The position numbers and the translations under genes are program-made. The notes beneath the pieces are model-generated. The model had not been told where the DNA came from. It saw nothing but the letters and a program-made list of their open reading frames with translations, and searched no databases. From an uncultured bacterium (GTDB lineage: Bacteria > Patescibacteriota > Minisyncoccia > Phycocordibacterales > PALSA-1337): a DNA stretch of 64,000 nucleotides. The DNA is taken from NCBI GenBank assembly GCA_903872035.1, contig CAIQIZ010000009.1:7299-71298 (forward strand), given 5' to 3'. Shown here one piece after another: positions 1 through 64,000 of the stretch (within the stretch, counting starts at the first letter, position 1; every line of letters begins with the position of its first letter).

Positions 1-48
1 GAACTGAAGAGCTTCTTCATACTAGACGATTATATCAAAACTTCAGCT

Positions 49-570
49 CTAATGTGGATCATACCACGCCCCCTTTTTCCCTTGACTGGCGGTAATGTCA
101 TAGTAATGAGCGCCTTGCTGGAGTTTTAAAGGATCAAGGCTAATGATCTCCTTGTAGGTCTCATTCTTTATACATGGTGTCGCAGTATTGTAAATGGCCG
201 AGAGTGGATCGGAACGATAATCTATAGTAGCCGGAAATATGAGGACCACGGCATAGACATCTTTACAAAGCAAAGAGACAGAAATGGTTCCACCCTTTTT
301 GTATACGAATGACTTGAAAGTCGAGGGGGCTGGCATATTCTTCAAAGGAGAATATGCCGAATTCTCTGGAGCACTCGGAGCAAATACTGTCTCGGGAGAT
401 ACAGACGGGACTACCATAGGGGTATTGTTTTCGTTTGTTTTTGAAGAAGATGGACCTCGTAAAAATATGATGAATATGAATATAGCAATAAATGAAAGCA
501 GGAGCAGTGCAGTATTCGAACGAAGCAAAGCTGTGATTCGTGCTCTGTCAGATCTTTTATCGACTATCAT
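49..570 (-). CDS. hypothetical membrane-anchored protein (N-terminal TM helix, Pro/Ser-rich linker)
   Basis: ORF track; hydrophobic segment LLLLSFIAIFIFIIFL near N-terminus; no recognisable catalytic motif. Confidence 0.35.
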   Translation of the reverse strand: MIVDKRSDRARITALLRSNTALLLLSFIAIFIFIIFLRGPSSSKTNENNTPMVVPSVSPETVFAPSAPENSAYSPLKNMPAPSTFKSFVYKKGGTISVSLLCKDVYAVVLIFPATIDYRSDPLSAIYNTATPCIKNETYKEIISLDPLKLQQGAHYYDITASQGKKGAWYDPH

Positions 571-1118
571 ATTTTTTTGACTTTAAGCTCGACCAGGAAG
601 TCGGCGACGACATTCCAATAATGTTTGATGGCGAACTGCTTGGCTTCCTCCGATTTCTGATTCCACGGTTCATTGAAGAACAGGGCGTAATTGACCATAT
701 CAAAATCACATCTGATGAGTCGACTCTCTAGGCCATTGTCTTTGCGCCATATCTTGTTGAAGAATGGGAATGTTGCTTCAGAGATCGCACGTTTGGTGAA
801 CGGATCGGCCCAAGCGCGAACAGAAGTGTAATACGAAGAAATGATCGTTACTTTTGCGCCATCTTCAGCGATCCGCCACACCTCATCCATAAATGCGGAC
901 AGATCAACAACTCTTTCCATATAATGATTGATCACGATCTCTGAGGCGGAATTATCTGCGAATTGCGTCCAGGGGTAAGAGCCGAGATCGACGACTTCGT
1001 CGACGCCATCTCTCAACGCTTCATCGATACCGATAAATCCCGGGCCTTTGCTTTTGCCGCCGGCGATATCCAGTTTAAGGCCTTTGGCTCCCCTTTTAGT
1101 GAATGGGTTCATGTTCAT
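567..1118 (-). CDS. class I SAM-dependent methyltransferase-like protein
   Basis: Gly-rich motif-I-like LKLDIAGGKSKGPGFIGID followed by acidic residue; ATGA overlap with downstream gene. Confidence 0.4.
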   Translation of the reverse strand: MNMNPFTKRGAKGLKLDIAGGKSKGPGFIGIDEALRDGVDEVVDLGSYPWTQFADNSASEIVINHYMERVVDLSAFMDEVWRIAEDGAKVTIISSYYTSVRAWADPFTKRAISEATFPFFNKIWRKDNGLESRLIRCDFDMVNYALFFNEPWNQKSEEAKQFAIKHYWNVVADFLVELKVKKI

Positions 1119-1119
1119 G

Positions 1120-2109
1120 TCAGTTTTTCATGATAAAATCATATGCCGCTTTAGATGTCTCTCTCATAAAATCATCAGCTGTTTTTTGATCCCCGCCAAT
1201 GAACCCCAGGCAAAGCAGAGAATTTCTATGTGGCGCGTAGATGATACCGCAATCGGAATGAGTCTTGTCCGTGAGGTCGACGCCGAACTTATGTGCGACC
1301 GGTATATCCTTCGGAATTCCTGCCACTATCTCGTCGTTCTCGATCGAATCATCAAGATATCCCAAGATCAACTGCGAATCCGCCACATTGTCGTATGTCG
1401 CGTTATAAAGAGCGGTGAACATATTGGAAAGCGTTTTTAAATTTATCTTATTGTACGTCGGCATCGCGCCAAGATTGTCTACGCTCCAGCCCATGAAGCT
1501 ATAGACATCTCTAAATGGATCGCCGACACCTATGAGACGCGCCACTTTGATCAGAGCCTGCATGGCAGTATTATCTGAATTTTTAAGCATGATCTCTAGC
1601 AATTGTTGTAGAGAGAACGTCTTATTCGGACCGACTTTGTACAGATCACCGAAGTTGGAATCGAGATCGAGCTCGCTTAAGGTGTAGCTCTCTGAGAGCG
1701 AAAGTTGGCCGTTCTCGACCATCTTCATTATTGCCATCGCCAACGGCACTTTTAAAGTCGAGGCTGCGGTGAACATAGTATCTTCACCTATGCCGATAAA
1801 AGCAGAGTTGTTCAGATAAGCAAAATAGACATATGTTTTCTCTGGGAAACCTGCCTTTATACCCCTGAATTGATCCTCGAGCGGTTTGAAATTTATGATG
1901 AAATGCTTGCCGAGATTGGCAGTGACTACCGGATTGATGAGGGGGGCATCACCGACTGGACCCGACATTGTGCTGGTAGCACTGATCGGAGCGACGATAT
2001 AGGTCGCTCCCCGAGAAAGATTGGTTCGCACCACACGCACATAGGCGACGAACAATCCTGCTAGGAGGCAAATGAAAATGATCTGGATTATTATTATTTT
2101 TTTGCTCAT
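1120..2109 (-). CDS. membrane-anchored serine hydrolase, class A beta-lactamase/PBP-like fold
   Basis: N-terminal TM helix; S-T-L-K (SxxK), S-D-N and K-F-G motifs at class-A-like spacing (about 60 and about 107 residues). Confidence 0.55.
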   Translation of the reverse strand: MSKKIIIIQIIFICLLAGLFVAYVRVVRTNLSRGATYIVAPISATSTMSGPVGDAPLINPVVTANLGKHFIINFKPLEDQFRGIKAGFPEKTYVYFAYLNNSAFIGIGEDTMFTAASTLKVPLAMAIMKMVENGQLSLSESYTLSELDLDSNFGDLYKVGPNKTFSLQQLLEIMLKNSDNTAMQALIKVARLIGVGDPFRDVYSFMGWSVDNLGAMPTYNKINLKTLSNMFTALYNATYDNVADSQLILGYLDDSIENDEIVAGIPKDIPVAHKFGVDLTDKTHSDCGIIYAPHRNSLLCLGFIGGDQKTADDFMRETSKAAYDFIMKN

Positions 2110-2118
2110 GATATTTGG

Positions 2119-2853
2119 TTACCAGACGACTTCGCTCTGCGGATCGAGGTGACCGACCTTGACCCGGGTATCACATGCCACCTTGTAGCCGAGCTTGCGG
2201 ATCTTTGAGAAAAAATGCAGATCCTGTGTGCTCATCTGTGGCCCCTTTTCTTGGCTATATTCCTGGACGGTCTTGAACCAAGGCTTCCCTATCTTTGGGT
2301 CCCTGAATATATCCATCTTAAAGAGAGTGAATCCCATACCCAAACCATCGCACTCCTGGATATCTTTGGTCGGTGGTTGAGGACGAAAATGGAGATCGCC
2401 ATCTTTTCCCTCACCATATATCATCGGCTGACCTCCCTCGCCTTTCGTCCAATATAGACCGCCGACAGCGTCATATTTTTCTATATTTTCATATAGCTTC
2501 AATAGACCGTCTGGAGGAGGAAGATTGTCTTCTTCCATGGTCAAAATATATTTCCACTTTGAGAGCTCAGGGTTGGCAAGGATCTGCTCTATCATATTGT
2601 TATAAGCGTCACCCACTTCCATGCCGCCGGCAAAAACTTTTGTATTCTTTTGATTCATCGGCAACATCAGGCTCCACCACGAACCGACAACCTTGTAATT
2701 GATCATACCTCGTGTAGGAATGACGATGATGGTTGAAAGATCCTTATAAGTATTGCCTTTGATGATGCGGGCAGACTGCTCGACGAGATCGGCATTCTGC
2801 CCTTTCTGCTCGTCTCCGAGCGCGGAGATTTTTAGATTGCTTTGTTTTGTCAT
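2119..2853 (-). CDS. putative GT-A fold glycosyltransferase
   Basis: TIIVIPTRG N-terminal beta-strand typical of GT2-like Rossmann start, acidic EEDN patch; weak. Confidence 0.3.
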   Translation of the reverse strand: MTKQSNLKISALGDEQKGQNADLVEQSARIIKGNTYKDLSTIIVIPTRGMINYKVVGSWWSLMLPMNQKNTKVFAGGMEVGDAYNNMIEQILANPELSKWKYILTMEEDNLPPPDGLLKLYENIEKYDAVGGLYWTKGEGGQPMIYGEGKDGDLHFRPQPPTKDIQECDGLGMGFTLFKMDIFRDPKIGKPWFKTVQEYSQEKGPQMSTQDLHFFSKIRKLGYKVACDTRVKVGHLDPQSEVVW

Positions 2854-2869
2854 TTTTGAGTCGTCACTA

Positions 2870-4381
2870 TTATTCGATGTTGGTGAACAATATCCACGGT
2901 TCGATGATACCAGCGGTAGTACCAGTCAACGAAGTTGCGTTTATCGAAGCTGGCATGGCCGCGCTTCCTACGGTGCCGATACCCAAGATCAATTGTTTCG
3001 AGGCGGCCGAGGCTACACCAACGTTACCCGAGAATGTCGGGGCAGAGACCGCATTGGTAGAACTGTTCGATAGGATCTTTTCGCCAGCTCCACCGTAAAG
3101 CGTGACGTTACCAGCGTTACCTGTAGCTATCCTCACCCCATACCAATAGTTTCCCGGCGTCGCATTCACGGTCATAGGAACAGATATCCTTCTGACACCA
3201 GCGAAAGAGGCCGAGGAAACAGAGGTCGTACCTGAAGAATACGTGTACGACGCCGATCCTGAAGAGACGGTGCTCAGTGTGCTGGCATTCATAGTGTATA
3301 TGAATATACTGACACTGAATGAAGCATTGCTGGAAGAAGACGGTATAGCGAAGCTTCCCAAGGCCATGACACGTGAGGCGGATAGGCTCTGCATGAGCGG
3401 CAGATAGCCGAAATACACCCCAGAAGTGACCAAGGCAGCGCTCGAAGCGATAGCCTGGCCCGGCGGCCACTGCAGATTGCTCAAAGTCGCACCGCCTGCC
3501 GCCGCACTGGCCGTGACTACTCCATTCGTGCTGATTCCAAATGAGACGTTGTTGGAGTTGCTAAAATTGATCGTACCTATAGTCACAGGTGCGGCATTGT
3601 TAGCGGTAACCGCAGCTATCGTTGTCGTACCTTGGATACCCAAACCAGCCAAGACACCATTTTCACAGATCAAAGCTTGAGATGATGCGACATTGGAGTC
3701 GTACCACATGATACCATTGGGTGAACATTGCTGGCCGACATAAGCGGCGGCATTCTGGTTATCCAGAGCAAAATATATAGGTGTGGCCTGTCCAGCACCT
3801 GTCCCGACTTGAACACGTCCGTTTACGGTGTCAGTTTTTAGATATGAACCATAGACATTATTAGCTGTCAAAGCATATGGCGACGAAAGGAGCTGTTGGC
3901 GCGGCGAGAGCGGTTCCCATCCTCCAGTACAGGTAGTCGGTGCATTGTTCACGGCTACTTGGAGATAGGCGATCGATGTGGTCGAGAAATCAAAGACGGT
4001 TGAAGTCAAAGTATCGGCCTGACCGATCACCGCGCTAAATACTCCATCGGTCGTAGTCGCTGTCGTCGTGGCTGGAGTCGATGCTGGCCAGAGTTTGTTT
4101 CCACCATTGGCAGAATCGTATATAGAAAACTGGTAGCAATACGAGGTGCCTGTGCCACCGAGGGCATTACCGGATGAATCTGTCAGGCGACCTTCATAGG
4201 CGATCTGCAATGGTGTTCCGGCTGCGGCTACGCTATTCTCCGGCCAGATCAAGTTGGCAGCTAGAGAAATGATCAGCACCACAGACAAAATCCCCTGAAT
4301 GAAAATGAGGCAGCCAGTGAAAATCGCGCTCGACTTTTTGGAGAATAGCAATCTTACTTTTCCGTCTTTTGATATCGACAT
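2870..4381 (-). CDS. secreted/anchored Thr/Ser/Ala/Gly-rich surface protein (S-layer or adhesin-like)
   Basis: N-terminal TM/signal anchor GCLIFIQGILSVVLIISLAANLIW; TTTATTTDG and long S/T/A/G-rich tracts; no enzymatic motifs. Confidence 0.5.
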   Translation of the reverse strand: MSISKDGKVRLLFSKKSSAIFTGCLIFIQGILSVVLIISLAANLIWPENSVAAAGTPLQIAYEGRLTDSSGNALGGTGTSYCYQFSIYDSANGGNKLWPASTPATTTATTTDGVFSAVIGQADTLTSTVFDFSTTSIAYLQVAVNNAPTTCTGGWEPLSPRQQLLSSPYALTANNVYGSYLKTDTVNGRVQVGTGAGQATPIYFALDNQNAAAYVGQQCSPNGIMWYDSNVASSQALICENGVLAGLGIQGTTTIAAVTANNAAPVTIGTINFSNSNNVSFGISTNGVVTASAAAGGATLSNLQWPPGQAIASSAALVTSGVYFGYLPLMQSLSASRVMALGSFAIPSSSSNASFSVSIFIYTMNASTLSTVSSGSASYTYSSGTTSVSSASFAGVRRISVPMTVNATPGNYWYGVRIATGNAGNVTLYGGAGEKILSNSSTNAVSAPTFSGNVGVASAASKQLILGIGTVGSAAMPASINATSLTGTTAGIIEPWILFTNIE

Positions 4382-4384
4382 ATG

Positions 4385-5008
4385 TTAAAAGCTCATCTGA
4401 TCGAGTGATCTATCGGCTGAGATGTATGACTCTTCAAATTCTTTTTGCAGGATCTCGCTTTTGGGCAAGCTGGATTCGTTCTTATGGAAATTTGCATGCA
4501 CGGCCAGCTCTATGGGCGAAATGTTCTTGAAAAAATACGTCTCTGTCCCCTTACCCTTTTCTTTCGCGAGAGTATATTGCCATCCAAAATCTTTGACATC
4601 CTCGATAGTCTCCGGTTTCAAGAATTTTGACATGATCGATCCCGTCGGGATCACCGAATCTACGCGATATATAATATCATAGTTCACGCCTCGAGCGATC
4701 GGGAAAGATTTTGGGTAAAGCGACTGAACGACTCTGGTCATCTCTTGACCGAGCTTGGAAACGTCAGGCGCGCGAAATGTTTTATCCTCGAGTCGGATAT
4801 GCGACGGGTTAAAAACCCACATCAGACCCTGTGACGGAAATTCGAAGATGCGTGTAGCTGTCGATGTATTATCTGAATACAAAGAGCCCTTTGAGGCTTC
4901 TCCTGGATAGGCTGAAAAGACCGCCGCAGGATCAGGCAAGATCAGAGAATTTTCTGCGAAAGCGAAAACTATATTTGACCTCTGCATATGTTTGGCAGTT
5001 ATTTTCAT
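4385..5008 (-). CDS. hypothetical soluble protein
   Basis: ORF track; sits between the two surface-protein genes in same operon. Confidence 0.35.
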   Translation of the reverse strand: MKITAKHMQRSNIVFAFAENSLILPDPAAVFSAYPGEASKGSLYSDNTSTATRIFEFPSQGLMWVFNPSHIRLEDKTFRAPDVSKLGQEMTRVVQSLYPKSFPIARGVNYDIIYRVDSVIPTGSIMSKFLKPETIEDVKDFGWQYTLAKEKGKGTETYFFKNISPIELAVHANFHKNESSLPKSEILQKEFEESYISADRSLDQMSF

Positions 5009-5011
5009 GTT

Positions 5012-6769
5012 CTATTGGATTATAGTTTCCGTTGTTGAAGTGGCTATCACGGTGATAGGAAATATCTGACTGACAGGCGTCCACCCTCCAGTGTCATCTT
5101 CTTCCGCAGTCAATAACCAGTATTTTCCACCGTCTATGGTCTGTGACAGATTCGACAGGTCATAATGGAACGAGCCTTGATTGCATTCTAGAGCATTATT
5201 GACTACATATGAAGACGGTTTCTTTTTATAATCCGACTGGTCGCGATATGCGAGAATGACGAAATATTTTCTGGAACAGTTTCCAGAAACAACGAGAGAT
5301 GACCCGATCAAGTTCGGCGAGACTTTTATATTTGAATTCTGATTATATGATTTATCGACTACCGGATCGCCGCCCAAGACAAACGAAACGACTTTTTTTG
5401 TGATAACAGCTGGTGTTGGAGGCGGGGGCTTAATGACGACAGTAGGAGTCGGGGTCGGAGGCGAAGGCGGGGTTGGATCGATTACTGAATATACCGCATC
5501 TGCGGCCGAGGCTAGAGTATCTGACAAGGCTTCTTTCAAAGTCCGATCGTAGCTGACTTTAGCATACATCCCATCCAGATATATATCAGGTTTTTCATCT
5601 AGAGTCGGCAAAGTTGACACCATTATCTGTAGATTATTTAGGTCTTCCCATGAGGAGATCGGTACCGCGATCTTGTAATCCTTCCAGTTGTCCAAACCTA
5701 CCGTGCCTATGCTTACCCATCTCACCCCATCTGTGCTGTAGCTTATTTGAAGGAATGGATTTGATGAGCGTGACGGGTCATCTGTCTCTGCTTCGGCTAT
5801 AGCAGCAAATTTCGTCATGATATTCTCGATGAAGCTCGTTGGACCGGAGTTGACGGTAGAATCTCCCGGAGAAGTTGGCGGAGCTGTCACAGGTGCGGGT
5901 GGTGGAGTATCAGTCGTAGGAGGTAAAGCCGGCGGTGGCGGAGGCGGAGGTGATGATGTGTCAGGAGCAGATGAGGATGGAGGGGAAGATGTATCAGGAG
6001 GAGGCGGCACTTGGCCCGATCCTGTTGATGGGCTAGCGTTTGTAGATGCATCAACATTGCTCGATGTCGAACTTGTAGCAGGACTTGTCGTAGAAGAGGT
6101 GCTTTGAATATTCGGGGTAACAGATGTCGTTGTTGAAGATATGGATGAAGATGATTGGGTCGTGCTTGTACCAAGAGAATTATTTCCCGTGGAAGAAACA
6201 GACGTTGTAGACGTCGTGGTCGACAAGATCATAGGATTATTCGATGAAGATAGGTTGCTTGCCGATGTTGAGGATGAACTGTCCAAGACCATCTTAAGTG
6301 GCGTATAAATCGGTGATGAGGCTCTAAATGCCGGAGATGAACTTGCTTGCAAGGCATTAGTTGTCGATGCGACTGTTGTTGACGCAACGGTATTCCGAGC
6401 CGACATCAAGGAACCTTGACCGATCAACCATTGGAATTGCACAACGACAGCTGTCGGCGGATTCGTAGATTGATCTGTGGAAAAATATCCACAAAATATC
6501 TGGGCAGCAACGGAAGATGCTAGAAATGCAGAATTATATGTAGTATATGAAGATGGTGGATCAGATATCGAAAGGTCCGGTTGCCCGCTGGCATTCTTTG
6601 GATTGCTCCAGCCGCCGAGACAGAAGCTTGGATAAAAAATGGTGCTGGCCGCTCGAACGGAGCGCGGATTTGAGATGATTTTACCAGTCAACAACGCGAT
6701 GAAAACGATTACAATACCAATCAAGGAATATGATACGGTTAAGATGGTATATCGTGTAATTCTCTTCAT
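5012..6769 (-). CDS. mucin-like Ser/Thr/Pro-rich cell-surface protein
   Basis: N-terminal TM anchor; about 150-aa S/T-rich tract followed by PPPPPPPALPPTTDTPPPAPVTAPPTSP proline-rich linker and a C-terminal globular domain. Confidence 0.5.
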   Translation of the reverse strand: MKRITRYTILTVSYSLIGIVIVFIALLTGKIISNPRSVRAASTIFYPSFCLGGWSNPKNASGQPDLSISDPPSSYTTYNSAFLASSVAAQIFCGYFSTDQSTNPPTAVVVQFQWLIGQGSLMSARNTVASTTVASTTNALQASSSPAFRASSPIYTPLKMVLDSSSSTSASNLSSSNNPMILSTTTSTTSVSSTGNNSLGTSTTQSSSSISSTTTSVTPNIQSTSSTTSPATSSTSSNVDASTNASPSTGSGQVPPPPDTSSPPSSSAPDTSSPPPPPPPALPPTTDTPPPAPVTAPPTSPGDSTVNSGPTSFIENIMTKFAAIAEAETDDPSRSSNPFLQISYSTDGVRWVSIGTVGLDNWKDYKIAVPISSWEDLNNLQIMVSTLPTLDEKPDIYLDGMYAKVSYDRTLKEALSDTLASAADAVYSVIDPTPPSPPTPTPTVVIKPPPPTPAVITKKVVSFVLGGDPVVDKSYNQNSNIKVSPNLIGSSLVVSGNCSRKYFVILAYRDQSDYKKKPSSYVVNNALECNQGSFHYDLSNLSQTIDGGKYWLLTAEEDDTGGWTPVSQIFPITVIATSTTETIIQ

Positions 6770-6860
6770 AATATATATAATATCAAAAATACCAACGATG
6801 ATACATGTGTACGAACTATTATATCAATAAAATCTCGCCTGCCCTAATTTACGGATCCGA

Positions 6861-6894
6861 GTATTTCAAAACGCAAAACAGCCCGAGGGGCTGC
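6861..6894 (-). terminator. rho-independent terminator (minus strand)
   Basis: GCAGCCC-CUC-GGGCUG hairpin followed on minus strand by UUUUGCGUUUUG. Confidence 0.5.
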
Positions 6895-7034
6895 TTTGTG
6901 AGACATTTCTTGGAGAGTGCCCACACTGGGTACTCATAGGCAAGATATTAACACAATTTACGTTGTGAGGCAATGCGAGTTATTCCGACAAGCGAAGAGC
7001 GTGTAAATGTGAGCATTTACAACGTCTGAGCGCT

Positions 7035-7060
7035 GTCGGAAAAAGATACGTAGTATCTTA
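7035..7060 (-). terminator. small terminator-like hairpin directly 3' of hairpin-element copy 1
   Basis: minus strand AGATAC-uac-GUAUCU followed by UUUUU; weak AT-rich stem. Confidence 0.3.
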
Positions 7061-7068
7061 TCAACAGG

Positions 7069-7214
7069 CTTGGCGGACAACATCTCCTCACCTCCTCGCA
7101 AGGTCGCCATTCCAAATTGCAGCCGTAGGCGCTTCCAAGGATTCAGCGCCTACGGGCAATTCGTTCATGGCTCAGATCACATTGCGAGTCGGCTCGAATA
7201 TGTTGTCCGCCAAG
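7069..7214 (-). repeat. extended-hairpin structured element, copy 1 (about 146 nt), begins 3 nt after stop of 7218-9515 gene
   Basis: 15-bp perfect closing stem CTTGGCGGACAACAT/ATGTTGTCCGCCAAG; interior about 90 percent identical to 55788-55937 in inverted orientation; internal 11-bp perfect hairpin CCGTAGGCGCT/AGCGCCTACGG. Confidence 0.7.
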
Positions 7215-7217
7215 CTA

Positions 7218-9515
7218 CTATTTGCCGCTCTGCACTTGCTTAATGGCCGCATCGATCTGATCTTTGAGCTCAGGATGCAACTTCTGGAGGGCTTGCAAAG
7301 TCTTGACCGCAGCTGATTTTTGACCAGACACATATTGGAGCTGGGCCAATTGTCCTTGCAGATTGATATCTGACGGGCTGCTCGAGGCCAAGTTGGTATA
7401 TATGGCGATAGCCTTGCTATATTCCTTCCTTGAAGAATAGACACTGGCCATCTGTTGCGAACCAAAGATGACTGGGTCATTACCAAAGAGCTTATGAGCT
7501 TCTGTTTCTTTGCCATCCAAAACCAAAGTGATAGCGTAGGCATTTTTGGCTTGCGCGTAATCCGGAGCAGACTCATAAGCTTGTTTCAGCAGCGCTTCGG
7601 CCTCCGCCGCTTTGCCAGAATTGATGTATGCATTCGCTAGTTCGAAATCCAACGTCTGTTTGGCCGGTGAGAGCTCATGACCCTTTTCCAAAAGTTCCAA
7701 AGCTGGAACATATTGACCGATACTGTTGTAGAAGGCTCCACCTAGAACATAAGCGCGGGCATCTTTGGGCGTAGCAGCCACCTGAGCTTGGATCTCTTTG
7801 CTGGCTAGAGTAAAGAATGCCTGCTTGGTCGGTCCGGCTACCTGCTGACTGGCAATGACGCTACCAGCACAAGACATGACTTGCTCGCGAATCTCCTGGT
7901 TAGCTAGGTAGACATTTACATTCAAAGCACTCTGAAAGGCCGCGGTGTCTAGGTTCTGACCGCCACAAGTCTGTAAAGCAGTGATGAGACGGCTATTGGC
8001 TTCGATCGGTCGGATATTGTAGAAGTAGACCGCACCGATCAAAAGAACGATCGCTATAGGTGCCACGATATATTCGACAGCATCCATTCTAGTCGGCTCT
8101 GTGCCGAACCAATTCAGAGATTGCCAGCGGGACGCACCAACATTCCCTACCGAAGGATTTGAACCGATGGGGACAGTCGCCCCGACCAAAGATTTTGTAT
8201 CTGCTTTTGGCAATGAATTCGCGAATCCCAGAGCCGCGAAGAACAAGACGTAGCTGGCCAAGTTATCGAAGACGAATACATTGTGAACAAAGTAGCCAGC
8301 GAGCAATCCTGTGAGGACGCTCTTTTCGAGGATGCCAAGCGAAGACTTCCAAACGGCCACAAGAAAAAGAACGTATAAGGCGAGATATGCCATCAATCCG
8401 ACGATTCCAGAATCGACTAACCAGTCGAGGAAGACGTTGTGAGCGCGGTCGAACCATTGCTCTTGGGCATACATGGCCGGATTGTAATCGGCATTGAATA
8501 TATAGTTGAAATTCTCTTGACCCCAACCGAACAATGGACGATGCATAGCGCCGTTTATCGCCATCGGCCAAATGAACTGGCGGGCCTGATTGGAAGCTTC
8601 ATACCAAGAAAGATTGGAGAACCTTCCGAGGATCGGGTTTGTTGTGATGGATGGATTGTGGCGATTGGCCCAAAATACCAAACCTAGGAGCACGATGAGA
8701 GCGATGATCCCTCCAGATATCCATCGTCTTTTCTTCGATTCTCCCTTGCCAAAAAATGCGTAGATGGCGCAAGCCAGCATGATACCGCCTATCAAGCCTA
8801 GGATGGTACCGCGAGTTTGAGTCTCCAAAATAATGAACCCGAAGAGCACAGCAAGAACTGCATAGACCCATTGCAAGGATCCGGCATACAGCATCTTCTT
8901 GGCGCGAGCCACGAAGAACATATAAGCCGCGATGAAACCGCTGAGCAACATGTATATGGCCATATAAGCAGAGTTACCAAGAGATGCATCCAAACGCGTC
9001 GCCCCTTGGTGAGTCGGAGTCCAACCGAGGAATTGAGCGATGCCGTATAGAGCGACGATGAAAGCGATGAGCAATGAGGCATTGAACCAACGATGCCATG
9101 ATCTTTGACCATTCTCCGTAGAGACTCCCCCGCTGCGGAGATCCATGGGACCGAAGAGGCTGGTAGTGACGATATAGAAAGCCCAGAGATGGATGATGAC
9201 GATCCAACCTTCCATGCGCTCGAAGTTAGACCAGAGGCTACGGAGCGGATTGACACCGAGAAGATCGGCGATGAGAGCGATCAGGGCAAATAGAGTCACT
9301 CCGATAGTAAGCGGTGAGATTCGTGGTCGGTATTTTGGTTCGATGAAAGCCAAAATTGCCCAGGCGGCAAAGGCTATCTCCACTAGGATCCTAAAATAAA
9401 AAGCTTTTCCAGTGATGAATGGGAAGAAAAATGAATTGGTGACGATCAGAGGAAAGATCGGGATCAGGAACAAAGCGGCAATGGCAACATACTGGGCGAT
9501 TTTTTTTATAGGCAT
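7218..9515 (-). CDS. O-antigen ligase/Wzy_C-family polytopic membrane protein with C-terminal TPR repeat domain
   Basis: about 12 predicted TM segments in N-terminal 450 aa; C-terminal about 250 aa with repeated TPR-like A-x-x-Y/L patterns (e.g. AKNAYAITLVLDGKETEAHKLF). Confidence 0.6.
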   Translation of the reverse strand: MPIKKIAQYVAIAALFLIPIFPLIVTNSFFFPFITGKAFYFRILVEIAFAAWAILAFIEPKYRPRISPLTIGVTLFALIALIADLLGVNPLRSLWSNFERMEGWIVIIHLWAFYIVTTSLFGPMDLRSGGVSTENGQRSWHRWFNASLLIAFIVALYGIAQFLGWTPTHQGATRLDASLGNSAYMAIYMLLSGFIAAYMFFVARAKKMLYAGSLQWVYAVLAVLFGFIILETQTRGTILGLIGGIMLACAIYAFFGKGESKKRRWISGGIIALIVLLGLVFWANRHNPSITTNPILGRFSNLSWYEASNQARQFIWPMAINGAMHRPLFGWGQENFNYIFNADYNPAMYAQEQWFDRAHNVFLDWLVDSGIVGLMAYLALYVLFLVAVWKSSLGILEKSVLTGLLAGYFVHNVFVFDNLASYVLFFAALGFANSLPKADTKSLVGATVPIGSNPSVGNVGASRWQSLNWFGTEPTRMDAVEYIVAPIAIVLLIGAVYFYNIRPIEANSRLITALQTCGGQNLDTAAFQSALNVNVYLANQEIREQVMSCAGSVIASQQVAGPTKQAFFTLASKEIQAQVAATPKDARAYVLGGAFYNSIGQYVPALELLEKGHELSPAKQTLDFELANAYINSGKAAEAEALLKQAYESAPDYAQAKNAYAITLVLDGKETEAHKLFGNDPVIFGSQQMASVYSSRKEYSKAIAIYTNLASSSPSDINLQGQLAQLQYVSGQKSAAVKTLQALQKLHPELKDQIDAAIKQVQSGK

Positions 9516-9588
9516 GAGAATTTCCGATAAATATTAATATAGAAAAACACTATAGCATATAAAATAAATTGTGTGTTAGTATGGCTCC

Positions 9589-10413
9589 ATGTCTCAGGTC
9601 GTCACCGTTATCAGGCCTAAAAAGATCTTTCACCTGCATGATCTCAAAGAATTATGGCAGTACCGAGAACTGCTGTACTTCTTCAGCTGGCGCGACCTCA
9701 AGGTCAGGTACAAACAGACTGCGATCGGAGCTCTGTGGGCCATCTTCCAACCATTCATCACCATGGTGGTCTTCTCCGTATTCTTCGGCGGTTTGGCCAA
9801 GATCCCATCTGACAACGTTCCCTATCCGATTTTCGTCTACGTCGGATTGCTCTTCTGGCAATTCTTTTCTGGAGCGCTTTCCGATACCAGCGATTCGTTG
9901 GTCAATAATCGGGCCATCATCACCAAAGTCTATTTTCCACGCCTCATCCTGCCGGCCTCATCCGTCGTCACCAAACTAGTCGACTTCGCCATCGCTTCAG
10001 TCATCTTGGTCGGGCTCATGTTCTACTATGGCTATGTACCGCATCTGGCTGGTCTCCTCATTTTGCCGCTTCTGCTCATCATAACTTTCATGGCAGCCAT
10101 AGGCGGCGGTCTCTTCCTGGCGGCCATAAACGTCAAGTATCGTGACATCCGCTACGCTCTGCCATTCTTCATTCAGCTCATGCTCTTCGTCACCCCAGTC
10201 ATTTACCCAGCCAGCTTGGCTGGCAAATATTCCATGCTTCTAGCCATAAACCCGATGACTGGCGTCATCCAGAATGCCCGGGCAGCGCTCCTCGGCACAA
10301 CTCCGATAAACTGGCTGCTCATCGCCCTCTCATTCGTCGCCTGTTTCATCCTCCTCCTAGTCGGCATATACGTCTTCAAGAAAGTCGAGCGCTACTTCGC
10401 TGACATACTATAA
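9589..10413 (+). CDS. wzm: ABC-2 type polysaccharide/teichoic-acid export permease
   Basis: [31 protein letters not shown] signature of Wzm/KpsM/TagG permeases; 6 TM. Confidence 0.7.
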
Positions 10414-10417
10414 AATC

Positions 10418-11695
10418 ATGGAAAAACCTATCATCGAAGTCAAGAATCTGAGCAAGAAATATCTCATCAACCATGAGCGAGGTAAATACGTGGCTCTTCG
10501 TGATGTCATCTCCGGTTATTTCCGTAATCCATTTGGCTTCATCAGATCGAAAGTCCGAGCAGCCGCCGGTCTGGAAAAAAAAGAAGAATTTTGGGCCCTA
10601 AGCGATGTTAATTTTTCCGTGAAGAAAGGCGAGGTAGTCGGCGTCATCGGACACAACGGCGCCGGCAAGTCTACCCTATTGAAGATCATCTCGCAGATCA
10701 CGCCACCATCCGATGGAGAGATCATCATCCGCGGTCGCGTCGGGTCGCTCCTCGAAGTCGGCACTGGTTTCCATCCGGAATTGTCCGGCCGCGAGAATAT
10801 TTTCTTGAATGGCGCCATCCTCGGCATGAAGAGAGTGGAGATCGCTGAAAAATTCGACCAGATCGTGGCTTTTGCTGGCATAGAGAAATTCCTGGACACA
10901 CCGGTCAAATATTATTCGAGTGGAATGTATGTGCGTCTTGCCTTCTCTGTCGCCGCCCATATGGAGCCAGACGTACTTTTGGTAGACGAAGTTCTGGCCG
11001 TCGGCGACGCCGAATTCCAAAAGAAATGCCTTGGCAAGATGGACGAGATCACCAAGAAGGAAGGCCGGACCATCCTCTTCGTCAGCCATAACTTGGCGGC
11101 CATCCGCCAACTCTGCAAAAAGACTATCGTCCTCGGCCAAGGAAAGATCGCTTTTTCCGGCGATACCGACAAAGCCATAGAATTCTATATGCGTAATGCT
11201 CCAGAACAGACCAATCACGAAGATCTATCTGACAAAAAAAGAGAGGAGCGGGCAAGAAGGAATGTTCTTTTCACTAAGATATCTTTCCATGGGGCGTCGG
11301 GAGAAACGATGAACCGCGCACAATGCGGACAACCACTGATCGTCAGCTTGGCTTACAAATCCAAGACAAATACGACTCTGGAGAATTGTCGAGCTTCCAT
11401 CTCTTTCAAGACGACTTATGACGAGCTGCTTTTCCTTTGCGCCACAGACTTGGTGAATAAAGATAGGTTCGACTTGGCTCCGGAGGGAGAAATAAAATGC
11501 CGAATAGATAGCCTGCCTCTCCCCAAAGGCCGATATATGATCTCTATATTTTTCCAGGTAAATAATCAAATCGAAGACTGGATAGAGGAAGTGGCCGTCA
11601 TCGATGTTGAGAACGGAGATTTCTTCGGAACAGGTTCGGCACAGACATACCTCGAAGGTTCGAGCGTGCTCGTAAAACATAAATGGCTCCTATGA
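10418..11695 (+). CDS. wzt: ABC transporter ATP-binding protein with C-terminal extra domain (Wzt/TagH-like)
   Basis: Walker [13 protein letters not shown] signature YSSGM, Walker B LLVDE; about 170-aa C-terminal extension beyond the NBD as in Wzt carbohydrate-binding domains. Confidence 0.7.
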
Positions 11696-12396
11696 ACCCA
11701 TTCAACCTAGCTAAAAAAGTCGTTCCATATGTGCGCACGAAGATCTATTTCTTTAAAAAGAATATGGCGCATTCGCGGCAGTATTCGGATATCGATCGAC
11801 TTAGAATTACTTTCTCAAATCACCATCCCCTGCTTCTCCATTTCGGCTGCGGACCTCGCATTCTCAAAGATTGGATCAACATCGATCTCTATAGCGATCC
11901 CGAGAAAAAGAGCTCTAAAGGAAAGGCCGTTGATCTTCCTGCAAAAGAAAGCGGGACAAAGGATGATCTGTTCTGCTTCAATATCACAGAGACGGGCTTG
12001 CCTCTTCCGGACGGATGCGTTGACGCTATCTTTCATGAAGATTTTTTTGAGCATATCGATCAAATGGAACAAGTCATTTTTCTAGCCGAGACTTTACGAG
12101 TCATGAAAAAAGGAGCGGTGCACCGGATAAATTCACCTGATCTGCTGATCTCAATGAGGGATCATTCGGATTTTTCAAAAGGAAAAGATGGTGTGTATAT
12201 CGGCGAATGGAACAATCATGGCCACAAATCAATACCGACACATTCGTATATCAAAGAAATGGCCCTCATGGTTGGCTACAAAGAAGTGCGTTTTAACAGC
12301 CGCAACCAAAGCATCTCGAATTTTATCCCGCAAGAATTCAAACCGGCCAACGACAGGCCTGAAAACGGAAATATCTTCGCAGATCTGATCAAATAA
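11692..12396 (+). CDS. SAM-dependent methyltransferase
   Basis: motif [20 protein letters not shown], acidic motif [11 protein letters not shown]; ATGA overlap with wzt stop (track start 11683 is an upstream alternative). Confidence 0.5.
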
Positions 12397-12430
12397 CCAA
12401 TAGGTGTTCAACTATTAAATCCAATCAACA

Positions 12431-13366
12431 ATGTCTATTTCATTCAAAACTCCAGTCCTCTTGCTCATCTTCAACAGGCCCGTACCAACGGCAAAAGTTT
12501 TTTCCGAGATCAGGAAAGCTAGACCAGAAAAGCTATTCATCGCAGCCGATGGACCGCGCCCTGACAGGCCCGATGATATCGAGAATTGCCGACTCGCCCG
12601 GGCAGCCGTGTCAAATGTCGACTGGCCCTGTGAAGTGAAAACGCTCTTTCAGGAAAAGAATCACGGCTGCAAGATCGGAGCCACGACTGGAATAACCTGG
12701 TTCTTCGATAATGTCGAAGAAGGCATGATCATCGAAGATGACTGTCTCCCTGATCCATCGTTCTTCCCTTTTTGTGAACAATTGCTAGAAAAATTCAGAT
12801 ACACCGAAAATGTCTGCATGATCTCCGGATATAACGGCAGTTCATCGACGCTCACTCCTTATTCGTATTTCTACTCGCGCTATGGTCATCTCTGGGGATG
12901 GGCTTCGTGGAGACGAATCTGGAAACAATATGACGTGACGATGAAAGTCTGGGCTTCGAAAGCCAACCGGAGAAAGATCAAACGAGAGATCAATGACAAG
13001 AATAATTGGGACTACCGCCAATGGCTCTACCAGGAAACTTTCGAAGGCCGGAAAGATACTTGGGATTACCAATGGGAAACATATCGCCTCTTTCATCGCC
13101 AGTACTCGATAATCCCTGAAAAAAACTTGATCGAAAATCTCGGCTTTGGACCTGACGCTACGCATACCAAACGGTCCACATCCTATCTCATAAAAAAACG
13201 AGAGGCTCTGCAATTCCCATTGATCCACAATACCGAAAAAATTGCTCCCCTAGATGCGTATGACAAACAACTGGGCCCTCTAACACCGGCATATAGCATG
13301 CGTGTGCGAAAGATCCGCCAAGTTGTGAAGAGAATCCTCAAAACGTTCGGGTTAGTACGCGCTTGA
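12431..13366 (+). CDS. putative nucleotide-sugar-dependent glycosyltransferase (GT-A-like)
   Basis: N-terminal LLIFNRPVPTAKVF...AADGPR pattern resembling GT2-like 'HlpA-like' proteins; DDC acidic motif; weak. Confidence 0.3.
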   Translation: MSISFKTPVLLLIFNRPVPTAKVFSEIRKARPEKLFIAADGPRPDRPDDIENCRLARAAVSNVDWPCEVKTLFQEKNHGCKIGATTGITWFFDNVEEGMIIEDDCLPDPSFFPFCEQLLEKFRYTENVCMISGYNGSSSTLTPYSYFYSRYGHLWGWASWRRIWKQYDVTMKVWASKANRRKIKREINDKNNWDYRQWLYQETFEGRKDTWDYQWETYRLFHRQYSIIPEKNLIENLGFGPDATHTKRSTSYLIKKREALQFPLIHNTEKIAPLDAYDKQLGPLTPAYSMRVRKIRQVVKRILKTFGLVRA

Positions 13367-13489
13367 TGTATGACGCTTAGTTCACTGCTGACTACGATCT
13401 TTGACAACCCTAATATTAAAATATACAGTTGACCAAGAATAGGCATAGGACTCGTAGTTCTATGACAAAACAAATTCAAGGAAAAGCAT

Positions 13490-15031
13490 ATGAACGAAAT
13501 AGAATTGTCCCTCGGAGGCAGACGGGATCTGCCGATGAGGATATGTCTCATAATCCCACCGTCGCTTTTCCTCATGGATGAGCGCGTCTTTATCTCACTA
13601 GGAATCCTCAAGGTCGCAGCAGTTCTCGAGATATCTGGCCTCCAAGTCGAAGTGATCGATCTTTCCGGAGTCAAAAATTACGAGGAAGCCATATACGACT
13701 ATTGCATCCGCAGACCAGAGATCAAATGGTTTGGGATCACCTCGACTACCCCACAGTTCCCGGCTACCACCAAGATCGTCAAAACGATCCGAAGGAATGC
13801 CCCGGACGCAAAGATCATCATCGGCGGTCCTCACGCAACATTGGTGAACGCCGCTTACAAGCTGGAAAAGCGCTTGGGCAAGAACGGTCGCGCCGTCAAA
13901 GCCATCGCCAGGCTGCAAAGCTTGTTCGATGTGATCGTGGCCGGCGATGGCGAAGAAGCCATCTTTCAAGCATTCGGCCAATCAGCCGGAGCGATCGTCG
14001 ATGCCGACAACACAGCATCTCCTCTATTCCTGACCAACCGACGTCTGACCGAACTACCGTTCCCGGCACGTCACCTCGTCGATCTCGAAAGCTACCATTA
14101 CTCGATCGATGGCGTTCCTGCCACCTCGCTCATCGCACAGCTTGGCTGCCCATTCGGTTGCGGCTTCTGCGGCGGCCGAGAATCATCCGCGCTTCGAAAG
14201 ATCCGGACTCGCACTTCAGAGAACATCGTCTCGGAGATAGTCCACCTTCACCATACGTATGGGATGAATGGATTCATGCTCTACGACGACGAACTCAACG
14301 TCAACAGAGACATGGTGACCCTGATGCGGCTTATCGCAAAGACTCAACAGGATCTCGATGTGGAATGGCGCCTTCGCGGCTTCATCAAGTCCCACCTCTT
14401 CACAGACGAACAGGCTGATGTCATGTATGCGGCCGGGTTTCGCTGGATCTTGGTCGGCTTCGAATCCGGCTCGCCGGAAATCCTGGAGACCATCAACAAA
14501 AGAGCCACCCGAGAAGAGAATACTCGCTGTTTGGAGATCGCTCACAAACACGGCCTCAAAGTGAAAGCCCTCATGTCCATCGGACATCCTGGAGAATCAC
14601 CAGAGACCATACAAGCAAGCAAAGATTGGCTTATTCAGAACAGACCGGACGATTTCGATGTCTCCATCATCACACCGTATCCAGGTACCCCATACTTCGA
14701 TCATGCAGTCATGAACAAAGATGGATTCTGGGTCTACACAAGCCCAAAAAATGGAGACCAACTGCTACAGGTCGAGGTGGATTATGCCGAGGTCGAAAGC
14801 TATTACAAAGGCGATCCGAACGGAGGATACCGATCCTGCGTCTTCACCAAAGACATCTCCGCCGACGGGCTCGTCTCGGCTCGTAACACACTCGAGAAGG
14901 AAGTCAGGGAGATACTAGAGGTTCCTTATAACGTCGGCGCGCCATCGATCCAGTATGAACACTCGATGGGTCAGCACGGATTCCCTTCGAACATCCTACG
15001 CACGACTGACGAGGTTCAATGCGTTCCTTGA
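13490..15031 (+). CDS. B12-binding domain radical SAM enzyme (class B, probable methyltransferase)
   Basis: N-terminal Rossmann-like cobalamin-binding region; CPFGCGFC = CxxxCxxC radical-SAM cluster motif. Confidence 0.7.
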   Translation: MNEIELSLGGRRDLPMRICLIIPPSLFLMDERVFISLGILKVAAVLEISGLQVEVIDLSGVKNYEEAIYDYCIRRPEIKWFGITSTTPQFPATTKIVKTIRRNAPDAKIIIGGPHATLVNAAYKLEKRLGKNGRAVKAIARLQSLFDVIVAGDGEEAIFQAFGQSAGAIVDADNTASPLFLTNRRLTELPFPARHLVDLESYHYSIDGVPATSLIAQLGCPFGCGFCGGRESSALRKIRTRTSENIVSEIVHLHHTYGMNGFMLYDDELNVNRDMVTLMRLIAKTQQDLDVEWRLRGFIKSHLFTDEQADVMYAAGFRWILVGFESGSPEILETINKRATREENTRCLEIAHKHGLKVKALMSIGHPGESPETIQASKDWLIQNRPDDFDVSIITPYPGTPYFDHAVMNKDGFWVYTSPKNGDQLLQVEVDYAEVESYYKGDPNGGYRSCVFTKDISADGLVSARNTLEKEVREILEVPYNVGAPSIQYEHSMGQHGFPSNILRTTDEVQCVP

Positions 15032-15056
15032 ATCTGTTTGATCAACGTTTTTTACT

Positions 15057-15083
15057 CCCCTGCCGGTCGCGGGGGATTTTTTT
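15057..15083 (+). terminator. rho-independent terminator after radical-SAM gene
   Basis: CCCCUGC-CGGUC-GCGGGGG hairpin followed by AUUUUUUUA between convergent genes. Confidence 0.6.
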
Positions 15084-15116
15084 ATTCCATCTAGCGAGTT
15101 GCGTCGCGACCACCCT

Positions 15117-15977
15117 TTATAAAACCTGATCAGTCTGCTTTCCTGTCAATTTTTTCTTGAGACCACGGTAATTTTCCCTGACATATTTTATCAGCTTCAA
15201 GAGCGGCGCTGTAATAAAATCGAAATACTTGCGACCAGCAAGATATATGACCTTAGTCAAGAAAGATGATGGGTGCGTATCGATATATTTGATTATTTGC
15301 AGCGTCGGATATGTCTTCGAGCTTTTACCGGCAAAGTGTAGAAAACTGGACTCCTCATACATACGTAGAATGGTCGACAGACCTTTTCCGAAAGCCTCTC
15401 GATAAGCCCATACGATCTGATTGAATTCAGACGGCAGGAGCTTTCCTTTGGGACCGTTCAGTAGGTGATAAGAAACCGGACCGTTGTCGTAGCAAGGTTG
15501 CTCTTCATAATCATAAAAGACTTTTTCCAATACTGGCTGACTCTCTTTTGTCACGATGAAAACGCCGGCATTCAGCATTATCTTCGGACGGTTTTCTGGA
15601 GGGCAATGATCATAAAGCTTGAGATCGTTATCAGTCAGATATTTGACTTTATACGGATTGTTATCTGCCATGCTCCAAGGCACATCCCCGACAACTTCGA
15701 AAGGATTCTTGGCATGCCTCGTAACATAGACATCTGCGTCGATGAATAGTATGTGCGAATATTGCGCGATCCGCGGATCTTTGAACATGAGCATCTTCTG
15801 CCAGGACGGATGTTTATGCTTGGTTGAGAATTCGATGTCTTTCGTTATATACAAAAATTCAGTCTGGATCTTTTTTGCAAAGCTGGTCTGGCTATCCTTG
15901 AATACTTCTTCATAGGCTTTCGTATACTTCTCTCCCATGACAGTCGAGACGATCAGATTATCTTTGTCTTTTTTCAT
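15117..15977 (-). CDS. GT-A fold glycosyltransferase (DXD; GT8-like)
   Basis: ILFIDADVYV DXD motif and downstream LNAGVFIV resembling GT8 nucleotide-sugar transferases. Confidence 0.4.
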   Translation of the reverse strand: MKKDKDNLIVSTVMGEKYTKAYEEVFKDSQTSFAKKIQTEFLYITKDIEFSTKHKHPSWQKMLMFKDPRIAQYSHILFIDADVYVTRHAKNPFEVVGDVPWSMADNNPYKVKYLTDNDLKLYDHCPPENRPKIMLNAGVFIVTKESQPVLEKVFYDYEEQPCYDNGPVSYHLLNGPKGKLLPSEFNQIVWAYREAFGKGLSTILRMYEESSFLHFAGKSSKTYPTLQIIKYIDTHPSSFLTKVIYLAGRKYFDFITAPLLKLIKYVRENYRGLKKKLTGKQTDQVL

Positions 15978-15997
15978 ATCTGAGAGTATATGATATC

Positions 15998-16849
15998 ATG
16001 CCTAAAATGAAAACTACGACCAAATCCGCAAAGGATATCGTAAAAGGATTGACACCTCCCTTCTTGTACGACACCGTCCGATCTCTCATAAAGGGCTCAA
16101 AGCAGCCGAGGCCGTCCTGGATAACGTTGAACTACAAACCGATGGTAAGCGTCAAGCTATATCTCGACCCAACAGGCTCGTGGCAACAAAAGATGATCGA
16201 TGGTTCATACGATCGATTCCTATTCGACCAGATAGCGAAACTGAACCCAAAAGGTAAAACCATATACGACTTAGGCGCGCATATCGGATATCACTCATAT
16301 TATTTCGCCAAACTCGTGAGTGAAACTGGCACCGTTTACGCCTTTGAACCAAACCTGGCGAACATTTCGAGGATAGAAATGATCCTGAAAAATAATCCCG
16401 ATCTTCAGAAGATCGTCAAACTACAAAAAGTGGCTATCTCCGATATGACCGGAAAGACCGAATTCAATATGAGCGAAGATATCGAAAGCGGCCGTAGCTC
16501 CGGCAATTTCATCGGCAAGGCTGATCCATTCTTTAATAAGGAAGTCTATAAATATAAGAATTTCCAGAAAACTGAAGTCAGCGTCACTTCTCTTGATGAC
16601 CTCACCAAGGACGTGGATCCTCGGCTTCTTCCGGATATCATCAAGATAGATATTGAAGGTGCAGAATTTTTGGCATTGAAAGGAGCAACGGGGCTGCTCG
16701 AGCGGAAGAAACCGGTACTATTCATCGAGGTGCACTCCATGCAAAACATGTTCAAGATAATGACTTTCTTGAATTCTATTTCCTACAGATCCGAAATCAT
16801 TCACACAGAGAATAACGGCATCTGCTACCTGCAAGCCCAAGCGAAATAA
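15998..16849 (+). CDS. FkbM-family methyltransferase
   Basis: IYDLGAHIGYHS motif I and hallmark IIKIDIEGAEFLALKG. Confidence 0.65.
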   Translation: MPKMKTTTKSAKDIVKGLTPPFLYDTVRSLIKGSKQPRPSWITLNYKPMVSVKLYLDPTGSWQQKMIDGSYDRFLFDQIAKLNPKGKTIYDLGAHIGYHSYYFAKLVSETGTVYAFEPNLANISRIEMILKNNPDLQKIVKLQKVAISDMTGKTEFNMSEDIESGRSSGNFIGKADPFFNKEVYKYKNFQKTEVSVTSLDDLTKDVDPRLLPDIIKIDIEGAEFLALKGATGLLERKKPVLFIEVHSMQNMFKIMTFLNSISYRSEIIHTENNGICYLQAQAK

Positions 16850-16850
16850 T

Positions 16851-17792
16851 ATGCGGACCCACGCTATAACCATATTCGACAAGAACTACCTCGGTCGAGT
16901 TCTGGCCTTCCGAGAATCATTCGAGGCACATTCACCAGAAACACATGTCCACTTTCTCTGTCTGGATGAGACATCGTATGAGATGTTATCGAAGTTGAAT
17001 CTGCCAAATACCACTCTGGTACAAGTGAGCGACCTCAAAGACCCCGAACTCGTTGCGTCACGTGAGACACGAACGGGACCGGAATTCGCTTCGACGACCA
17101 AACCTGCCTTCTTGCAATACATGTTGAATAGCGGATCGGTCGGACCAGCAGATCTACTGGTCTTCATAGACCCCGACTTCTTCTTCTATGAGTCGCCAGA
17201 AGCTATCTTTAAAAAAATGTACGATTCTGGTTCGATCATCATCACGTCTCACCGTTTTCCGAAGCAAAGAGAGAATGAGCAATTTATGAAAGGAAAATTC
17301 AACGCGGGATTCATGGGCTTTCGGAACGACGCGAACACCAGAATATGCCTGGCGGAATGGCGCAAGCAATGCATCGACTGGTGCTATATCAGATTCGAAG
17401 ATGGCAAGATCGGAGACCAAGGATATCTAACGGAGTGGCCGAACAAATATAAGGGCGTATATGTGCTGCCGGATCTCGGGGTTAATCTGAGTACCTGGAA
17501 TATCGCCAACTATTCTATAAAAGAATCCGGATCGGGACATTTCCTCATAGATGGCCAACCTCTAATTTGTTACCACTTCCATGGGATGAGACTGTATTTC
17601 GATCGAAAGAATCGAGTACAAGCAGCCCCAATAACAGTTTTCAACAAAGATATCTATAGACCCTATGTCCAAGCCTTACAAAGAGCCTACGATCGTTTAC
17701 AGACTCTCGAGAAGAATTGGACGCTGGGAACGATCCCAAATCCCGGGTTTTTACGCATACTTAAACAGAAGCTCATGAGAGCTTTTCAATGA
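16851..17792 (+). CDS. putative nucleotide-diphospho-sugar transferase-like protein
   Basis: alternating beta/alpha pattern with IDPD acidic motif; no strong family call. Confidence 0.3.
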   Translation: MRTHAITIFDKNYLGRVLAFRESFEAHSPETHVHFLCLDETSYEMLSKLNLPNTTLVQVSDLKDPELVASRETRTGPEFASTTKPAFLQYMLNSGSVGPADLLVFIDPDFFFYESPEAIFKKMYDSGSIIITSHRFPKQRENEQFMKGKFNAGFMGFRNDANTRICLAEWRKQCIDWCYIRFEDGKIGDQGYLTEWPNKYKGVYVLPDLGVNLSTWNIANYSIKESGSGHFLIDGQPLICYHFHGMRLYFDRKNRVQAAPITVFNKDIYRPYVQALQRAYDRLQTLEKNWTLGTIPNPGFLRILKQKLMRAFQ

Positions 17793-17827
17793 TATTTAAT
17801 GGCGTTATATAATCATATTTTAAATCC

Positions 17828-18535
17828 ATGGCCCATCACCCACTCCGCAAAATATTCCAAAAGACTGGTTTTGATTTCCACAAGTACAGACCCGAATCGG
17901 ACAGGTTGGGTTGGCCGAAAGCTATAGGCGTAAAGACCGTCCTCGACGTCGGCGCAAATACCGGCCAATTCGCCAAGGAGATTAGGGAGATCTTGCCCGA
18001 CGCACAGATATACGCCTTCGAACCCCTGGCTGACTGCTATGCTGAACTGCTAGAAAACATGAAGAGTGACCACAAATTCAAGGCCTTCAATTTCGCCTTA
18101 GGCGATACGGACGGCGATGTCTCTATGAATAGAAGCTCTTCCTCGGCGAGCTCGTCCATCCTCACCATGGCTGATACCCATAAAAAGCTCTTCCCACATA
18201 CTAGTGGCTCAACCAAAGAGACGATAAAAGTGCGACGCCTCGATAACGTAAAGGAGCTCGATCCTACCAAACTCGCCAAGCCGATCCTTCTCAAGATAGA
18301 CACCCAGGGCTTCGAAGACAAGGTCATCCGTGGCGCCACCTCGTTCCTGAAGCAGGTGAAGATGATGATAGTCGAGACTTCCTTCATGAATCTCTATGAG
18401 CATCAGCCGCTCTTCAAGGACATCTATGCACTGCTCACAGCACAAGGATTCTCATACCACGGATCACTGCATCAGAGACTGAAACCTGTGACCAGAGAGC
18501 TCATATACGAGGATTCGTTCTTTGTGAGGGAGTAG
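17828..18535 (+). CDS. FkbM-family methyltransferase
   Basis: VLDVGANTGQFA motif I and KIDTQGFEDKVIRGA FkbM hallmark. Confidence 0.6.
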   Translation: MAHHPLRKIFQKTGFDFHKYRPESDRLGWPKAIGVKTVLDVGANTGQFAKEIREILPDAQIYAFEPLADCYAELLENMKSDHKFKAFNFALGDTDGDVSMNRSSSSASSSILTMADTHKKLFPHTSGSTKETIKVRRLDNVKELDPTKLAKPILLKIDTQGFEDKVIRGATSFLKQVKMMIVETSFMNLYEHQPLFKDIYALLTAQGFSYHGSLHQRLKPVTRELIYEDSFFVRE

Positions 18536-18566
18536 GGCTGATCTCTTTTAATCTACGAACCGAATC

Positions 18567-20024
18567 ATGACCAAAATGACAAAAAGTCAAAAGATACTTA
18601 TGATCTTGCTGTTCGCAATGACGGTGTTCTTTGCGCTGTTCCATCTGACCGAAAGCCCGGCATTCAACTCTGATGAAGGGTGGTATATGCAAAGCGCGAA
18701 CAACTTGCTGACGACCGGCATGAACGGTTTGCAGCTGGCTCCAGGCTACATCGATCGAGCATCGACATACACAAGCGTAGGTTATCCGTTGATATACATG
18801 CTGGCTCTCTGCTACAAGCTCATCGGCGTGGGCATACTTCAAGCACGATTGCTTATGGTCTTCTTTCTGCTGGCGTTTACAGTGATCAGCTTTTTGCTTG
18901 TTCGCCGACTATCTGGCAATGGACTAGCCCTCATGTCGCTTCTATTGATCTCCACATTTCCTCCTTTGTACGGAAACGGAAAAGCCGTAATGGGAGAAAT
19001 GCCAGGCCTCTTCTTTATGGTCCTAACGTTATATCTCTTCAACCTAATCACCGTATACCCTTCACGCAAAACTCTATTATTGATCCTTACCGGCATCTCT
19101 GCGGGAATATTCATGGCCACCAAGGTCTCCTTCATATTGTTTGCACCAGCGCTCATTGTCGCAGCGATCATCGAATGGCGGCGAGGTCATTTGTCCCTCA
19201 AAGACATAGGCCTGACGGCTTTAAGCATCGTGGCTCCCCTTGCCGTGTGGTTACTTATCAAGTTCCTGCCCGGAGAATCTATCTCGACCATACTCGGTTT
19301 TTATGCCAACCCTTCGCGCGTCAACGATATCACCGGCACCGTGTTACGAAATATTAAGACCCTTTTCTCTGATACAAGCACGATATACACGATGTCCATG
19401 TTGGTGATCTGGGCAAGCGCGCTATGGGTCCGTTTCTACAGAAAGATGAGGATAAGTGCTGAAGAGACAGCAGCTTTCATCTTGGCAACGCTGACAATAG
19501 CCTCCTTCACACGCACGGCCGGTTTTTATCGCTATCTATTACCAGCTCAGATGGTGGCTCTCATCTTTTTCCCAGGAGCCTTACTAACCATCTTTGAGAC
19601 GATTTCAAAAAAGATCACGACAGCCAAAAGTGTCGCAGCCAATTGGGTAGTAATGGCTATATTGGGCGTACTCGGCTTGTATCAGCTCTGCTTCCATTCA
19701 TACGTAGCCGATTCTTATCGGAGCCATGCTGTCGCGGACATGCAGGCATATTTTGACTCCATCCCAGCAACAACCACCATGTTTTTCTATAACAGCCAAG
19801 GCTTGGTACCGTTTTTCCATGGAAAGAACTACTTCCAATATCTCATCCTGTTCAACAAGGAAGACTGGACCATCGGCAGTGAAAACCTACCTATCCTAGC
19901 CGCCGGAAAAGCAGACATGGTCGTTGCTGGCCCGCACTCACTGAAGGATGACGCAGCCGCAATATTCGAGAAATATGTCGTTGTCCATTCATTTGGAAAG
20001 ATCGACATCATGAAGCATCGTTGA
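18567..20024 (+). CDS. GT-C polytopic glycosyltransferase (ArnT/PMT GT39/GT83-like), paralogue A1
   Basis: about 11 TM; first-loop ESPAFNSDEGWY DE motif; 485 aa, clear paralogue of 22168-23625. Confidence 0.6.
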   Translation: MTKMTKSQKILMILLFAMTVFFALFHLTESPAFNSDEGWYMQSANNLLTTGMNGLQLAPGYIDRASTYTSVGYPLIYMLALCYKLIGVGILQARLLMVFFLLAFTVISFLLVRRLSGNGLALMSLLLISTFPPLYGNGKAVMGEMPGLFFMVLTLYLFNLITVYPSRKTLLLILTGISAGIFMATKVSFILFAPALIVAAIIEWRRGHLSLKDIGLTALSIVAPLAVWLLIKFLPGESISTILGFYANPSRVNDITGTVLRNIKTLFSDTSTIYTMSMLVIWASALWVRFYRKMRISAEETAAFILATLTIASFTRTAGFYRYLLPAQMVALIFFPGALLTIFETISKKITTAKSVAANWVVMAILGVLGLYQLCFHSYVADSYRSHAVADMQAYFDSIPATTTMFFYNSQGLVPFFHGKNYFQYLILFNKEDWTIGSENLPILAAGKADMVVAGPHSLKDDAAAIFEKYVVVHSFGKIDIMKHR

Positions 20025-20034
20025 CACCAATCGT

Positions 20035-21624
20035 ATGCTATCATCTACCGCCATGAACCAAAACTCCAAGACTGCGTTTTCAAAGGAACAGTTCTCTACC
20101 CTGTATCCTAATGGAGTAGGAACGCACTACTGGTATTCAGCACGCAATATGATCATCGCCGATACCCTGCTTAAACTGTCTCCGAAAGGCGTATTGGAGG
20201 TAGGCGCTGGTGCGGGTACAGTGTCTTCGTATCTCAAAAAGAGAAATTTTTCGATTTGGTGCGTGGAACCGGCCCCGGTCTACCCTCCACCTGACCTTAA
20301 AAACGTATTTTTCGCGGGTATGAAAACCAGCGACTTGCCCATCGAAGTTCGGGAAAAGATCGATACCGCTCTGGTCTTGGACGTGCTCGAACATGTCCCA
20401 GAGCCGCAAAAACTGATCTCCGAAATAGAGAAAAGTCTACCGAATCTCCGCAACATAGTTATAACTGTGCCAGCGCGTCAAGAGCTTTGGAATAATTTTG
20501 ACGAATTCAATGGTCACTTCTTGCGCTATGATCGCCGAAGAGTGACTCAAACCTTCCAAGAGCTTGGCTGGAAACCATTATCCTGCGCTTATTGTTTCCA
20601 CATTCTCTATTGGCCAGCTCTCTTATTCGCCAAGCTTGGTTTAAAACGCTCAGTCGTAGTGGCCACACCAATCGGTTTTTCAACCGTTCTGCACAGATTG
20701 ATGGCTAAGTTGTTCTATCTGGACAAAAAAATCTTCCCGAGCGCCATGGTCGGAAGTTCCATTATCTCCGTATTCAACAAATCTTCAGAAACACAGCCTG
20801 CACCCACCATCACAAATAGATGGAAGATCAAACTCCCCTACGGATCAATCATAAGAAAGCTGCCAAAGATAGAACTGGCTTCGGCTGACGGCAAGCATTT
20901 TCTTATCAAGAATAATATATTCTACCGAATCGGTTTTTCTGTTCTGGGAATCCCCCATTTGAGCTGGAGATCGCGATCACGGATCATCATGAAAGAGATG
21001 AGGTCAGTCCCACTTTCCGCCAAGATCCTGGATGCCGGCTGCGGCTACGGCATATATTCGCTCATGCTCGGTGAGATTGGATTTACAGTAGACGCCGTGG
21101 ACGTAGACCCGATAAGGATAGAGGAACTGACGTCTTCTCTGAAGTCTCTGAAAAAGGCGCATGCCCACGTGACCCCGGCCGTGGCGTCCCTCACCAAGCT
21201 TCACTTCGCGGATGATGCATATGACTTGGTCATCTGTCCGGAAGTCATAGAGCATATCGCGGACGATATGGCGGCCCTCGGGGAGCTGGCACGAGTGACC
21301 AAGCCCGGCGGAAAGCTTATCCTTACCGTACCTCATTGGTCGCCATTCAACCTCAGCTTTTACAAGAAATTCGAACATGAGCGGCCAGGATATCACTATG
21401 ATGAACTTGCCAAAACATTGAAAGGACTCGGACTTGAGCCGGAAAAAGTCTTTTTCTACGAATATGACTTTGGAACGAAGATATTCATATTCTACAACTC
21501 ATTGAATTCCAAGATCCTTATGGGCTTGGCCTTCTATCCTTGTTTCCTTCTCCAGCGACTGGACAATATCCTGAAGCGTGGGACGCCGAATTATCTGGCA
21601 GTGGTGGCAGTGAAAAGACAGTGA
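20035..21624 (+). CDS. tandem-domain SAM-dependent methyltransferase
   Basis: two motif-I boxes: VLEVGAGAGTVSSYL and ILDAGCGYGIYSLML, second followed by DLVICPEVIEHI and PGGKLILTVPH. Confidence 0.55.
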   Translation: MLSSTAMNQNSKTAFSKEQFSTLYPNGVGTHYWYSARNMIIADTLLKLSPKGVLEVGAGAGTVSSYLKKRNFSIWCVEPAPVYPPPDLKNVFFAGMKTSDLPIEVREKIDTALVLDVLEHVPEPQKLISEIEKSLPNLRNIVITVPARQELWNNFDEFNGHFLRYDRRRVTQTFQELGWKPLSCAYCFHILYWPALLFAKLGLKRSVVVATPIGFSTVLHRLMAKLFYLDKKIFPSAMVGSSIISVFNKSSETQPAPTITNRWKIKLPYGSIIRKLPKIELASADGKHFLIKNNIFYRIGFSVLGIPHLSWRSRSRIIMKEMRSVPLSAKILDAGCGYGIYSLMLGEIGFTVDAVDVDPIRIEELTSSLKSLKKAHAHVTPAVASLTKLHFADDAYDLVICPEVIEHIADDMAALGELARVTKPGGKLILTVPHWSPFNLSFYKKFEHERPGYHYDELAKTLKGLGLEPEKVFFYEYDFGTKIFIFYNSLNSKILMGLAFYPCFLLQRLDNILKRGTPNYLAVVAVKRQ

Positions 21625-21673
21625 TACGTCCAGGATATTCGAACTAATCAAATAAATTTATCTAGAAGATAGA

Positions 21674-22120
21674 TCACCGTCCAAGAACTGGAAGCGCGAC
21701 ATCATTCGGAGTCGCGTTAAATTGAGTATTTTGTATGGCCCAAAGATTCCCAAAGACCACCGAGTAGAGGACAGCGGTCACGATCATAACCAAGATGATC
21801 TCTGCGATAAAACAAGTGATGTAGATCTTGAGGGATTTGAGCCACGGGGTCTGATAATACTTCTTGTAGAAAAGATATAACACTACAAAACCAAGGACAA
21901 AATCTAATATATAAAATAGATTAGCTATCGAATGTGAATGGCCAGCGATAAGATTTCCTATACCGTTCGTGATGACGTTGACGACGATGAGCGAGAGCGT
22001 CACGAACATAGATCTTATGAATGTCGCTTGCGTTATCTTAAACAGCTTTGTGATCCAGAACAATATCGCTGAACCTAGCAAAGACATAGCAATTAACGTA
22101 AGTATGACTAGGATGGTCAT
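21674..22120 (-). CDS. small polytopic membrane protein (4 TM), unknown function
   Basis: ORF track; four hydrophobic helices. Confidence 0.35.
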   Translation of the reverse strand: MTILVILTLIAMSLLGSAILFWITKLFKITQATFIRSMFVTLSLIVVNVITNGIGNLIAGHSHSIANLFYILDFVLGFVVLYLFYKKYYQTPWLKSLKIYITCFIAEIILVMIVTAVLYSVVFGNLWAIQNTQFNATPNDVALPVLGR

Positions 22121-22167
22121 GAATAATTATTAAATTGATACATGAACATTTTACCACAGATTCAAGA

Positions 22168-23625
22168 TCACTTCTTCTTTTTAAAGAGGATATCGTACTT
22201 ATAAGGCGTGGTCGTGGCGTCATAAAGCTTGAAAAGCGGATCATCCGACTTATACCCTTCCGCTACTATGATGATACGGTCTACTTTCCCGGCCTTTATC
22301 TGCTCCAAACCGAGAGCGCCGATCGGACCAGCCGCAGGTGTGAGATATTGATAATAATCATCGCCATGGATGAAAGGCACGACTTCGGGAGTATTGTAGA
22401 AAAACACAGAAGTGCGTGGATCAAGATGAGCGAAATAATCTTCCCAGTAAGCGGTCTTGTGGCTGTGATATGTATCCGACACCCAGGAATGAAAAGCGCA
22501 TTGGTAAAGACCGAGGAACGCCAAGATACCGAGAAGCACAGGAACGGCCTTGCGAGCAGAAGGACTTAAATTCACCTTCACCGAAATTGTCTGCAGGAAT
22601 AGGTTCAGCGAATAAGGAAAGAATATCAAAGCCAGGATCTGCGCAGGAAAAAGATATCGATAGAAACCGGCCGTGCGCAAGAAAGCCCCGATGATCAAGA
22701 TAGAGAAAATAAAAGAGATGATCTCCTCTGCTGGAACGGCTTTTTTAGCACGTTGCCGGAGCCAAAGGCCGACAGCCCAAACTGCCATGATAAGCAAAGT
22801 ATAGAGAGTGCTCGGATCTTTGAACATTCCTGTAAAATTTCTGATCACCGTAGCGACCAGGTTCTTCTCATGATAAGGATTGGCATAATAAGTCAGAATG
22901 CCTGACAACGAGTCCGAACCGCCGAATTGGATGAGAAGCCAAAGAATTATCGGCACCAGCGTAAAAACTGCACACAAAAAGATATCTTTCCAATCAATAC
23001 GCTTTCTCCTTAACTCTATAAGCAAACCGATAGCGACGGCCGGAAGCATTATGAGAAATTCCGGCTTTGTGGCGACGCAAAGGCCCAGAGCCAGTCCAGA
23101 GAGAAGCAAAAATAATTTCCTACGGGAAGGACGGCCAAGCGCTAAATTCAAAAAAATCAGGCATAGCAAAAGATAGAACATGCCAGGAACCTCTCCGAGC
23201 ACGCTCTTACCATTCGCAAAGAGAGGAGGAAAGGTTGCCAGAAGCGCGACGGCCCCAAGAGCCATCCATGGCCCGTAGAGACGCTTGGCCAAAAAATATG
23301 CGGCGATGATAAGACCAAGGATGAAAAGCGCCATGAGCGAACGTGCCGAGAGAATCCCTGTGCCAAATATCCGCATCCATAATGCCATCGGATACAATAG
23401 CGGATATCCGACCGTGGTCACAGCCAGATGAGTTACAACACCTGGAGTAAGCTGTAAACCGTCGGCTCCACGAACTGCAATATTGGCGGCATCTTGAACA
23501 TACCAACCTTCGTCATACCAGACGGACGGGCTTTCCGACAGCTTATATAACGAGAAAAAGACGGCGACTACCGCGGCCGTGAGGAGAAGAATCTTTCGCA
23601 GGTTATCGATCTTGCTCGACTCCAT
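22168..23625 (-). CDS. GT-C polytopic glycosyltransferase (ArnT/PMT-like), paralogue A2
   Basis: ESPSVWYDEGWY DE motif; same length and collinear similarity to 18567-20024 but opposite strand. Confidence 0.6.
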   Translation of the reverse strand: MESSKIDNLRKILLLTAAVVAVFFSLYKLSESPSVWYDEGWYVQDAANIAVRGADGLQLTPGVVTHLAVTTVGYPLLYPMALWMRIFGTGILSARSLMALFILGLIIAAYFLAKRLYGPWMALGAVALLATFPPLFANGKSVLGEVPGMFYLLLCLIFLNLALGRPSRRKLFLLLSGLALGLCVATKPEFLIMLPAVAIGLLIELRRKRIDWKDIFLCAVFTLVPIILWLLIQFGGSDSLSGILTYYANPYHEKNLVATVIRNFTGMFKDPSTLYTLLIMAVWAVGLWLRQRAKKAVPAEEIISFIFSILIIGAFLRTAGFYRYLFPAQILALIFFPYSLNLFLQTISVKVNLSPSARKAVPVLLGILAFLGLYQCAFHSWVSDTYHSHKTAYWEDYFAHLDPRTSVFFYNTPEVVPFIHGDDYYQYLTPAAGPIGALGLEQIKAGKVDRIIIVAEGYKSDDPLFKLYDATTTPYKYDILFKKKK

Positions 23626-24553
23626 GAGTAGAAGAAATTATGTAGAGCGGCCGTCCTTTCGATTCGGCGAAGATGCGACCGATATACTCACCTAGGATAC
23701 CCAACATGATGAATTGAATGCCGCCAACAAAGAGAATGGCGACGACAATGAATGACCAGCCAGGCACAGCGGCCACCGGAAAGAATATGCGGACGACGAC
23801 AGCGTAGATTATTCCGAGGACGCTCACTCCAGCGACGAACAAACCAAATTTGGTCATGAACCGGAGCGGTGCGGTCGAGAAAGAGAAAACGGCATCCATA
23901 GAAAGCCCGAGCATCTTGCGGAAGGGATAATGCGTCTCCCCGGCTCTACGCGAATCGCGGTCGAATGGAACAGCCTTCTGTTTGAAACCGATATGGGCCG
24001 AGATGCCGCGCATATAACGATGCACTTCCCTGTATCTTTTCATGACATCGGCTGCCCGGCGATCGAACAACCTGAAATCGCCGGCATTCTCGGGAATAGG
24101 ATAATCGGAAAGCTTGGCCATGATCTTGTAGAACATCCCGGCGGTCAAGCGCTTCCAGAAACCATCTTTACGCGTGGCTCTCACTGCATAGACGACCTCA
24201 TTACCTTGTTCCCATTCTCTGATAAGGTCGAGCGCCGTCTTCGGAGGATCCTGGAGATCGGTATCCATGACGATGACAGCATCTCCTTTGGCATGATCGA
24301 TACCGGCAGTGATGGCTAATTGATGGCCGAAGTTGCGTGCGAACTCGATGATCTTTATGCGCTGATCCTTGGCCGCGAGCTGTTTCAGTATTTGAATGGT
24401 GCCGTCCCTGGAACCATCATTGATAAAAAGAAATTCTAATCCGTAGCGACCATCGAGAGGTTTTGTGGTCGAAGATAAAACGCCGTAAAATTCTTTCAGA
24501 ACTTTCTCTTCGTTGTAGACCGGCAAGACAAAACTGATCGTTTTCTGGGCCAT
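23603..24553 (-). CDS. polyprenyl-phosphate hexose synthase, GT2 (DPM1/GtrB/ArnC-like)
   Basis: ISFVLPVYNEE, FINDGSRDGT, VIVMDTDLQDPP; two C-terminal TM helices. Confidence 0.7.
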   Translation of the reverse strand: MAQKTISFVLPVYNEEKVLKEFYGVLSSTTKPLDGRYGLEFLFINDGSRDGTIQILKQLAAKDQRIKIIEFARNFGHQLAITAGIDHAKGDAVIVMDTDLQDPPKTALDLIREWEQGNEVVYAVRATRKDGFWKRLTAGMFYKIMAKLSDYPIPENAGDFRLFDRRAADVMKRYREVHRYMRGISAHIGFKQKAVPFDRDSRRAGETHYPFRKMLGLSMDAVFSFSTAPLRFMTKFGLFVAGVSVLGIIYAVVVRIFFPVAAVPGWSFIVVAILFVGGIQFIMLGILGEYIGRIFAESKGRPLYIISSTHGVEQDR

Positions 24554-24647
24554 AATATTTGGTATGGTAGCAGATTATCCCAAATTTGACACTGGTGTTT
24601 TGAATATACGGAAAAGTACGGATTCGGACAATCACAACAACACCCGA

Positions 24648-25979
24648 TCAAACAAACTTCAGCTTCCTAGCCGCGAATACCGTCATCTTCAGAAGCAGCC
24701 AACCGTGTTTCCACCGACTAATATTGGTCGTACCATATTTTCTCTCCCGGTAATGGACCGGCAGATCAATGATCTTCAAATTCAATTTAGCGGCACCGAA
24801 TAGAAGGTCAAAGTCGCCGAATGGATCGAAATCGCCGAAGAAGGCACGATTGTTCTTGATCTTTTCATAATCCTTCTTCCAGAGAACTTTGGTGCCACAA
24901 AGAGTGTCTTTGAGCGGTTGTCCGAGGATAGTACTAAAAGCGTAACTGAAGAATTTATTGCCAAAGAAGTTGAGGAGGCGCATGGACTCTTTTTCCATCG
25001 GATACACCAATCTGGAACCGTTGATGAAATCGGCCCGACCATCTACCAAAGCTTGGTAGAATTTCGGCACATCTTCTGGAGGCACTGTCATATCGGCATC
25101 GTATATGGCCAAAATATCGCCACTGGCCATGTCAAAGCCTTTGCGCACGGCATCTCCCTTCCCTTTGCCTTCTTGGACCGCATATCGGACTTTATGAGGA
25201 CCTTTGTATGCCGCCACAGTCTTCTTTATAACGTCAAGAGTGTCGTCGGCCGAATTGCCTTCTATGAAGATGACCTCCGTGCCCGAGCCGATAGTCGGCA
25301 ATTCTTCTACGATCTTTTTTATAGTACCGGCTTCGTTGCGGGCTGGAACAATGATGGAAATGGACGGAAGCTTCGAGCCATTCATCTCCGCTTTTCGGCC
25401 GAGACCTGCCCCGCTCTTTCTGGCAACGGCGTAATTGATTAGCCCAAGCTTGTTGAATGGAAAGATATTCGCGATGTATGAATTAAAGAAATAGGAAATG
25501 ACTGGAAAATAAAATGGACAAAGCATCTTTGATCCAGACTTCACAACTTCGAACCCGGCTAGTTCGAGGAAGTTGACCAGATCTATTTTGGAAACCCAAT
25601 TCTGTTCCATAGAAGGCATGCGCAAGCCGAGACTGGAGGCTAGACGAAGGACTGGTTCCCAGAGAGCGCTGTATTGAGTGATGATGATTCGGCCGTCCGC
25701 CGAGAGTGCCTTGTTGATATCCATCAAAAAATTCTGGATGTCATAGATATACCCCAGCGTATCTGAAATGGCGACATACTGGTATTCACCGACTGCCTTT
25801 ATTTTGGAAATGGTCGGATCCTCGATCGTCAAAGACTTCGCCTTATCAGGAATGAGAAAAGTGCGCAACGACTGGACATAGCCGTAATAAAATCGGTTGC
25901 GCCGCCTGAGCTTGATCTTTTTATCGGCATAGCGAGAAAAATACTCGCAAGCTTGATCGGTTGTATAATCCATTTTCAA
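24648..25979 (-). CDS. fusion protein: N-terminal methyltransferase-like domain + C-terminal GT2 glycosyltransferase
   Basis: C-terminal ISIIVPARNEAGTI...AIYDADMTVPPED GT2 motifs; N-terminal about 200 aa with MTase-like fold signature DGRIIITQYS. Confidence 0.5.
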   Translation of the reverse strand: MKMDYTTDQACEYFSRYADKKIKLRRRNRFYYGYVQSLRTFLIPDKAKSLTIEDPTISKIKAVGEYQYVAISDTLGYIYDIQNFLMDINKALSADGRIIITQYSALWEPVLRLASSLGLRMPSMEQNWVSKIDLVNFLELAGFEVVKSGSKMLCPFYFPVISYFFNSYIANIFPFNKLGLINYAVARKSGAGLGRKAEMNGSKLPSISIIVPARNEAGTIKKIVEELPTIGSGTEVIFIEGNSADDTLDVIKKTVAAYKGPHKVRYAVQEGKGKGDAVRKGFDMASGDILAIYDADMTVPPEDVPKFYQALVDGRADFINGSRLVYPMEKESMRLLNFFGNKFFSYAFSTILGQPLKDTLCGTKVLWKKDYEKIKNNRAFFGDFDPFGDFDLLFGAAKLNLKIIDLPVHYRERKYGTTNISRWKHGWLLLKMTVFAARKLKFV

Positions 25980-27652
25980 TGTAGCTTACCCTGCGCCGAC
26001 GGCGCCTTGCAAGAGTAGATCTCCCCTTCGATATTCCGTGAGGTGCTAGAAGCTAGGACCGTGCAAGTGCGGAAAAATGCCGCATAGTCGCTACTTGGAT
26101 CGATCCTCGGCATATCGACGATCAAATATTTTCCGGAAAATGCCGCGAATCTTTGGAGGTGCGCATCTTGAGACTCCGGCGTAGCATAGAAGCGACCGCC
26201 GTATTTCGACATGGTCATGAGCTCGAATGCTCCGATATCGTTGTATGTGATGTACTGATCGCCTGAGCTATCAGTGCTCACATAAGAGACAAGAGGCTGC
26301 AGAACATCGGCTGTTTTTCCATTGACCTTGCCCAAAGCGTATTCTTCGGCGAAAACAAGAGAATAAGTGATACCGAGACAAATGACGATGATAAGCAAGC
26401 TCGAACGCCAAGCCGGTTTCATTAGACCAACAATGGCGCAAATAACAGATATGAGAAAAACCAAAGCGATGAAAAGGAATGAAACGTAAAATCCCATAGG
26501 CCCAGAGCCTCCATTGAAAGGCATGAGCATGTTCCATTTGAGATGGATCACTCGGCTCAACCATTCGGTCTTTGGATATAGCGACGGAATTACGTTGTGC
26601 ACGAACTGCAGAAAATAGAGAACTACAGACAAGACGATTCCCGCCAAAAGACCGTACTCCCTTCCCAGGGCTTCCTGTTTGAGAAAGTTTTGTCGAATGA
26701 TAAATGCCGAGATAACACAAAGAGGCACGATCGTGAACATCATGTATTTATCGAGCGCACCACGTGAAAAATCAAAGAGGATAAAATAGAAGACGAAACC
26801 AAAGATCAGATACAACCAATAGAGCCTGGTCGCCGAGAATATCTTCTTTGTCACAAAAACGAGTGGCACAAGCAGAAGCGGTGAAAGATATAGAATGGAT
26901 TTGATGCCTTCAAATAGGACCTGCGAATAATTGCGTCCTCCGAGATGCATGTATGTCCGAGCATGCTCTATCATTCCACCCAAACTGAAAGCCGGATAAA
27001 CAAAATGTAGGCCAGTGAATATTACAAGAATCGCAACGATAAATGCAGCGCAAGCTGAAGCTGCATATATGAGCCACTTCTTGGTTATGTGTTTTCTATT
27101 ATCAATGAATACATCGGCAATGATTACCGCCACTACAAGGATGAAGCTTAATTTAACTAGCAGACCAACAAGAAGCGCCAAAACTACCAAGATCCACCAG
27201 ATAATTTTCTGCTGCGATTTGGTGGCAGATTTGGTTCGCTCATAAGCATAGATAACAAGCAAAAAGACTGTCGGCAGGATGGCTCCGTCGGTATCGATCA
27301 TTAGTGAGGCAAAGATAGAGTAAAAAGAAACAACATAAAGTGCCACTGCGATTCCAGCTGTTTGGATATCCGACTTCCTGCGCACGACGAGGAATAATAG
27401 TAGACCGGAAATCAAAGAGAAAAGAATCGGCAATAAGCGCATGTTTTTAAGGCCGAAGAGAGCGGCATCGAGCCTGAATGAAAGAGCTGTGAGGGGTGGG
27501 TGAGCGAAGAAACTGCCAGCCGAGGCAGCGCCTTGGGATACGCTCCAAACTTCCTTCCATTCATCCTGATGGTAAGGCATATGCAGGGCCGGCAAGCGCA
27601 AACCGAGAAAAACGACTAAAAGCAAGGCCCCGACGATCCAAGTTTTTTTCAT
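25976..27652 (-). CDS. GT-C polytopic glycosyltransferase (PMT_2/ArnT-like)
   Basis: more than 10 TM; first loop PYHQDEW DE motif. Confidence 0.5.
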   Translation of the reverse strand: MKKTWIVGALLLVVFLGLRLPALHMPYHQDEWKEVWSVSQGAASAGSFFAHPPLTALSFRLDAALFGLKNMRLLPILFSLISGLLLFLVVRRKSDIQTAGIAVALYVVSFYSIFASLMIDTDGAILPTVFLLVIYAYERTKSATKSQQKIIWWILVVLALLVGLLVKLSFILVVAVIIADVFIDNRKHITKKWLIYAASACAAFIVAILVIFTGLHFVYPAFSLGGMIEHARTYMHLGGRNYSQVLFEGIKSILYLSPLLLVPLVFVTKKIFSATRLYWLYLIFGFVFYFILFDFSRGALDKYMMFTIVPLCVISAFIIRQNFLKQEALGREYGLLAGIVLSVVLYFLQFVHNVIPSLYPKTEWLSRVIHLKWNMLMPFNGGSGPMGFYVSFLFIALVFLISVICAIVGLMKPAWRSSLLIIVICLGITYSLVFAEEYALGKVNGKTADVLQPLVSYVSTDSSGDQYITYNDIGAFELMTMSKYGGRFYATPESQDAHLQRFAAFSGKYLIVDMPRIDPSSDYAAFFRTCTVLASSTSRNIEGEIYSCKAPSAQGKLH

Positions 27653-28074
27653 AGCTGTACAGTAACCGTCCTATCACGAAAAATCAACTTGTTGTATACG
27701 AAATAATTCACCACGGCGATAGCGGCGCTGACGATGATCTGGGAAATAATATAATGGATATGGAGCATCGAGACGAGGAGATAAACAGCGTATGTATTGA
27801 CGATCAGAGAAACGACGGCGACGAACAAATATATGAATCCTTGCTTATGGATCTTGTCCATGGAATTGTCGCGGAATGTCCAGAATTTTTGTAGACCAAA
27901 GCTAACTCCAAAAGCGATTATGAAAGCCAGAACAACCGATATGACATACCAAATGTGCACGAAGTCTGTAAATATGTAAAGTAATGCCAAGTCGGTGAAA
28001 GCGGCCGTACCTCCCGCGATCAGATATCTCGCGATCTTGGCGTGCTTCTTTATTTGGTTGATGATGATTTCCAT
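27649..28074 (-). CDS. GtrA-family small membrane protein (polyprenyl-P-sugar translocation-associated)
   Basis: 4 TM, YLIAGGTAAFTDLALLYIF and QKFWTFRD typical of GtrA. Confidence 0.6.
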   Translation of the reverse strand: MEIIINQIKKHAKIARYLIAGGTAAFTDLALLYIFTDFVHIWYVISVVLAFIIAFGVSFGLQKFWTFRDNSMDKIHKQGFIYLFVAVVSLIVNTYAVYLLVSMLHIHYIISQIIVSAAIAVVNYFVYNKLIFRDRTVTVQL

Positions 28075-28850
28075 ATCTTCACGATAGATCTTTTCCCTGG
28101 CACTATGAAACGCTCATGATACATGTAGCCATTCTTTTCAGCAATCGACCGTATATCCTGCGGCTTGAGGCTCATTTTATCATAATGCATCTCCCCTATA
28201 TAATTTCGAACCGATTTGAAGCCCTTAAAGCCGTCAAATATATAACGCTCAGAGCCTTCGATGTCGAACTTACAAATATCGATAGTCGTAACACCAGCCA
28301 ACTGCAGGGCTCCGTCAAGATCAATGGCATTTACTTTTATAACAGACTCGTCGGATGATTTGGAGACTACGGATGAATGGACGCTAGTTTGAGAGTGTTG
28401 GAAATCAACTGTCGCTGGCTCGGCGGAGATCGCGTATTGGTAAGCACGGACGTTTGATAAACCTGAGATGTTCTTCTCTAGGCGCTTAAATGAAAAGGGG
28501 TCAGGCTCGAAGACGTGCACCGTGGCGGCGGGATATTTCAGAGCAAAATACAATGATGAGATCCCGATGTTTCCGCCCAAATCTAAAATGACTTTCGGTT
28601 GGCCTCCAAACTCCACATCATAATCTTTGTCTACGAGTACATCTTTCATCGTCCAAAAGTCAGAGATATCTGAAACGATCAACCGACATTCGTGGCCAAA
28701 GATGACGATGCGCACATTGATTGAAAAAGCTGGCAAAATATTGAGACGGTGACGAATGGCAAAATACGCATACCAAAAGACTATCTTTACTTTATTGAAC
28801 ATGTTCGGCGCTAGATCGCCAAGCGCCAGGGCGATGCGGGAACGCTTCAT
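28050..28850 (-). CDS. FkbM-family methyltransferase
   Basis: ILDLGGNIGISSLYFA motif I; CKFDIEGSERYIF hallmark. Confidence 0.6.
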   Translation of the reverse strand: MKRSRIALALGDLAPNMFNKVKIVFWYAYFAIRHRLNILPAFSINVRIVIFGHECRLIVSDISDFWTMKDVLVDKDYDVEFGGQPKVILDLGGNIGISSLYFALKYPAATVHVFEPDPFSFKRLEKNISGLSNVRAYQYAISAEPATVDFQHSQTSVHSSVVSKSSDESVIKVNAIDLDGALQLAGVTTIDICKFDIEGSERYIFDGFKGFKSVRNYIGEMHYDKMSLKPQDIRSIAEKNGYMYHERFIVPGKRSIVKIWKSSSTK

Positions 28851-29911
28851 GATTTTGGCAATGATTCACTAACATACCCAGCCAAGATCTTACCTAACAC
28901 CTTGGGCGTCGCTTCTCGCAAGAACAGCTCGTGTCCATTCTTGGCAATCGTCGCCGAAATATCAGGGTGATCTTTTAAATGTTTGATTTTTTCTGCCAGA
29001 TCTTTTGCATCTGCCGGATTTACTAAGAGACAATTTGTTCCATCAACAAGAAAACCCGTATGCCCTTCTGCGCGGCTGGTGATGAATGGCATGGAAAGCG
29101 CCAGCGCCTCGAAAGCTTTGTAAGGGATGGTTCTTTTCAATCGATCATGATCGGCAAACTGTCCGAGAAGGACATGACCGCGAAGCATCATCTGACGAAG
29201 ACCGTCTGCTGGAAGATATGAGCTTTCCACCGCGAGATTCGTAGGATTGAAACGCTTTATCGCATCATGTAATTCTTTGACGACAGGACCATGGCCGTTG
29301 CCGATAATAAGAAAATCAATATCATCGCTCTGAAGGATATTAGCCGCTTCGACGATGTATCGTATGCCAATTTCTGGCAAGAAGCGGCCACGGAAGACAA
29401 CAGAGAATCTTCCATTCTTTTCCACCGCTTCCGGAAAGAATTCTTTGTCATCAGCCCCGGCCAAAAGGACTTTGACCTTATTCGGCGGCGTCTTGAACAA
29501 GTGTTCGAAATATTTCTTTTGAGCTTCTGTCTCGACCAAGACTTGGTCGGCAAAATGCACCGAGCTATGGTCATAGAAATAAGTCATCCACCTACGCGGC
29601 GACCATAGAGGGTATATGCCTCGCGACAATACCTGTGCCTCATAATGCGTGCAAAGAGCGTCGTATATGATCGGCTTTCCGGTGAGCAATCGCGCCAACC
29701 AGACAACCGTATATCCCGGATATCCGACGATCATGGCATCGTATTTACCATTGACCAGACGATGCTTGGCGATCAGTTTGAAATATTTCATCAGGCCGCG
29801 GCTGCGGTCGCTGCATTCGATGACTTCTATCCCATTGGCACGCAAACCAGATATATAGATCCGGTTCCGGGAATAGTCAGGGTTATATATGCCGAAATAG
29901 CAGATTGTCAT
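28847..29911 (-). CDS. GT4 (GT-B) glycosyltransferase
   Basis: C-terminal E-x7-E-like region FITSRAEGHTGFLVDGTNCLLVNP. Confidence 0.65.
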   Translation of the reverse strand: MTICYFGIYNPDYSRNRIYISGLRANGIEVIECSDRSRGLMKYFKLIAKHRLVNGKYDAMIVGYPGYTVVWLARLLTGKPIIYDALCTHYEAQVLSRGIYPLWSPRRWMTYFYDHSSVHFADQVLVETEAQKKYFEHLFKTPPNKVKVLLAGADDKEFFPEAVEKNGRFSVVFRGRFLPEIGIRYIVEAANILQSDDIDFLIIGNGHGPVVKELHDAIKRFNPTNLAVESSYLPADGLRQMMLRGHVLLGQFADHDRLKRTIPYKAFEALALSMPFITSRAEGHTGFLVDGTNCLLVNPADAKDLAEKIKHLKDHPDISATIAKNGHELFLREATPKVLGKILAGYVSESLPKS

Positions 29912-31539
29912 TTTATTTGAATGAAATCGTCAGACCAGGCCGGACTAACCCAATATCTGGTCAGATCTACCTCCGGAAAATCAGGTTCGAGATGTGCCGC
30001 CGTAGAAAGCATATATCTGTATAGTACTCGATCATATCCCTTCACGTCAGACGGTCGGAAAGAAGCGATCGGGATATAATAGGCATTCAGTAGCGTAATA
30101 TTGGTCGGCAAAGGAGACGTGGTCATAGCATCGAACAAACCGTAACGAGCCTTGTTGTATTTGCCAATATAGGCATCATAAGCAGCTCTAGTATGTGGGT
30201 ATCCAAAAATATAATCGGCTACGAATAATTGTTTGGCTTGCGGATGGAGACGCTGATATTCGACAGCTGTTGCCACAGCTACCCTTTCGGCTGGACCAGC
30301 CAGCATCGCATTATCCCAAAAATAGAGAGAGGTGCCATGATAGATGAGCAAAGCAGATACGAGCATGATCGAAACTATGCGCATCATCCGGTTCAAGCTA
30401 TCCCACTCCATAACCAGAAGCATGGCCGCGCTCATGATGATAGATACGATGACCGGCAATATGTATCGGCTCTCATGGTGACCAAGCAGACCGAATATCA
30501 GAAAGAAGATTCCCATAACGCATATAGGCAACCAGAAAATATACGATCGATGGATCCTTTTGCGGATAGCACGGAAGATGAGCATGAGCCAAAGGCCAAG
30601 CAAAGCTAGATGGTTTGTAACTATGATCTTCAAGTAATAAACGAAGGAGAATCCGGACCATAGCGCCTCTTGTGTCCATCCGCCAAAGCCGGTTCCAGTG
30701 ATGTCTCCGCCAGTCACGTGGATCAGGCGCAAGAATGACCGCGGATGCCAAATGATCATCAGTAGCAAAGGAATGATGAGGCAAAGGCAATAGATACCAA
30801 ACGCTTTGAGCATCCGATAATTTTTATCCCGATACCATTTGATGAGGACGGGAAGAAAGATGATCTGCGACAAAGCGCTGACATAGCTCAAGCCGAAAGT
30901 TGCAACAAATAGGAACCCCTGCCAGATGTAGTAACGACGGATATGCTTTGGGTCTTCGATCATTCTGACAAGAAAATATATCTGAGCGATGAGCGCTGCG
31001 ATGACATATATCCAATGTTTGAAGTACGAGGAATATTCAAAGAAATAGAAATTGAAGGCCAAGAGCGAGACTCCAACCAGAGCCAACCATCGACTCCGCT
31101 TGGGATTGATCGTCTCTGTCATGAGCAGAGCGTAAAGCGACAAAAGCGCCAGAAATCCAGTTACAACCGAGATCAAGCGAGCCTTTCGATCGATACCTCC
31201 CCAATCCCAGATTATATAATTCCGGTAATCAGCAGCCGAATGAACAGCACCGGTCATGAGCTTGGCAGCATAATCAAATATGACCGCCGGCAAAGCGATG
31301 ACAGAAAAGACTGGGCCATAATATACAGTCGGAAGATCACGCAACCCTAATAAGCTATTGCTTTCGATTATATGTAGAGCCCCATTTATCGGGGATTGCT
31401 CGTCACCGATGAAGGCAGCGTGAAGTGGTATATTGGCTGTACCATAATGCACGGCCGGAAGATGCAGGATAACCCACAAAATGGCCAAAGCCAGCCCTAT
31501 CCAAAAATATCTTTTTGAACCTTTTATCCGATCCGACAT
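29908..31539 (-). CDS. GT-C-like polytopic membrane glycosyltransferase, paralogue B1
   Basis: more than 10 TM, FIGDEQSPINGALHI DE-loop; paralogue of 34624-36300. Confidence 0.45.
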   Translation of the reverse strand: MSDRIKGSKRYFWIGLALAILWVILHLPAVHYGTANIPLHAAFIGDEQSPINGALHIIESNSLLGLRDLPTVYYGPVFSVIALPAVIFDYAAKLMTGAVHSAADYRNYIIWDWGGIDRKARLISVVTGFLALLSLYALLMTETINPKRSRWLALVGVSLLAFNFYFFEYSSYFKHWIYVIAALIAQIYFLVRMIEDPKHIRRYYIWQGFLFVATFGLSYVSALSQIIFLPVLIKWYRDKNYRMLKAFGIYCLCLIIPLLLMIIWHPRSFLRLIHVTGGDITGTGFGGWTQEALWSGFSFVYYLKIIVTNHLALLGLWLMLIFRAIRKRIHRSYIFWLPICVMGIFFLIFGLLGHHESRYILPVIVSIIMSAAMLLVMEWDSLNRMMRIVSIMLVSALLIYHGTSLYFWDNAMLAGPAERVAVATAVEYQRLHPQAKQLFVADYIFGYPHTRAAYDAYIGKYNKARYGLFDAMTTSPLPTNITLLNAYYIPIASFRPSDVKGYDRVLYRYMLSTAAHLEPDFPEVDLTRYWVSPAWSDDFIQIK

Positions 31540-31555
31540 AAGAGACAGTCTAGCA

Positions 31556-32491
31556 TTATCCCCTTATATTGTAATCGGCTTCGACGATCGCGCCGATAAA
31601 TGCGTAGAAGAGCTGGATTCCGAATATCGACAGTGATAACACCAAAGCTGTCGAAGCTGGCACGGCGAAAACTGCCAAAATTCCGACGAACGACGCCTCT
31701 CTAACTCCGAGACCGGCCACGCTGATTGGGATGAATTGGATGATAGAGACGACACCGAATATCCAGAACCATTCCAAAAGAGATAGATGGATCGATAACT
31801 GCGCGGCGAGAACAACGATCATCAAAATCGCAGCGATTTGATAGCAAGCACCCAAGACAATATTCACAGCGATTAATGCTGGAGGTTTTTCCACACCCTT
31901 GAAATGCACTAACAAGCTCCTGACTGAGTCCGCTATCTTAGAAGACCATTTAGACTTTATGGAACCGAGGATCCGTAAAAACCAATCGCTCACAAAAGGC
32001 AGATCCAATGCGTATATGCTTCCGATTCCCAAGATGATGAGTAAGACCATGATCACAAACAGATACCATGGAAAATATCTCGATGAAAATGAGAAGCCGA
32101 TGAGCATGACGATCAATAGCCCGATGATTCCAGTCAACTTATCCAACCATACGGACGATATGACATTCTTCATCTCCCCGGTTCTTTTTCCCAGACGAAA
32201 AGCTTTGGCTACTTCGCCAGAGAGCTGTCCAGGTAAGACCATATTGTAGAATACATCTATGAAAGTAAATCGAAACAATCTGGCAAAAGGCTGTCCCGGA
32301 AGGAAGATCTTCCATTTGAAGACATTGATAAGCAGTGCGATAAAGTAGAGGACAATGACGCTAGCTATAGTAAAGAGCGAGAATTTGCCCCAGGCTTGAA
32401 CAAGATCAGCTATAGGCGTTTTGCGTAAAAGGATGTAGATCAAGACGAGCGATATCCCGACCTTTCCTGCTAGGGCTAATTTGCGATTCAT
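31556..32491 (-). CDS. UPF0104/LPG-synthase-TM family membrane protein (flippase-like)
   Basis: 8 TM with PGQLSGEVAKAFRLGK motif characteristic of the family. Confidence 0.5.
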   Translation of the reverse strand: MNRKLALAGKVGISLVLIYILLRKTPIADLVQAWGKFSLFTIASVIVLYFIALLINVFKWKIFLPGQPFARLFRFTFIDVFYNMVLPGQLSGEVAKAFRLGKRTGEMKNVISSVWLDKLTGIIGLLIVMLIGFSFSSRYFPWYLFVIMVLLIILGIGSIYALDLPFVSDWFLRILGSIKSKWSSKIADSVRSLLVHFKGVEKPPALIAVNIVLGACYQIAAILMIVVLAAQLSIHLSLLEWFWIFGVVSIIQFIPISVAGLGVREASFVGILAVFAVPASTALVLSLSIFGIQLFYAFIGAIVEADYNIRG

Positions 32492-32500
32492 GAATTGATT

Positions 32501-33415
32501 CTACACCTTTTTTCGGATAGAGATAATGAGCGGCGACTGCGCCTTGATGAGAAGAAGGAACCAGGTCAAAGCCGTGACGATCTTCAATCTATGCGCCAAT
32601 TCAAGCAGCTTCCTTATCTTAGTCAGACCAGCATAGGGTGTAAACTTGAGAGTCGTCATCCTTTCTCGAAAGACTTCTTCCCCCATTCCTAAAAACTCTA
32701 TCTCACCACTATCTATGTAGGGTCGCAAAATATTTTTTATGCTGAAATAATTTATTTCCGTACGGAGGGTTTTTGCGAAGGTTGGATCTCTTTTCAGTCC
32801 GTATTTCAGCCAAAGCGACCAGAACCATTTCGGCTGGTAAGGGATATACAGGCACGCGTAATGACCGTCATAGAAAGATCCATAGCTCGGCACGACCACT
32901 TGGATGAATCCGCCAGGTCGACAGACTCGTATGGCTTCAGCGAGCACTGCTTTAGGATCCCGGACATGTTCTAGGACATTGGTGGAAAAAACAAAATCAA
33001 AACAGCTGTCGGGATATGGTAACGATTCCCCAACTCCTTCAGTGACTATCTTCGGATCGATCCCATTGGCTTCCAAGATCTTTTGGGAAATCCCGAACGA
33101 TCCGTCGAAGCCTTCTTCGCTAGGCTCGATACCATACGGCTCTGCGCCATATTTCTTTTTTGTAACCACCAAAAATACTCCGAAGCCAGAGCCGACCTCA
33201 AGGATCTTTTTTCCACGGATCGATTGCCCAGAAAAGCGTTCGAGGAGAGCAACTTGTTCATCAACCTTGCTCGAAGAAAGCACATCATCGGTGCTCTTCA
33301 CAGGGTCGATCTTCCCTGTCTTCCAGGTAAACAGACCGTAAGTGTCATGGACTTGCTGCCAGACATCTTTCGAAACTTTCACTTGTGCTGATGATTGGGG
33401 TACTGATTGAGACAT
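32501..33415 (-). CDS. SAM-dependent methyltransferase (Methyltransf_11-like)
   Basis: KKILEVGSGFGVFLV motif I; FDFVFSTNVLEHV; RPGGFIQVVVP. Confidence 0.6.
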   Translation of the reverse strand: MSQSVPQSSAQVKVSKDVWQQVHDTYGLFTWKTGKIDPVKSTDDVLSSSKVDEQVALLERFSGQSIRGKKILEVGSGFGVFLVVTKKKYGAEPYGIEPSEEGFDGSFGISQKILEANGIDPKIVTEGVGESLPYPDSCFDFVFSTNVLEHVRDPKAVLAEAIRVCRPGGFIQVVVPSYGSFYDGHYACLYIPYQPKWFWSLWLKYGLKRDPTFAKTLRTEINYFSIKNILRPYIDSGEIEFLGMGEEVFRERMTTLKFTPYAGLTKIRKLLELAHRLKIVTALTWFLLLIKAQSPLIISIRKKV

Positions 33416-33429
33416 CTGTATATTTAAGA

Positions 33430-34584
33430 TTAAGAATTTATGAGATCAAGGTAGCTCTGTGCAAGCACATCCCACCCTCTCGTCATGGTCGACTTCCTAG
33501 AATTTGCGCCATATTCTTTTCGCTTCAGCGGATCGTGGTACAGCCGAAGAATGGCAGCCGCCAATTCATCATGACGATTCACAACGATACCATTTACGCC
33601 GTCCTGCACCAGCTCGTTGGTACCGCGATTGTTTGTGGCGATTATCGGCAGTCCCGAGGCCATGGCTTCCAATACTGTATTCGGCATACCTTCTTCAAAT
33701 GATGGCATCATGAAGATAGAACTCGACGCATAACGCGATGGCAATTCGTTCCGATCAAGCCAGCCGAGGAATGAGATCCGCTTGTCGACTTTCAAAGATC
33801 TGGCTTCGCTTTCCAGGGAATGTCGGAGCGGTCCGTCGCCGATGATTGCGCATTGCATTTTTTCAAAAGCAGCTGGCTCGGTAAACTGAATTTCCTTCAA
33901 GGCCTGGAGAATATATGTCACCCCCTTCTGCTCGACCAACCGCCCGACAAAAATGATCGAAAACGTCTGGCTCAAATCCTTGGACGATGCGGGAGACGGC
34001 GCCGGCTTAAATATATCCGTGTCGATGCCATTGGGAATGCACTCAACTTTTTTACCGAGAGGGCTAGCAGTCTTCTCGGCAAGCTCTTTCAAACCATCGC
34101 TATTGGCCACGATATTCGAAGCCGATCTCCAGACCATATTCGTGAGCGGCATAGTCAATCGATGCAACCTCCGCAAATTCTTCGGCAAAAAACCGGGCAC
34201 ATCTCCACCCTGAAGCGACAGAGAATATGGCACCTTGAATCTTTTGAATAGGTACCAAGCAACTAGCCCAGTCGGCATAGCGAAGAAAGAGATGACATGG
34301 TCCGGACGTTCTTCATTGACGAATTTTGCTGATCGAAAAGATGCTTTGAGAACATAATGGAACATCTCAAGCGTATTCGAACGGTCAGCTCTTTTCCGTA
34401 ACGTGCGAAGGCGGATCAGGTTATACCCCTCCGTCTCTGATTTCTCTTCGAGACCTTTGAACCATGTCGTAATGACCGTGACCGAATGGCCCGATCTAGC
34501 CAACTCGCGAGATATATAACGTGTCGTATTTCCAGCCCCGCCACCAAGCGGCGGAAACTCGTAGTTCAAGATGAGGATCTTCAT
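33430..34584 (-). CDS. GT4 (GT-B) glycosyltransferase
   Basis: MKILILNYEFPPLGGGAGN N-terminus; C-terminal FMMPSFEEGMPNTVLEAMASGLPIIAT. Confidence 0.7.
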   Translation of the reverse strand: MKILILNYEFPPLGGGAGNTTRYISRELARSGHSVTVITTWFKGLEEKSETEGYNLIRLRTLRKRADRSNTLEMFHYVLKASFRSAKFVNEERPDHVISFFAMPTGLVAWYLFKRFKVPYSLSLQGGDVPGFLPKNLRRLHRLTMPLTNMVWRSASNIVANSDGLKELAEKTASPLGKKVECIPNGIDTDIFKPAPSPASSKDLSQTFSIIFVGRLVEQKGVTYILQALKEIQFTEPAAFEKMQCAIIGDGPLRHSLESEARSLKVDKRISFLGWLDRNELPSRYASSSIFMMPSFEEGMPNTVLEAMASGLPIIATNNRGTNELVQDGVNGIVVNRHDELAAAILRLYHDPLKRKEYGANSRKSTMTRGWDVLAQSYLDLINS

Positions 34585-34623
34585 GAGATAGATGCAATGG
34601 ATAAATCGCCTCGCAGCTTCCTA

Positions 34624-36300
34624 TTATTTGACCATGATATATCGATCCTGATAATCAGAATAATTCCAGACCGTCCAAGGTCTAAAATCGAATTGATCAT
34701 TTGGATTTCCTCCCCAGACTTGGGGATCTAGGATAGCCGGCTCAAAAGTGATGATATGAGCATAAGTAGCCCGATCCTTGGCCGTGATCTTTGGCGCGGC
34801 AGCTGAACGATAATAGGCAGCGATCGGAGTGACGCTCTGAGGCGGCTCTGCTCCAAGGATATATTGCCAGAGATCCGAAGGATAACCGAACTGTCCGTGA
34901 TTATTGGCGAAGACGACATAGGCATCATGGGTATGCACGTATCCGAATGGCCAATCTTTGAAAGCCAAAAATTTGGCAGTTGGACTCACCTTTTGCCAAG
35001 CCACCAGCTCAGGGACTATGCTCCGCCGTTCGACCGGTCCAGCCATTATCATCCGCTCCCAACCAATTATCTGGACTGAACTAACAACAATAGAAAAGAT
35101 CAGGAATATCCTGGCCAAGCGCATCTTCAAATCAGTATGCCGGCTATTGGCATAAACCCACGAATACATGCTCATGACCATGAGGGAACAGAAGACGATC
35201 GTCGGCAAAGCATATCTGGTCTCATGATGAGTCGGCAAAGCGAAGACGGTATAGTTGGCAAAGGCCAAGAGGAATGTCGCCCAAAGCCAATATTTTGGAA
35301 AGATGATCTTGGAACGATAAAGCGCGAATGCCAAGGTGATCCCAGCGATCAGTAGAAATGGATCATTCAAAAGTATTATTTGCGCGTAGAACCAGAACGA
35401 ATGTCCACCGACACTGGAAGTCAGATCCAGGACAGCTGAAGTATGGGTGGTCGGTGCTGCAAAGCCGACGATAGATAGCATCCTAGTAAAACCATACGGA
35501 TACCAGAGTATCACTCCCAGAACGCCGACTGCTACACCGAGGACGTATATTCCCAGAGCTTTCAAGTTTGCGACCTCCTTATTCTTGATCCAAATGATGA
35601 GGAGCGGGAGCCAGAGTATCTCATATGCGATGCCTATATAGCTTATCCCGAAAGTTAAGACCGTCAGCAACCATTGCAAGAACCAGAACAGCTTTCGATG
35701 ACGATCTGATTCGATCATGAGGATGAGGAGATACAATTGCCAAAGGACTATGGCCAAGATAAATACCCAATGCCGGAAAAAATTGGCATATTCAAAATAC
35801 AGATAGTTCAGACCGAGAAGTGTAGATGCGGCATACTGGATCCATTTTTTTCTGGAAGGATTTAGTGTCGCGGTACCGAACATAAGGAATACCGCCAGTA
35901 AGCCCAAGAAACCGACCAAGACAGAGAGCAGTCGGCTCCATTCGAGCACCCCTCCCCAATTCCAGACGATGAAATCCTTGTATGATTCAGCTCCGGTCAC
36001 AGAGTGTGTGAGAATTCGAATGGCGAAATCGGCGACGACCGGCGGTACCGCGACGACCGCAAAGATCGGGCCGTAATACAATCCCCAGCCGTTAGAACGT
36101 AAAGTGAGCGGGTTCTTATTTTGCAAAATATGTAGAGCACCGTTTATCGGAGACTGTTCGTCAGATGTGAGATATGCCTCATGCAGAGGAACGTTCTGTG
36201 CACCATACCTTATGCCAGGAATATGCAGCGCTACCCAGATCAAACACATGACTATACCTATAGCAATGGCGAGTTTCCGAGTTTTCCGATGATCATCCAT
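34624..36300 (-). CDS. GT-C-like polytopic membrane glycosyltransferase, paralogue B2
   Basis: LTSDEQSPINGALHI DE-loop; start moved to internal ATG (MDDHRK) that directly follows upstream stop (track start 36369 is TTG). Confidence 0.45.
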   Translation of the reverse strand: MDDHRKTRKLAIAIGIVMCLIWVALHIPGIRYGAQNVPLHEAYLTSDEQSPINGALHILQNKNPLTLRSNGWGLYYGPIFAVVAVPPVVADFAIRILTHSVTGAESYKDFIVWNWGGVLEWSRLLSVLVGFLGLLAVFLMFGTATLNPSRKKWIQYAASTLLGLNYLYFEYANFFRHWVFILAIVLWQLYLLILMIESDRHRKLFWFLQWLLTVLTFGISYIGIAYEILWLPLLIIWIKNKEVANLKALGIYVLGVAVGVLGVILWYPYGFTRMLSIVGFAAPTTHTSAVLDLTSSVGGHSFWFYAQIILLNDPFLLIAGITLAFALYRSKIIFPKYWLWATFLLAFANYTVFALPTHHETRYALPTIVFCSLMVMSMYSWVYANSRHTDLKMRLARIFLIFSIVVSSVQIIGWERMIMAGPVERRSIVPELVAWQKVSPTAKFLAFKDWPFGYVHTHDAYVVFANNHGQFGYPSDLWQYILGAEPPQSVTPIAAYYRSAAAPKITAKDRATYAHIITFEPAILDPQVWGGNPNDQFDFRPWTVWNYSDYQDRYIMVK

Positions 36301-36302
36301 AT

Positions 36303-37766
36303 TTATTTCTTGAAGACATACTCGATCTCCTCGAAGCCGCCCACCCAATAGCACCAGATCCGACTGCAAAACGAAGGACTTAGATTTGCCAAAAACGAGA
36401 TCGATCTATCAGCGATCCAGAGGAAAAAGAGCGGGATGCTACCGTATCCAAGAGTCCGCAAAAGATGGAAAAATGCCATCCAATGCAGCTCCATCTTTTC
36501 CAACTCGAGATCCGTCCCGAAATATCCCCACCTGATATATCTTTTGTCGAAATAGTATGGAAATGTCACGTCAAACCCATGGCAATGCTCGGCATGTGTC
36601 ATGGCCCGGCTGAAATGAGGGACCTTTATATGGAGCTTTCCACCGGCAGCCAATATACGACGGAGCTCGGTCATGACCCGGAATGGTTTGTCCAGATGCT
36701 CTAGCACATGGAAAGCCTCGATGTGTTCAAATTCGCCATCGGCGAATGGATATGGAAAGACATTGAGATCGAGCGATAGATCTGGTGAGTACAATTCCTG
36801 CCAATCTATATTGACATAGCCTTCTTTTTTCTCTTTTCCCGATCCTAGATTCAGCTTTTTCATGTCATTTTTGGGGCGTTGTGATTGTATCAATCCGGAT
36901 GGTAAAACACCACTCGGCCATATCATCCCGCCGAATTTCCATGAGTTGCCATTCCGCTTGATCATGTACGTGGAAGCGGGGTCGATTTTTGGATCACTAG
37001 CCAGCCATTTTTCCAAAACGCTTCTAGATAAATAAGTCGTCTGCGGCGTGACTAGTTGGTCGAACGCGATATGTCGAAAGAACGCGAATTCTCGCTTTGA
37101 GATCCATATCATGTATGAATGCATCGGCAGCCTGGAGGCGAATCCACCTCTCGGCAAAGCCGCCAAAATTTTGGCATAAAAGTAAAATGGCACGGACAGT
37201 GGCGCGGCGACAAAATATTTGGTGAACCACCACGGCAAATGCGAAACGATCTTACGGATCGGATCGACGATGAAGATGACGGGGGCATTCCCTTCGCGGG
37301 CATATACCCAACAATGAAACCTGCCTCCTGGTCTGGTATTACGGACCACCGACTGGAATCCCTTCTCCGGCTCTTTTAGATGATGCAAAACGCCGATGCA
37401 ATAAACCAGATCGAATCCGTCGCTTTGAAATTCGACCAGATCACCTTTGACGACCTTCCATTTTCTGAAGCTATTGGAAGCGAGATTCTTCTCAGCGGAC
37501 AGAACCGAATCGCCGAGGTCGACTCCTTCGAGCAGAGCCGGCTTCCAGTCGGCCATATGAACCATGAGACTTGCATTGCCACATCCCAATTCGAGGACTC
37601 GCTTACCGATAACATCTTTCTTGGTCAAAGGTAACATCCAATCTTCGAATTGATCCCGAGTATAGATCGATCCTTCCGGAAGATTGTTCCAGGACGTAGC
37701 AAAAGCATCAGCAGTGGCTTTATCACAGACGGTCTTGGAATCTTCGACCACATCAAGCGATTTCAT
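36303..37766 (-). CDS. tandem-domain SAM-dependent methyltransferase
   Basis: two motif-I boxes VLELGCGNASLMV and NLGSGKEKKEGYVNID; each followed by acidic motif II and PGG motifs. Confidence 0.55.
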   Translation of the reverse strand: MKSLDVVEDSKTVCDKATADAFATSWNNLPEGSIYTRDQFEDWMLPLTKKDVIGKRVLELGCGNASLMVHMADWKPALLEGVDLGDSVLSAEKNLASNSFRKWKVVKGDLVEFQSDGFDLVYCIGVLHHLKEPEKGFQSVVRNTRPGGRFHCWVYAREGNAPVIFIVDPIRKIVSHLPWWFTKYFVAAPLSVPFYFYAKILAALPRGGFASRLPMHSYMIWISKREFAFFRHIAFDQLVTPQTTYLSRSVLEKWLASDPKIDPASTYMIKRNGNSWKFGGMIWPSGVLPSGLIQSQRPKNDMKKLNLGSGKEKKEGYVNIDWQELYSPDLSLDLNVFPYPFADGEFEHIEAFHVLEHLDKPFRVMTELRRILAAGGKLHIKVPHFSRAMTHAEHCHGFDVTFPYYFDKRYIRWGYFGTDLELEKMELHWMAFFHLLRTLGYGSIPLFFLWIADRSISFLANLSPSFCSRIWCYWVGGFEEIEYVFKK

Positions 37767-37806
37767 ATCAGGCGATTATAGACGAAAAACGATGGAATTC
37801 AAAGGC

Positions 37807-39675
37807 TTATTCCATCCACCTCCTCCACCACATAGAGAATGTCAAAAGAGTCCAAATCTGTTTGCGATTATCTTTTTTGCCAGCAAAATGCTCTTCCAAA
37901 ATCCGCCCGACGTAGCCAGCATTGAAAAGCTGCATCTTGGCGATCGATTCTGGTCCAAGGAAATCGAGAACAAGCGGTTTCAGATCTCCATTGATCCACT
38001 GATTGATCGGCATACCGAAACCTTTCTTCTTGCGATATATTATGTTATCTGGCAACTTCCCTTCCATGAGTTTTTTCAAGATGAATTTGCGCTGCAGACC
38101 TTTGAATTTGAATTCTGACGGCATACGATTGGCCAGATCAACTACGCGCGTGTCCAGGAATGGTGCACGAACTTCCAAAGCATTCATCATGCTAGCTCGA
38201 TCCACTTTCACGAGCACTTGGTCCATCATGTACATGCGTTCATACAAATATTCTAATTCGTCATAGAAGTCGCGGGAGTCCATTTCGCTAAGATAGCGGT
38301 CGATATCGTCAAATTCATTCTTTTGGGCGACTTTTTTCCAAACATCGTCGGCGAACAATGACTGTCGGTCATTCCGGCCAAATGCCCCCAACCATCTCTG
38401 ATCACGATATGCTGGATCGCCATCAAAACCGCCGACGAACTTCTTGGCTCGAAAATCGAGGCTCATATTGGAATGCCCCACCGGCAACATGCCGACTATA
38501 CGTTTTATGATCCCGTCTCGCATGACCGCTGGGATCTTTTCATATAGGCGCGCCAAGCGGTGTGCCAGAAAAGTATCATACCCGCAGAACAATTCATCGC
38601 CACCATCTCCGCCCAGGGCGACCGTGACATGCTCGCGAGTGAACTGCGAAAGCAGATAAGTGGGAACGATCGAGGCATCGGCCATCGGTTCATCCAGTAA
38701 TTCGCCTATCTTTGGGATGAGCTCAATGCATTCATTTACAGACAAGATCTTCTCGTGGTGTTCGGTGCCTAAATAGTTGGCGACCTGCCTAGCATAAGTC
38801 GATTCATCAAATGAGCTTTCCTTGAAACCGATGGAAAAAGTCTTGACCTTTCCTCGATTGGCCTTGGCGGCGTAGTAGGCAATGGCGCTCGAATCTATTC
38901 CTCCTGATAAAAATATTCCAAGAGGTACGTCGGATACCAGACGATCTCTTACTGCGGCGGCCAGATCGGAGTCGAGTGCTATAAGAGAGCCCGCGAAAGA
39001 ATCGGCTTTTGGCAAGAATGTCGGCTTCCAAAACTGCGTCTTCTTGGCTTGCTTGCCATTCCAGGTCAAAAAAGTACCCGGCTCAAGCTTCCAAGTGTCC
39101 TTGAAGATAGAATGCGGCGTCGGCACATATTCATATTGGAAATATTTGTTTAGCGACTCAAGATCGATCTCTTTCTTGAAAAATGGATGGGCTACCAATG
39201 CTTTCAATTCAGAACCGAACATAAGCGTCCCATTTTGCACGCTCCAATAGAGCGGCTTCTTCCCCATCCTGTCACGAGCCAGAATGAGCAAGTCTTTTTT
39301 GACATCATAGATAGCGATGGCAAACATTCCCTGGATCTTGGAAAAAACCTCGGTTCCGATCTCTTCATATAGGTGAATGATGATTTCCGTATCGCTCCGG
39401 CCCTTGAAGACATGTTTCTTCTTCAAGAGCTTCCGCGCTTCTGCAAAGTTGTATATCTCGCCATTGAAGATGATCCAAACCGTCCCATCTTCATTGGACA
39501 TTGGCTGATGGCCGGCTGGAGAAAGATCGATGATGGACAGGCGGCGTTGAGCCAGGCCGACTGTCCGCCAAACTTTCCATCCTTCGTCATCCGGTCCACG
39601 ATGCTTCAAGGCATCATTCATCTTCTGGAGAATGGGCTCGTCTCCTATTCCACTAAAGCCGGTGATGCCGCACAT
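37807..39675 (-). CDS. asnB: asparagine synthase (glutamine-hydrolysing)-family amidotransferase
   Basis: N-terminal MCGITGF Ntn-glutaminase cysteine; SGGIDSS PP-loop in synthetase domain. Confidence 0.75.
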   Translation of the reverse strand: MCGITGFSGIGDEPILQKMNDALKHRGPDDEGWKVWRTVGLAQRRLSIIDLSPAGHQPMSNEDGTVWIIFNGEIYNFAEARKLLKKKHVFKGRSDTEIIIHLYEEIGTEVFSKIQGMFAIAIYDVKKDLLILARDRMGKKPLYWSVQNGTLMFGSELKALVAHPFFKKEIDLESLNKYFQYEYVPTPHSIFKDTWKLEPGTFLTWNGKQAKKTQFWKPTFLPKADSFAGSLIALDSDLAAAVRDRLVSDVPLGIFLSGGIDSSAIAYYAAKANRGKVKTFSIGFKESSFDESTYARQVANYLGTEHHEKILSVNECIELIPKIGELLDEPMADASIVPTYLLSQFTREHVTVALGGDGGDELFCGYDTFLAHRLARLYEKIPAVMRDGIIKRIVGMLPVGHSNMSLDFRAKKFVGGFDGDPAYRDQRWLGAFGRNDRQSLFADDVWKKVAQKNEFDDIDRYLSEMDSRDFYDELEYLYERMYMMDQVLVKVDRASMMNALEVRAPFLDTRVVDLANRMPSEFKFKGLQRKFILKKLMEGKLPDNIIYRKKKGFGMPINQWINGDLKPLVLDFLGPESIAKMQLFNAGYVGRILEEHFAGKKDNRKQIWTLLTFSMWWRRWME

Positions 39676-39676
39676 T

Positions 39677-40618
39677 TTATAGATTTATAGTCTCGGCGAT
39701 CTTGTACGGCGCCTTATCCTGGGATTCGTAATAGACGCGCATTACCATCTCGGCCACCACACCCATAGCTGCCAACTGCACGCCGACTATGATGAAGAGC
39801 GCAGAAAAGATCGGTAAAGGCGTGGCCACGAAATCACGGATAGCGAATATCTTCAGGATCAAGGCCCACATACCGGCGATGACTCCCAAACCGAGAGAGA
39901 TGAAGCCCAGGCCGCCGAAGAAATGAATCGGTCGATCCATGTATTTGGAAAGGAATTTCACAACGATAAGATCGAGGATGACTCGGAATGTTCTCCCGAT
40001 GCCATACTTGGCCACGCCGTGGATGCGAGCGCGATGATTGACGACGATCTCGGTGACCTTGCCGCCATGCCAGGCAGTATAGGCTGGAATAAAACGGTGC
40101 ATCTCTCCATAAAGCTGTACCCCTTGGATGATGTCGCGTCGGTAGGCTTTCATGGAACAACCATAGTCATGGATCTTCACTCCAGTGATCGTCCGGATCA
40201 TCCAATTGGCGATCATGGATGGGATCTTTCGCATCAGGACCTTGTCCTGTCGCTTCTGACGCCAACCTGAAACCACATCAAACCCTTCATTGATCTTAGA
40301 CAAGAATTTCGGTATATCGGCCGGATCGTTCTGTAGATCGGCGTCCATGGGAATGATCACGTCGCCTGTGGCATTCTTGATACCTGCCGACATAGCCGCG
40401 GTCTGACCAGAATTGAAACGAAAGCTGATGACTTTGACGTTCTTATCTTTGGCTGCAATCTTTTTGAGCTCGCCCAAACTGCCATCGCGCGAGGAGTCAT
40501 TAACGGCGATGACCTCATAGTCGATCTTTTCACGGTCAAAAACGGCCTTCAGTTCTTTGTAGAGAATAGGGATATTCTCATCTTCATTGTATATAGGTAA
40601 AACGATTGAGACCTTCAT
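39677..40618 (-). CDS. polyprenyl-phosphate hexose synthase, GT2 (DPM1/GtrB/ArnC-like)
   Basis: VSIVLPIYNEDENI, VIAVNDSSRDGS, IIPMDADLQNDPADI; C-terminal TM helices. Confidence 0.7.
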   Translation of the reverse strand: MKVSIVLPIYNEDENIPILYKELKAVFDREKIDYEVIAVNDSSRDGSLGELKKIAAKDKNVKVISFRFNSGQTAAMSAGIKNATGDVIIPMDADLQNDPADIPKFLSKINEGFDVVSGWRQKRQDKVLMRKIPSMIANWMIRTITGVKIHDYGCSMKAYRRDIIQGVQLYGEMHRFIPAYTAWHGGKVTEIVVNHRARIHGVAKYGIGRTFRVILDLIVVKFLSKYMDRPIHFFGGLGFISLGLGVIAGMWALILKIFAIRDFVATPLPIFSALFIIVGVQLAAMGVVAEMVMRVYYESQDKAPYKIAETINL

Positions 40619-41697
40619 AGTTTTTTGAAATATTCCGCCAAGCCTCGAGCAAATCTTTCCGGGTCCAGATATTCTACCGCAAATTTCCGCGCTTCAGAAC
40701 CAAGCCTACTCCTAAGGTCAGCATTTCTCAAGAGTTTGCTGATTTCTGTTCGCATTGCGGCCTGATCTTTGTATGGTACGAATACGCCGTTAATGCCATC
40801 TTTCACATACGATTCCATGCTCTTGGTATGAGTTACTATGACTGCCTTGCCCATCGACATAGCCTCGCCAAGAGCGAAAGTTCCGACCGAATCAGTGTAG
40901 TCGTCGCGCTTGGCAACAGCGACCACGGCAACTTTTGACTCGGCAAATGCGTGCAACATCTTGTCATGAGGATATGTCTTTACGGTCACGTGAGGCGGGA
41001 TCGTTTCCGGCATATCTATAGACATGTGGCGATATTTCACAGCTGATGCAGGTTTGGTGGCCAAGCGACACTCAACGTTCAAGCCTTTAGTCGCCTCTAT
41101 AACGGTGGTGAAGTCTCGACCATAATTACCGACAGAGATGACCACGTCTTTTTCCATTCCGCCAGCCGGCAGATCCAGTTGCGGCTTGAAATAATTTGGA
41201 TCAGTGGCTTCTCTCAAGAAAATCACATTCTCGGCAAGCTTTGGAAATCTTTTCTTCATGGCATCAGCCGCCGCTTGGGAGATACAAACTATGCCATCTG
41301 CCTTCGATACGGCCCAGGCATACATCTTTTGGCGGAATCCCTTACCATCAGCTATCGTTCCGAGCACATTGAAATCCAAGATCACCCACTTGAATCTCTT
41401 GATATGGAGAAGTGCCTTCAGAACAAGAGAGCTGTAAGCTGTCGAAGTAAAAACGATGTCATATCTAAAGAATAGCGGGAAAAGCGGCAAGTGCGCATAG
41501 TGCATAGTCAAAATGTGCCGACGCAAGAATCGTGTGAGCCAAAACGGCATGAATTGCTCGATCTCCAAGTGATCAGCCTGTACTCCGTATTTTGGTAAGC
41601 GCAACATACCAAAGCACCAGCTGTCATGCCCTTTTCCCTGACGAGCATCGTCGATAGTTTTGGCTAGAACCTTATTGAAAAGATAGAGAACTTTCAT
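40615..41697 (-). CDS. GT4 (GT-B) glycosyltransferase
   Basis: Rossmann pair; C-terminal VAVAKRDDYTDSVGTFALGEAMSMGKAVIVT. Confidence 0.6.
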   Translation of the reverse strand: MKVLYLFNKVLAKTIDDARQGKGHDSWCFGMLRLPKYGVQADHLEIEQFMPFWLTRFLRRHILTMHYAHLPLFPLFFRYDIVFTSTAYSSLVLKALLHIKRFKWVILDFNVLGTIADGKGFRQKMYAWAVSKADGIVCISQAAADAMKKRFPKLAENVIFLREATDPNYFKPQLDLPAGGMEKDVVISVGNYGRDFTTVIEATKGLNVECRLATKPASAVKYRHMSIDMPETIPPHVTVKTYPHDKMLHAFAESKVAVVAVAKRDDYTDSVGTFALGEAMSMGKAVIVTHTKSMESYVKDGINGVFVPYKDQAAMRTEISKLLRNADLRSRLGSEARKFAVEYLDPERFARGLAEYFKKL

Positions 41698-42311
41698 CTC
41701 TTTTTCAAAACTAGAAAATATTCTCTTCGGAAAAACGGCGTAAAATGTCCGATGGTAAATGAAATGAAATAAGCCAACTTATTCTTGTACGAGTCGCCTA
41801 TGTAAAACAGACCTACCGGTTCAAACTCCTTTAACCCTTCGAATTCTTCTCTGCTATCAGGGCGAAGCAATTTGATGACGGCGGCCGGCGGATAAGGCTT
41901 TATATGACCAAATGTCTCCCAAAACTTCTTTGTAACTACTTCAGAGCTCAAGACGAGAAAACCACCAGGCCTTAGAACTCGCGAGGTTTCTTTGAGCATG
42001 CCGTATGCAGCCGCAACATCGAGATGTTCTATGACATTATGGCAGTGAGCCATCTCAAATTCACCATCACCAAATGGCATGTTTTCTCCACTAGCGGAGA
42101 AAACGTTGAACCCTTCCGATTTGAGCCTGGCTACCACACGCTGATTTGGGTCAAATCCAGTGACGAGCTTCCGGTCATGCTTCATGAATTCCCCTTCGCC
42201 ACAACCGACGTCTAGAGTCTTCTTTCCCTTAAAGTAAAACTCATAGAGAAAGCTTCGACCTTTGAGGCGATTCTTCAACATGAACCAGAAGGATGGGGTG
42301 TAATTTCTCAT
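41694..42311 (-). CDS. SAM-dependent methyltransferase
   Basis: KKTLDVGCGEGEF motif I, FEMAHCHNVIEHL, RPGGFLVLSSE. Confidence 0.6.
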   Translation of the reverse strand: MRNYTPSFWFMLKNRLKGRSFLYEFYFKGKKTLDVGCGEGEFMKHDRKLVTGFDPNQRVVARLKSEGFNVFSASGENMPFGDGEFEMAHCHNVIEHLDVAAAYGMLKETSRVLRPGGFLVLSSEVVTKKFWETFGHIKPYPPAAVIKLLRPDSREEFEGLKEFEPVGLFYIGDSYKNKLAYFISFTIGHFTPFFRREYFLVLKKR

Positions 42312-42335
42312 TGAAAATTTACGATTGATGACTGA

Positions 42336-43493
42336 TCACTTGCTAAATATCGGCAGATCATTAAAAGTGATCTTGTTCGTTCGTTGTTTGTCCACAAATA
42401 CCTTGGCCCGTTTCAGCATAGCATCTCTTTCCTGACTTGGCGTCAAACAGAATTTCACTCGCTCACTGAAACCAGCTTGACTATCCCCATCGTGCCAGAT
42501 GCGGCCACGATCACCATCGTTTCCTATGGTTTCGACGATGCCATCAGCTTCGCTACCTATGACCGGCACATCCATATGCATAGCCTCCCAAAAGACCAGA
42601 CCTAGCGCTTCAGCTTTGGAAAGCAGCACGAATAAGTCTGCATCAGCATAATAGTTCCAAATCTCATCGCGGTGTATGAATCCAGGAAATATCAATCTAT
42701 CTTGGATTCCCAATGATTTGGCTTGTCGATTTAGCGGCTCCAGGAGACTTCCCCGGCCTAGGGCGATCAAGACATAACCCGAACCTAATCCCGCGAACAG
42801 CTCCAGTAACTTAGGATAATTCTTTTCTGATTCGAGACGTGCAACAGTCAAGATCACTTTCTGGTTTGGAGCGATCGCGTGTTTAGTTCGTATCACACCT
42901 TTCTTGGCCTTTGTAATAAATTCCAAGTCGCGGTCGATCGTATTCACATAAAAGACTGTTATATACTTTTCCGGAATGCCGATGTTCTTCAGATACGTCT
43001 TCATATTCTCATTTATCGTAAAGAAATGGTCGGCCAAGCGCCACCAGAGCTTTTCTGTCGCCCATGAATAGAATCCCTTGATCGCCCCAAATCTCCTTGT
43101 CTGCGAATACACTCGCGGCTGATTGCTTACACAAAGGACGATCTTGCCGCCAAAGATAAGTTTGGCCAACCAAAGAGCCGGCAACATACCAAAGTCATAA
43201 GTCATCCAGGCATCCGGTTTGAGCTTGAACCTCTTCACGGTGAATGGGACCGAAATCAGAGTCAGAAGATCGAGCACCGGCTTCAAAGAATAGAGCCTGG
43301 TCTTTTTGTGAATCGTTTTGAATCGACCTTCGAGACTCACATATGAGACGTTGGCCCAAGAAAAGAAGAAGAAATCATTCATGGACGGATTCAACTGGTC
43401 GCGTTCCAATTTATCTTTGAGCTCGACGAATGAGGTGCGAAAGATATCGCGCCAGTCATAATTGATCATGAATATGGAGAGTGTTCGGATCAT
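42336..43493 (-). CDS. GT4 (GT-B) glycosyltransferase
   Basis: LSKAEALGLVFWEAMHMDVPVIGSEADGIVE E-x7-E region. Confidence 0.65.
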   Translation of the reverse strand: MIRTLSIFMINYDWRDIFRTSFVELKDKLERDQLNPSMNDFFFFSWANVSYVSLEGRFKTIHKKTRLYSLKPVLDLLTLISVPFTVKRFKLKPDAWMTYDFGMLPALWLAKLIFGGKIVLCVSNQPRVYSQTRRFGAIKGFYSWATEKLWWRLADHFFTINENMKTYLKNIGIPEKYITVFYVNTIDRDLEFITKAKKGVIRTKHAIAPNQKVILTVARLESEKNYPKLLELFAGLGSGYVLIALGRGSLLEPLNRQAKSLGIQDRLIFPGFIHRDEIWNYYADADLFVLLSKAEALGLVFWEAMHMDVPVIGSEADGIVETIGNDGDRGRIWHDGDSQAGFSERVKFCLTPSQERDAMLKRAKVFVDKQRTNKITFNDLPIFSK

Positions 43494-44638
43494 TGAAGTT
43501 TTGCGGTCGGGGGGTCCTTCCTGGAGAGCGCCGAGGACGGGTAGCCAGCGATCAGCGCCCGCAGGCGGCGGAAGGAAGGACCCCCCGACCGCATCTCTTC
43601 GGCTAGTCGCGTGCCAAGCATCGATAAACTATGATTATCCTGGACGAATTTTCTAACAGAAAGCGCACGAGCACGTCGGTCATCAATAGATAATTCCAAT
43701 AGAGACCTTATCTTTGCTGTCAATTCACTAACATCGTCTTCTTTAAATAAATAAGCGGAATCTATCTTACCAATGAGATTCTTATTGCAAGAGAGAGCCA
43801 AAGCGCCACAGGCCATGGCTTCAAATATTGTCTTGTCGAACATTCCGCTCGGACTCAAGTTGACAAATATCTCATGAGCGGAAAAAATGGCGGGTAGCTC
43901 ACTGTTCGGCACGCCGGCTTTGAAGGTAACGCGCTCATCTATATGTAGATCGGCAGTTCGTCGCTCCAACGATTCAAAATACCCGACGTCTTGTGACGAC
44001 ACATTTCCTATGAATAAAACACTGAAATCTATTCCTTCCTTCTTCAATATGCCTAAGGCTTCGATCAGTTGATCCAGTTTCTTTGACGGTGAAATACGTC
44101 CGACGGACAGGATCGAGTGAGGTATCCGAACTGTTTCTGGTCGAAAATTGAATATTTCCGTATCGACCCCGACCGGCATGAAGACAGTATTCTTGAATTT
44201 GGCTGTGTATGAAAACTTTGAGGTACAAAAAACTTTGGTACAAAAGAAAGCTGCCATATCCGTCAGAAAACTCCCAGCGTAATGGTTACGCCACATGTAG
44301 ACTGGCTTGCCCATAATTTTCCAGAGCGGACCGCCCAAGATCGCGTACTCCTGATTCTGATGGACGAAGACCACATCATAATCCTTTCGAAGCGTTAAAG
44401 CGTATTTAAAAAATCTGTACACATATTTCACTCGTGACACACCCACCTCCTTGCCCAAGGAAAACACTTCAACATTCGCTGGCAAATCATGAGTACCCTC
44501 GTAAAGACAGACCACCTTAACCGTCTCGAAATGCTTGGCCAATTCCGTTATCCAAAGATGGAAGAAGCTAAGGACACTATCACGAAGATCTACTTTTTGA
44601 GCAAAGATAAGGAGTTTCATATTATTTGGAGGTGGCAC
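43490..44638 (-). CDS. GT4 (GT-B) glycosyltransferase (C-terminal about 35 aa encoded by the palindrome)
   Basis: GT-B N- and C-domains; ORF reads through 43502-43593 palindrome giving tail SGGPSFRRLRALIAGYPSS; alternative ATG at 44620. Confidence 0.55.
   Translation of the reverse strand: MPPPNNMKLLIFAQKVDLRDSVLSFFHLWITELAKHFETVKVVCLYEGTHDLPANVEVFSLGKEVGVSRVKYVYRFFKYALTLRKDYDVVFVHQNQEYAILGGPLWKIMGKPVYMWRNHYAGSFLTDMAAFFCTKVFCTSKFSYTAKFKNTVFMPVGVDTEIFNFRPETVRIPHSILSVGRISPSKKLDQLIEALGILKKEGIDFSVLFIGNVSSQDVGYFESLERRTADLHIDERVTFKAGVPNSELPAIFSAHEIFVNLSPSGMFDKTIFEAMACGALALSCNKNLIGKIDSAYLFKEDDVSELTAKIRSLLELSIDDRRARALSVRKFVQDNHSLSMLGTRLAEEMRSGGPSFRRLRALIAGYPSSALSRKDPPTAKLQ
43502..43593. repeat. GC-rich perfect 20-bp inverted repeat with about 52-nt spacer, inside 3' end of GT4 ORF
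   Basis: TGCGGTCGGGGGGTCCTTCC ... GGAAGGACCCCCCGACCGCA; both strands remain open through it. Confidence 0.7.
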
Positions 44639-45776
44639 CTCCTAGAGCGCTTTCCCACGACTGAACCATGAGTTGGTCGCTTTCTTCACGCGTCATATAG
44701 ATATCAGCTTGGCGCTTGGCTTCTTGGCCAAGATTGGTGGCAAAAGCCCGATTGCTATACAACTTCTCAAGCGCTTCAGCCATAGCATTTGGATCGCGAG
44801 TCTCGACGATGAGACCGCTCTTCTCATTGATGAGAAATTCATCAGCACAACCGACATCAGTCATGATGGTCGGCCGCCCTACTGCGGCTGCTTCTATCAC
44901 TGTCATACCCCATCCTTCATAATCAGAGGACATCAGGAAACAGTCACAAGTCTTCATGAGCGAAGCGAATTCGGAAGCCCAGGAACCGATAATGACGGAA
45001 TCATCCATTTTGAGCTCAACAACTAAATCTTTGAGGCTGTCACCTTCTGGACCAGATCCAGCGACGACGAGACCAACATTCTTATGGATCTTCTTGAAGA
45101 GGCTGAAAGCTTCAATAGCTAATGGAATATTCTTTTGCTTCACATAGCGGCAGGCCACCAAGACGATCCAGTCGAAATGTGGATACTTCGCATGCAGATC
45201 GGTCGTCACGGCCACATTCCTGACTGCCTCCACCTCTACGAATATAGGCGCAATGATGATCTTTGAGGCGGGTATTTCAAGCGAGTCGCGAAGATACGTA
45301 GCGATCTTTTGCGAGACGACACGGATGCTCGCGGCTCCACGCAAGACGAACGGCACCAAAAAAGCCTGGGATCTCTGTCTCAATGATTCTTGCCGGAAAT
45401 ACGGACTGAAGAAATCGATGTGAACCTGCACGTTCCGCGGCCTCCGAGTCAGCCAGGAAGCCAGGATGCCTATCAAGCCCAATTCGAATGGATCTTGAGT
45501 GACGATGACCGTATTATCTTTGGCCAATTTTTTTGCAAGGCGCAGAGCTTTCATCGCTGCGACCAATTTGACGCTGCCAGTAGCCGGATGTGCGGTCACG
45601 TTGTTCTTGAGCATGACCGGCGACGCAGAAATTCCGCTGCCTTGAAGCGAGATGATATCTATTCCTTCAACCAAAGTCCCAAAATGCTCCATCCTCTCTA
45701 CGACAGCGCTACCAGCCTTAAAGATCCCGCCGTCAACGGAGAACATCAGCAGATGGATTTTTGATTTCGGCTTCAT
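44622..45776 (-). CDS. GT4 (GT-B) glycosyltransferase
   Basis: start set at ATG (MKPKSK) overlapping upstream stop as ATGA; track start 45827 is TTG; VLVACRYVKQKNIPLAIEAF, SSDYEGWGMTVIEAAAVGRPTIMTDVG. Confidence 0.55.
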   Translation of the reverse strand: MKPKSKIHLLMFSVDGGIFKAGSAVVERMEHFGTLVEGIDIISLQGSGISASPVMLKNNVTAHPATGSVKLVAAMKALRLAKKLAKDNTVIVTQDPFELGLIGILASWLTRRPRNVQVHIDFFSPYFRQESLRQRSQAFLVPFVLRGAASIRVVSQKIATYLRDSLEIPASKIIIAPIFVEVEAVRNVAVTTDLHAKYPHFDWIVLVACRYVKQKNIPLAIEAFSLFKKIHKNVGLVVAGSGPEGDSLKDLVVELKMDDSVIIGSWASEFASLMKTCDCFLMSSDYEGWGMTVIEAAAVGRPTIMTDVGCADEFLINEKSGLIVETRDPNAMAEALEKLYSNRAFATNLGQEAKRQADIYMTREESDQLMVQSWESALGGATSK

Positions 45777-46810
45777 GCCTTTTTTGATCTCCAAACCTTG
45801 ACGATCTCGCCAGCTATCTCTTCCCAAGTGTGGACGAATGAGAACTTCGCGACTTTGGCAGCTTGAGCGGCACGATTCCGTGGATCAGCCAACCAAAGGA
45901 TCTTCTCGGTCATATCGTTCTCATCTTCTGGATCGACAAAGATCGCGCATTCTTTGACCCGATCGGCGATCCCTGTCTCCTTAGTCAAGATAAATGGTGT
46001 GCCGACTCGGATAGCATCGAAGATCATATTGGGGCTGATATCGCCCAATGAAGCCAAGATGACCGCGTAGGAATGATGGATCTTTTCTAGGAAGCTGTCG
46101 TAGATCGCTTTTCCGCAATCAAGGTCTATATCAGGTAAGTTTTTGGACCGCAATCCCTTCTCGGCCGATTCGAAGGACTTCTTCAGACGTTCGATGTTTT
46201 TCCATTTGAGTGTCCGCGTCCCTGCCACGAATGACCGGTTTTCTGGTTCGATCGAAGGTAATCTTGGTCCACAGAAATTCTCGACGATGGCATTCCTTCT
46301 CGGATCAAGCTTGTAAGCCTTCTCGAATATCCTCCTCTGCCAATCAGTGCTGAAAATTATGGCCGATGCCCTTCGCAAAGCTTTACCACCCCAGCGATAG
46401 ATCAGTCTTTCCCTAAATGAAAGATTGCTTAATTTGGTGTCGATCACTTTCTGGTAAAAATCCTTGAACAAGACGAGCTCTCCCGTCCGCTCGATGTAAG
46501 TTTCCCAAAGACGGTCGCCACCTGTGCGGATGATATATTTCTTCCGAAGAAGCGCGCAAGCGATCATGGTGGGCACTGCTGCATTCCAAGTATCGAGAAC
46601 CAATACCAAATCTGCCTTCCAAGCTTTGCGGAAAACTTTGGTCAAATACAACAAATTGCTCAAAGGTGATGGCACTGCCCTTTCCCATCGGTAGGCTGCC
46701 ACTTTTACCTCATGACCCTGTTTCTTCCAGGTCTCATAAAGGTTGCGGGCGTACTGGGCGGGACCGCCGATATCGGGAGGATATATGCCAGATGCGATCA
46801 AAATTTTCAT
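45773..46810 (-). CDS. GT-B fold glycosyltransferase-like (GT4-related)
   Basis: MKILIASGIYPPDIGGPAQYARNL N-terminus typical of GT4 N-domain; divergent C-domain. Confidence 0.45.
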   Translation of the reverse strand: MKILIASGIYPPDIGGPAQYARNLYETWKKQGHEVKVAAYRWERAVPSPLSNLLYLTKVFRKAWKADLVLVLDTWNAAVPTMIACALLRKKYIIRTGGDRLWETYIERTGELVLFKDFYQKVIDTKLSNLSFRERLIYRWGGKALRRASAIIFSTDWQRRIFEKAYKLDPRRNAIVENFCGPRLPSIEPENRSFVAGTRTLKWKNIERLKKSFESAEKGLRSKNLPDIDLDCGKAIYDSFLEKIHHSYAVILASLGDISPNMIFDAIRVGTPFILTKETGIADRVKECAIFVDPEDENDMTEKILWLADPRNRAAQAAKVAKFSFVHTWEEIAGEIVKVWRSKKA

Positions 46811-46853
46811 ACGAATCAGTCTACCACAAACATGAATTTGGAGTTAGGAAAAC

Positions 46854-46942
46854 GATCTTGGTGGAAAAAGCCTCCTCGCCTTCCAATCGAAAAACGGATC
46901 GACCAGCCTTCGACTCATTCGAATACTTTTTCCACCAAGATC
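46854..46942 (-). repeat. short member of the extended-hairpin element family; overlaps last codons of 46915-48162
   Basis: 17-bp perfect stem GATCTTGGTGGAAAAAG/CTTTTTCCACCAAGATC; loop begins ATTCGA and ends GGCGAGGAGG like copies at 7069 and 55788; closing-stem consensus cTyGGyGGAmAA shared. Confidence 0.5.
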
Positions 46943-48162
46943 TCCTGCATCTTCTTAGCTATCATGATCCATTGGTACTTCTCGCGGATCATTTTGGAGG
47001 CATTCTTAATGATGTAATCTCGTGATTCCTTGTCCTTGATCAATTTTTCGACTTTCTGAGCGATCGAGCGAGGATTGCCGACTTCGCAAAAAAGTCCGGT
47101 CTCGCCATCTTTCAAGAAATCAGGTATGCCGCCAACCGGAGTGGCGATGATAGGAAGTCCAGCCGCCATAGCTTCGAGAAAAGAAACTCCCAAACCTTCC
47201 GACAATGACGGTCTGACGAATATATCCGAGATCTGCAAATACGGCGGCATGTCTTTGTGCGAGATGAAGCCTAGGAATTGCACACGGTCAATTACTTTCA
47301 CATTATTCTTGCAAGTCGATTCTCCATTATTCAAGCCGAGTTCGATCGCTAGTTCCCTCAACTTCCCTTCTTCATGTCCTTGACCGAGGATGAGCAATTT
47401 GATATTCGCCGGCAAGTACTTCAAAGATTCTATGATATCGCCGACGGCATTCTTCTCTACCAAGCGCGAAGTCGTCACCAGAAAGACGTCGTTTTCTTTC
47501 TTGCCAAGTTTCGACTTCAGATCGACGGCCTCTTGGCTAGAGATCGGCTTTGAGAACAATTCAAGATCTACAGCATTGGGTACGACTGTCACCGGACATT
47601 TGGCACCCATATTCTTAGCCCAATCAGCCAGATAATTTGAAATGGTCTGGATATGGTCGGCTTTGGTGAAGATCATCTTGAAGAGCGGATACAAGGGCAA
47701 TGCACGACGCTTCAAGTAAGAGATGGGGTCACCGTCTTGCAAAGTAAGCAGATAAGGTATCTTCGGATGCATCAGCTTGAAAAGCACCGCCGCGAAGGAA
47801 CTGTAATTGGCCATGATCGACCAGATCGCATCGTATTTCCGCTTTCGATTCAAGCTGATGGCTTTCGATAGGCCAGTCAATAAATATGCGTATTTATTTA
47901 AATTTAAGTAGAATGGCAGCGAGTCTGTCGAGAACTTCTTTGACGTCGACCAACCGATGCGGTAAATATTCACATTGCCGATCTTTTCGTATTTTGGTAA
48001 GCGCGAATCGAGACACAAAGTGATCATGTCAAATTCGATATCGCCCGGAGCGATCCGGTCAGTGATCTCTTTGATAGCGACTTCAGCCCCGCCGATGAAA
48101 CGAGGGTAATAGGCGAAGGAGAAAATCAGCACATGAGGCTTATTCAACGGAGTGATCATCAT
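46915..48162 (-). CDS. GT4 (GT-B) glycosyltransferase
   Basis: FVRPSLSEGLGVSFLEAMAAGLPIIATPVGGIPDFL. Confidence 0.7.
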   Translation of the reverse strand: MMITPLNKPHVLIFSFAYYPRFIGGAEVAIKEITDRIAPGDIEFDMITLCLDSRLPKYEKIGNVNIYRIGWSTSKKFSTDSLPFYLNLNKYAYLLTGLSKAISLNRKRKYDAIWSIMANYSSFAAVLFKLMHPKIPYLLTLQDGDPISYLKRRALPLYPLFKMIFTKADHIQTISNYLADWAKNMGAKCPVTVVPNAVDLELFSKPISSQEAVDLKSKLGKKENDVFLVTTSRLVEKNAVGDIIESLKYLPANIKLLILGQGHEEGKLRELAIELGLNNGESTCKNNVKVIDRVQFLGFISHKDMPPYLQISDIFVRPSLSEGLGVSFLEAMAAGLPIIATPVGGIPDFLKDGETGLFCEVGNPRSIAQKVEKLIKDKESRDYIIKNASKMIREKYQWIMIAKKMQEILVEKVFE

Positions 48163-48179
48163 TTCATCCTTTCATACAA

Positions 48180-50108
48180 TCAATCCACTTTCAACACCTT
48201 TTTGAGGATGTCTTCTGGGACTTCGCTGGCAGCCGCTGGCGCTTTCGGCGCAGGGACTGTCGGTGGTACAACTGGATTTTGAGGCACAATTATTGGTTGA
48301 GCCGCGGGCGGATTTTGACTGACTGGCTTATGAATTTTTCCCTTCCCCAAAACCGCCGCCAAAGCGCTCTTCAGATCGGCGACATTCTTCGGTGATTGAA
48401 CTTTTGGATCCTGCTTTGGGAACAATGGCTTAGGCACCAATGAAGACAATGGAACTGATTGGGCCTTCGGCAACTCAGGCTTGGTAGGCGCCACTTGAAT
48501 CGGCTGGATTTTGGCCGGCTCCACCTTTATCGGCGGGACCTTACTTGGCTCGACTGCGATCGCGGCAGGCTTTACCGGGATCGGGGACGCCGAGGTCACC
48601 ACCGGCATCGTCTTTGCCTTATCTAGAGTCTCCTTCAAATGAGCGAACGGTTTGATGAGCGGCCTCGCAGTGGCTGGGATCGGAGAATGAACTGGATCTG
48701 ATGTCGGTGCCGGCGACTTGCTCGGCTCTCGAACAGCCTGCGGAGCGGCGGTTGCTGAAGGCGCTGACGGAGTTGGAGCTTGGCTTTTTACGATCGGCTT
48801 GACGACCACCGTCGGCTCATGGAACTTCAGGATCTCTGCCTCGACTTGTGCTCTCGGTCTTGCAAACTGTTCACGAGAAGCGTCGATGATCTCTTTGACA
48901 TAAGAGACGTCCGGATGCTCGATGGGCGGCAAGGTAACAGCGGAAAATGGCGGCGATGTGAGACCGTCGATCATCAATTTCAAATATATTTGTGTGAACC
49001 CGAGGTTAACCAAATCTTCGATGACGAATTGTGGAGAGAATTCCTTTTCCAATTCTTCCGCGTCAGTGGCACCGACTCTAAACGTGATCATGGTCCCAAC
49101 GTTGCCGAAGACGGCAGGTCTGACGATCTCATCCATCTGCTCTATATATTGGTGGGCTATGGTCAGGTTCAATTTGTATTTTCTCGCCTCAGAAAGGATG
49201 TCGGCGAATGAGGCGTTGGCAAAGTTCTGGAATTCGTCCACGAATAGATAGAAGTTCGGCAGCATCCGAGCCACACGGTCTGGCGTATCGGCTCGCGACA
49301 TCGCCGCCAGATAGATCTTGGTCACCAACAACCCTCCGAGGAGCTTCATATTCTCATCACCTATCCTTCCCTTCGAGAGGTTGATGATGATGATCTTTCT
49401 GTGATCCATCGCCTCACGGAAATCAAAGGATGAATGCGGCTGGCCGATCATGTTCCTAATGAGCGGATTTGCGGTAAACTGTCCGACTTTGTTTTGGATG
49501 GCCGGAACTGCTTCTGCTGCCATGCGCTCTGTATAGTTGGCGAACTCCTTGACCCAGAAAGTCTTTACCGACGGATCCTGAACATGTGAGATGATCTCCT
49601 TGCGATAATCCTTATCAGAGAGCATCCTGTTCACTCCGAGCAATGTGGTTCCTGGCGCTTCGAGCAAAGCCAAAAGAGTATTAGTCAAAATGTATTCCAT
49701 GCGTGCCGACCAGGCGTCTTCCCAGATCTTTTTGAAAGTGCTCATGAGACCAGAAGCGACCAGATGCCGTTTCTGTGAATCGACGCTTTCCAAAACATTG
49801 AATGAGATCGGATTTTCCACATCGAAAGGAGCGATGTATATGACATCGCGAATGCGCTCTTTGGGGACGTATTCCAAAAGGAGGTCGGCGGTCTTGCCGT
49901 GTGGATCGATGAAACAAATGCCTTCGCCGCCTTGGATATCTTGCACTGCCATATTCTCCAACATGGTGGATTTGCCCATGCCGGTCTTTCCGATGACATA
50001 GACGTGCCTGGTGCGGTCCTTGGCTTTGATACCGAATCTCACCCGCTTATTACGGGCGTCTGTCTGGCCAAAATATGTGATGCGATTTTCGTCCATGATG
50101 AAGATCAA
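48180..50108 (-). CDS. TraD/VirD4/TrwB-like coupling-protein-type P-loop ATPase with about 210-aa Pro/Ala/Val/Lys-rich C-terminal tail
   Basis: Walker A VIGKTGMGKST, Walker B LFVDEFQNF, TIAHQ motif; low-complexity tail PAPTSDPVHSPIPA...PKAPAAAS; probable true start ATG (MDEN) at 50096. Confidence 0.5.
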   Translation of the reverse strand: MIFIMDENRITYFGQTDARNKRVRFGIKAKDRTRHVYVIGKTGMGKSTMLENMAVQDIQGGEGICFIDPHGKTADLLLEYVPKERIRDVIYIAPFDVENPISFNVLESVDSQKRHLVASGLMSTFKKIWEDAWSARMEYILTNTLLALLEAPGTTLLGVNRMLSDKDYRKEIISHVQDPSVKTFWVKEFANYTERMAAEAVPAIQNKVGQFTANPLIRNMIGQPHSSFDFREAMDHRKIIIINLSKGRIGDENMKLLGGLLVTKIYLAAMSRADTPDRVARMLPNFYLFVDEFQNFANASFADILSEARKYKLNLTIAHQYIEQMDEIVRPAVFGNVGTMITFRVGATDAEELEKEFSPQFVIEDLVNLGFTQIYLKLMIDGLTSPPFSAVTLPPIEHPDVSYVKEIIDASREQFARPRAQVEAEILKFHEPTVVVKPIVKSQAPTPSAPSATAAPQAVREPSKSPAPTSDPVHSPIPATARPLIKPFAHLKETLDKAKTMPVVTSASPIPVKPAAIAVEPSKVPPIKVEPAKIQPIQVAPTKPELPKAQSVPLSSLVPKPLFPKQDPKVQSPKNVADLKSALAAVLGKGKIHKPVSQNPPAAQPIIVPQNPVVPPTVPAPKAPAAASEVPEDILKKVLKVD

Positions 50109-50159
50109 ACTACGTACATGTCAGTGTAATTATATCACGGAATCTCCGGGATTTGCTAT

Positions 50160-50200
50160 ATAAAAAGAGACCCCTCGCCGCTAAGGTGCGACGAGGGGTG
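50160..50200 (-). terminator. rho-independent terminator (minus strand)
   Basis: minus strand CCCCUCGUCGC-accuua-GCGGCGAGGGG then UCUCUUUUUAU. Confidence 0.55.
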
Positions 50201-50620
50201 AGGAGACCTGAAATTGGTTAAGCGAACAGCAGGCCTCTGGGACTAAAGGCGGTCGATTCCCTCCGCAGAGGAGGTACAGGAGGGCGCAATTTCCTTTCAA
50301 CCTTATCACGGAGCGCCCGCTCATCTTGAAAGTACACGTTCGGCTGAGAAAGGAAAGCGAGTGCTCTCCCAACTTCATCCGAGTCCGTAAGTTTAACGCG
50401 TTGACGTGTATCCTCCTCACCTTCTTTAGGTGGAATTCCGACCGGTATCCGAGTAATTACTCGAGCCATAGGTATTACTTCTCTGTCGTTTCTTGCCTGT
50501 ACAAGCCTATCTGAAAAGAGGAACCGATAACTGATACTAAAGGAGCAGGCGAATACAGATCTTTGGTTGTTTCGCTCCGGAAATAAATGATACCACGAAT
50601 CTAAAGTAAAGCAAGTAGCT
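50200..50620 (-). ncRNA. candidate structured ncRNA of unknown class (GC-rich, hairpin-dense, terminator-capped intergenic region)
   Basis: about 430 nt between two minus-strand genes with only short ORFs; perfect 14-nt palindrome CGAGTAATTACTCG, AACGCGTT, T-loop-like GGTCGATTCC on plus strand; own terminator at 50160-50200. Confidence 0.3.
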
Positions 50621-50625
50621 GTGGA

Positions 50626-51882
50626 TTACTTCAGCAAAAGCGCCTTTGGATCATAGACGCTTGCCGCGTCCCAGAGCATCCAACTAGTCAGTCCGGAATC
50701 ATTGGTGGCTTTGATCTGCTCACGGATCATAGCTGGCGTGTATTTAGCGCCGAGGTCGAAGGATTGCAGCCATGGCCGTAGCTTATTCTTGTCATAGACA
50801 GTCTTTGTGTATAGTTGCGGCGACGTCGAAGCGATAGGTTCCAAACCTTGAGACTTGTCACGAGTAGTCGTGGCTTCGGCTTTGGCAATGGCTTTATCCA
50901 TAGAATACTTTACGACTTCATAAGGATGCTCCGCCGGTTTGGTGTAACCGAGAAAGCCATGCGCAAAATGGGATGGATATACCATCGGGGCGACATAGTC
51001 GAAATATGGCAAAGCATCGAGGAGGCTTTGGCCGATACCGAGATCATCTTCGGAACTGGTAGTCAGCCCAAAGAAATCAGCTGAAAGAGGGATGCTCGTA
51101 GAAGCAAACTTTTCGCGCAAATAGAGGAAAAACGAGCGCATGACTTCTTCTCTATTGCGGCCGTCGCTCCAGACATAAGAAATGTCCTTCATGTTCCCAT
51201 CAGAAGGATAACGGATGTAATCAAAGTTTAACTCGTCGAAACCATCAGCATAAGCTTCATTGCCGATAGACACCAAATAATCCCAAACTGGCTGGGCTCC
51301 AGCATCCAACCATTTGACTCCTTTGTAATCAGCCCAAACGCCCCCTTCTTTGGTCTTGACCGCCCATTCTGGGTGGAGATTTACCAGAAACGTATCTTGA
51401 AATGAAGAGATACGTCCGATGACATAGACACCCTTGTCATGCAATCCCTTTATGTACTCCTTTATGTCGGGGATGCGTTTTTCTGCCGACCCGATCGCTT
51501 GCAGCGCAGGATCGTCCACGGGAAAACTGATCCGTCCAGTATAGTCTTTTATATCGATAATCACCGCGTTTATCTCCGTCGATGTGACAAGGTTGTCAAG
51601 CTCGCTTCTAAATTTCTTGTTGCCAGCTGCCCAACTGGTCATGTAGACGGCCTTGAGCGGATCCGGGGTCGCAAGGTGGTAGACCACTATGCTCGATGTC
51701 GCAACTGCTCGGCTCAGGTCTGCCGGCGACGTCGTCGCGATCTCGACAACTTCGACCTTGTAAGTGGTATGACTGGAAAACAAAGTGAGTGAAGCGACGA
51801 CGCAAAGCACGATGATAATACAAGCGCCGACCAATATAGCCATGATACGCGTTGCTCCAATATCCTGCCACCGGTTACTCAT
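50626..51882 (-). CDS. putative glycoside-hydrolase-like TIM-barrel protein (GHL/DUF4015-type), N-terminal TM anchor
   Basis: TM helix then INAVIIDIKDYTGRISFPVDDP...GVYVIGRISSFQD...FDELNFDYIRYPSDG pattern typical of this family. Confidence 0.45.
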   Translation of the reverse strand: MSNRWQDIGATRIMAILVGACIIIVLCVVASLTLFSSHTTYKVEVVEIATTSPADLSRAVATSSIVVYHLATPDPLKAVYMTSWAAGNKKFRSELDNLVTSTEINAVIIDIKDYTGRISFPVDDPALQAIGSAEKRIPDIKEYIKGLHDKGVYVIGRISSFQDTFLVNLHPEWAVKTKEGGVWADYKGVKWLDAGAQPVWDYLVSIGNEAYADGFDELNFDYIRYPSDGNMKDISYVWSDGRNREEVMRSFFLYLREKFASTSIPLSADFFGLTTSSEDDLGIGQSLLDALPYFDYVAPMVYPSHFAHGFLGYTKPAEHPYEVVKYSMDKAIAKAEATTTRDKSQGLEPIASTSPQLYTKTVYDKNKLRPWLQSFDLGAKYTPAMIREQIKATNDSGLTSWMLWDAASVYDPKALLLK

Positions 51883-52157
51883 TTTTGCTCCGGAGGATTT
51901 TGGTTGGTAATGGTTGATGCTGTTGAAGAGGTTGGGGCCGTTTTTTGTTCGGTCGTAACTGGGGCCGACTTGTGCTCGCTAAAAGGAACGTCTGCAGATT
52001 TCACTGGTTTGACTTTTGGCGCGAAAGAATAAGCTATGAGAGCCACGACGATACCACAAAAGACCGCCCAAAATTTCTGGAATCCCAGCGGGAAGCCGAG
52101 GAACGGGACGATGGCGACCAATACGCCGATGATCATTAATACCTGACGTTTGGACAT
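51879..52157 (-). CDS. small membrane protein (2 TM)
   Basis: start set at ATG MSKRQVLMIIGVLVAIVPFLGF; track ORF extends upstream with alternative start. Confidence 0.3.
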   Translation of the reverse strand: MSKRQVLMIIGVLVAIVPFLGFPLGFQKFWAVFCGIVVALIAYSFAPKVKPVKSADVPFSEHKSAPVTTEQKTAPTSSTASTITNQNPPEQK

Positions 52158-52176
52158 GATGTTCACATTGTAGCAG

Positions 52177-52674
52177 ATGATATATGCGCTTGCGAATATG
52201 GCGCGAGATGATAGGATAGCGCCAGAAAGCAAACGTATGAACGCACGTCCCGAACCGCTCCTTCCGGAGCACTTCCGACCACGCAATGAGAGCAAGCCTG
52301 TCGCCTGGCTCCATATCGGCAACCATCGGTTCATCGGGTTTCTACAGAGGATCTGGAAAGACCATGACAATGAACGTATCTACCGGGTTGAGATCAATCC
52401 CCGAGCAGAGATCATATATGTACCATCGTCACCGCCGACCTCTGACAAAGATGCCTGGTTCGGAAAAGACGATGAGATACAGATCTTAAACAGGGACTCT
52501 GATATGCAACCATTCGCTATTGTAAATCATCGTCCCATCGCACAAAACAGATCTCCGGAAACTATCATCATCCGCTTCGGGGAAGACGGCATGCTAGAAA
52601 TTTCGAAGCGTAAAAAAGACATCGCCTCCGTAACTTCCCTCCTGGGAAACGGCTGTGACGATTCAACTGACTAA
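52177..52674 (+). CDS. hypothetical protein
   Basis: ORF track only. Confidence 0.25.
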   Translation: MIYALANMARDDRIAPESKRMNARPEPLLPEHFRPRNESKPVAWLHIGNHRFIGFLQRIWKDHDNERIYRVEINPRAEIIYVPSSPPTSDKDAWFGKDDEIQILNRDSDMQPFAIVNHRPIAQNRSPETIIIRFGEDGMLEISKRKKDIASVTSLLGNGCDDSTD

Positions 52675-52786
52675 TCTTGGCTCGGAAACTCCTTCCGCGC
52701 CATTTTATTCTGACGAGCGAGGACGTGTGACTGCGAAGCAGGCACAACGTCCGAGTCGAAGTCAGAACACAGGGGTTCAATACCCT

Positions 52787-53548
52787 TTATTTATCCGAGA
52801 CTATGACCACGAATTCTCCTCTGACTTTATCGGGATGTGAATTGAAATAATCCAACACTTCTTTGGGAGTGCCGCTGACCACTTCTTCGAATATCTTGGT
52901 CAATTCGCGACAGACCGTGACTCGCTTCGTGAAGGTGTTCCCGCTTTGTCGCTGGCCCACAGCGCCCAAATCGGGAATACCTTCCCGAAGCTTTTCCCCT
53001 TCCTCCTTGCCTAGGACCTCCAATGTCTTCATGATCCTATGCGGCGATTCGTAGAAGACGACTGTACGTTCCGAGTCGGCGATCTCTTTGAATAAGGTCT
53101 GCCTACCCTTCTTGTGCGGCAAGAATCCAAGAAATATGAAGTCTGCACATGGGACACCTGCAATAGAGAGAGCGGCTGTCAAAGCTGAGGGACCAGGAAT
53201 AGCTTCAATTTTTATCGTACCTGCCGCGATCTCTGTCATCAATGATTCGCGTATATGTCTTACCAATTCAGAACCTGGATCCGAAATCCCCGGAGTCCCA
53301 GCATCAGAGACCAATGCGATATTCTTTCCTTCTTTGAGCAATTGGATCACTTCCTCTGTCCGAGAAAGTTTACTGTGAGCATGATATGAAAGCGTGCGAG
53401 AAGCGATGCTGTGGCGAGAGAATAGCTTCTTGGTGACGCGAGTATCTTCGCAAAGCACCAGATCTGACTTCTTCAAAGTCTCCAGCGCCCGGAGCGTGAT
53501 ATCTTCAAGATTTCCTATAGGGGTGGCTATGACGGATAAAGTTGACAT
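52787..53548 (-). CDS. rsmI: 16S rRNA (cytidine1402-2'-O)-methyltransferase
   Basis: IATPIGNLEDIT, LCEDTRVTKKLF tetrapyrrole-methylase-fold RsmI signatures. Confidence 0.8.
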   Translation of the reverse strand: MSTLSVIATPIGNLEDITLRALETLKKSDLVLCEDTRVTKKLFSRHSIASRTLSYHAHSKLSRTEEVIQLLKEGKNIALVSDAGTPGISDPGSELVRHIRESLMTEIAAGTIKIEAIPGPSALTAALSIAGVPCADFIFLGFLPHKKGRQTLFKEIADSERTVVFYESPHRIMKTLEVLGKEEGEKLREGIPDLGAVGQRQSGNTFTKRVTVCRELTKIFEEVVSGTPKEVLDYFNSHPDKVRGEFVVIVSDK

Positions 53549-53578
53549 GGCGCCACATTAGCACAATTTCAAGGCGGC

Positions 53579-53630
53579 GGAAATGTTTTCGTTTGAGCGC
53601 TGTGGGCCAGCGGCAAACGAAAACATTTCC
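53579..53630. promoter_or_regulatory. 17-bp perfect inverted repeat (18-nt spacer) in rsmI / ATP-grasp divergent intergenic region
   Basis: GGAAATGTTTTCGTTTG ... CAAACGAAAACATTTCC; spacer itself palindromic (CGCTG..CAGCG). Confidence 0.6.
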
Positions 53631-53691
53631 AGAGCCTGAAAATCCATACATACCATTGACCAATAATCGTTATATCTATAGACTGTATTTT

Positions 53692-54930
53692 ATGTCATCA
53701 AACACTACTAAAATCATATATGTCAGCCGAGAGATAGAAAGAGCCTTGGGCACAGCTCCGAGCCAGAATTATCATATAGTTTCCAACCTGACTCCTTACG
53801 GACAAGCCGTCAAGGATCAGTATCCTGATTTCGTCACATTGATAAAGAGCGGCGACACCGACCTTCTCGGAACTACCGACCTTTTGAACCATCCGGAGAC
53901 GTCGAAATTGATCAGCGATGATTCGCGTCTATTGGTATTCAAGAACACCCTGCGAGTCGAGACTGCCGCCAAAGAGAACCATTGGCAGCTTTTGAATCCA
54001 GCAGCCGCTGTCTCAGAAAGAGTCGAGAATAAGCTTTCTCAAGTCCGCTGGCTTGGGACCGTCGGTCAAAAATATCTCCCCTCCCACGCTGTCAAAGTCG
54101 CCAAATTCATCACTTGGAAAGGAGATTCTCCTTTCATAATCCAATGGGCTCACGGCCACACTGGCGATGGAACCATCCTTATCAAAACTGCAGAAGATCT
54201 GCGCGCCCTCCAAGAAAAGTTTCCGGAACGCATGGCCCGCATAACTGGCTTCGTCGATGGACCATCATTTACAGTGAACGTTGTCGTCACTCCAGAACGT
54301 ATCCTCATGGGCAATGTCAGTTACCAGATCACTGGCCTTCAACCATTCACAGACAATGAGTTCAGCACCATAGGCAACGATTGGGGCGCCGCCAAGAAGA
54401 TCCTTTCAACGAGCGACATGCAAACGATCCAAGCCATCACCGCTGAGATTGGACAAAAGATGCAAGCTGACGGCTGGAAAGGCCTGTTCGGCATCGATTT
54501 CATCCGCGAAGAAAAAAGCCAACGTATCTATCTCATAGAAGTAAACGCCCGCCAGCCAGCCTCCTCGACGTTCGAATCATTCTTGCAAGAAGAAGCTCGG
54601 GCTAAAGGAGTCCGTGGATTGACCACTTTTGAAGCTCATATCCGCGCCTTGCTCGGCCTACCCATGGACCAAGACCTGATCGCCATAGATGACGGTGCCC
54701 AGATCATTCAGCGCGTCACCAAGAATGTCCAGAGCATATTCGATGATGCCGGGAAAGAGCTACGCAAGAAAGGCTACACGGTACTCACCTACCAAAACAG
54801 CGCACCAAATTCCGACCTGCTCCGCATCCAATCACCGACCGGCATTTTGGAAAGTCATCGTGTCTTCAATATTAAAGGTAAAGAGATCGCCGAAGCTATC
54901 AAATGCTCGCATTTCAAGATCGAGGTGTAG
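53692..54930 (+). CDS. ATP-grasp superfamily ligase
   Basis: start set at MSSNTTK (track ORF begins inside rsmI); GLFGIDFIREEKSQRIYLIEVNARQP ATP-grasp C-domain motif. Confidence 0.55.
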   Translation: MSSNTTKIIYVSREIERALGTAPSQNYHIVSNLTPYGQAVKDQYPDFVTLIKSGDTDLLGTTDLLNHPETSKLISDDSRLLVFKNTLRVETAAKENHWQLLNPAAAVSERVENKLSQVRWLGTVGQKYLPSHAVKVAKFITWKGDSPFIIQWAHGHTGDGTILIKTAEDLRALQEKFPERMARITGFVDGPSFTVNVVVTPERILMGNVSYQITGLQPFTDNEFSTIGNDWGAAKKILSTSDMQTIQAITAEIGQKMQADGWKGLFGIDFIREEKSQRIYLIEVNARQPASSTFESFLQEEARAKGVRGLTTFEAHIRALLGLPMDQDLIAIDDGAQIIQRVTKNVQSIFDDAGKELRKKGYTVLTYQNSAPNSDLLRIQSPTGILESHRVFNIKGKEIAEAIKCSHFKIEV

Positions 54931-54967
54931 GGCAAAGTAGCGGAATATTTTCGGAGACCATGAAACG

Positions 54968-55789
54968 TTGCTGATTTTGCGTTACAATAGAACATCACTT
55001 ATGCCCACAGCCACACTCGGAATCAAAGCCCTTTCGATCATCGATCAATACGTCCACTTCAAGTTCGGATCGGCTGTCTGCTCTGTTCCCTATTTCAATA
55101 ACAAGACCGTCGGAGCCAGGGCGGCTCTGCGGGCGACCATAGGCAAAGGCAATCCGAAAGATATCCTGGACGAGGTTCAATCGATCGCCGTAAAGTCTCA
55201 CTTTGATCCAAAAACATTGACTGATGAATCTTTGAAGAAATTTCTAGTAGATCACAATCTTGGCATCGAGTGTTCCGGTTTCGCCTATTACATTTTGAAC
55301 GCTGAATCGGAAGAGCGTGGCAAAGGCGCTTTAGATAAACATCTCCACTTCACCAAAGCTGGAGGCTTTTTCGGAATGGTCCGCACCAGATTACGTCCTG
55401 TTGAGAATTGCGCTGTCGCCACTTTCGCCGACGATAAAAATAGTTCAGCCATTTCACTTAATGACACGCAACCAGGAGACATCATTACCATGCTAAACGA
55501 TGGTAATGAATCTGAGCACGACCATATTTTGATTGTGACCGAAATTGAATTTGAAAATTCCCAATCAAGTTCCAAGCCGACTAAAATCCATTACGCCCAC
55601 GCTGTCGCATATCCAGAAGACGGCCTTCTTGGAACCGGCGTGAAGCAGGGGGTCATTGAAATCAGCGCTGATTCAAATTCAATCACTGATGGTCTCTGGT
55701 CAGAAAATGGATCAACTACAAAAGCTGAACGAATCTTTAATCGCGCAAAGAAATCAAAAACAGAGATCAGAAGATTGAGGTGGTTTTGA
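54968..55789 (+). CDS. hypothetical protein, possible papain-like Cys/His hydrolase
   Basis: candidate catalytic C in IECSGFAYYIL and H in HDHILIVTE about 90 aa apart; weak. Confidence 0.3.
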   Translation: MLILRYNRTSLMPTATLGIKALSIIDQYVHFKFGSAVCSVPYFNNKTVGARAALRATIGKGNPKDILDEVQSIAVKSHFDPKTLTDESLKKFLVDHNLGIECSGFAYYILNAESEERGKGALDKHLHFTKAGGFFGMVRTRLRPVENCAVATFADDKNSSAISLNDTQPGDIITMLNDGNESEHDHILIVTEIEFENSQSSSKPTKIHYAHAVAYPEDGLLGTGVKQGVIEISADSNSITDGLWSENGSTTKAERIFNRAKKSKTEIRRLRWF

Positions 55790-55937
55790 GCTCGGTGGAA
55801 ATGTCTACGAGCCGATTCGCAATGCGATTTGAGCCATGAACAAATTGCCCGTATGAGCTGAATCCCTGGAAGCGCATACGGCTGCAATTTGGAATGGCGA
55901 CCTTGCGAGGAGACGAGGAGACATTTCCATCGAGCTC
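55788..55937 (+). repeat. extended-hairpin structured element, copy 2 (about 150 nt), starts within stop codon of 54968-55789 and lies 42 nt upstream of mraY
   Basis: 18-bp closing stem GAGCTCGGTGGAAATGTC/GACATTTCCATCGAGCTC (one G-U); interior matches reverse complement of 7069-7214. Confidence 0.7.
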
Positions 55938-55979
55938 ATACAAAACACGACTTGAATCAACACCTTTCCGCGTGGTATT

Positions 55980-57134
55980 GTGTTCTCGATGCTTACCATC
56001 CTTCAGGGCACCGCTGATTTAGCCTATATCATGGGTTTTACGCTCATCGGCGCTGTCGTAGCCTTTCTTTGGGCACCATTCCTATCGCGCGCCCTATTAC
56101 GCCTACACGTCATCAAAGGCGTCAAAATTGAGCTAGCAGCCATAGGTAATCAAGCTTACAAAGCCATCACGCCGACTATGGGCGGGCTTCTGGTTGTCAT
56201 AACTGTTGCGCTCGTCACCTATGTCTTGAATTGGTCACGAAGTTTTACTTATGTACCGATCGGCGTCATGCTCATCTCCGCCGCTTTGGGTGCGATCGAC
56301 GACCTGATGAATATCTACGGTTCCGAACGCCGCTCACGAAAGCTAGGACATCAGTTGACACTCATCAAAGTCCATAAAGAATGGAAAATGCGTTTGTGGT
56401 ACATCACTACTTTGCCGTGGACAGCCTTCAAGCGCATGTCCGTCTGGTTCGGTTCACGCACTTCCAAAGGAGTGTTCGTCCACGAAAAGCTCATCCTCCA
56501 ATTCATCGCCGGCGCTCTGACGGCCTACTGGATCTGCGCCAGGCTCGGTCCCGCTTGGCATTTCATATATTTCCCTCACTTCAACCTCTTGCCGCTCGCT
56601 TCTAGCTGGAATGCTGGCATACTCATCGTTCCCATCACGATCCTGATCGTCATGTTCACCGCCAATGCCGTGAACATCGCCGATGGTATGGATGGCTTGG
56701 CCGGCGGCATGCTTATCATGACCTTCAGTGCTTTGACTCTTTTGTCGTGGATCAACGGTTTCGGCGAGATCGCCATCCTGAACGCAACGACGGTTGGAGC
56801 TCTGGTTGCTTATACTTATTTCAATATCAAGCCGGCCCGATTTATTTTTGGCGATGTAGGTTCATTGGGCTTAGGAGCGCTCCTCGCCGTGAACGCCATG
56901 GCTATCGGCGAGACAGCATCTCTGTTCTTCCTTGGCTTCATGTTCTACATCGAAGCTATTTCAGTCGTTCTTCAGATCTTCTCCCGCTACGTCTTCGGCC
57001 GCAAGATCTTCCGCATGGCTCCCCTTCACCACCACTTCGAATTGTCCGGCTGGAGCGAAGAAAAGACCGTCATGAGATTCTGGGTGCTCCACTTCATCTT
57101 TGTGGTCTTCGGATTTTGGTTGGCTCTACACTAA
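55980..57134 (+). CDS. mraY: phospho-N-acetylmuramoyl-pentapeptide transferase
   Basis: TPTMGG, NAVNIADGMDGLA, GDVGSLGLGA, PLHHHFEL. Confidence 0.85.
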   Translation: MFSMLTILQGTADLAYIMGFTLIGAVVAFLWAPFLSRALLRLHVIKGVKIELAAIGNQAYKAITPTMGGLLVVITVALVTYVLNWSRSFTYVPIGVMLISAALGAIDDLMNIYGSERRSRKLGHQLTLIKVHKEWKMRLWYITTLPWTAFKRMSVWFGSRTSKGVFVHEKLILQFIAGALTAYWICARLGPAWHFIYFPHFNLLPLASSWNAGILIVPITILIVMFTANAVNIADGMDGLAGGMLIMTFSALTLLSWINGFGEIAILNATTVGALVAYTYFNIKPARFIFGDVGSLGLGALLAVNAMAIGETASLFFLGFMFYIEAISVVLQIFSRYVFGRKIFRMAPLHHHFELSGWSEEKTVMRFWVLHFIFVVFGFWLALH

Positions 57135-57817
57135 TGAATTACCTTTCCTGGAATCAACACGCTATCACCGACTTCTCGCCTAAAGCGGTGAATGAAATGT
57201 ATGAGAAGGGATACGTTTTCACACGGCTCGGTCGTGGTGTGATGCAGCAGACCAGATCGGTTCGTGTTGATCTGAGCAAGTTTGCGCTTTCAAGCGAAAA
57301 TAGACGTATCTTGAAGAAAGTCCCAAACGTCTCACTTCAGTCAACTAAAGTGCCTATCGTCGACTATAGCTACCCCCTCGGCAAACTAGCCAAGGATTTC
57401 TATGACACAAAGTTCGGTCCAGGAATCATGAGTGCACAAAAGATCAAGGAGATGCTCACCGACCCTTCCAAGAGCAATTTTAATTGTTTACTAAAATTCG
57501 CCCCCGCCGACAGATCAACAACTCATGGTTACACCATCTGTTATGAGAATGAATCATTACTGCACTACTCTTATCCATTTTACGATTTAAAAGAATCTTC
57601 CAAAGATATGGGACTTGGCATGATGATAAGAGCCATCGAATGGGCTAAAGCCGAAGGTAAGAAATTCGTATACCTCGGTTCGCTCCAACGGCCATCCGAC
57701 ACTTACAAGTTGCAATTCGAAGGCCTCGAATGGTTCGATGGTGGCCCAAACGGAACTGGCGCCTGGAAGACCGATTTTGAAGAAGCGAAGAAAATCCTCT
57801 CCAAGCCGACTTTATGA
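57134..57817 (+). CDS. putative aminoacyl-tRNA--protein transferase (Ate1/Bpt-like C-terminal domain) or Fem-like GNAT
   Basis: start at ATG overlapping mraY stop (TAATG); C-terminal KFVYLGS...TYKLQFEGLEWF resembles ATE_C YLGYW..YK..F.P.E motif; track ORF 56747-57817 overlaps mraY. Confidence 0.35.
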   Translation: MNYLSWNQHAITDFSPKAVNEMYEKGYVFTRLGRGVMQQTRSVRVDLSKFALSSENRRILKKVPNVSLQSTKVPIVDYSYPLGKLAKDFYDTKFGPGIMSAQKIKEMLTDPSKSNFNCLLKFAPADRSTTHGYTICYENESLLHYSYPFYDLKESSKDMGLGMMIRAIEWAKAEGKKFVYLGSLQRPSDTYKLQFEGLEWFDGGPNGTGAWKTDFEEAKKILSKPTL

Positions 57818-57827
57818 ACTTTCTAAC
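57809..57827. repeat. left arm of 19-bp perfect inverted repeat bracketing the Mur ligase gene
   Basis: CTTTATGAACTTTCTAACT; reverse complement present at 59286-59304. Confidence 0.65.
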
Positions 57828-57845
57828 TTGTAACTTTCAAACTTT

Positions 57846-59291
57846 ATGAACTTACCTGAACGAATCCATGTAATCGGCATCTGCGGCGTAGCCATGAGCG
57901 CGCTGACTGTCGCCTTCCACAAGCGTGGCGTCAAAGTAACTGGCAGCGACAAAGGATTCTTTCCGCCGATCTCGACCGAGCTTGAGAAACAAGGTGTCCC
58001 CTTTTACGCCGGTTGGCACCCAGAGAAAATGATCGAAGGTGGCAAGCCTGATCTCATCATCGTCGGCACTGCTTCCGGTACGCAAAATCCCGAGACCGCT
58101 TACGCTAAAGAAAACAATATCCCCTGCTTTTCATACCCCGAGATCATCGGTAAATATTTCGTCAAAGAGCATTCCGTTGTGTGTGCCGGGACTTGGGGAA
58201 AGACATCTTCTTCGGCACTTCTTTCCTTCATTCTCGAACAGGCCGGTTTTGATCCATCATACATGTTCGGTGGAGTATCTCTTTCCCACGGATCAGCCGC
58301 CAAGCTGACCGATTCATCTTGGAGCGTTTTTGAGGGCGACGAATACAAGAGTTCGCCCAGCGATTCTCGAGCGAAATTTTTCCATTACAAGCCTACGGAA
58401 TTGTTATTGACTGCCGTCTCCTGGGACCACGCCGATCTGTATCCGACTGAGGCTGAGTATTTCGATGCTTTCAAAAAGTTGCTAGTTGAGATGCCCTCTA
58501 CGGGATCGGTCGTCGCATGCGCAGATAACGAGGGGGTCATGAAGATCATCGATTCGTTTAAGGGCAAAGTGGTGCTTTACGGTCGCGCGCGACCAACTAC
58601 AGAGTTCAGACCTATACAAGGTGCAGAGGTTAAACCTCTGCAGTACACCTACAAGAATGTCTCTCAATCGAATCAGGGATTGAAATTGACCATAATCCAT
58701 GACGGACAAGAATTTCAAATCGAGTCGCCCATGCTCGGCTTATTCCAAGTCGAGAACATTACCGGCTGTTTTGCCATGGCTAGTGAATTGGGAGTCGAGC
58801 CAAAGAAGATCATCGAGGCAATTTCTAAATTCAAAGGCCTAAAAAGAAGGATGGAAAAGAGGCTCGACGGTGGCGGCATCACCGTCATAGACGACATTGC
58901 TCATTCACCGGAAAAAGCTTCGGCTGTCTTGAATACTTTGCGATCAATCTACGATGGCAAGATAATCGCAGTCTTCGAACCTAATAGCGGCGGACGAGAA
59001 CGTGGTGCAGCCACAAAATACGACAATGCTTTCAGGGACGCAGATACAGTGATCATCCCAAGGCTAACAAAACTTAAAATCGCAGAAAATGAATCAGACC
59101 CACCCATTGAAGGTGCCGAATTGGCAACAATCATCAGCGACGCGCACCCTGATTCACTCTATATGGAAGACGACGCTGAACTGATAAAGTTCTTGGTTTC
59201 AGATACAAAAAAAGGCGATGTCATCGCTTTCCTCGGGTCGCATGGATTCAGAGGGATGATTGAGGAAACAGTTAGAAAGTTAACAAGTTAG
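57846..59291 (+). CDS. murC: Mur ligase, UDP-N-acetylmuramate--L-alanine ligase (MurC) or murein-peptide ligase (Mpl)
   Basis: IHVIGICGVAMSALT...VTGSD N-terminal MurC/Mpl domain (GICG is Mpl-like), GTWGKTSSSALL P-loop. Confidence 0.6.
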   Translation: MNLPERIHVIGICGVAMSALTVAFHKRGVKVTGSDKGFFPPISTELEKQGVPFYAGWHPEKMIEGGKPDLIIVGTASGTQNPETAYAKENNIPCFSYPEIIGKYFVKEHSVVCAGTWGKTSSSALLSFILEQAGFDPSYMFGGVSLSHGSAAKLTDSSWSVFEGDEYKSSPSDSRAKFFHYKPTELLLTAVSWDHADLYPTEAEYFDAFKKLLVEMPSTGSVVACADNEGVMKIIDSFKGKVVLYGRARPTTEFRPIQGAEVKPLQYTYKNVSQSNQGLKLTIIHDGQEFQIESPMLGLFQVENITGCFAMASELGVEPKKIIEAISKFKGLKRRMEKRLDGGGITVIDDIAHSPEKASAVLNTLRSIYDGKIIAVFEPNSGGRERGAATKYDNAFRDADTVIIPRLTKLKIAENESDPPIEGAELATIISDAHPDSLYMEDDAELIKFLVSDTKKGDVIAFLGSHGFRGMIEETVRKLTS

Positions 59292-59304
59292 AAAGTTCAT
59301 AAAG
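59286..59304. repeat. right arm of 19-bp perfect inverted repeat (covers Mur ligase stop codon)
   Basis: AGTTAGAAAGTTCATAAAG = reverse complement of 57809-57827; additional 12-mer copies at 59270, 59317, 57841, 59327. Confidence 0.65.
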
Positions 59305-59349
59305 TCCACAAGACTCAACTTTCTAACTTTATGAACTTGTAACTTTTCA

Positions 59350-59544
59350 CTATTTCCCTTCGTCCACAATAACAGTCTTGATATTCCCGTTGGCTATTTC
59401 CTTGACCAAAAGAGTCATGCCACAATGGTTGCATTCGATGACCATCCCTGGCGCTATATTCGGATACCTTCCAAGATCTATGGTATTTTTGCACTCCGGA
59501 CAAACACAGAGTGAATTTGATGATTCTGTTCTTTCGCTGATCAT
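59350..59544 (-). CDS. small zinc-ribbon protein (LysW-like)
   Basis: CPEC...(17 aa)...CNHCG two CxxC pairs with LysW-like spacing, ID-LG and V-E-I-xCxxCG context. Confidence 0.4.
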   Translation of the reverse strand: MISERTESSNSLCVCPECKNTIDLGRYPNIAPGMVIECNHCGMTLLVKEIANGNIKTVIVDEGK

Positions 59545-59580
59545 CTTTTAATACTACCTAAAATAAGTTAGGATGACAAC

Positions 59581-60501
59581 ATGTCACTTCAAATGATTAC
59601 CCCCCAAGAACCATTCCCAGCCCTTGCTAAGGCTGTTGGTTTGACGGATATCTATCTAAAACGCGAGGACTTGCATACTTACGGCTCTCATAAAGGCCGG
59701 TCAATTCCAGTCATGATCGACCATTACTTGAAAGAAGGATCGAAGAATTTTGCCATATCTTCGTCAGGAAATGCCGCTTTAGCTGCTGCTTTGTACGTGA
59801 AGGAATTGAACGGCTGCCCGTCAAAAGAATTGCCTGCTTCAGATTCGCCGCTTCATTTAGATATTTTCGTCGGCATCCATTTGGCACCAAATAAGTTAGC
59901 CAAGCTGAAGAAACTTGAGGATGAACATATCCGAGTCCTTACCAAAGAACGTCCTCTACAAGCCTTAATGGCGGCTGCCAATGAAGGTTCTACAAGCCTA
60001 CGTCAATCAACCGACGATATCGCTTTGATCGGCTATAAGAGCTTGGCCGAAGAATTGGCGACGATACCCAAGCTAGCAGCAATATTCATCGGCACATCTT
60101 CAGGCACAACCGCCCAAGCTTTGGCGCAATATTTCATGGATGCAAAGGTGAGCAAAATGAGGACGCCTGTCCAGGTTCACGTAGTACAAACTTCTTCATG
60201 TCACCCACTATCTGATGCTTTTGAAACGTATGATGGCGAAGATGAACAATCCATCGCCAATGCCATCGTGGATAAAACTGTCCATCGTAAAGCCGCCCTA
60301 GTACCTCTAATAAAAAAGACTGGCGGATACGGATGGTTCGCGACCAACGACAAGATTCGTGCCGCCCAAGCTTTGGTCAGGGAGCATGCCGGGTTGGAGA
60401 TCTCAACGAATAGTGCCCTCTCGGTAGTCGGTGCTATGGAATCCGCCTATCGCACTTGGACCATTGATGGAGCGGCGGTGTGTGTGGTTTGCGGCGACTA
60501 A
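59581..60501 (+). CDS. pyridoxal-phosphate-dependent enzyme, fold type II (PALP family)
   Basis: candidate PLP-lysine in GSHKGRS; SSGNAALAAA glycine-rich phosphate-binding loop. Confidence 0.5.
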   Translation: MSLQMITPQEPFPALAKAVGLTDIYLKREDLHTYGSHKGRSIPVMIDHYLKEGSKNFAISSSGNAALAAALYVKELNGCPSKELPASDSPLHLDIFVGIHLAPNKLAKLKKLEDEHIRVLTKERPLQALMAAANEGSTSLRQSTDDIALIGYKSLAEELATIPKLAAIFIGTSSGTTAQALAQYFMDAKVSKMRTPVQVHVVQTSSCHPLSDAFETYDGEDEQSIANAIVDKTVHRKAALVPLIKKTGGYGWFATNDKIRAAQALVREHAGLEISTNSALSVVGAMESAYRTWTIDGAAVCVVCGD

Positions 60502-60539
60502 GGTTCAGGAGCAAGGAGGAATCAGGAAGGAGCAAGATA

Positions 60540-60902
60540 TTACAGACGTTTTCTGGTTGAACGAATCAGACCAAGAAGCAGACCTTGAATATTTTGCATT
60601 TCAGTAAAGATCGTTTGGCAAGTCTCCTTCGAAAGATACTTCAAATCTGAAGCTATGAACATGTGACTTTGAGATTCGATAAGAGAGCCATACGCCTGAT
60701 TGTAAAAATTCAACTTTTCTTTTATGGATATTCGTCCAAAGCCTTCTGCGATATTTGCGGCAATAGAAACAACAGCTCTACGCATTTGAGAAGTCAACCC
60801 GAATAATTCTTCTTTGGGAAATCTTTTTGTGCATTCATAAATCAACAAGGTTGTTTTCCTTGCTTTTTTCCAGACATCAAGATCGTAGAAATTCTTAATC
60901 AT
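60540..60902 (-). CDS. four-helix-bundle protein (23S rRNA intervening-sequence protein family)
   Basis: DLDVWKKA, IAANIAEGFGR, YNQAYGSLIE hallmarks. Confidence 0.7.
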   Translation of the reverse strand: MIKNFYDLDVWKKARKTTLLIYECTKRFPKEELFGLTSQMRRAVVSIAANIAEGFGRISIKEKLNFYNQAYGSLIESQSHMFIASDLKYLSKETCQTIFTEMQNIQGLLLGLIRSTRKRL

Positions 60903-60956
60903 ATTATTCCTCCTTCCTCCTTCCTCCTTCCTCCTTCCTCCTTCCTCCTTCCTCCT
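60903..60956 (-). repeat. (AAGGAGG)x7 tandem heptamer directly 5' of four-helix-bundle start codon
   Basis: plus strand CCTCCTT repeated about 7 times ending 60956; reads as seven consecutive Shine-Dalgarno cores on the coding (minus) strand. Confidence 0.8.
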
Positions 60957-60960
60957 TGCC

Positions 60961-62298
60961 CTAAAGCCCCCTGACCGCCTTCACGAACCTCTCGCTTCTT
61001 TCTTTGCGCGAGGCATCTATTCCGGCCGCTTCAAAACCTGGACTAAATACCACCTTATCGCCTTTCTTGGCACGCTCAAAAGCCAACTGGGTAGCTTCTT
61101 CTATCGAACGAGCCGAAATGATTTCTAGGTCTTCGATCTGATTAAGCACTTGCCGCTCACGCAGAGTTCCACTGCCGGGCACCAAGACAACCGCCCGGAC
61201 ATATTGTGGTAATAGCGAATACAAAGAACGGTAATCTGACATGGTCTGAGCGCCGCCGAATATGAGCACCGTGCTTTTTTCTGATCCAGCAACTGATTGC
61301 AATGCGACCAGAGTCGACGACGAGTTCAACGAGGCCGCATCATTGTAGAAATCGACATTCTTGAATTTCTTGACCAGTTCCAGACGTCCATGCAGAGGCT
61401 TCCAGCTTTGGAGGATACGCCTAGATACTTCCTCGTCGACTTTGAACAGTTGCGCCGCTTGCAGGGCTAATGCCGCATTATCGCGATCATGCCGACGTGT
61501 TCCCGTATGAGAGATATTCTTCAATTCCCAATCAGTCGGAATGATAGTTGGCTTGGTCCGCAACATCTTGCCTCGCGGCAATTCCTTGTACCTTCGAGTG
61601 GCGTCAATGACCTCATCAGAAGCGATGATGAAATTGTTAAAGGTTTGATAAGCCAGGATCTCGAAGGGCGACTCGTCATACGAACCTTTGGCAGGGATAG
61701 TAGTGAATACAGCTACTTGCGGACTGATCCGGAGCGCATAGAGCTCACGCATGATCGGATCGACCACGCGCATGAGGACGAGGTCTCCGCTTTTGACTTT
61801 CTTCAAATGGGCCAGGATGCCCTCATCCGATTCTGGGTCGATGACAAAGAAGCCTTGGCCTTTCTCGGCTTTGCAGGCCGCCCGGAGCATGGGTTCCAAC
61901 ATGGAGATGACAGTAGTCTTGCCGCATTCGCCCATGACTCCGACCACGGTGACTGGCGGCGCTCGCCTAAAGAAGAGCGTCTCTGGATATTCGATGGGAA
62001 CTTTTTTTTCTTTAGCACCCTTCAAAAAGCTCGATTCGCGAGGATATTCATGCGAGAGAACTATGAGATCCATGTCCAGAAGGTCGTCTTCTGGAATCGA
62101 GCCGCAGACATAATTGGCCAAACCGACATTGCGGAGATTGACTAGATGGTTCTTGAGACGAGCCTCGCTCTTCAAATCATATATACCGACCAAGGCCCCA
62201 GCTTTGATGAGGAATGAGACATCCTCCACCATCTCGCCGTTTGGGCCAAGGCCAATGACCGCAATGCGCTTGCCTTTGAAATAGTCGCGAGAAGTCAT
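60961..62298 (-). CDS. murD: UDP-N-acetylmuramoylalanine--D-glutamate ligase
   Basis: GKRIAVIGLGPNG N-terminus, GECGKTT P-loop, FYNDAASLNSSSTLVAL, SPGFEAAGI C-terminus. Confidence 0.7.
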   Translation of the reverse strand: MTSRDYFKGKRIAVIGLGPNGEMVEDVSFLIKAGALVGIYDLKSEARLKNHLVNLRNVGLANYVCGSIPEDDLLDMDLIVLSHEYPRESSFLKGAKEKKVPIEYPETLFFRRAPPVTVVGVMGECGKTTVISMLEPMLRAACKAEKGQGFFVIDPESDEGILAHLKKVKSGDLVLMRVVDPIMRELYALRISPQVAVFTTIPAKGSYDESPFEILAYQTFNNFIIASDEVIDATRRYKELPRGKMLRTKPTIIPTDWELKNISHTGTRRHDRDNAALALQAAQLFKVDEEVSRRILQSWKPLHGRLELVKKFKNVDFYNDAASLNSSSTLVALQSVAGSEKSTVLIFGGAQTMSDYRSLYSLLPQYVRAVVLVPGSGTLRERQVLNQIEDLEIISARSIEEATQLAFERAKKGDKVVFSPGFEAAGIDASRKERSERFVKAVRGL

Positions 62299-62312
62299 AG
62301 CGTCAGTATAGA

Positions 62313-62675
62313 TTAATGTCTCTTTGTCATCAATCTCTTGACCTTGATCATTTCCTGAAGCATAGCCTGAAGCGTGACGGAATCGCCGGCTGAAGTTTCC
62401 GACTCGACAACGAAGTAGGACAGCTTCTTCATGAATATGCCATACAAGTCATGGAAGTATTGCTCCAAGACTTTCTCCTGATGCATTTCATCTTCTGCAG
62501 AAGCTTCATCTTTCGATCCGTTTTTCTGACCAGCTTCTGGACCTTTACCTTTTGAAGAAGGGCCGTCCAAGAAGCGGAGCAATTCCATGGGACGTTTGAG
62601 TCCCTCATACGATAAGGTGGCATCGTTCAAAACACCATCCAAAGATGGCGAAACGAGCCTGTAATCTCGGATCAT
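62313..62675 (-). CDS. hypothetical protein
   Basis: ORF track; acidic/Lys-rich centre. Confidence 0.3.
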   Translation of the reverse strand: MIRDYRLVSPSLDGVLNDATLSYEGLKRPMELLRFLDGPSSKGKGPEAGQKNGSKDEASAEDEMHQEKVLEQYFHDLYGIFMKKLSYFVVESETSAGDSVTLQAMLQEMIKVKRLMTKRH

Positions 62676-62763
62676 TTTAGTTGGGAGGAAGGAGTAAGGA
62701 GGAAGAAGGAAGGAGAATCACAGTGTGGTTCCTCCTTTCTTCTCGCTCCGTCCTCCTTGCTCC
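62676..62763 (-). promoter_or_regulatory. purine-rich/pyrimidine-rich imperfect hairpin (SD-rich arm vs anti-SD arm) in 5' leader of 62313-62675
   Basis: plus strand GGAGGAAGGAGTAAGGAGGAAGAAGGAAGGAG ... CCTCCTTTCTTCTCGCTCCGTCCTCCTTGCTCCTT. Confidence 0.5.
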
Positions 62764-63534
62764 TTATGAATAATTAACTGGTACGCTTACGAACCCATCT
62801 TTTGTGATGATGACATGATCTAACAAGTGGATGCCCAGGATCTTCCCCGCCTGGACAAGCCGTTCGGTAATTCTAACATCTTCGTCGCTAGCCGCAAGGT
62901 TCCCTGAAGGGTGATTGTGGGCCAAAATAACAGCTACTGCGCTGGATTCCAATCCGACTCGAAAGACTTCCTTTGGTTCGACGATATTGGAATCGACGCT
63001 GCCTATGGAGATCACTTCGTTTCTGATGACTCTATTTTGGCTATTCAAGAACAATGCGCGCAAATATTCTTTTGGCAGATTGCGCATATCGGTCAGGTGT
63101 TCGAAAACGTCTTTGGCATTCCTGATGACAGTGAATCCGTAGTCGTGTCGATCATATATACGCCTTCCCATCTCGCCGACAGCCACGATCTGGCAAGCTT
63201 TGACTATCGGGATGTTCGACTCCTCGGAAAGTCGAGTAGCATCGCGCTCGAAGAGGACGCTTTTTTCACCATAGTTATGGATGACGCGCTCGGCCATCTC
63301 CAAAACATCTTCCTTGACGGTACCGGTAGTAAATACGAGTGCCAGCAATTCCTGTAGAGTCAGAGCCTCTGGACCTGAAGCTAAAAGCTTTTCTCGAGGC
63401 TTCTTTTCCGACGGGAGGTCGCGAATAAGCGACGGATATTCTCTAGTCGCCTGATTGGCCGCGCCAGCCGCATTTTTCGGCTTGTGGCTCAAAATGAAGG
63501 GTTCGCTATGAATGATGTAATTTGTGGTTGGCAT
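62764..63534 (-). CDS. radC: RadC-family JAB/MPN-domain protein
   Basis: HNHPSGNLAASDED JAMM-like motif; N-terminal helix-hairpin-helix region LQELLALVF. Confidence 0.75.
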   Translation of the reverse strand: MPTTNYIIHSEPFILSHKPKNAAGAANQATREYPSLIRDLPSEKKPREKLLASGPEALTLQELLALVFTTGTVKEDVLEMAERVIHNYGEKSVLFERDATRLSEESNIPIVKACQIVAVGEMGRRIYDRHDYGFTVIRNAKDVFEHLTDMRNLPKEYLRALFLNSQNRVIRNEVISIGSVDSNIVEPKEVFRVGLESSAVAVILAHNHPSGNLAASDEDVRITERLVQAGKILGIHLLDHVIITKDGFVSVPVNYS

Positions 63535-63563
63535 GGGGTAATTGTAGCATAAGGAAGCGGGTC

Positions 63564-63736
63564 AATTACAAGCCTGCTTAGGAAAGTGCTCGAGCGATTC
63601 TCGGACTGTCTGAGCGCGTTGAAATTTCTTGGTAAAATGTGAACCACTTTGACCTCGTGAACATTTTACCTAGAAATTTCACGAGCGAGTTTCCGAGAAG
63701 AGAGAGAGGACTTTCCTAAGCAGGCTTCAATTACAA
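63564..63736. repeat. about 175-bp nested imperfect palindrome upstream of radC
   Basis: outer arms CAATTACAAGCCTGCTTAGGAAAGT / ACTTTCCTAAGCAGGCTTCAATTACAA; inner GGTAAAATGT/ACATTTTACC and two GAAATTTC. Confidence 0.6.
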
Positions 63737-63757
63737 TATCTCCTAGATATCAGACAT

Positions 63758-63792
63758 AAAAAAACAGCGCAATCAGCCTATGCTAATTGCGT
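63758..63792 (-). terminator. rho-independent terminator for the partial right-edge gene
   Basis: minus strand ACGCAAU-uagcauaggcug-AUUGCGC then UGUUUUUUUAU. Confidence 0.45.
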
Positions 63793-63818
63793 GTTGTGTC
63801 TCAAGAATTCGGGAGGCT

Positions 63819-64000
63819 ACTCCTCCAACAGGCACTTGAGCGCCTTATCCCACCGCTTGCCGATGTTGTTGAAGAACAGAACCTTCTGTCCATTAACATT
63901 GGCACGGTGGATGTGGTCGAACATGGCCGAGACCCAGCCCTCATGGTGATTACCATCGGTCACGACCGCCACAGGCATTCCCAGCTCGGTCATCTCAAAG
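63819..64000 (-). CDS. partial CDS (3' end only), possible metallophosphoesterase-like
   Basis: minus-strand frame open from window edge to TAG at 63819-63821; VVTDGNHHEG (GNH[DE]-like motif); visibly GC-richer than neighbouring genes. Confidence 0.3.

Follow-up and report, generated by a model that had tools for sequence, protein, structure and literature searches.

Is the Mur ligase gene of this locus carried on a cassette, or does the inverted repeat that brackets it have another origin? The gene lies at 57846-59291 on the plus strand of the window, by which we mean the whole 64,000-nt stretch of DNA analysed here. An essential cell-wall gene behaving as a cassette would be striking, but the evidence says otherwise. 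The reading we prefer, with a probability of about one half, is that the inverted repeat is a by-product of three AT-rich simple-sequence blocks that are private to the locus and were made locally, that the downstream pair of blocks serves as an RNA hairpin, and that the gene is not a cassette.

The perfect 19-bp inverted repeat described in the first-pass annotation is real, and it is longer than was described: the perfect arms are 24 nt (57808-57831, GACTTTATGAACTTTCTAACTTGT, and 59283-59306) with 1451 nt between them, and with one indel allowed the match extends to 37/40 (blastn-short). The 19-mer CTTTATGAACTTTCTAACT was found at 57810-57828 rather than 57809-57827, and its reverse complement at 59286-59304, where it had been placed before. 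Two 12-mers had also been listed as recurring. The first, CTTTATGAACTT, is present at 59327 as listed, its second copy starts at 57842 and not 57841, and it occurs in addition at 57810 and inverted at 59293; the other, AGTTAGAAAGTT, recurs at 59270 and inverted at 59317, with a further copy at 59286. All of these copies belong to three blocks built from ~8-nt units, each with AACTT as its core and a unit spacer of 2-4 nt, and TRF detected period-8 repeats of 3.5-3.8 copies in them at 57817, 59270 and 59317. The perfect inverted repeat is far beyond chance. With up to 3 mismatches, 0.04 occurrences of the 19-mer per window were expected from shuffles and 2 were observed; the 13-mer ACTTTATGAACTT with up to 2 mismatches gave 6 occurrences vs 1.3 expected; and when the unit order was reshuffled within both blocks, a match of at least 24 nt was obtained in just 2.2% of trials. 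Clusters of two AACTT/AAGTT units numbered 9 in the window (0.43 expected), 9/9 of them within the three blocks and none elsewhere in the 64-kb window plus 5.3 kb. The family is thus private to the locus within this survey of ~69 kb, in which no further arm copies were found, and the 24-mer arm is absent from the viral contigs searched. Single AACTT (61) and AAGTT (56) counts over 64 kb are about the random expectation, and the idea of a DNA uptake sequence was rejected on these counts.

The left block (57808-57853, plus strand) reads GACTT-TATG-AACTT-TCT-AACTT-GT-AACTT-TCA-AACTT-TATG-AACTT (TRF period 8, 3.8 copies). It holds the perfect 24-nt arm and two copies of the 13-mer ACTTTATGAACTT (57809 and 57841), and fills, in sense orientation, the 28-nt spacer between the ligase gene and an upstream ATE_C-like (arginyltransferase-like) gene (57134-57817, plus strand, 227 aa; weak matches to Pfam ATE_C and to the NCBIfam arginyltransferase model). 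The left arm had been said to overlap both the upstream stop and the ligase start. The overlap with the upstream stop holds, since the final codons of the ATE_C-like gene (CCG ACT TTA TGA, the TGA at 57815-57817) sit within the arm; the ATG of the arm (57814), however, does not start the ligase but opens an 11-codon mini-ORF, MNFLTCNFQTL* (57814-57849, plus strand), read directly from the sequence. The ligase start is at 57846, inside the second copy of the 12-mer CTTTATGAACTT. The ATG of the mini-ORF overlaps the upstream TGA and its own TGA overlaps the ligase ATG, each as ATGA, and this stop/start overlap is carried by the 13-mer in both left-hand copies, one at either end of the left block. 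An origin of the left block by simple tandem duplication of 32 nt was rejected because the 19 nt behind the first and the second 13-mer agree at only 6/19 positions. No local hairpin was found in the left block (fold -1.3 kcal/mol, z +0.7).

The other two blocks lie at the downstream end. Arm A (59267-59306, minus strand) is made of AACTT-type units on the minus strand, read as AAGTT on the plus strand (TRF period 8, 3.5 copies), contains the right 24-nt arm and includes a 16-nt tandem duplication (59270-59285 / 59286-59301). The final 8 codons of the ligase gene lie within it together with the stop, so that the earlier claim of an overlap between right arm and stop codon is borne out (TAG, 59289-59291). 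Arm B (59317-59347, plus strand) reads AACTT-TCT-AACTT-TATG-AACTT-GT-AACTT, was also detected by TRF and pairs with arm A. The blocks closely resemble one another: arm B is 21/22 identical to 57832-57853 of the left block, and the left block is 37/40 identical to the reverse complement of arm A. Arms A and B form an imperfect long hairpin on either strand (59263-59351), from the final codons of the ligase gene as far as the stop of a convergent zinc-ribbon gene (59350-59544, minus strand, 64 aa), with predicted RNA folds of -25.3 kcal/mol (z -3.7) for the plus strand and -27.2 kcal/mol (z -4.7) for the minus strand. The two convergent transcripts may therefore each end in an RNA hairpin formed by the downstream palindrome, with a role in termination or 3'-end protection. 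Counting against such a role, most orthologues are without the spacer or the hairpin, and a consensus scan for a canonical Rho-independent terminator (G+C-rich stem plus T run) gave no site at 59260-59350; the A/B stem is AT-rich and long, and the T run behind arm B is TTTT only. Canonical promoter and terminator scans gave nothing convincing at the blocks, no tRNA genes were found in the window, and Rfam returned no match in the window at gathering thresholds and none at 55700-56000 with E up to 1.

The bracketed gene encodes a MurC/Mpl-type protein of 481 aa with all three Mur ligase Pfam domains. Among 2962 homologues the best named ones are from Paceibacterota. The profile scores (murC 262 bits, mpl 229 bits) are both under the curated cut-offs, which makes the premise of an essential gene a soft one. 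A cassette had been among the first explanations put forward. On this reading the 24-bp arms would be recombination sites between which the ligase gene flips or moves, and in the flipped form the junction would read GACTTTATGAACTTTCTAACTTGT then GTTAACTTTCTAACTGTTTCC (...CTAACTTGT joined to GTTAACTTTCTAACTGTTTCC). The size and geometry, a perfect 24-nt inverted repeat flanking 1451 nt, are indeed inverton-like, and neither of the two proteins affected would be altered by inversion, since the stop codons of both lie within the arms. We nevertheless consider a cassette very improbable. Domain searches of the genes annotated in the 64-kb window, several of whose ORFs are without any Pfam hit, gave no recombinase, invertase or transposase. 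There is no target-site duplication, as the flanks AAGCC| and |CACAAG share none; neither a transposase inside nor, over ~69 kb, further copies, as in an IS or MITE, were found, the enclosed gene being a Mur ligase; and the arms belong to a wider repeat block and are not discrete sites. Four independent assemblies of the organism are base-for-base identical with the ligase in one orientation, and a fifth has the same gene order, evidence that speaks for the majority form only. Unit number did not vary among the four assemblies in either array family. Comparison of orthologous loci points the same way: in those inspected the order ATE_C-like gene, ligase, convergent Zn-ribbon gene and PALP gene is kept, and the repeats are absent at the ligase in most of 80 genome loci, including the closest relatives L005 and L205. 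The ligase gene thus keeps its syntenic slot mostly without repeats, and would neither move nor flip.

The same architecture is found with other units at orthologous ligase genes and in neighbouring spacers. At the orthologous gene of L006, GACTTTAT units form a 31-nt inverted repeat at 90%, and at that of L007, AATGATCAAT units form a 41-nt inverted repeat at 90%. A bracket scan of 478 ORFs gave a background score of up to 13 and six outliers: three were ligase genes, two were PALP genes flanked on either side by palindromic spacer elements, and one was an IS-like ORF. The last, in L058, was rejected as a parallel case, the bracketed ORF being an ordinary IS-like element; this genuine IS, with 31-nt terminal inverted repeats, looks quite different from the ligase locus. 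The Zn-ribbon gene was recognised at the equivalent position in 66/81 loci, most of them without an array, and the gap between it and the ligase gene is below 25 nt in 43/66 loci. Among the 23 loci with a gap of at least 25 nt, 13 are strongly palindromic (z <=-4.6), every one with a different sequence, and five of these spacers have perfect arms of 32-43 nt. In one of them the history can be seen directly. The left palindrome arm of L037 includes native last codons homologous to those of L039, while the right arm is an extra segment that is absent from L039; the perfect 32-nt arm is a reverse-complement copy of native gene-end sequence, inserted beside it. We concluded that this palindrome was made by inverted duplication of native gene-end sequence. 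At the ligase gene of L005 and L205 (P0001), which have no arrays, the tail of the upstream gene has the same length (5 residues after ...KKIL), and the spacer of L005 is 32 nt vs 28 nt in the window. Related (G/A)ACTTTAT units are found upstream of the ligase in four lineages (the window, L006, L033 and L045), and wholly different units at the same place in L007, L030, L032 and L058.

A second family of arrays, made of GGAGGAA/TTCCTCC heptamers, occupies three spacers starting 1.2 kb downstream in the same window. Its first copy (AGGAGCAAGGAGGAATCAGGAAGGAGCAAG, 60507-60536, plus strand) lies in the PALP-IVP intergenic spacer. The second (60907-60957, minus strand; TRF) is a perfect (TTCCTCC)x7.3 array, which on the minus strand amounts to seven GGAGGAA units in tandem, each resembling a Shine-Dalgarno sequence, the series stopping 4 nt short of the ATG of the IVP gene. 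Copies 3 and 4 (62676-62766; TRF), GGAGGAA x4.6 and CTCCTTG x4.9 in inverted order, lie between the RadC gene and a gene of 120 aa, where they form a hairpin (-51.3 / -41.1 kcal/mol, z about -8). Arrays are thus present in 5/7 spacers between 57.8 and 62.8 kb. A bAvd-like hit of the IVP gene raised the possibility of a diversity-generating retroelement, which was rejected because a reverse transcriptase and a template/variable repeat pair are absent.

The origin that we propose for the blocks, partly shown and partly inferred, has two steps. Slippage-type amplification of native gene-boundary sequence (the stop/start junction, the last codons or the Shine-Dalgarno sequence) would make the arrays, and inverted duplication would copy them into the same or the next spacer, so that complementary copies come to lie in neighbouring spacers and the gene between therefore looks bracketed. 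In the small, tightly packed genomes of Paceibacterota such blocks would arise in place. In keeping with this, the array-free loci L005 and L205 match the window in the length of the upstream gene tail, and L005 nearly does so in spacer length. Short-unit repeats directly ahead of start codons, in intergenic DNA, have been described, as have long simple sequence repeats (5-11-nt units), the latter attributed to slippage (PMC4679880). The arrays look seeded from native gene-boundary sequence. The first-pass annotation had suggested sequence convergence through the start context, and part of this stands in that the 13-mer ACTTTATGAACTT carries the ATGA junction, in line with gene-boundary seeding; independent convergence does not, because the blocks are copies of each other (37/40). 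Two observations sit less well with the proposed steps: the core is conserved while the unit spacers vary, which pure slippage does not predict, and the 1.45-kb separation is long for template switching. On the same reading the upstream copy would be an unstructured, U/A-rich, Shine-Dalgarno-less leader that keeps ATGA stop/start coupling through the 11-codon mini-ORF.

The complementarity between blocks could itself be functional. In a read-through transcript the left block and arm A would enclose the ligase ORF in a stem of ~37 bp, in which the left block reaches 2 nt before the ligase AUG, arm A forms the 3' end of the same cistron, and arm B competes for arm A. Either the start region would be occluded unless ribosomes arriving from the upstream gene and the mini-ORF melt the stem, giving translational coupling, or the stem would be a double-strand-specific processing site, like the stems that bracket rRNA. 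The predicted energies are compatible with this: the left:A duplex (-45.5 kcal/mol) is stronger than A:B (-21.2 kcal/mol) in the window, and the same ranking was obtained with different sequences in L006 (-50.5 vs -38.7 kcal/mol) and L007 (-43.9 vs -20.0 kcal/mol). The second family brackets the IVP gene (-48.9 kcal/mol) and the MurD-like plus 120-aa genes (-65.3 kcal/mol) in minus-strand RNA, and in both window families successive spacers alternate in orientation. Shine-Dalgarno sequences are rare in the source genome (7/56), which makes structure-based control plausible. However, the pairing geometry is not conserved: in L007 a likely -10 box (TATACT, 9 nt ahead of the start codon) follows the left arm, whose pairing partner there is the other arm of the hairpin. 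Arm A is also part of the translated sequence, holding its final 8 codons, the arrangement is absent from the closest relatives and from most of 80 orthologous loci, and only recent copies are detectable, which biases the picture toward near-perfect long-range matches. We regard functional long-range pairing as unlikely. A wider version, that private arrays of alternating orientation are a selected device by which Shine-Dalgarno-poor, leaderless-rich Patescibacteria enclose the ORFs of their cell-wall operons in long-range RNA stems, each lineage reinventing the stem with its own units and setting the coupling, processing or lifetime of cistrons, is speculative and less likely again. If the stronger long-range complementarity were selected, it would represent a new way to control single cistrons.

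The left block alone might instead be an expression signal: its sense-oriented AACUU(U) units, ahead of a start codon with no Shine-Dalgarno sequence, would enhance translation or provide a weak promoter for a ligase mRNA that is (nearly) leaderless, and the other copies would be incidental. A metagenome scan with a four-unit AACTT pattern gave at least 80 loci in other organisms (tetranucleotide correlation with the window <=0.70). Among the matches listed, AACTT arrays stand within 20 nt upstream of the ATG of a long ORF in at least 17 sense and at least 4 antisense cases, and several ORFs start with ATGAAC inside the last unit. The element TTAACTTTA is a translational enhancer in expression vectors (PMC10011478), and TAACTGA repeats occur just upstream of starts in Beggiatoaceae (PMC4679880). 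The hexamer TAACTT (57831-57836) fits TAnnnT and stands 9 nt ahead of the ATG, a position at which -10 boxes stand in many genes of the source genome and in orthologues. We consider this account quite unlikely all the same: the metagenome matches were preselected by the search pattern, those listed include none with the ligase gene and none from the source genome, the match to known motifs is partial, and the two downstream copies and their perfect complementarity are left unexplained.

Repeated protein-binding sites were another early suggestion. The AACTT units, direct and inverted at ~8-bp spacing, would then be candidate cooperative sites for a small DNA-binding protein acting at both gene ends. 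Units that keep a 5-nt core while their spacers vary from 2 to 4 nt, and that occur in either orientation, fit this, and the periodicity of the blocks matches that of known ribbon-helix-helix operators (MetJ metboxes, omega heptads and ParG boxes, 7-8 bp). The (G/A)ACTTTAT-related units ahead of the ligase gene in the window, L006, L033 and L045 could be read in the same way, but these first units coincide with native coding sequence, which is why they resemble one another across lineages. An operator is quite unlikely: the idea is weakened because four relatives use wholly different units at the same place and because an unrelated second unit family occupies the next spacers of the same small genome. 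No candidate regulator is linked; the Zn-ribbon gene is present in 66/81 loci, most of which have no array.

With local origin as the preferred reading, the case shows how compact Paceibacterota genomes fill their few spacers with short-unit arrays and with perfect palindromes made from gene-boundary sequence. Gene-bracketing inverted repeats are a side effect of these arrays and palindromes, and screens of candidate-phyla genomes for invertons or MITEs will pick them up as false positives. They also point to sites that may determine transcript ends or the coupling of cistrons, in organisms about whose expression signals almost nothing is known.

Several known systems share part of this architecture. 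Invertons and shufflons resemble it in the flanking repeat, perfect over 24 nt around a 1.45-kb segment, and in the alternation of repeat orientation along the region. They differ in that no recombinase was found here, every assembly read has the same single orientation, the arms run into the coding ends of two genes and form part of longer blocks, and the enclosed gene is conserved and syntenic. REP/BIME elements are likewise palindromes confined to spacers at convergent or co-directional junctions, with possible RNA hairpins at 3' ends, and their copies on both sides of a gene bracket it automatically with inverted repeats, as do the TTCCCGCGAAAGCGGGAA hairpins in L020. The A/B pair is also a hairpin-forming palindrome outside genes, yet arm A overlaps the last 8 ligase codons. 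In contrast to REP/BIME there is no dispersed high-copy family, with 0 further copies over about 69 kb, a RAYT-like gene was not seen, and the element is AT-rich and modular rather than a fixed G+C-rich stem, its upstream copy being half an element. Quasi-palindromes made by template-switch inverted duplication correspond to the copied 32-nt arm of L037 vs L039 and to the five relatives with perfect 32-43-nt arms, whereas the best-matching copies of the window are 1.45 kb apart, far for a classical intramolecular switch. Long-range RNA interactions are known from rRNA processing stems and from long-distance pairing in RNA phage genomes. As there, complementary sequences stand on the 5' and 3' sides of a single cistron, here over ~37 nt and with the 5' partner abutting the start codon; the pairing here is predicted, its geometry is not conserved in L007 and most orthologues are without it. 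Like long simple sequence repeats (cyanobacterial heptamer arrays and the TAACTGA repeats of Beggiatoaceae; PMC4679880), the three blocks consist of short head-to-tail units above chance. Those repeats are tandem 7-9-nt units in intergenic spacers, often a few nt upstream of Shine-Dalgarno-less start codons, attributed to polymerase slippage and with a function that is unknown or suggested to be post-transcriptional (PMC4679880). The units of the window differ in being degenerate, with a fixed 5-nt core and a variable spacer, and in belonging to a family private to one locus, where theirs is one unit genome-wide; and the copies of the window are opposed in neighbouring spacers, which gives both the hairpins and the gene-bracketing inverted repeats.

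The first-pass annotation had described the MurC/Mpl-type ligase gene (57846-59291, plus strand) as flanked by a perfect 19-bp inverted repeat with extra 12-mer copies, and both observations are correct. The 19-mer occupies 57810-57828, a shift of one base to the right from the position first reported, with its exact reverse complement at 59286-59304; a repeat finder gave a perfect inverted repeat of 24 nt (57808-57831, GACTTTATGAACTTTCTAACTTGT, against 59283-59306; 1451 nt between the arms), and 37/40 positions match if one indel is allowed. The 12-mer CTTTATGAACTT occurs at 57810, 57842, and 59327 with an inverted copy at 59293, and AGTTAGAAAGTT at 59270 and 59286 with an inverted copy at 59317. 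All repeats are blocks of ∼8-nt units, composed of an AACTT core and a 2-4-nt spacer. The left block (57808-57853, plus strand) reads GACTT-TATG-AACTT-TCT-AACTT-GT-AACTT-TCA-AACTT-TATG-AACTT. In arm A (59267-59306) these units lie on the opposite strand; the arm overlaps the final eight codons of the ligase gene and, as originally noted, its stop codon. Arm B (59317-59347) is in plus orientation again. The first half of the left block approximates the reverse complement of arm A; its second half is 21/22 identical to arm B. Arms A and B pair imperfectly in a long hairpin (plus strand, -25.3 kcal/mol, z -3.7; minus strand, -27.2 kcal/mol, z -4.7), which ends at the stop of a convergent zinc-ribbon gene (64 aa). 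No structure was obtained for the left block folded alone.

The left arm had been read as covering the upstream gene's stop and the ligase start. It does cover the stop, but the ligase does not start at the ATG at 57814: its ORF begins at 57846, and the N-terminus read from there (MNLPERIHVIGICG) aligns to the family consensus. The 13-mer ACTTTATGAACTT is present twice in the left block, 32 nt apart, and therefore ATGA overlaps are found at both ends of an 11-codon mini-ORF: the upstream TGA overlaps its ATG, and its own TGA overlaps the ligase ATG likewise. An explanation by sequence convergence on a start context is partly right, in that the 13-mer carries these stop/start overlaps, but the blocks are homologous copies rather than independently assembled, because reshuffling the order of the same units gave a match as long as the 24-mer in only 2.2% of trials. 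In shuffles, 0.04 matches to the 19-mer with three or fewer mismatches are expected. All nine AACTT/AAGTT two-unit clusters of the window fall within the three blocks (0.43 expected), and another 5.3 kb of the contig contained none. The 24-mer was not found in viral contigs.

The host is a Paceibacterota (Patescibacteria) bacterium, and the score of the enclosed ligase is under the curated cut-off for murC and also for mpl. It belongs to a cell-wall cluster with the gene order MraY-like, ATE_C-like, ligase, Zn-ribbon, PALP enzyme, IVP protein, and MurD-like. A single protein of one relative (P0049, 687 aa, JGI) combines the ATE_C-like domain with the Mur ligase, and this fusion suggests that the two neighboring genes are functionally linked. 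The remainder of the window is mostly a glycosylation cluster, adjoined by a TraG/TrwB-like coupling protein gene (DUF87, TrwB_AAD_bind; 48180-50108, minus strand). A ∼135-nt element is present in two copies of ∼91% identity, one upstream of the MraY-like gene (55795-55930, plus strand) and the other adjoining a Wzy_C/TPR gene (7074-7209, minus strand). Its fold is a long rod (consensus -58.7 kcal/mol) in which 7 base pairs, mostly of the outer stem, are kept by two-sided changes. The element had no Rfam match and may represent either a structured RNA or a palindromic spacer element.

A mobile or invertible cassette had also been proposed. This reading is not supported: no recombinase, invertase, or transposase domain was found in the window (several ORFs have no Pfam match), there is no target duplication, and the place and orientation of the ligase gene are kept wherever neighbors were inspected. 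The exact ligase protein is found on at least 19 contigs from different samples; four contigs with DNA read match the window at 100% identity and share its arrangement, and a fifth, known from its gene listing, has the same gene order.

Tandem- and inverted-repeat scans of the whole window revealed a second private family 1.2 kb downstream. It comprises GGAGCAA/GGAGGAA units at 60507-60536, a perfect (TTCCTCC)x7.3 array at 60907-60957, and an inverted pair at 62684-62765, in a block spanning 62676-62766, between the RadC gene and a 120-aa gene (fold -51 kcal/mol, z about -8). On the minus strand the perfect array reads as seven tandem Shine-Dalgarno-like GGAGGAA units, which stop 4 nt short of the ATG that opens the 23S-rRNA-IVP-family gene. 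Arrays occupy 5/7 spacers between 57.8 and 62.8 kb, and within each of the two families (AACTT, GGAGGAA) the orientation flips from block to block. The ligase bracket appears to be one case of a regional pattern, because complementary copies of the GGAGGAA family also flank the IVP gene, and the pair formed by the MurD-like and 120-aa genes.

We compared the locus with 80 loci from other species, whose proteins are 55-71% identical, and with that of the closest relative, at 72%. The repeats are absent at most of the orthologous loci compared, the two closest relatives included. A bracket is present in three lineages, with a different sequence in each: AACTT units and a 24/24 inverted repeat in the window, GACTTTAT units and a 31-nt repeat (90%) in L006, and AATGATCAAT units and a 41-nt repeat (90%) in L007. 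An operator array, in which the units would be putative protein-binding sites, is weakened by this turnover of unit sequences between lineages and by the second unit family within the same small genome. A scan of 5'/3' flank complementarity over 478 ORFs gave a background of 13 or less and six outliers, of which three are the bracketed ligase genes, two are PALP genes (L020 and L032), and one is an IS-like ORF (L058). At the PALP genes, a palindromic spacer element is copied on both flanks; that of L032 is also built of short units and fills three to four neighboring spacers. The L058 outlier (5799-6784), in a Parcubacteria genome, is a 307-aa ORF with perfect 31-nt terminal inverted repeats (AGAGGTATCCCCGCACGGCCTAATTTGCTGA) and resembles an insertion sequence. 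Two distinct Paceibacterota genomes, L020 (4709-4772, 5662-5726) and L058 (4414-4505, 5001-5031), share a G+C-rich hairpin repeat (TGTCATTCCCGCGAAAGCGGGAATCC...) that occurs in several spacers and is reminiscent of a dispersed, REP-like family.

The upstream gene tail at the left block has the same length in the closest relatives, and the spacer of L005 is of similar length, which argues for change in place. Downstream, the ligase-to-Zn-ribbon distance is <25 nt in 43/66 loci. Among the longer spacers, 13/23 are strongly self-complementary (z -4.6 or lower), every one with a different sequence, and 5/13 of these have perfect arms of 32-43 nt. L037 (4403-4529) has a perfect 32-nt palindrome. 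Part of its left arm is native sequence, the final codons and stop of the ligase gene, and has a homologous counterpart in the relative L039; the right arm repeats this native sequence as its reverse complement and is an additional stretch that L039 lacks. This comparison indicates that palindromes in the clade probably arise when local sequence is duplicated in inverted orientation, rather than through the insertion of foreign elements.

In the best-supported account, the three blocks would be local copies of one simple-sequence array, which may have grown out of native gene-boundary sequence and reached the neighboring spacer via inverted duplication; the perfect 24-mer would be a trace of recent copying. 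The main rival, that the 5'/3' complementarity itself is selected as ORF-enclosing RNA stems, we consider unlikely. The predicted long-range duplex does beat the local hairpin in all three ligase lineages (-45.5 against -21.2 kcal/mol in the window, -50.5 against -38.7 in L006, and -43.9 against -20.0 in L007), and its left partner in the window stops 2 nt short of the start codon. However, the geometry differs in L007, arm A is translated, and detection is limited to young copies, a bias to near-perfect long-range matches. Under the local-copy account, the downstream palindrome would most simply be an RNA hairpin ending two convergent transcripts, a role we infer from its fold; a consensus scan detected no canonical terminator there, and most relatives do without such a hairpin downstream of the ligase gene.

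A four-unit AACTT pattern scanned against metagenomes gave 80 loci among the matches listed, none with the ligase gene and none from the source genome. Many of these listed loci carry degenerate arrays of like style, often [AAGTT]n[AACTT]n between co-directional genes, such as that in L111 between a 172-aa ORF and a DnaK-type gene (named by N-terminal sequence only). Among the matches listed, arrays lie 20 nt or less upstream of a long ORF's ATG in sense in at least 17 cases and antisense in at least 4; this bias is suggestive only, since the matches were chosen by the search pattern. On an unrelated contig (L145), an AAGTT-unit array (10963-11010) separates 137-aa and 289-aa ORFs that look like two halves of a phosphomannomutase/phosphoglucomutase-type protein, and a second array (12372-12417) gives the last codons (KKLIS*) and stop of a putative sugar-phosphate isomerase ORF, the same kind of ending as the window ligase terminus RKLTS*. 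In L092 and L136, AACTT arrays end directly before putative tRNA-gene 5' ends.

Shine-Dalgarno motifs are scarce in the source genome (7/56 ORFs). Many window genes lack such a motif and instead have a TAnnnT box (TATACT, TAGACT, TATAAT, TACAAT) 6-9 nt before the ATG (e.g., starts at 53692, 10418, 15998, 46810, 62298, 31539, and 37766), and the ligase gene in most orthologous loci has the same box type, (A)GCTATACT or TGTATAAT. This suggests that leaderless mRNAs are widespread in the clade. TTAACTTTA is a translational enhancer in vectors (PMC10011478).

Intergenic short-unit repeats just before start codons are known, and 5-11-nt simple repeats have been ascribed to slippage (PMC4679880). 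The feature appears to be a variant of simple-sequence repeats and extragenic palindromes, both already known kinds, to which the window adds a gene-bracketing layout that recurs.

What the first reader, a model, noticed from the sequence alone, without database searches (positions are those of the whole stretch)
60501..60960. Seven tandem Shine-Dalgarno heptamers (AAGGAGG)x7 upstream of the four-helix-bundle gene, with a complementary purine-rich arm on the other side of the gene
Seen directly: on the coding (minus) strand the start codon of 60540-60902 is preceded by GGGCAAGGAGG(AAGGAGG)x6 AATAAT-ATG. On the other side of the gene (60505-60535, plus strand) lies AGGAGCAAGGAGGAATCAGGAAGGAGCAAG, which is complementary to the CCTCCTT run. 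The 363-nt ORF is thus enclosed by an imperfect long stem in the transcript. Established knowledge: four-helix-bundle proteins of this family are classically found inside 23S rRNA intervening sequences that are excised through a long flanking stem by RNase III. Here the same cassette-in-a-stem logic appears in a non-rRNA context between murD and a PLP enzyme. Heptamer microsatellites are also potential slipped-strand (phase-variable) sites, although changing copy number upstream of the ATG would alter leader length rather than frame.
Basis: partly seen in the sequence, partly recalled or inferred. Interest (0 to 1): 0.6.

Follow-up and report, generated by a model that had tools for sequence, protein, structure and literature searches.

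The report
IVS-like four-helix-bundle cassette with heptamer arms
The seven AAGGAGG repeats are one end of a small foreign gene cassette bracketed by two complementary arrays of 7-base repeats, built like the elements that interrupt 23S rRNA genes but sitting between two ordinary protein genes; nearly all relatives of this gene that I examined share that design.

Summary
The minus strand at 60957-60909 is seven perfect AAGGAGG units, followed by AATAAT and the ATG of a 120-aa PF05635/TIGR02436 gene. A pyrimidine arm at 60536-60505 pairs with the array (duplex -55.6 kcal/mol against -34.7 +/- 4.2 for shuffled arms).

It is not a special Shine-Dalgarno device. Only 6 of 55 genes in the window carry an SD-like motif, which equals the background rate. 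It is one case of a shared design: in 63 of 69 non-redundant homologous loci the gene has period-7 repeat arrays on one or both sides. The downstream unit is usually the reverse complement of the upstream unit, and the unit sequence differs between protein clades. Cyanobacterial plasmids and a true Azospirillum 23S rRNA intervening sequence show the same design. Published Coxiella work describes heptamers, strain-level copy variation and RNase III cutting in such an element.

A syntenic relative has 12 nt where the window has this 459-nt, low-GC cassette, so it is probably an insertion. Two hairpins without a gene, built from similar short tandem repeats, lie nearby. Copy number is 7 in every assembly that spans the array.

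Best reading: a mobile, IVS-like cassette outside rRNA. RNase III processing and the way it moves are inferred, not shown.

The parts
60909..60957 (-). 5' arm: seven perfect tandem AAGGAGG heptamers. It starts 3 nt after the murD stop codon. The last unit ends 6 nt before the ATG.
   Evidence: (TRF score 102, 100% matches).
60540..60902 (-). [quoted passage not shown] It is intact and has the conserved Q39/R42/S46/E53-G-F/R57 core. GC is 36.4% against 47.5% for the window.
   Evidence: PF05635 E=1.8e-35; TIGR02436 117 bits; DGR-Avd model 26.5 bits, below its 80-bit cut-off; PDB 2GSC E=1.3e-28; invariant columns; GC in the lowest 0.16% of 363-nt windows.
60505..60536 (-). 3' arm: degenerate pyrimidine heptamers (CTTGCTC CTTCCTG ATTCCTC CTTGCTC CT) complementary to the 5' array. 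It starts 3 nt after the ORF stop codon and ends about 4 nt from the stop codon of the convergent PALP gene.
   Evidence: I4-I6, I8, I11; duplex -55.6 kcal/mol.
60502..60960 (.). The whole cassette: it fills the entire murD / PALP intergenic space. The syntenic relative L005 has 12 nt here.
62684..62765 (-). 'Empty' hairpin of the same unit class. The purine arm 62765..62729 (AAGGAGC AAGGAGG ACGGAGC ...) overlaps the RadC stop codon. The loop is 62728..62718. The pyrimidine arm 62717..62684 ends 8 nt before the ATG of a 120-aa ORF. It shares a 14-nt run, AGGAGCAAGGAGGA, with the complement of the cassette's 3' arm. MFE is -41.1 kcal/mol. The relative has 27 nt here against 88 in the window.
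   Evidence: (I12, I22).
59267..59347 (+). Second empty tandem-repeat hairpin with a different 7-8-nt unit (AGTTAGAA / AACTTTCT). It lies at the 3' end of the murC-like gene. The relative has 5 nt here against 58 in the window.
   Evidence: (I10).
57817..57850 (+). Solo array AACTTTCT AACTTGT AACTTTCA AACTTTATGAACTT that runs into the murC-like start codon. It nearly repeats the pyrimidine arm of the 59267-59347 hairpin.

Best explanation
The feature is a horizontally acquired, IVS-type cassette. It consists of a PF05635/TIGR02436 four-helix-bundle gene bracketed by two inverted arrays of heptamer repeats: purine-rich and C-poor 5' of the gene on the coding strand, and the complement 3' of it. 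It is inserted in the very short spacer between the convergent murD and PALP genes of a Paceibacterota-like (CPR) bacterium.

The arrays belong to the cassette and travel with the gene. AAGGAGG is simply the unit used by this protein clade, and the perfect 7-copy run is a recent slippage expansion of one unit.

No promoter-like or terminator-like site was found between murD and the gene. The cassette is therefore most likely transcribed as the tail of the radC-orf120-murD transcript. In that RNA the arms form a stem spanning about 40 nt of each arm, about 34 base pairs. By analogy with the rRNA versions of the same element, this stem would be an RNase III substrate that cuts the cassette RNA away from the host message.

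Shown here: the anatomy, the family-wide architecture, the co-variation of the two arms, absence from the same site in a relative, and the compositional foreignness. Inferred: RNase III processing, co-transcription, how the cassette moves, and what the protein does.
For: (1) Anatomy and statistics in the window.

(2) Family-wide design. In 69 non-redundant homologous loci, the 5' flank against the reverse-complemented 3' flank scores a median of 30, against 15 for shuffles, and 39 loci exceed every shuffle. Lag 7 is the best period in 53 of 73 upstream and 52 of 73 downstream flanks, against 11 of 101 control stretches taken about 650 nt from the gene. Period-7 arrays lie within 100 nt on both sides in 46 loci, on one side in 17, and on neither in 6. 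Array coverage is 23.8% near the gene against 1.0% elsewhere. In 17 of 26 loci with clean units, the downstream unit is the reverse complement of the upstream unit (1 mismatch or fewer), against 4% in direct orientation and 7% for permuted loci.

(3) Polarity is conserved: 5' arms are 8% C and 3' arms are 8% G.

(4) Unit type follows protein clade. The window's closest relatives (62-69% identity) sit at a different site (SLT_2 gene and RNase J, convergent) yet also have purine-only arms. L107 contains (TTCCTCC)x3, the same unit as the window.

(5) The same design occurs in other phyla and in rRNA. About 12 of 15 cyanobacterial plasmid copies have it. The Azospirillum copy lies inside an LSU rRNA gene (520 bits).

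(6) Insertion. Six flanking proteins are syntenic with L005 at 63-69% identity, but the intergenic spacer is 459 nt against 12 nt. The ORF GC is 36.4% against 47.5 +/- 3.3%.

(7) Literature. The Coxiella IVS has tandem GACAGAT heptamers before the S23p ORF, 2 or 3 copies depending on strain, a 28-bp terminal stem, and an RNase III cut at the first repeat (PMC4990558). Genes of this family are also found wedged into cas operons (PMC3936711) and in CPR rRNA insertions (10.1101/2024.02.27.582315).

(8) No promoter-like or terminator-like site lies between murD and the gene.
Against: Mismatches between the arms show no G.U over A.C bias (47 against 57). So nothing shows selection for pairing at the RNA level on the sense strand, and complementarity could be maintained at the DNA level.

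In the closest relatives a perfect TATAAT sits 6-7 nt before the ATG, inside the arms. Their own mRNA would therefore lack the 5' arm and could not form the stem. The window copy has lost that element.

No target-site duplication or precise boundaries could be defined. The only empty site is in a genome about 64% identical at the protein level, so deletion in that lineage is not strictly excluded. No transposase or recombinase lies in or beside the cassette. Whether the organism has RNase III is unknown: a motif scan found none in these 64 kb. A minority of family members have arrays in direct rather than inverted orientation (L092, L106).
Confidence: 0.6

Rival explanations
1. Host hairpin first, gene second. 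Hairpins built from heptamer repeats are a native intergenic feature of these genomes, for example RNA-stabilising or terminator-like elements. The four-helix-bundle gene homes into the loop of an existing hairpin, much as IVSs sit at the tips of rRNA helices. On this reading the arms are host sequence, not part of the cassette.
For: Empty hairpins of the same kind lie 1.7 kb and 1.2 kb away in the window. Many paired period-7 arrays without a gene occur elsewhere in the CPR loci, often with units unlike the nearby cassette's. CPR rRNA insertions sit at the tips or bases of stem-loops.
Against: Unit class follows the protein clade across different insertion sites: the window at murD/PALP and its relatives at SLT/RNase J are all purine-only. 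The GAATNAT clade sits in many different contexts. In the relative L005 all three hairpin sites are short spacers with no hairpin.
Confidence: 0.2
2. Translation device. The seven AAGGAGG units act as a multi-copy Shine-Dalgarno or ribosome standby platform for the gene. The CCUCCU-rich 3' arm acts as a cis anti-SD that masks it, giving tunable translation.
For: The last unit ends 6 nt before the ATG. In the best duplex the two or three units nearest the ATG stay unpaired, and the stem can slide between registers. The window copy has lost the TATAAT that its relatives carry just before the ATG, so it may depend on read-through transcription plus an SD.
Against: Only 6 of 55 genes in the window have any SD-like tetramer at -18..-7, equal to the 10% background. 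Most family members use units that are not SD-like. The empty hairpin at 62684-62765 has the same unit class with no ORF inside it.
Confidence: 0.12
3. Phase-variable contingency locus. Slipped-strand changes in heptamer copy number switch or tune expression of the gene.
For: Seven perfect copies imply recent slippage. Copy number of the equivalent heptamers differs (2 or 3) among Coxiella strains. Related cassettes carry different numbers of the same unit. One k-mer assembly (Logan) breaks inside the array.
Against: The 7-copy array was read directly in two independent assemblies besides the window. Three more samples show the same 58-nt murD-to-gene spacing. The array lies outside the ORF, so it cannot shift the frame. 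The contig break is expected for a 49-nt repeat with k=31.
Confidence: 0.08

Closest known systems
23S rRNA intervening sequences that encode an S23p/PF05635 protein (Coxiella burnetii and Leptospira in the literature; Azospirillum lipoferum AZO_p2 copy, L094, examined here)
   Same: Same protein family, at 38% identity to the Azospirillum copy. The ORF sits in the loop of a long stem made by terminal inverted repeats. Tandem heptamers lie directly upstream of the ORF. The 5' side is purine-rich and SD-like (AGAAGA in Coxiella).
   Different: The window copy is not in rRNA: Rfam finds no rRNA in the 64 kb. It lies between the 3' ends of two convergent protein genes. The array is longer and perfect (7 copies). 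Excision by RNase III is demonstrated only for the rRNA copies.
Intergenic heptamer repeat arrays: the cyanobacterial STRR sequences (from my memory of Mazel et al. 1990 and Vioque 1997, not read here) and the TAACTGA direct repeats of Beggiatoaceae, Cyanobacteria and Bacteroidetes (MacGregor 2015, PMC4679880)
   Same: Tandem 7-nt units lie in intergenic DNA, often ending a few nucleotides before a start codon. They occur in some of the phyla (Cyanobacteria) in which I found these genes. One CPR locus uses TAACTGA-like units (L019).
   Different: Those reports describe direct repeats and propose S1, Csp or CsrA as binders. The term search inside that paper found no mention of this protein family, and none of the library searches found a paper linking such repeats to it. 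Here the arrays come as an inverted pair around that gene.
Avd, the accessory protein of diversity-generating retroelements
   Same: Homologous four-helix-bundle fold: weak hits to PF22296 (E=6e-4) and to NF033474 (26.5 bits).
   Different: The score is far below the Avd equivalog cut-off of 80 bits. None of the six proteins scanned in the surrounding ~5.3 kb (57846-63534 region) had a reverse-transcriptase match. Template/variable repeats were not specifically searched for.
Foldback-type and MITE-like elements (from my memory, not checked in the literature here)
   Same: The terminal inverted repeats are themselves made of short tandem units, with arms of unequal and variable length. Gene-less hairpin derivatives lie in the same genome.
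   Different: No transposase, no defined target-site duplication, and no demonstrated transposition.

Membership tests
PF05635 / TIGR02436 four-helix-bundle ('23S rRNA IVS') protein | Sequence match above the curated cut-offs | tested here: met
   PF05635 121.8 bits (cut-off 33.8). TIGR02436 117 bits (cut-off 24). PDB 2GSC E=1.3e-28.
23S rRNA intervening sequence (IVS) element | ORF enclosed by terminal inverted repeats that form a long stem | tested here: met
23S rRNA intervening sequence (IVS) element | Tandem heptamers immediately upstream of the ORF (as in Coxiella) | tested here: met
   Also seen in the Azospirillum rRNA copy.
23S rRNA intervening sequence (IVS) element | Located inside a 23S rRNA helix (helix 25 or 45) | tested here: not met
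   No rRNA in the window. The flanks are murD and a PALP enzyme gene.
23S rRNA intervening sequence (IVS) element | Excised from the precursor RNA by RNase III | not testable with these tools
   Needs RNA end mapping. No RNase III signature motif was found in these 64 kb, which says little about the whole genome.
DGR accessory protein Avd | Score above the Avd equivalog cut-off, plus an adjacent reverse transcriptase and template/variable repeats | tested here: not met
   NF033474 26.5 bits, below 80. The six neighbouring proteins scanned are Mur ligases, PALP, a Zn-ribbon protein and one with no match; RadC is named from precomputed Pfam hits. Template/variable repeats were not searched for.
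Phase-variable simple-sequence-repeat locus | Repeat-number polymorphism between strains or reads | tested here: not met
   7 copies, or identical 58-nt spacing, in all assemblies that span the array. Read-level data are not available.
Shine-Dalgarno translation signal | The organism's genes generally carry SD motifs at -18..-7 | tested here: not met
   6 of 55 ORFs against a 10% background. The 16S 3' end is not in the window.
Transposon or MITE with terminal inverted repeats | Inverted termini, target-site duplication, and multiple copies or an empty site | tested here: inconclusive
   Inverted termini are present. There is an empty site in a relative and a gene-less hairpin with a shared 14-nt run. 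No target-site duplication could be resolved, and no transposase is present.
Intrinsic terminator | GC-rich hairpin followed by a U-run | tested here: not met
   No terminator-like site at the arms. The 3' arm is followed by GAACCUUAGUCG.

The most novel reading that the evidence does not exclude
PF05635 four-helix-bundle genes together with inverted heptamer arrays form a widespread, so far unrecognised class of foldback-type mobile cassettes. Members occur in CPR bacteria, Cyanobacteria, Proteobacteria and Gemmatimonadota. On this reading the classical 23S rRNA intervening sequences are only the copies that landed in rRNA. The long-unexplained intergenic heptamer arrays (STRR-type) are their gene-less derivatives or trans-products. 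The pentameric protein recognises the 7-nt units and promotes their spread or processing.
Probability: 0.3. Interest if true: 0.85.

Novelty: new variant of a known kind. Interest (0 to 1): 0.68.

Why it matters
Two puzzles have been open since about 1990: where 23S rRNA intervening sequences come from, and why some bacteria carry tandem heptamer repeats in intergenic DNA. PF05635 proteins are also abundant and have no known function.

This window, together with 69 non-redundant homologous CPR loci, 15 cyanobacterial plasmid loci and two from other phyla, shows the gene and the heptamer arrays occurring together as one unit. They do so inside and outside rRNA, with the two arms co-varying. That links the two puzzles.

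It also suggests direct tests. Does the pentamer bind 7-nt repeat arrays? Does RNase III cut the stem out of mRNAs? Do the gene-less hairpins depend on the gene?

For annotation, it means that heptamer arrays next to these genes should not be read as Shine-Dalgarno repeats or as phase-variation tracts by default.

Tried and rejected
- **Rfam and tRNA scans of the window:** nothing found, so there is no rRNA or tRNA context.
- **Whole-transcript fold z-score:** only -2.0, because shuffling keeps the purine and pyrimidine runs. The arm-arm duplex test replaced it; a first, heavier version of that script timed out.
- **G.U versus A.C mismatch test for RNA-level selection:** no bias (47 against 57).
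- **Cross-locus arm scoring among the closest relatives:** blurred by low complexity. For example, the window's 5' arm scores 76 against the L107 3' arm.
- **Promoter and terminator scan:** nothing at the cassette.
- **A -10-like motif before the ATG:** clear only in the window's own clade and weak family-wide (15 of 76 against 20 of 228 controls).
- **PADLOC defence models:** no hit.
- **Other four-helix-bundle genes in the window:** none by tblastn.
- **RNase III signature motif in the window:** none.
- **Target-site duplication:** cannot be resolved at 64% divergence from the only empty site.
- **Break of the Logan contig inside the array:** treated as a k-mer assembly effect, not as polymorphism.
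- **miRNA-family hits on the Gemmatirosa hairpin:** below their gathering scores and dismissed as spurious.
- **Literature searches for a described link between this protein family and heptamer arrays outside rRNA:** found only the Coxiella IVS paper.
Full report
**1. The observation**

On the minus strand the murD-like ORF (60961-62298) ends in TAG. It is followed by GGC, then seven perfect AAGGAGG units (60957..60909), then AATAAT, then the ATG (60902..60900) of a 120-aa ORF (60540-60902). TRF scores this as the strongest tandem array in the window: period 7, 7.3 copies, 100% matches, score 102. A two-unit pattern with up to 2 mismatches occurs 14 times against 0.5 expected.

Three nucleotides after the ORF's stop codon the minus strand reads CTTGCTCCTTCCTGATTCCTCCTTGCTCCT (60536..60507). 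This is 86-88% complementary to the array in five registers. The arm-arm duplex is -55.6 kcal/mol, against -34.7 +/- 4.2 for shuffled 3' arms. None of 600 random window segments reached it. The arms pair in both the MFE and the centroid fold of the whole 471-nt RNA.

The ORF is a confident PF05635/TIGR02436 four-helix-bundle protein. Its nearest solved structure is the Xanthomonas pentamer 2GSC.

**2. The window holds more of the same**

Two further hairpins built from short tandem repeats lie within 3 kb.

- At 62684-62765 (minus strand) a 37-nt purine arm (AAGGAGC AAGGAGG ACGGAGC ...) begins inside the RadC stop codon. It pairs across an 11-nt loop with a 34-nt pyrimidine arm that ends 8 nt before the next ORF's ATG (-41.1 kcal/mol). 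It uses the same unit class as the cassette and has no gene in the loop.
- At 59267-59347 (plus strand) a hairpin with a different 7-8-nt unit (AGTTAGAA) sits at the end of the murC-like gene. A solo copy of its pyrimidine arm runs into that gene's start codon at 57817-57850.
- No other AGGAGG-type purine or pyrimidine tract exists in the 64 kb.

**3. It is probably an insertion, and it is compositionally foreign**

The nearest reference genome is a Candidatus Paceibacterota MAG, L005. It keeps the order RadC, orf120, MurD, PALP, Zn-ribbon, MurC-like, at 63-69% protein identity. Its spacers are much shorter than the window's:

| Site | Window | L005 |
|---|---|---|
| Cassette (murD / PALP) | 459 nt | 12 nt |
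| Hairpin at 62684-62765 | 88 nt | 27 nt |
| Hairpin at 59267-59347 | 58 nt | 5 nt |

The ORF's GC content is 36.4%, against 47.5 +/- 3.3% for the window. That places it in the lowest 0.16% of 363-nt windows.

**4. Relatives show a family-wide architecture**

I fetched 80 metagenomic loci encoding 45-55% identical homologues, plus the loci of the closest homologues. Nearly every gene is preceded by tandem repeats of about 7 nt and followed by their complement.

- **Flank complementarity.** Among 69 non-redundant loci, the score of the 5' flank against the reverse-complemented 3' flank has a median of 30, against 15 for shuffles. 39 loci exceed every shuffle.
- **Period.** Lag 7 is the best period in 53 of 73 upstream and 52 of 73 downstream flanks, against 11 of 101 control stretches about 650 nt away.
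- **Arrays near the gene.** Period-7 arrays lie within 100 nt on both sides in 46 loci, on one side in 17 and on neither in 6. Array coverage is 23.8% there against 1.0% elsewhere.
- **Orientation.** In 17 of 26 loci with clean consensus units, the downstream unit is the reverse complement of the upstream unit. The figure is 4% for direct orientation and 7% for permuted loci.
- **Polarity.** 5' arms are 8% C and 3' arms are 8% G.

The unit differs between protein clades: GTAAT/GTAAC types, GATTCAN, GAATNAT, AGTATNN, GCAAGCA, and purine-only for the window's clade. Within a locus the two arms match each other.

The window's five closest relatives (62-69% identity) all sit at another site, between an SLT_2-domain gene and RNase J. 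They also have purine-only arms. One of them contains (TTCCTCC)x3, the window's own unit. The arms therefore travel with the gene.

**5. Beyond CPR bacteria, and inside rRNA**

A tblastn search of plasmids found 26 records, mostly cyanobacterial. About 12 of the 15 cyanobacterial copies examined have period-7 or period-8 arrays on one or both flanks. Examples:

- Nostoc: AGTAGGG / CCCTACT, and AGGAGTC
- Calothrix: GGGTGTA / TACACCC
- Geminocystis: GGGAAAA

Several copies sit inside operons: between the two ribonucleotide reductase subunit genes, between cas6 and cas4, and between cmr2 and cmr3. The Azospirillum copy lies inside an LSU rRNA gene (RF02541, 520 bits), so it is a true IVS. It has the same inverted, period-7 arms. 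A minority of copies (Pseudanabaena, Gemmatirosa) have arrays in direct orientation.

**6. Literature**

- Warrier et al. 2016 (PMC4990558) describe the Coxiella 23S IVS. It has an S23p ORF, a 28-bp terminal-repeat stem and an AGAAGA motif followed by three tandem GACAGAT heptamers before the ATG. Copy number is 2 or 3 depending on the strain. RNase III cuts at the start of the first repeat. The paper also cites older proposals that IVSs are remnants of mobile elements.
- Genes of this family have been noted inside cas loci (PMC3936711).
- They have also been noted in CPR rRNA insertions (10.1101/2024.02.27.582315).
- MacGregor 2015 (PMC4679880) describes unexplained TAACTGA heptamer arrays before start codons and makes no link to this family.
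- Seven full-text searches found no paper describing the heptamer-arm architecture for the non-rRNA genes. The library covers open-access papers only.

**7. Why the Shine-Dalgarno reading is weak**

Only 6 of 55 window ORFs have GGAG, GAGG or AGGA at -18..-7. That equals the 10% background, so this organism does not generally use SD-led initiation. Most clades use units that are not SD-like.

The window's closest relatives carry a perfect TATAAT 6-7 nt before the ATG. This looks like a promoter for a leaderless mRNA, and it lies inside the arms. The window copy has lost it. Its array abuts the ATG, with the last unit at an ideal SD distance. A secondary role for that last unit in translation cannot be excluded, but it is not what defines the feature.

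**8. Phase variation**

The array has 7 copies in two independent assemblies read directly. Three more samples show the same 58-nt murD-to-gene spacing. One k-mer assembly stops inside the array, as expected for a 49-nt repeat. The perfection of the run and the differing copy numbers in related cassettes show that slippage happens over evolutionary time. No polymorphism is seen at this locus at the assembly level.

**9. Mechanism**

No promoter-like or terminator-like site separates murD from the gene. The most likely transcript therefore runs from upstream through the cassette, and the arms would form a stem spanning about 40 nt of each arm.

By analogy with the rRNA copies I infer RNase III cleavage that frees the host message from the insert. 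This is not shown here. Arm mismatches show no G.U over A.C bias (47 against 57), so the pairing may be maintained at the DNA level, as terminal inverted repeats. How the cassette moves and what the pentamer does remain unknown. The gene-less hairpins could be deletion derivatives, copies mobilised in trans, or pre-existing host hairpins; the last is the main rival explanation.

**10. Verdict**

The element is an IVS-like cassette outside rRNA, which makes it a new variant of a known kind. The family-wide link between PF05635 genes and inverted heptamer arrays appears to be undescribed and can be tested experimentally.

Noticed in passing
window 7060-7220 and 55780-55945: Two copies, in opposite orientation, of one ~160-nt highly structured intergenic element. 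They share the core GGTCGCCATTCCAAATTGCAGCCGTAkGCGCTTCCArGGATTCAGC..., and each folds at about -78 kcal/mol. There is no Rfam match at gathering thresholds. It could be a dispersed repeat, a MITE or an unknown ncRNA.
   Followed up: partly
window 63560-63735, 53560-53650, 43490-43605: Three further long intergenic hairpins that are not built from tandem repeats. One is nested (-82 kcal/mol), one has a 17-bp AT-rich stem (-41) and one has a 21-bp G/C-rich stem (-73). Their function is unknown.
   Followed up: no
window, start regions of 55 ORFs: The organism's genes essentially lack Shine-Dalgarno motifs (6 of 55, equal to background). This implies SD-independent initiation, although start-codon calls were not curated.
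   Followed up: partly
window 57817-57850 with 59267-59297: The murC-like ORF is itself bracketed by a pyrimidine-type array at its start codon and the complementary purine-type array in its last codons. The latter can also pair locally with 59317-59347. This gives two alternative pairings of unknown significance.
   Followed up: no
L007 4001-4880; L107 1501-2615: In two relatives the inverted arms enclose a second gene besides the four-helix-bundle gene: a NUDIX hydrolase in L007 and a 199-aa ORF in L107. L107 also has an extra purine array between the two genes, so cassettes can carry extra cargo.
   Followed up: partly
L007, L107, L110, L111 (6-7 nt upstream of the ATG): A perfect TATAAT ends 6-7 nt before the start codon of the closest homologues. 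This suggests a cassette-borne promoter that gives a leaderless mRNA. It is absent from the window copy.
   Followed up: partly
L092 (Pseudanabaena pPg_01), L106 (Gemmatirosa plasmid): Some family members have long heptamer arrays in direct rather than inverted orientation on the two sides of the gene: (GCTAAAA)x13 with (GCCAAAA)n, and CTCCTGC on both sides. The simple stem model does not explain these.
   Followed up: no
window 60909-60957: The array is a 49-bp homopurine-homopyrimidine tract. Its unit reversed is a rotation of itself, so it is a perfect mirror repeat. From general knowledge, such a tract could form triplex (H-) DNA. This was not tested.
   Followed up: no
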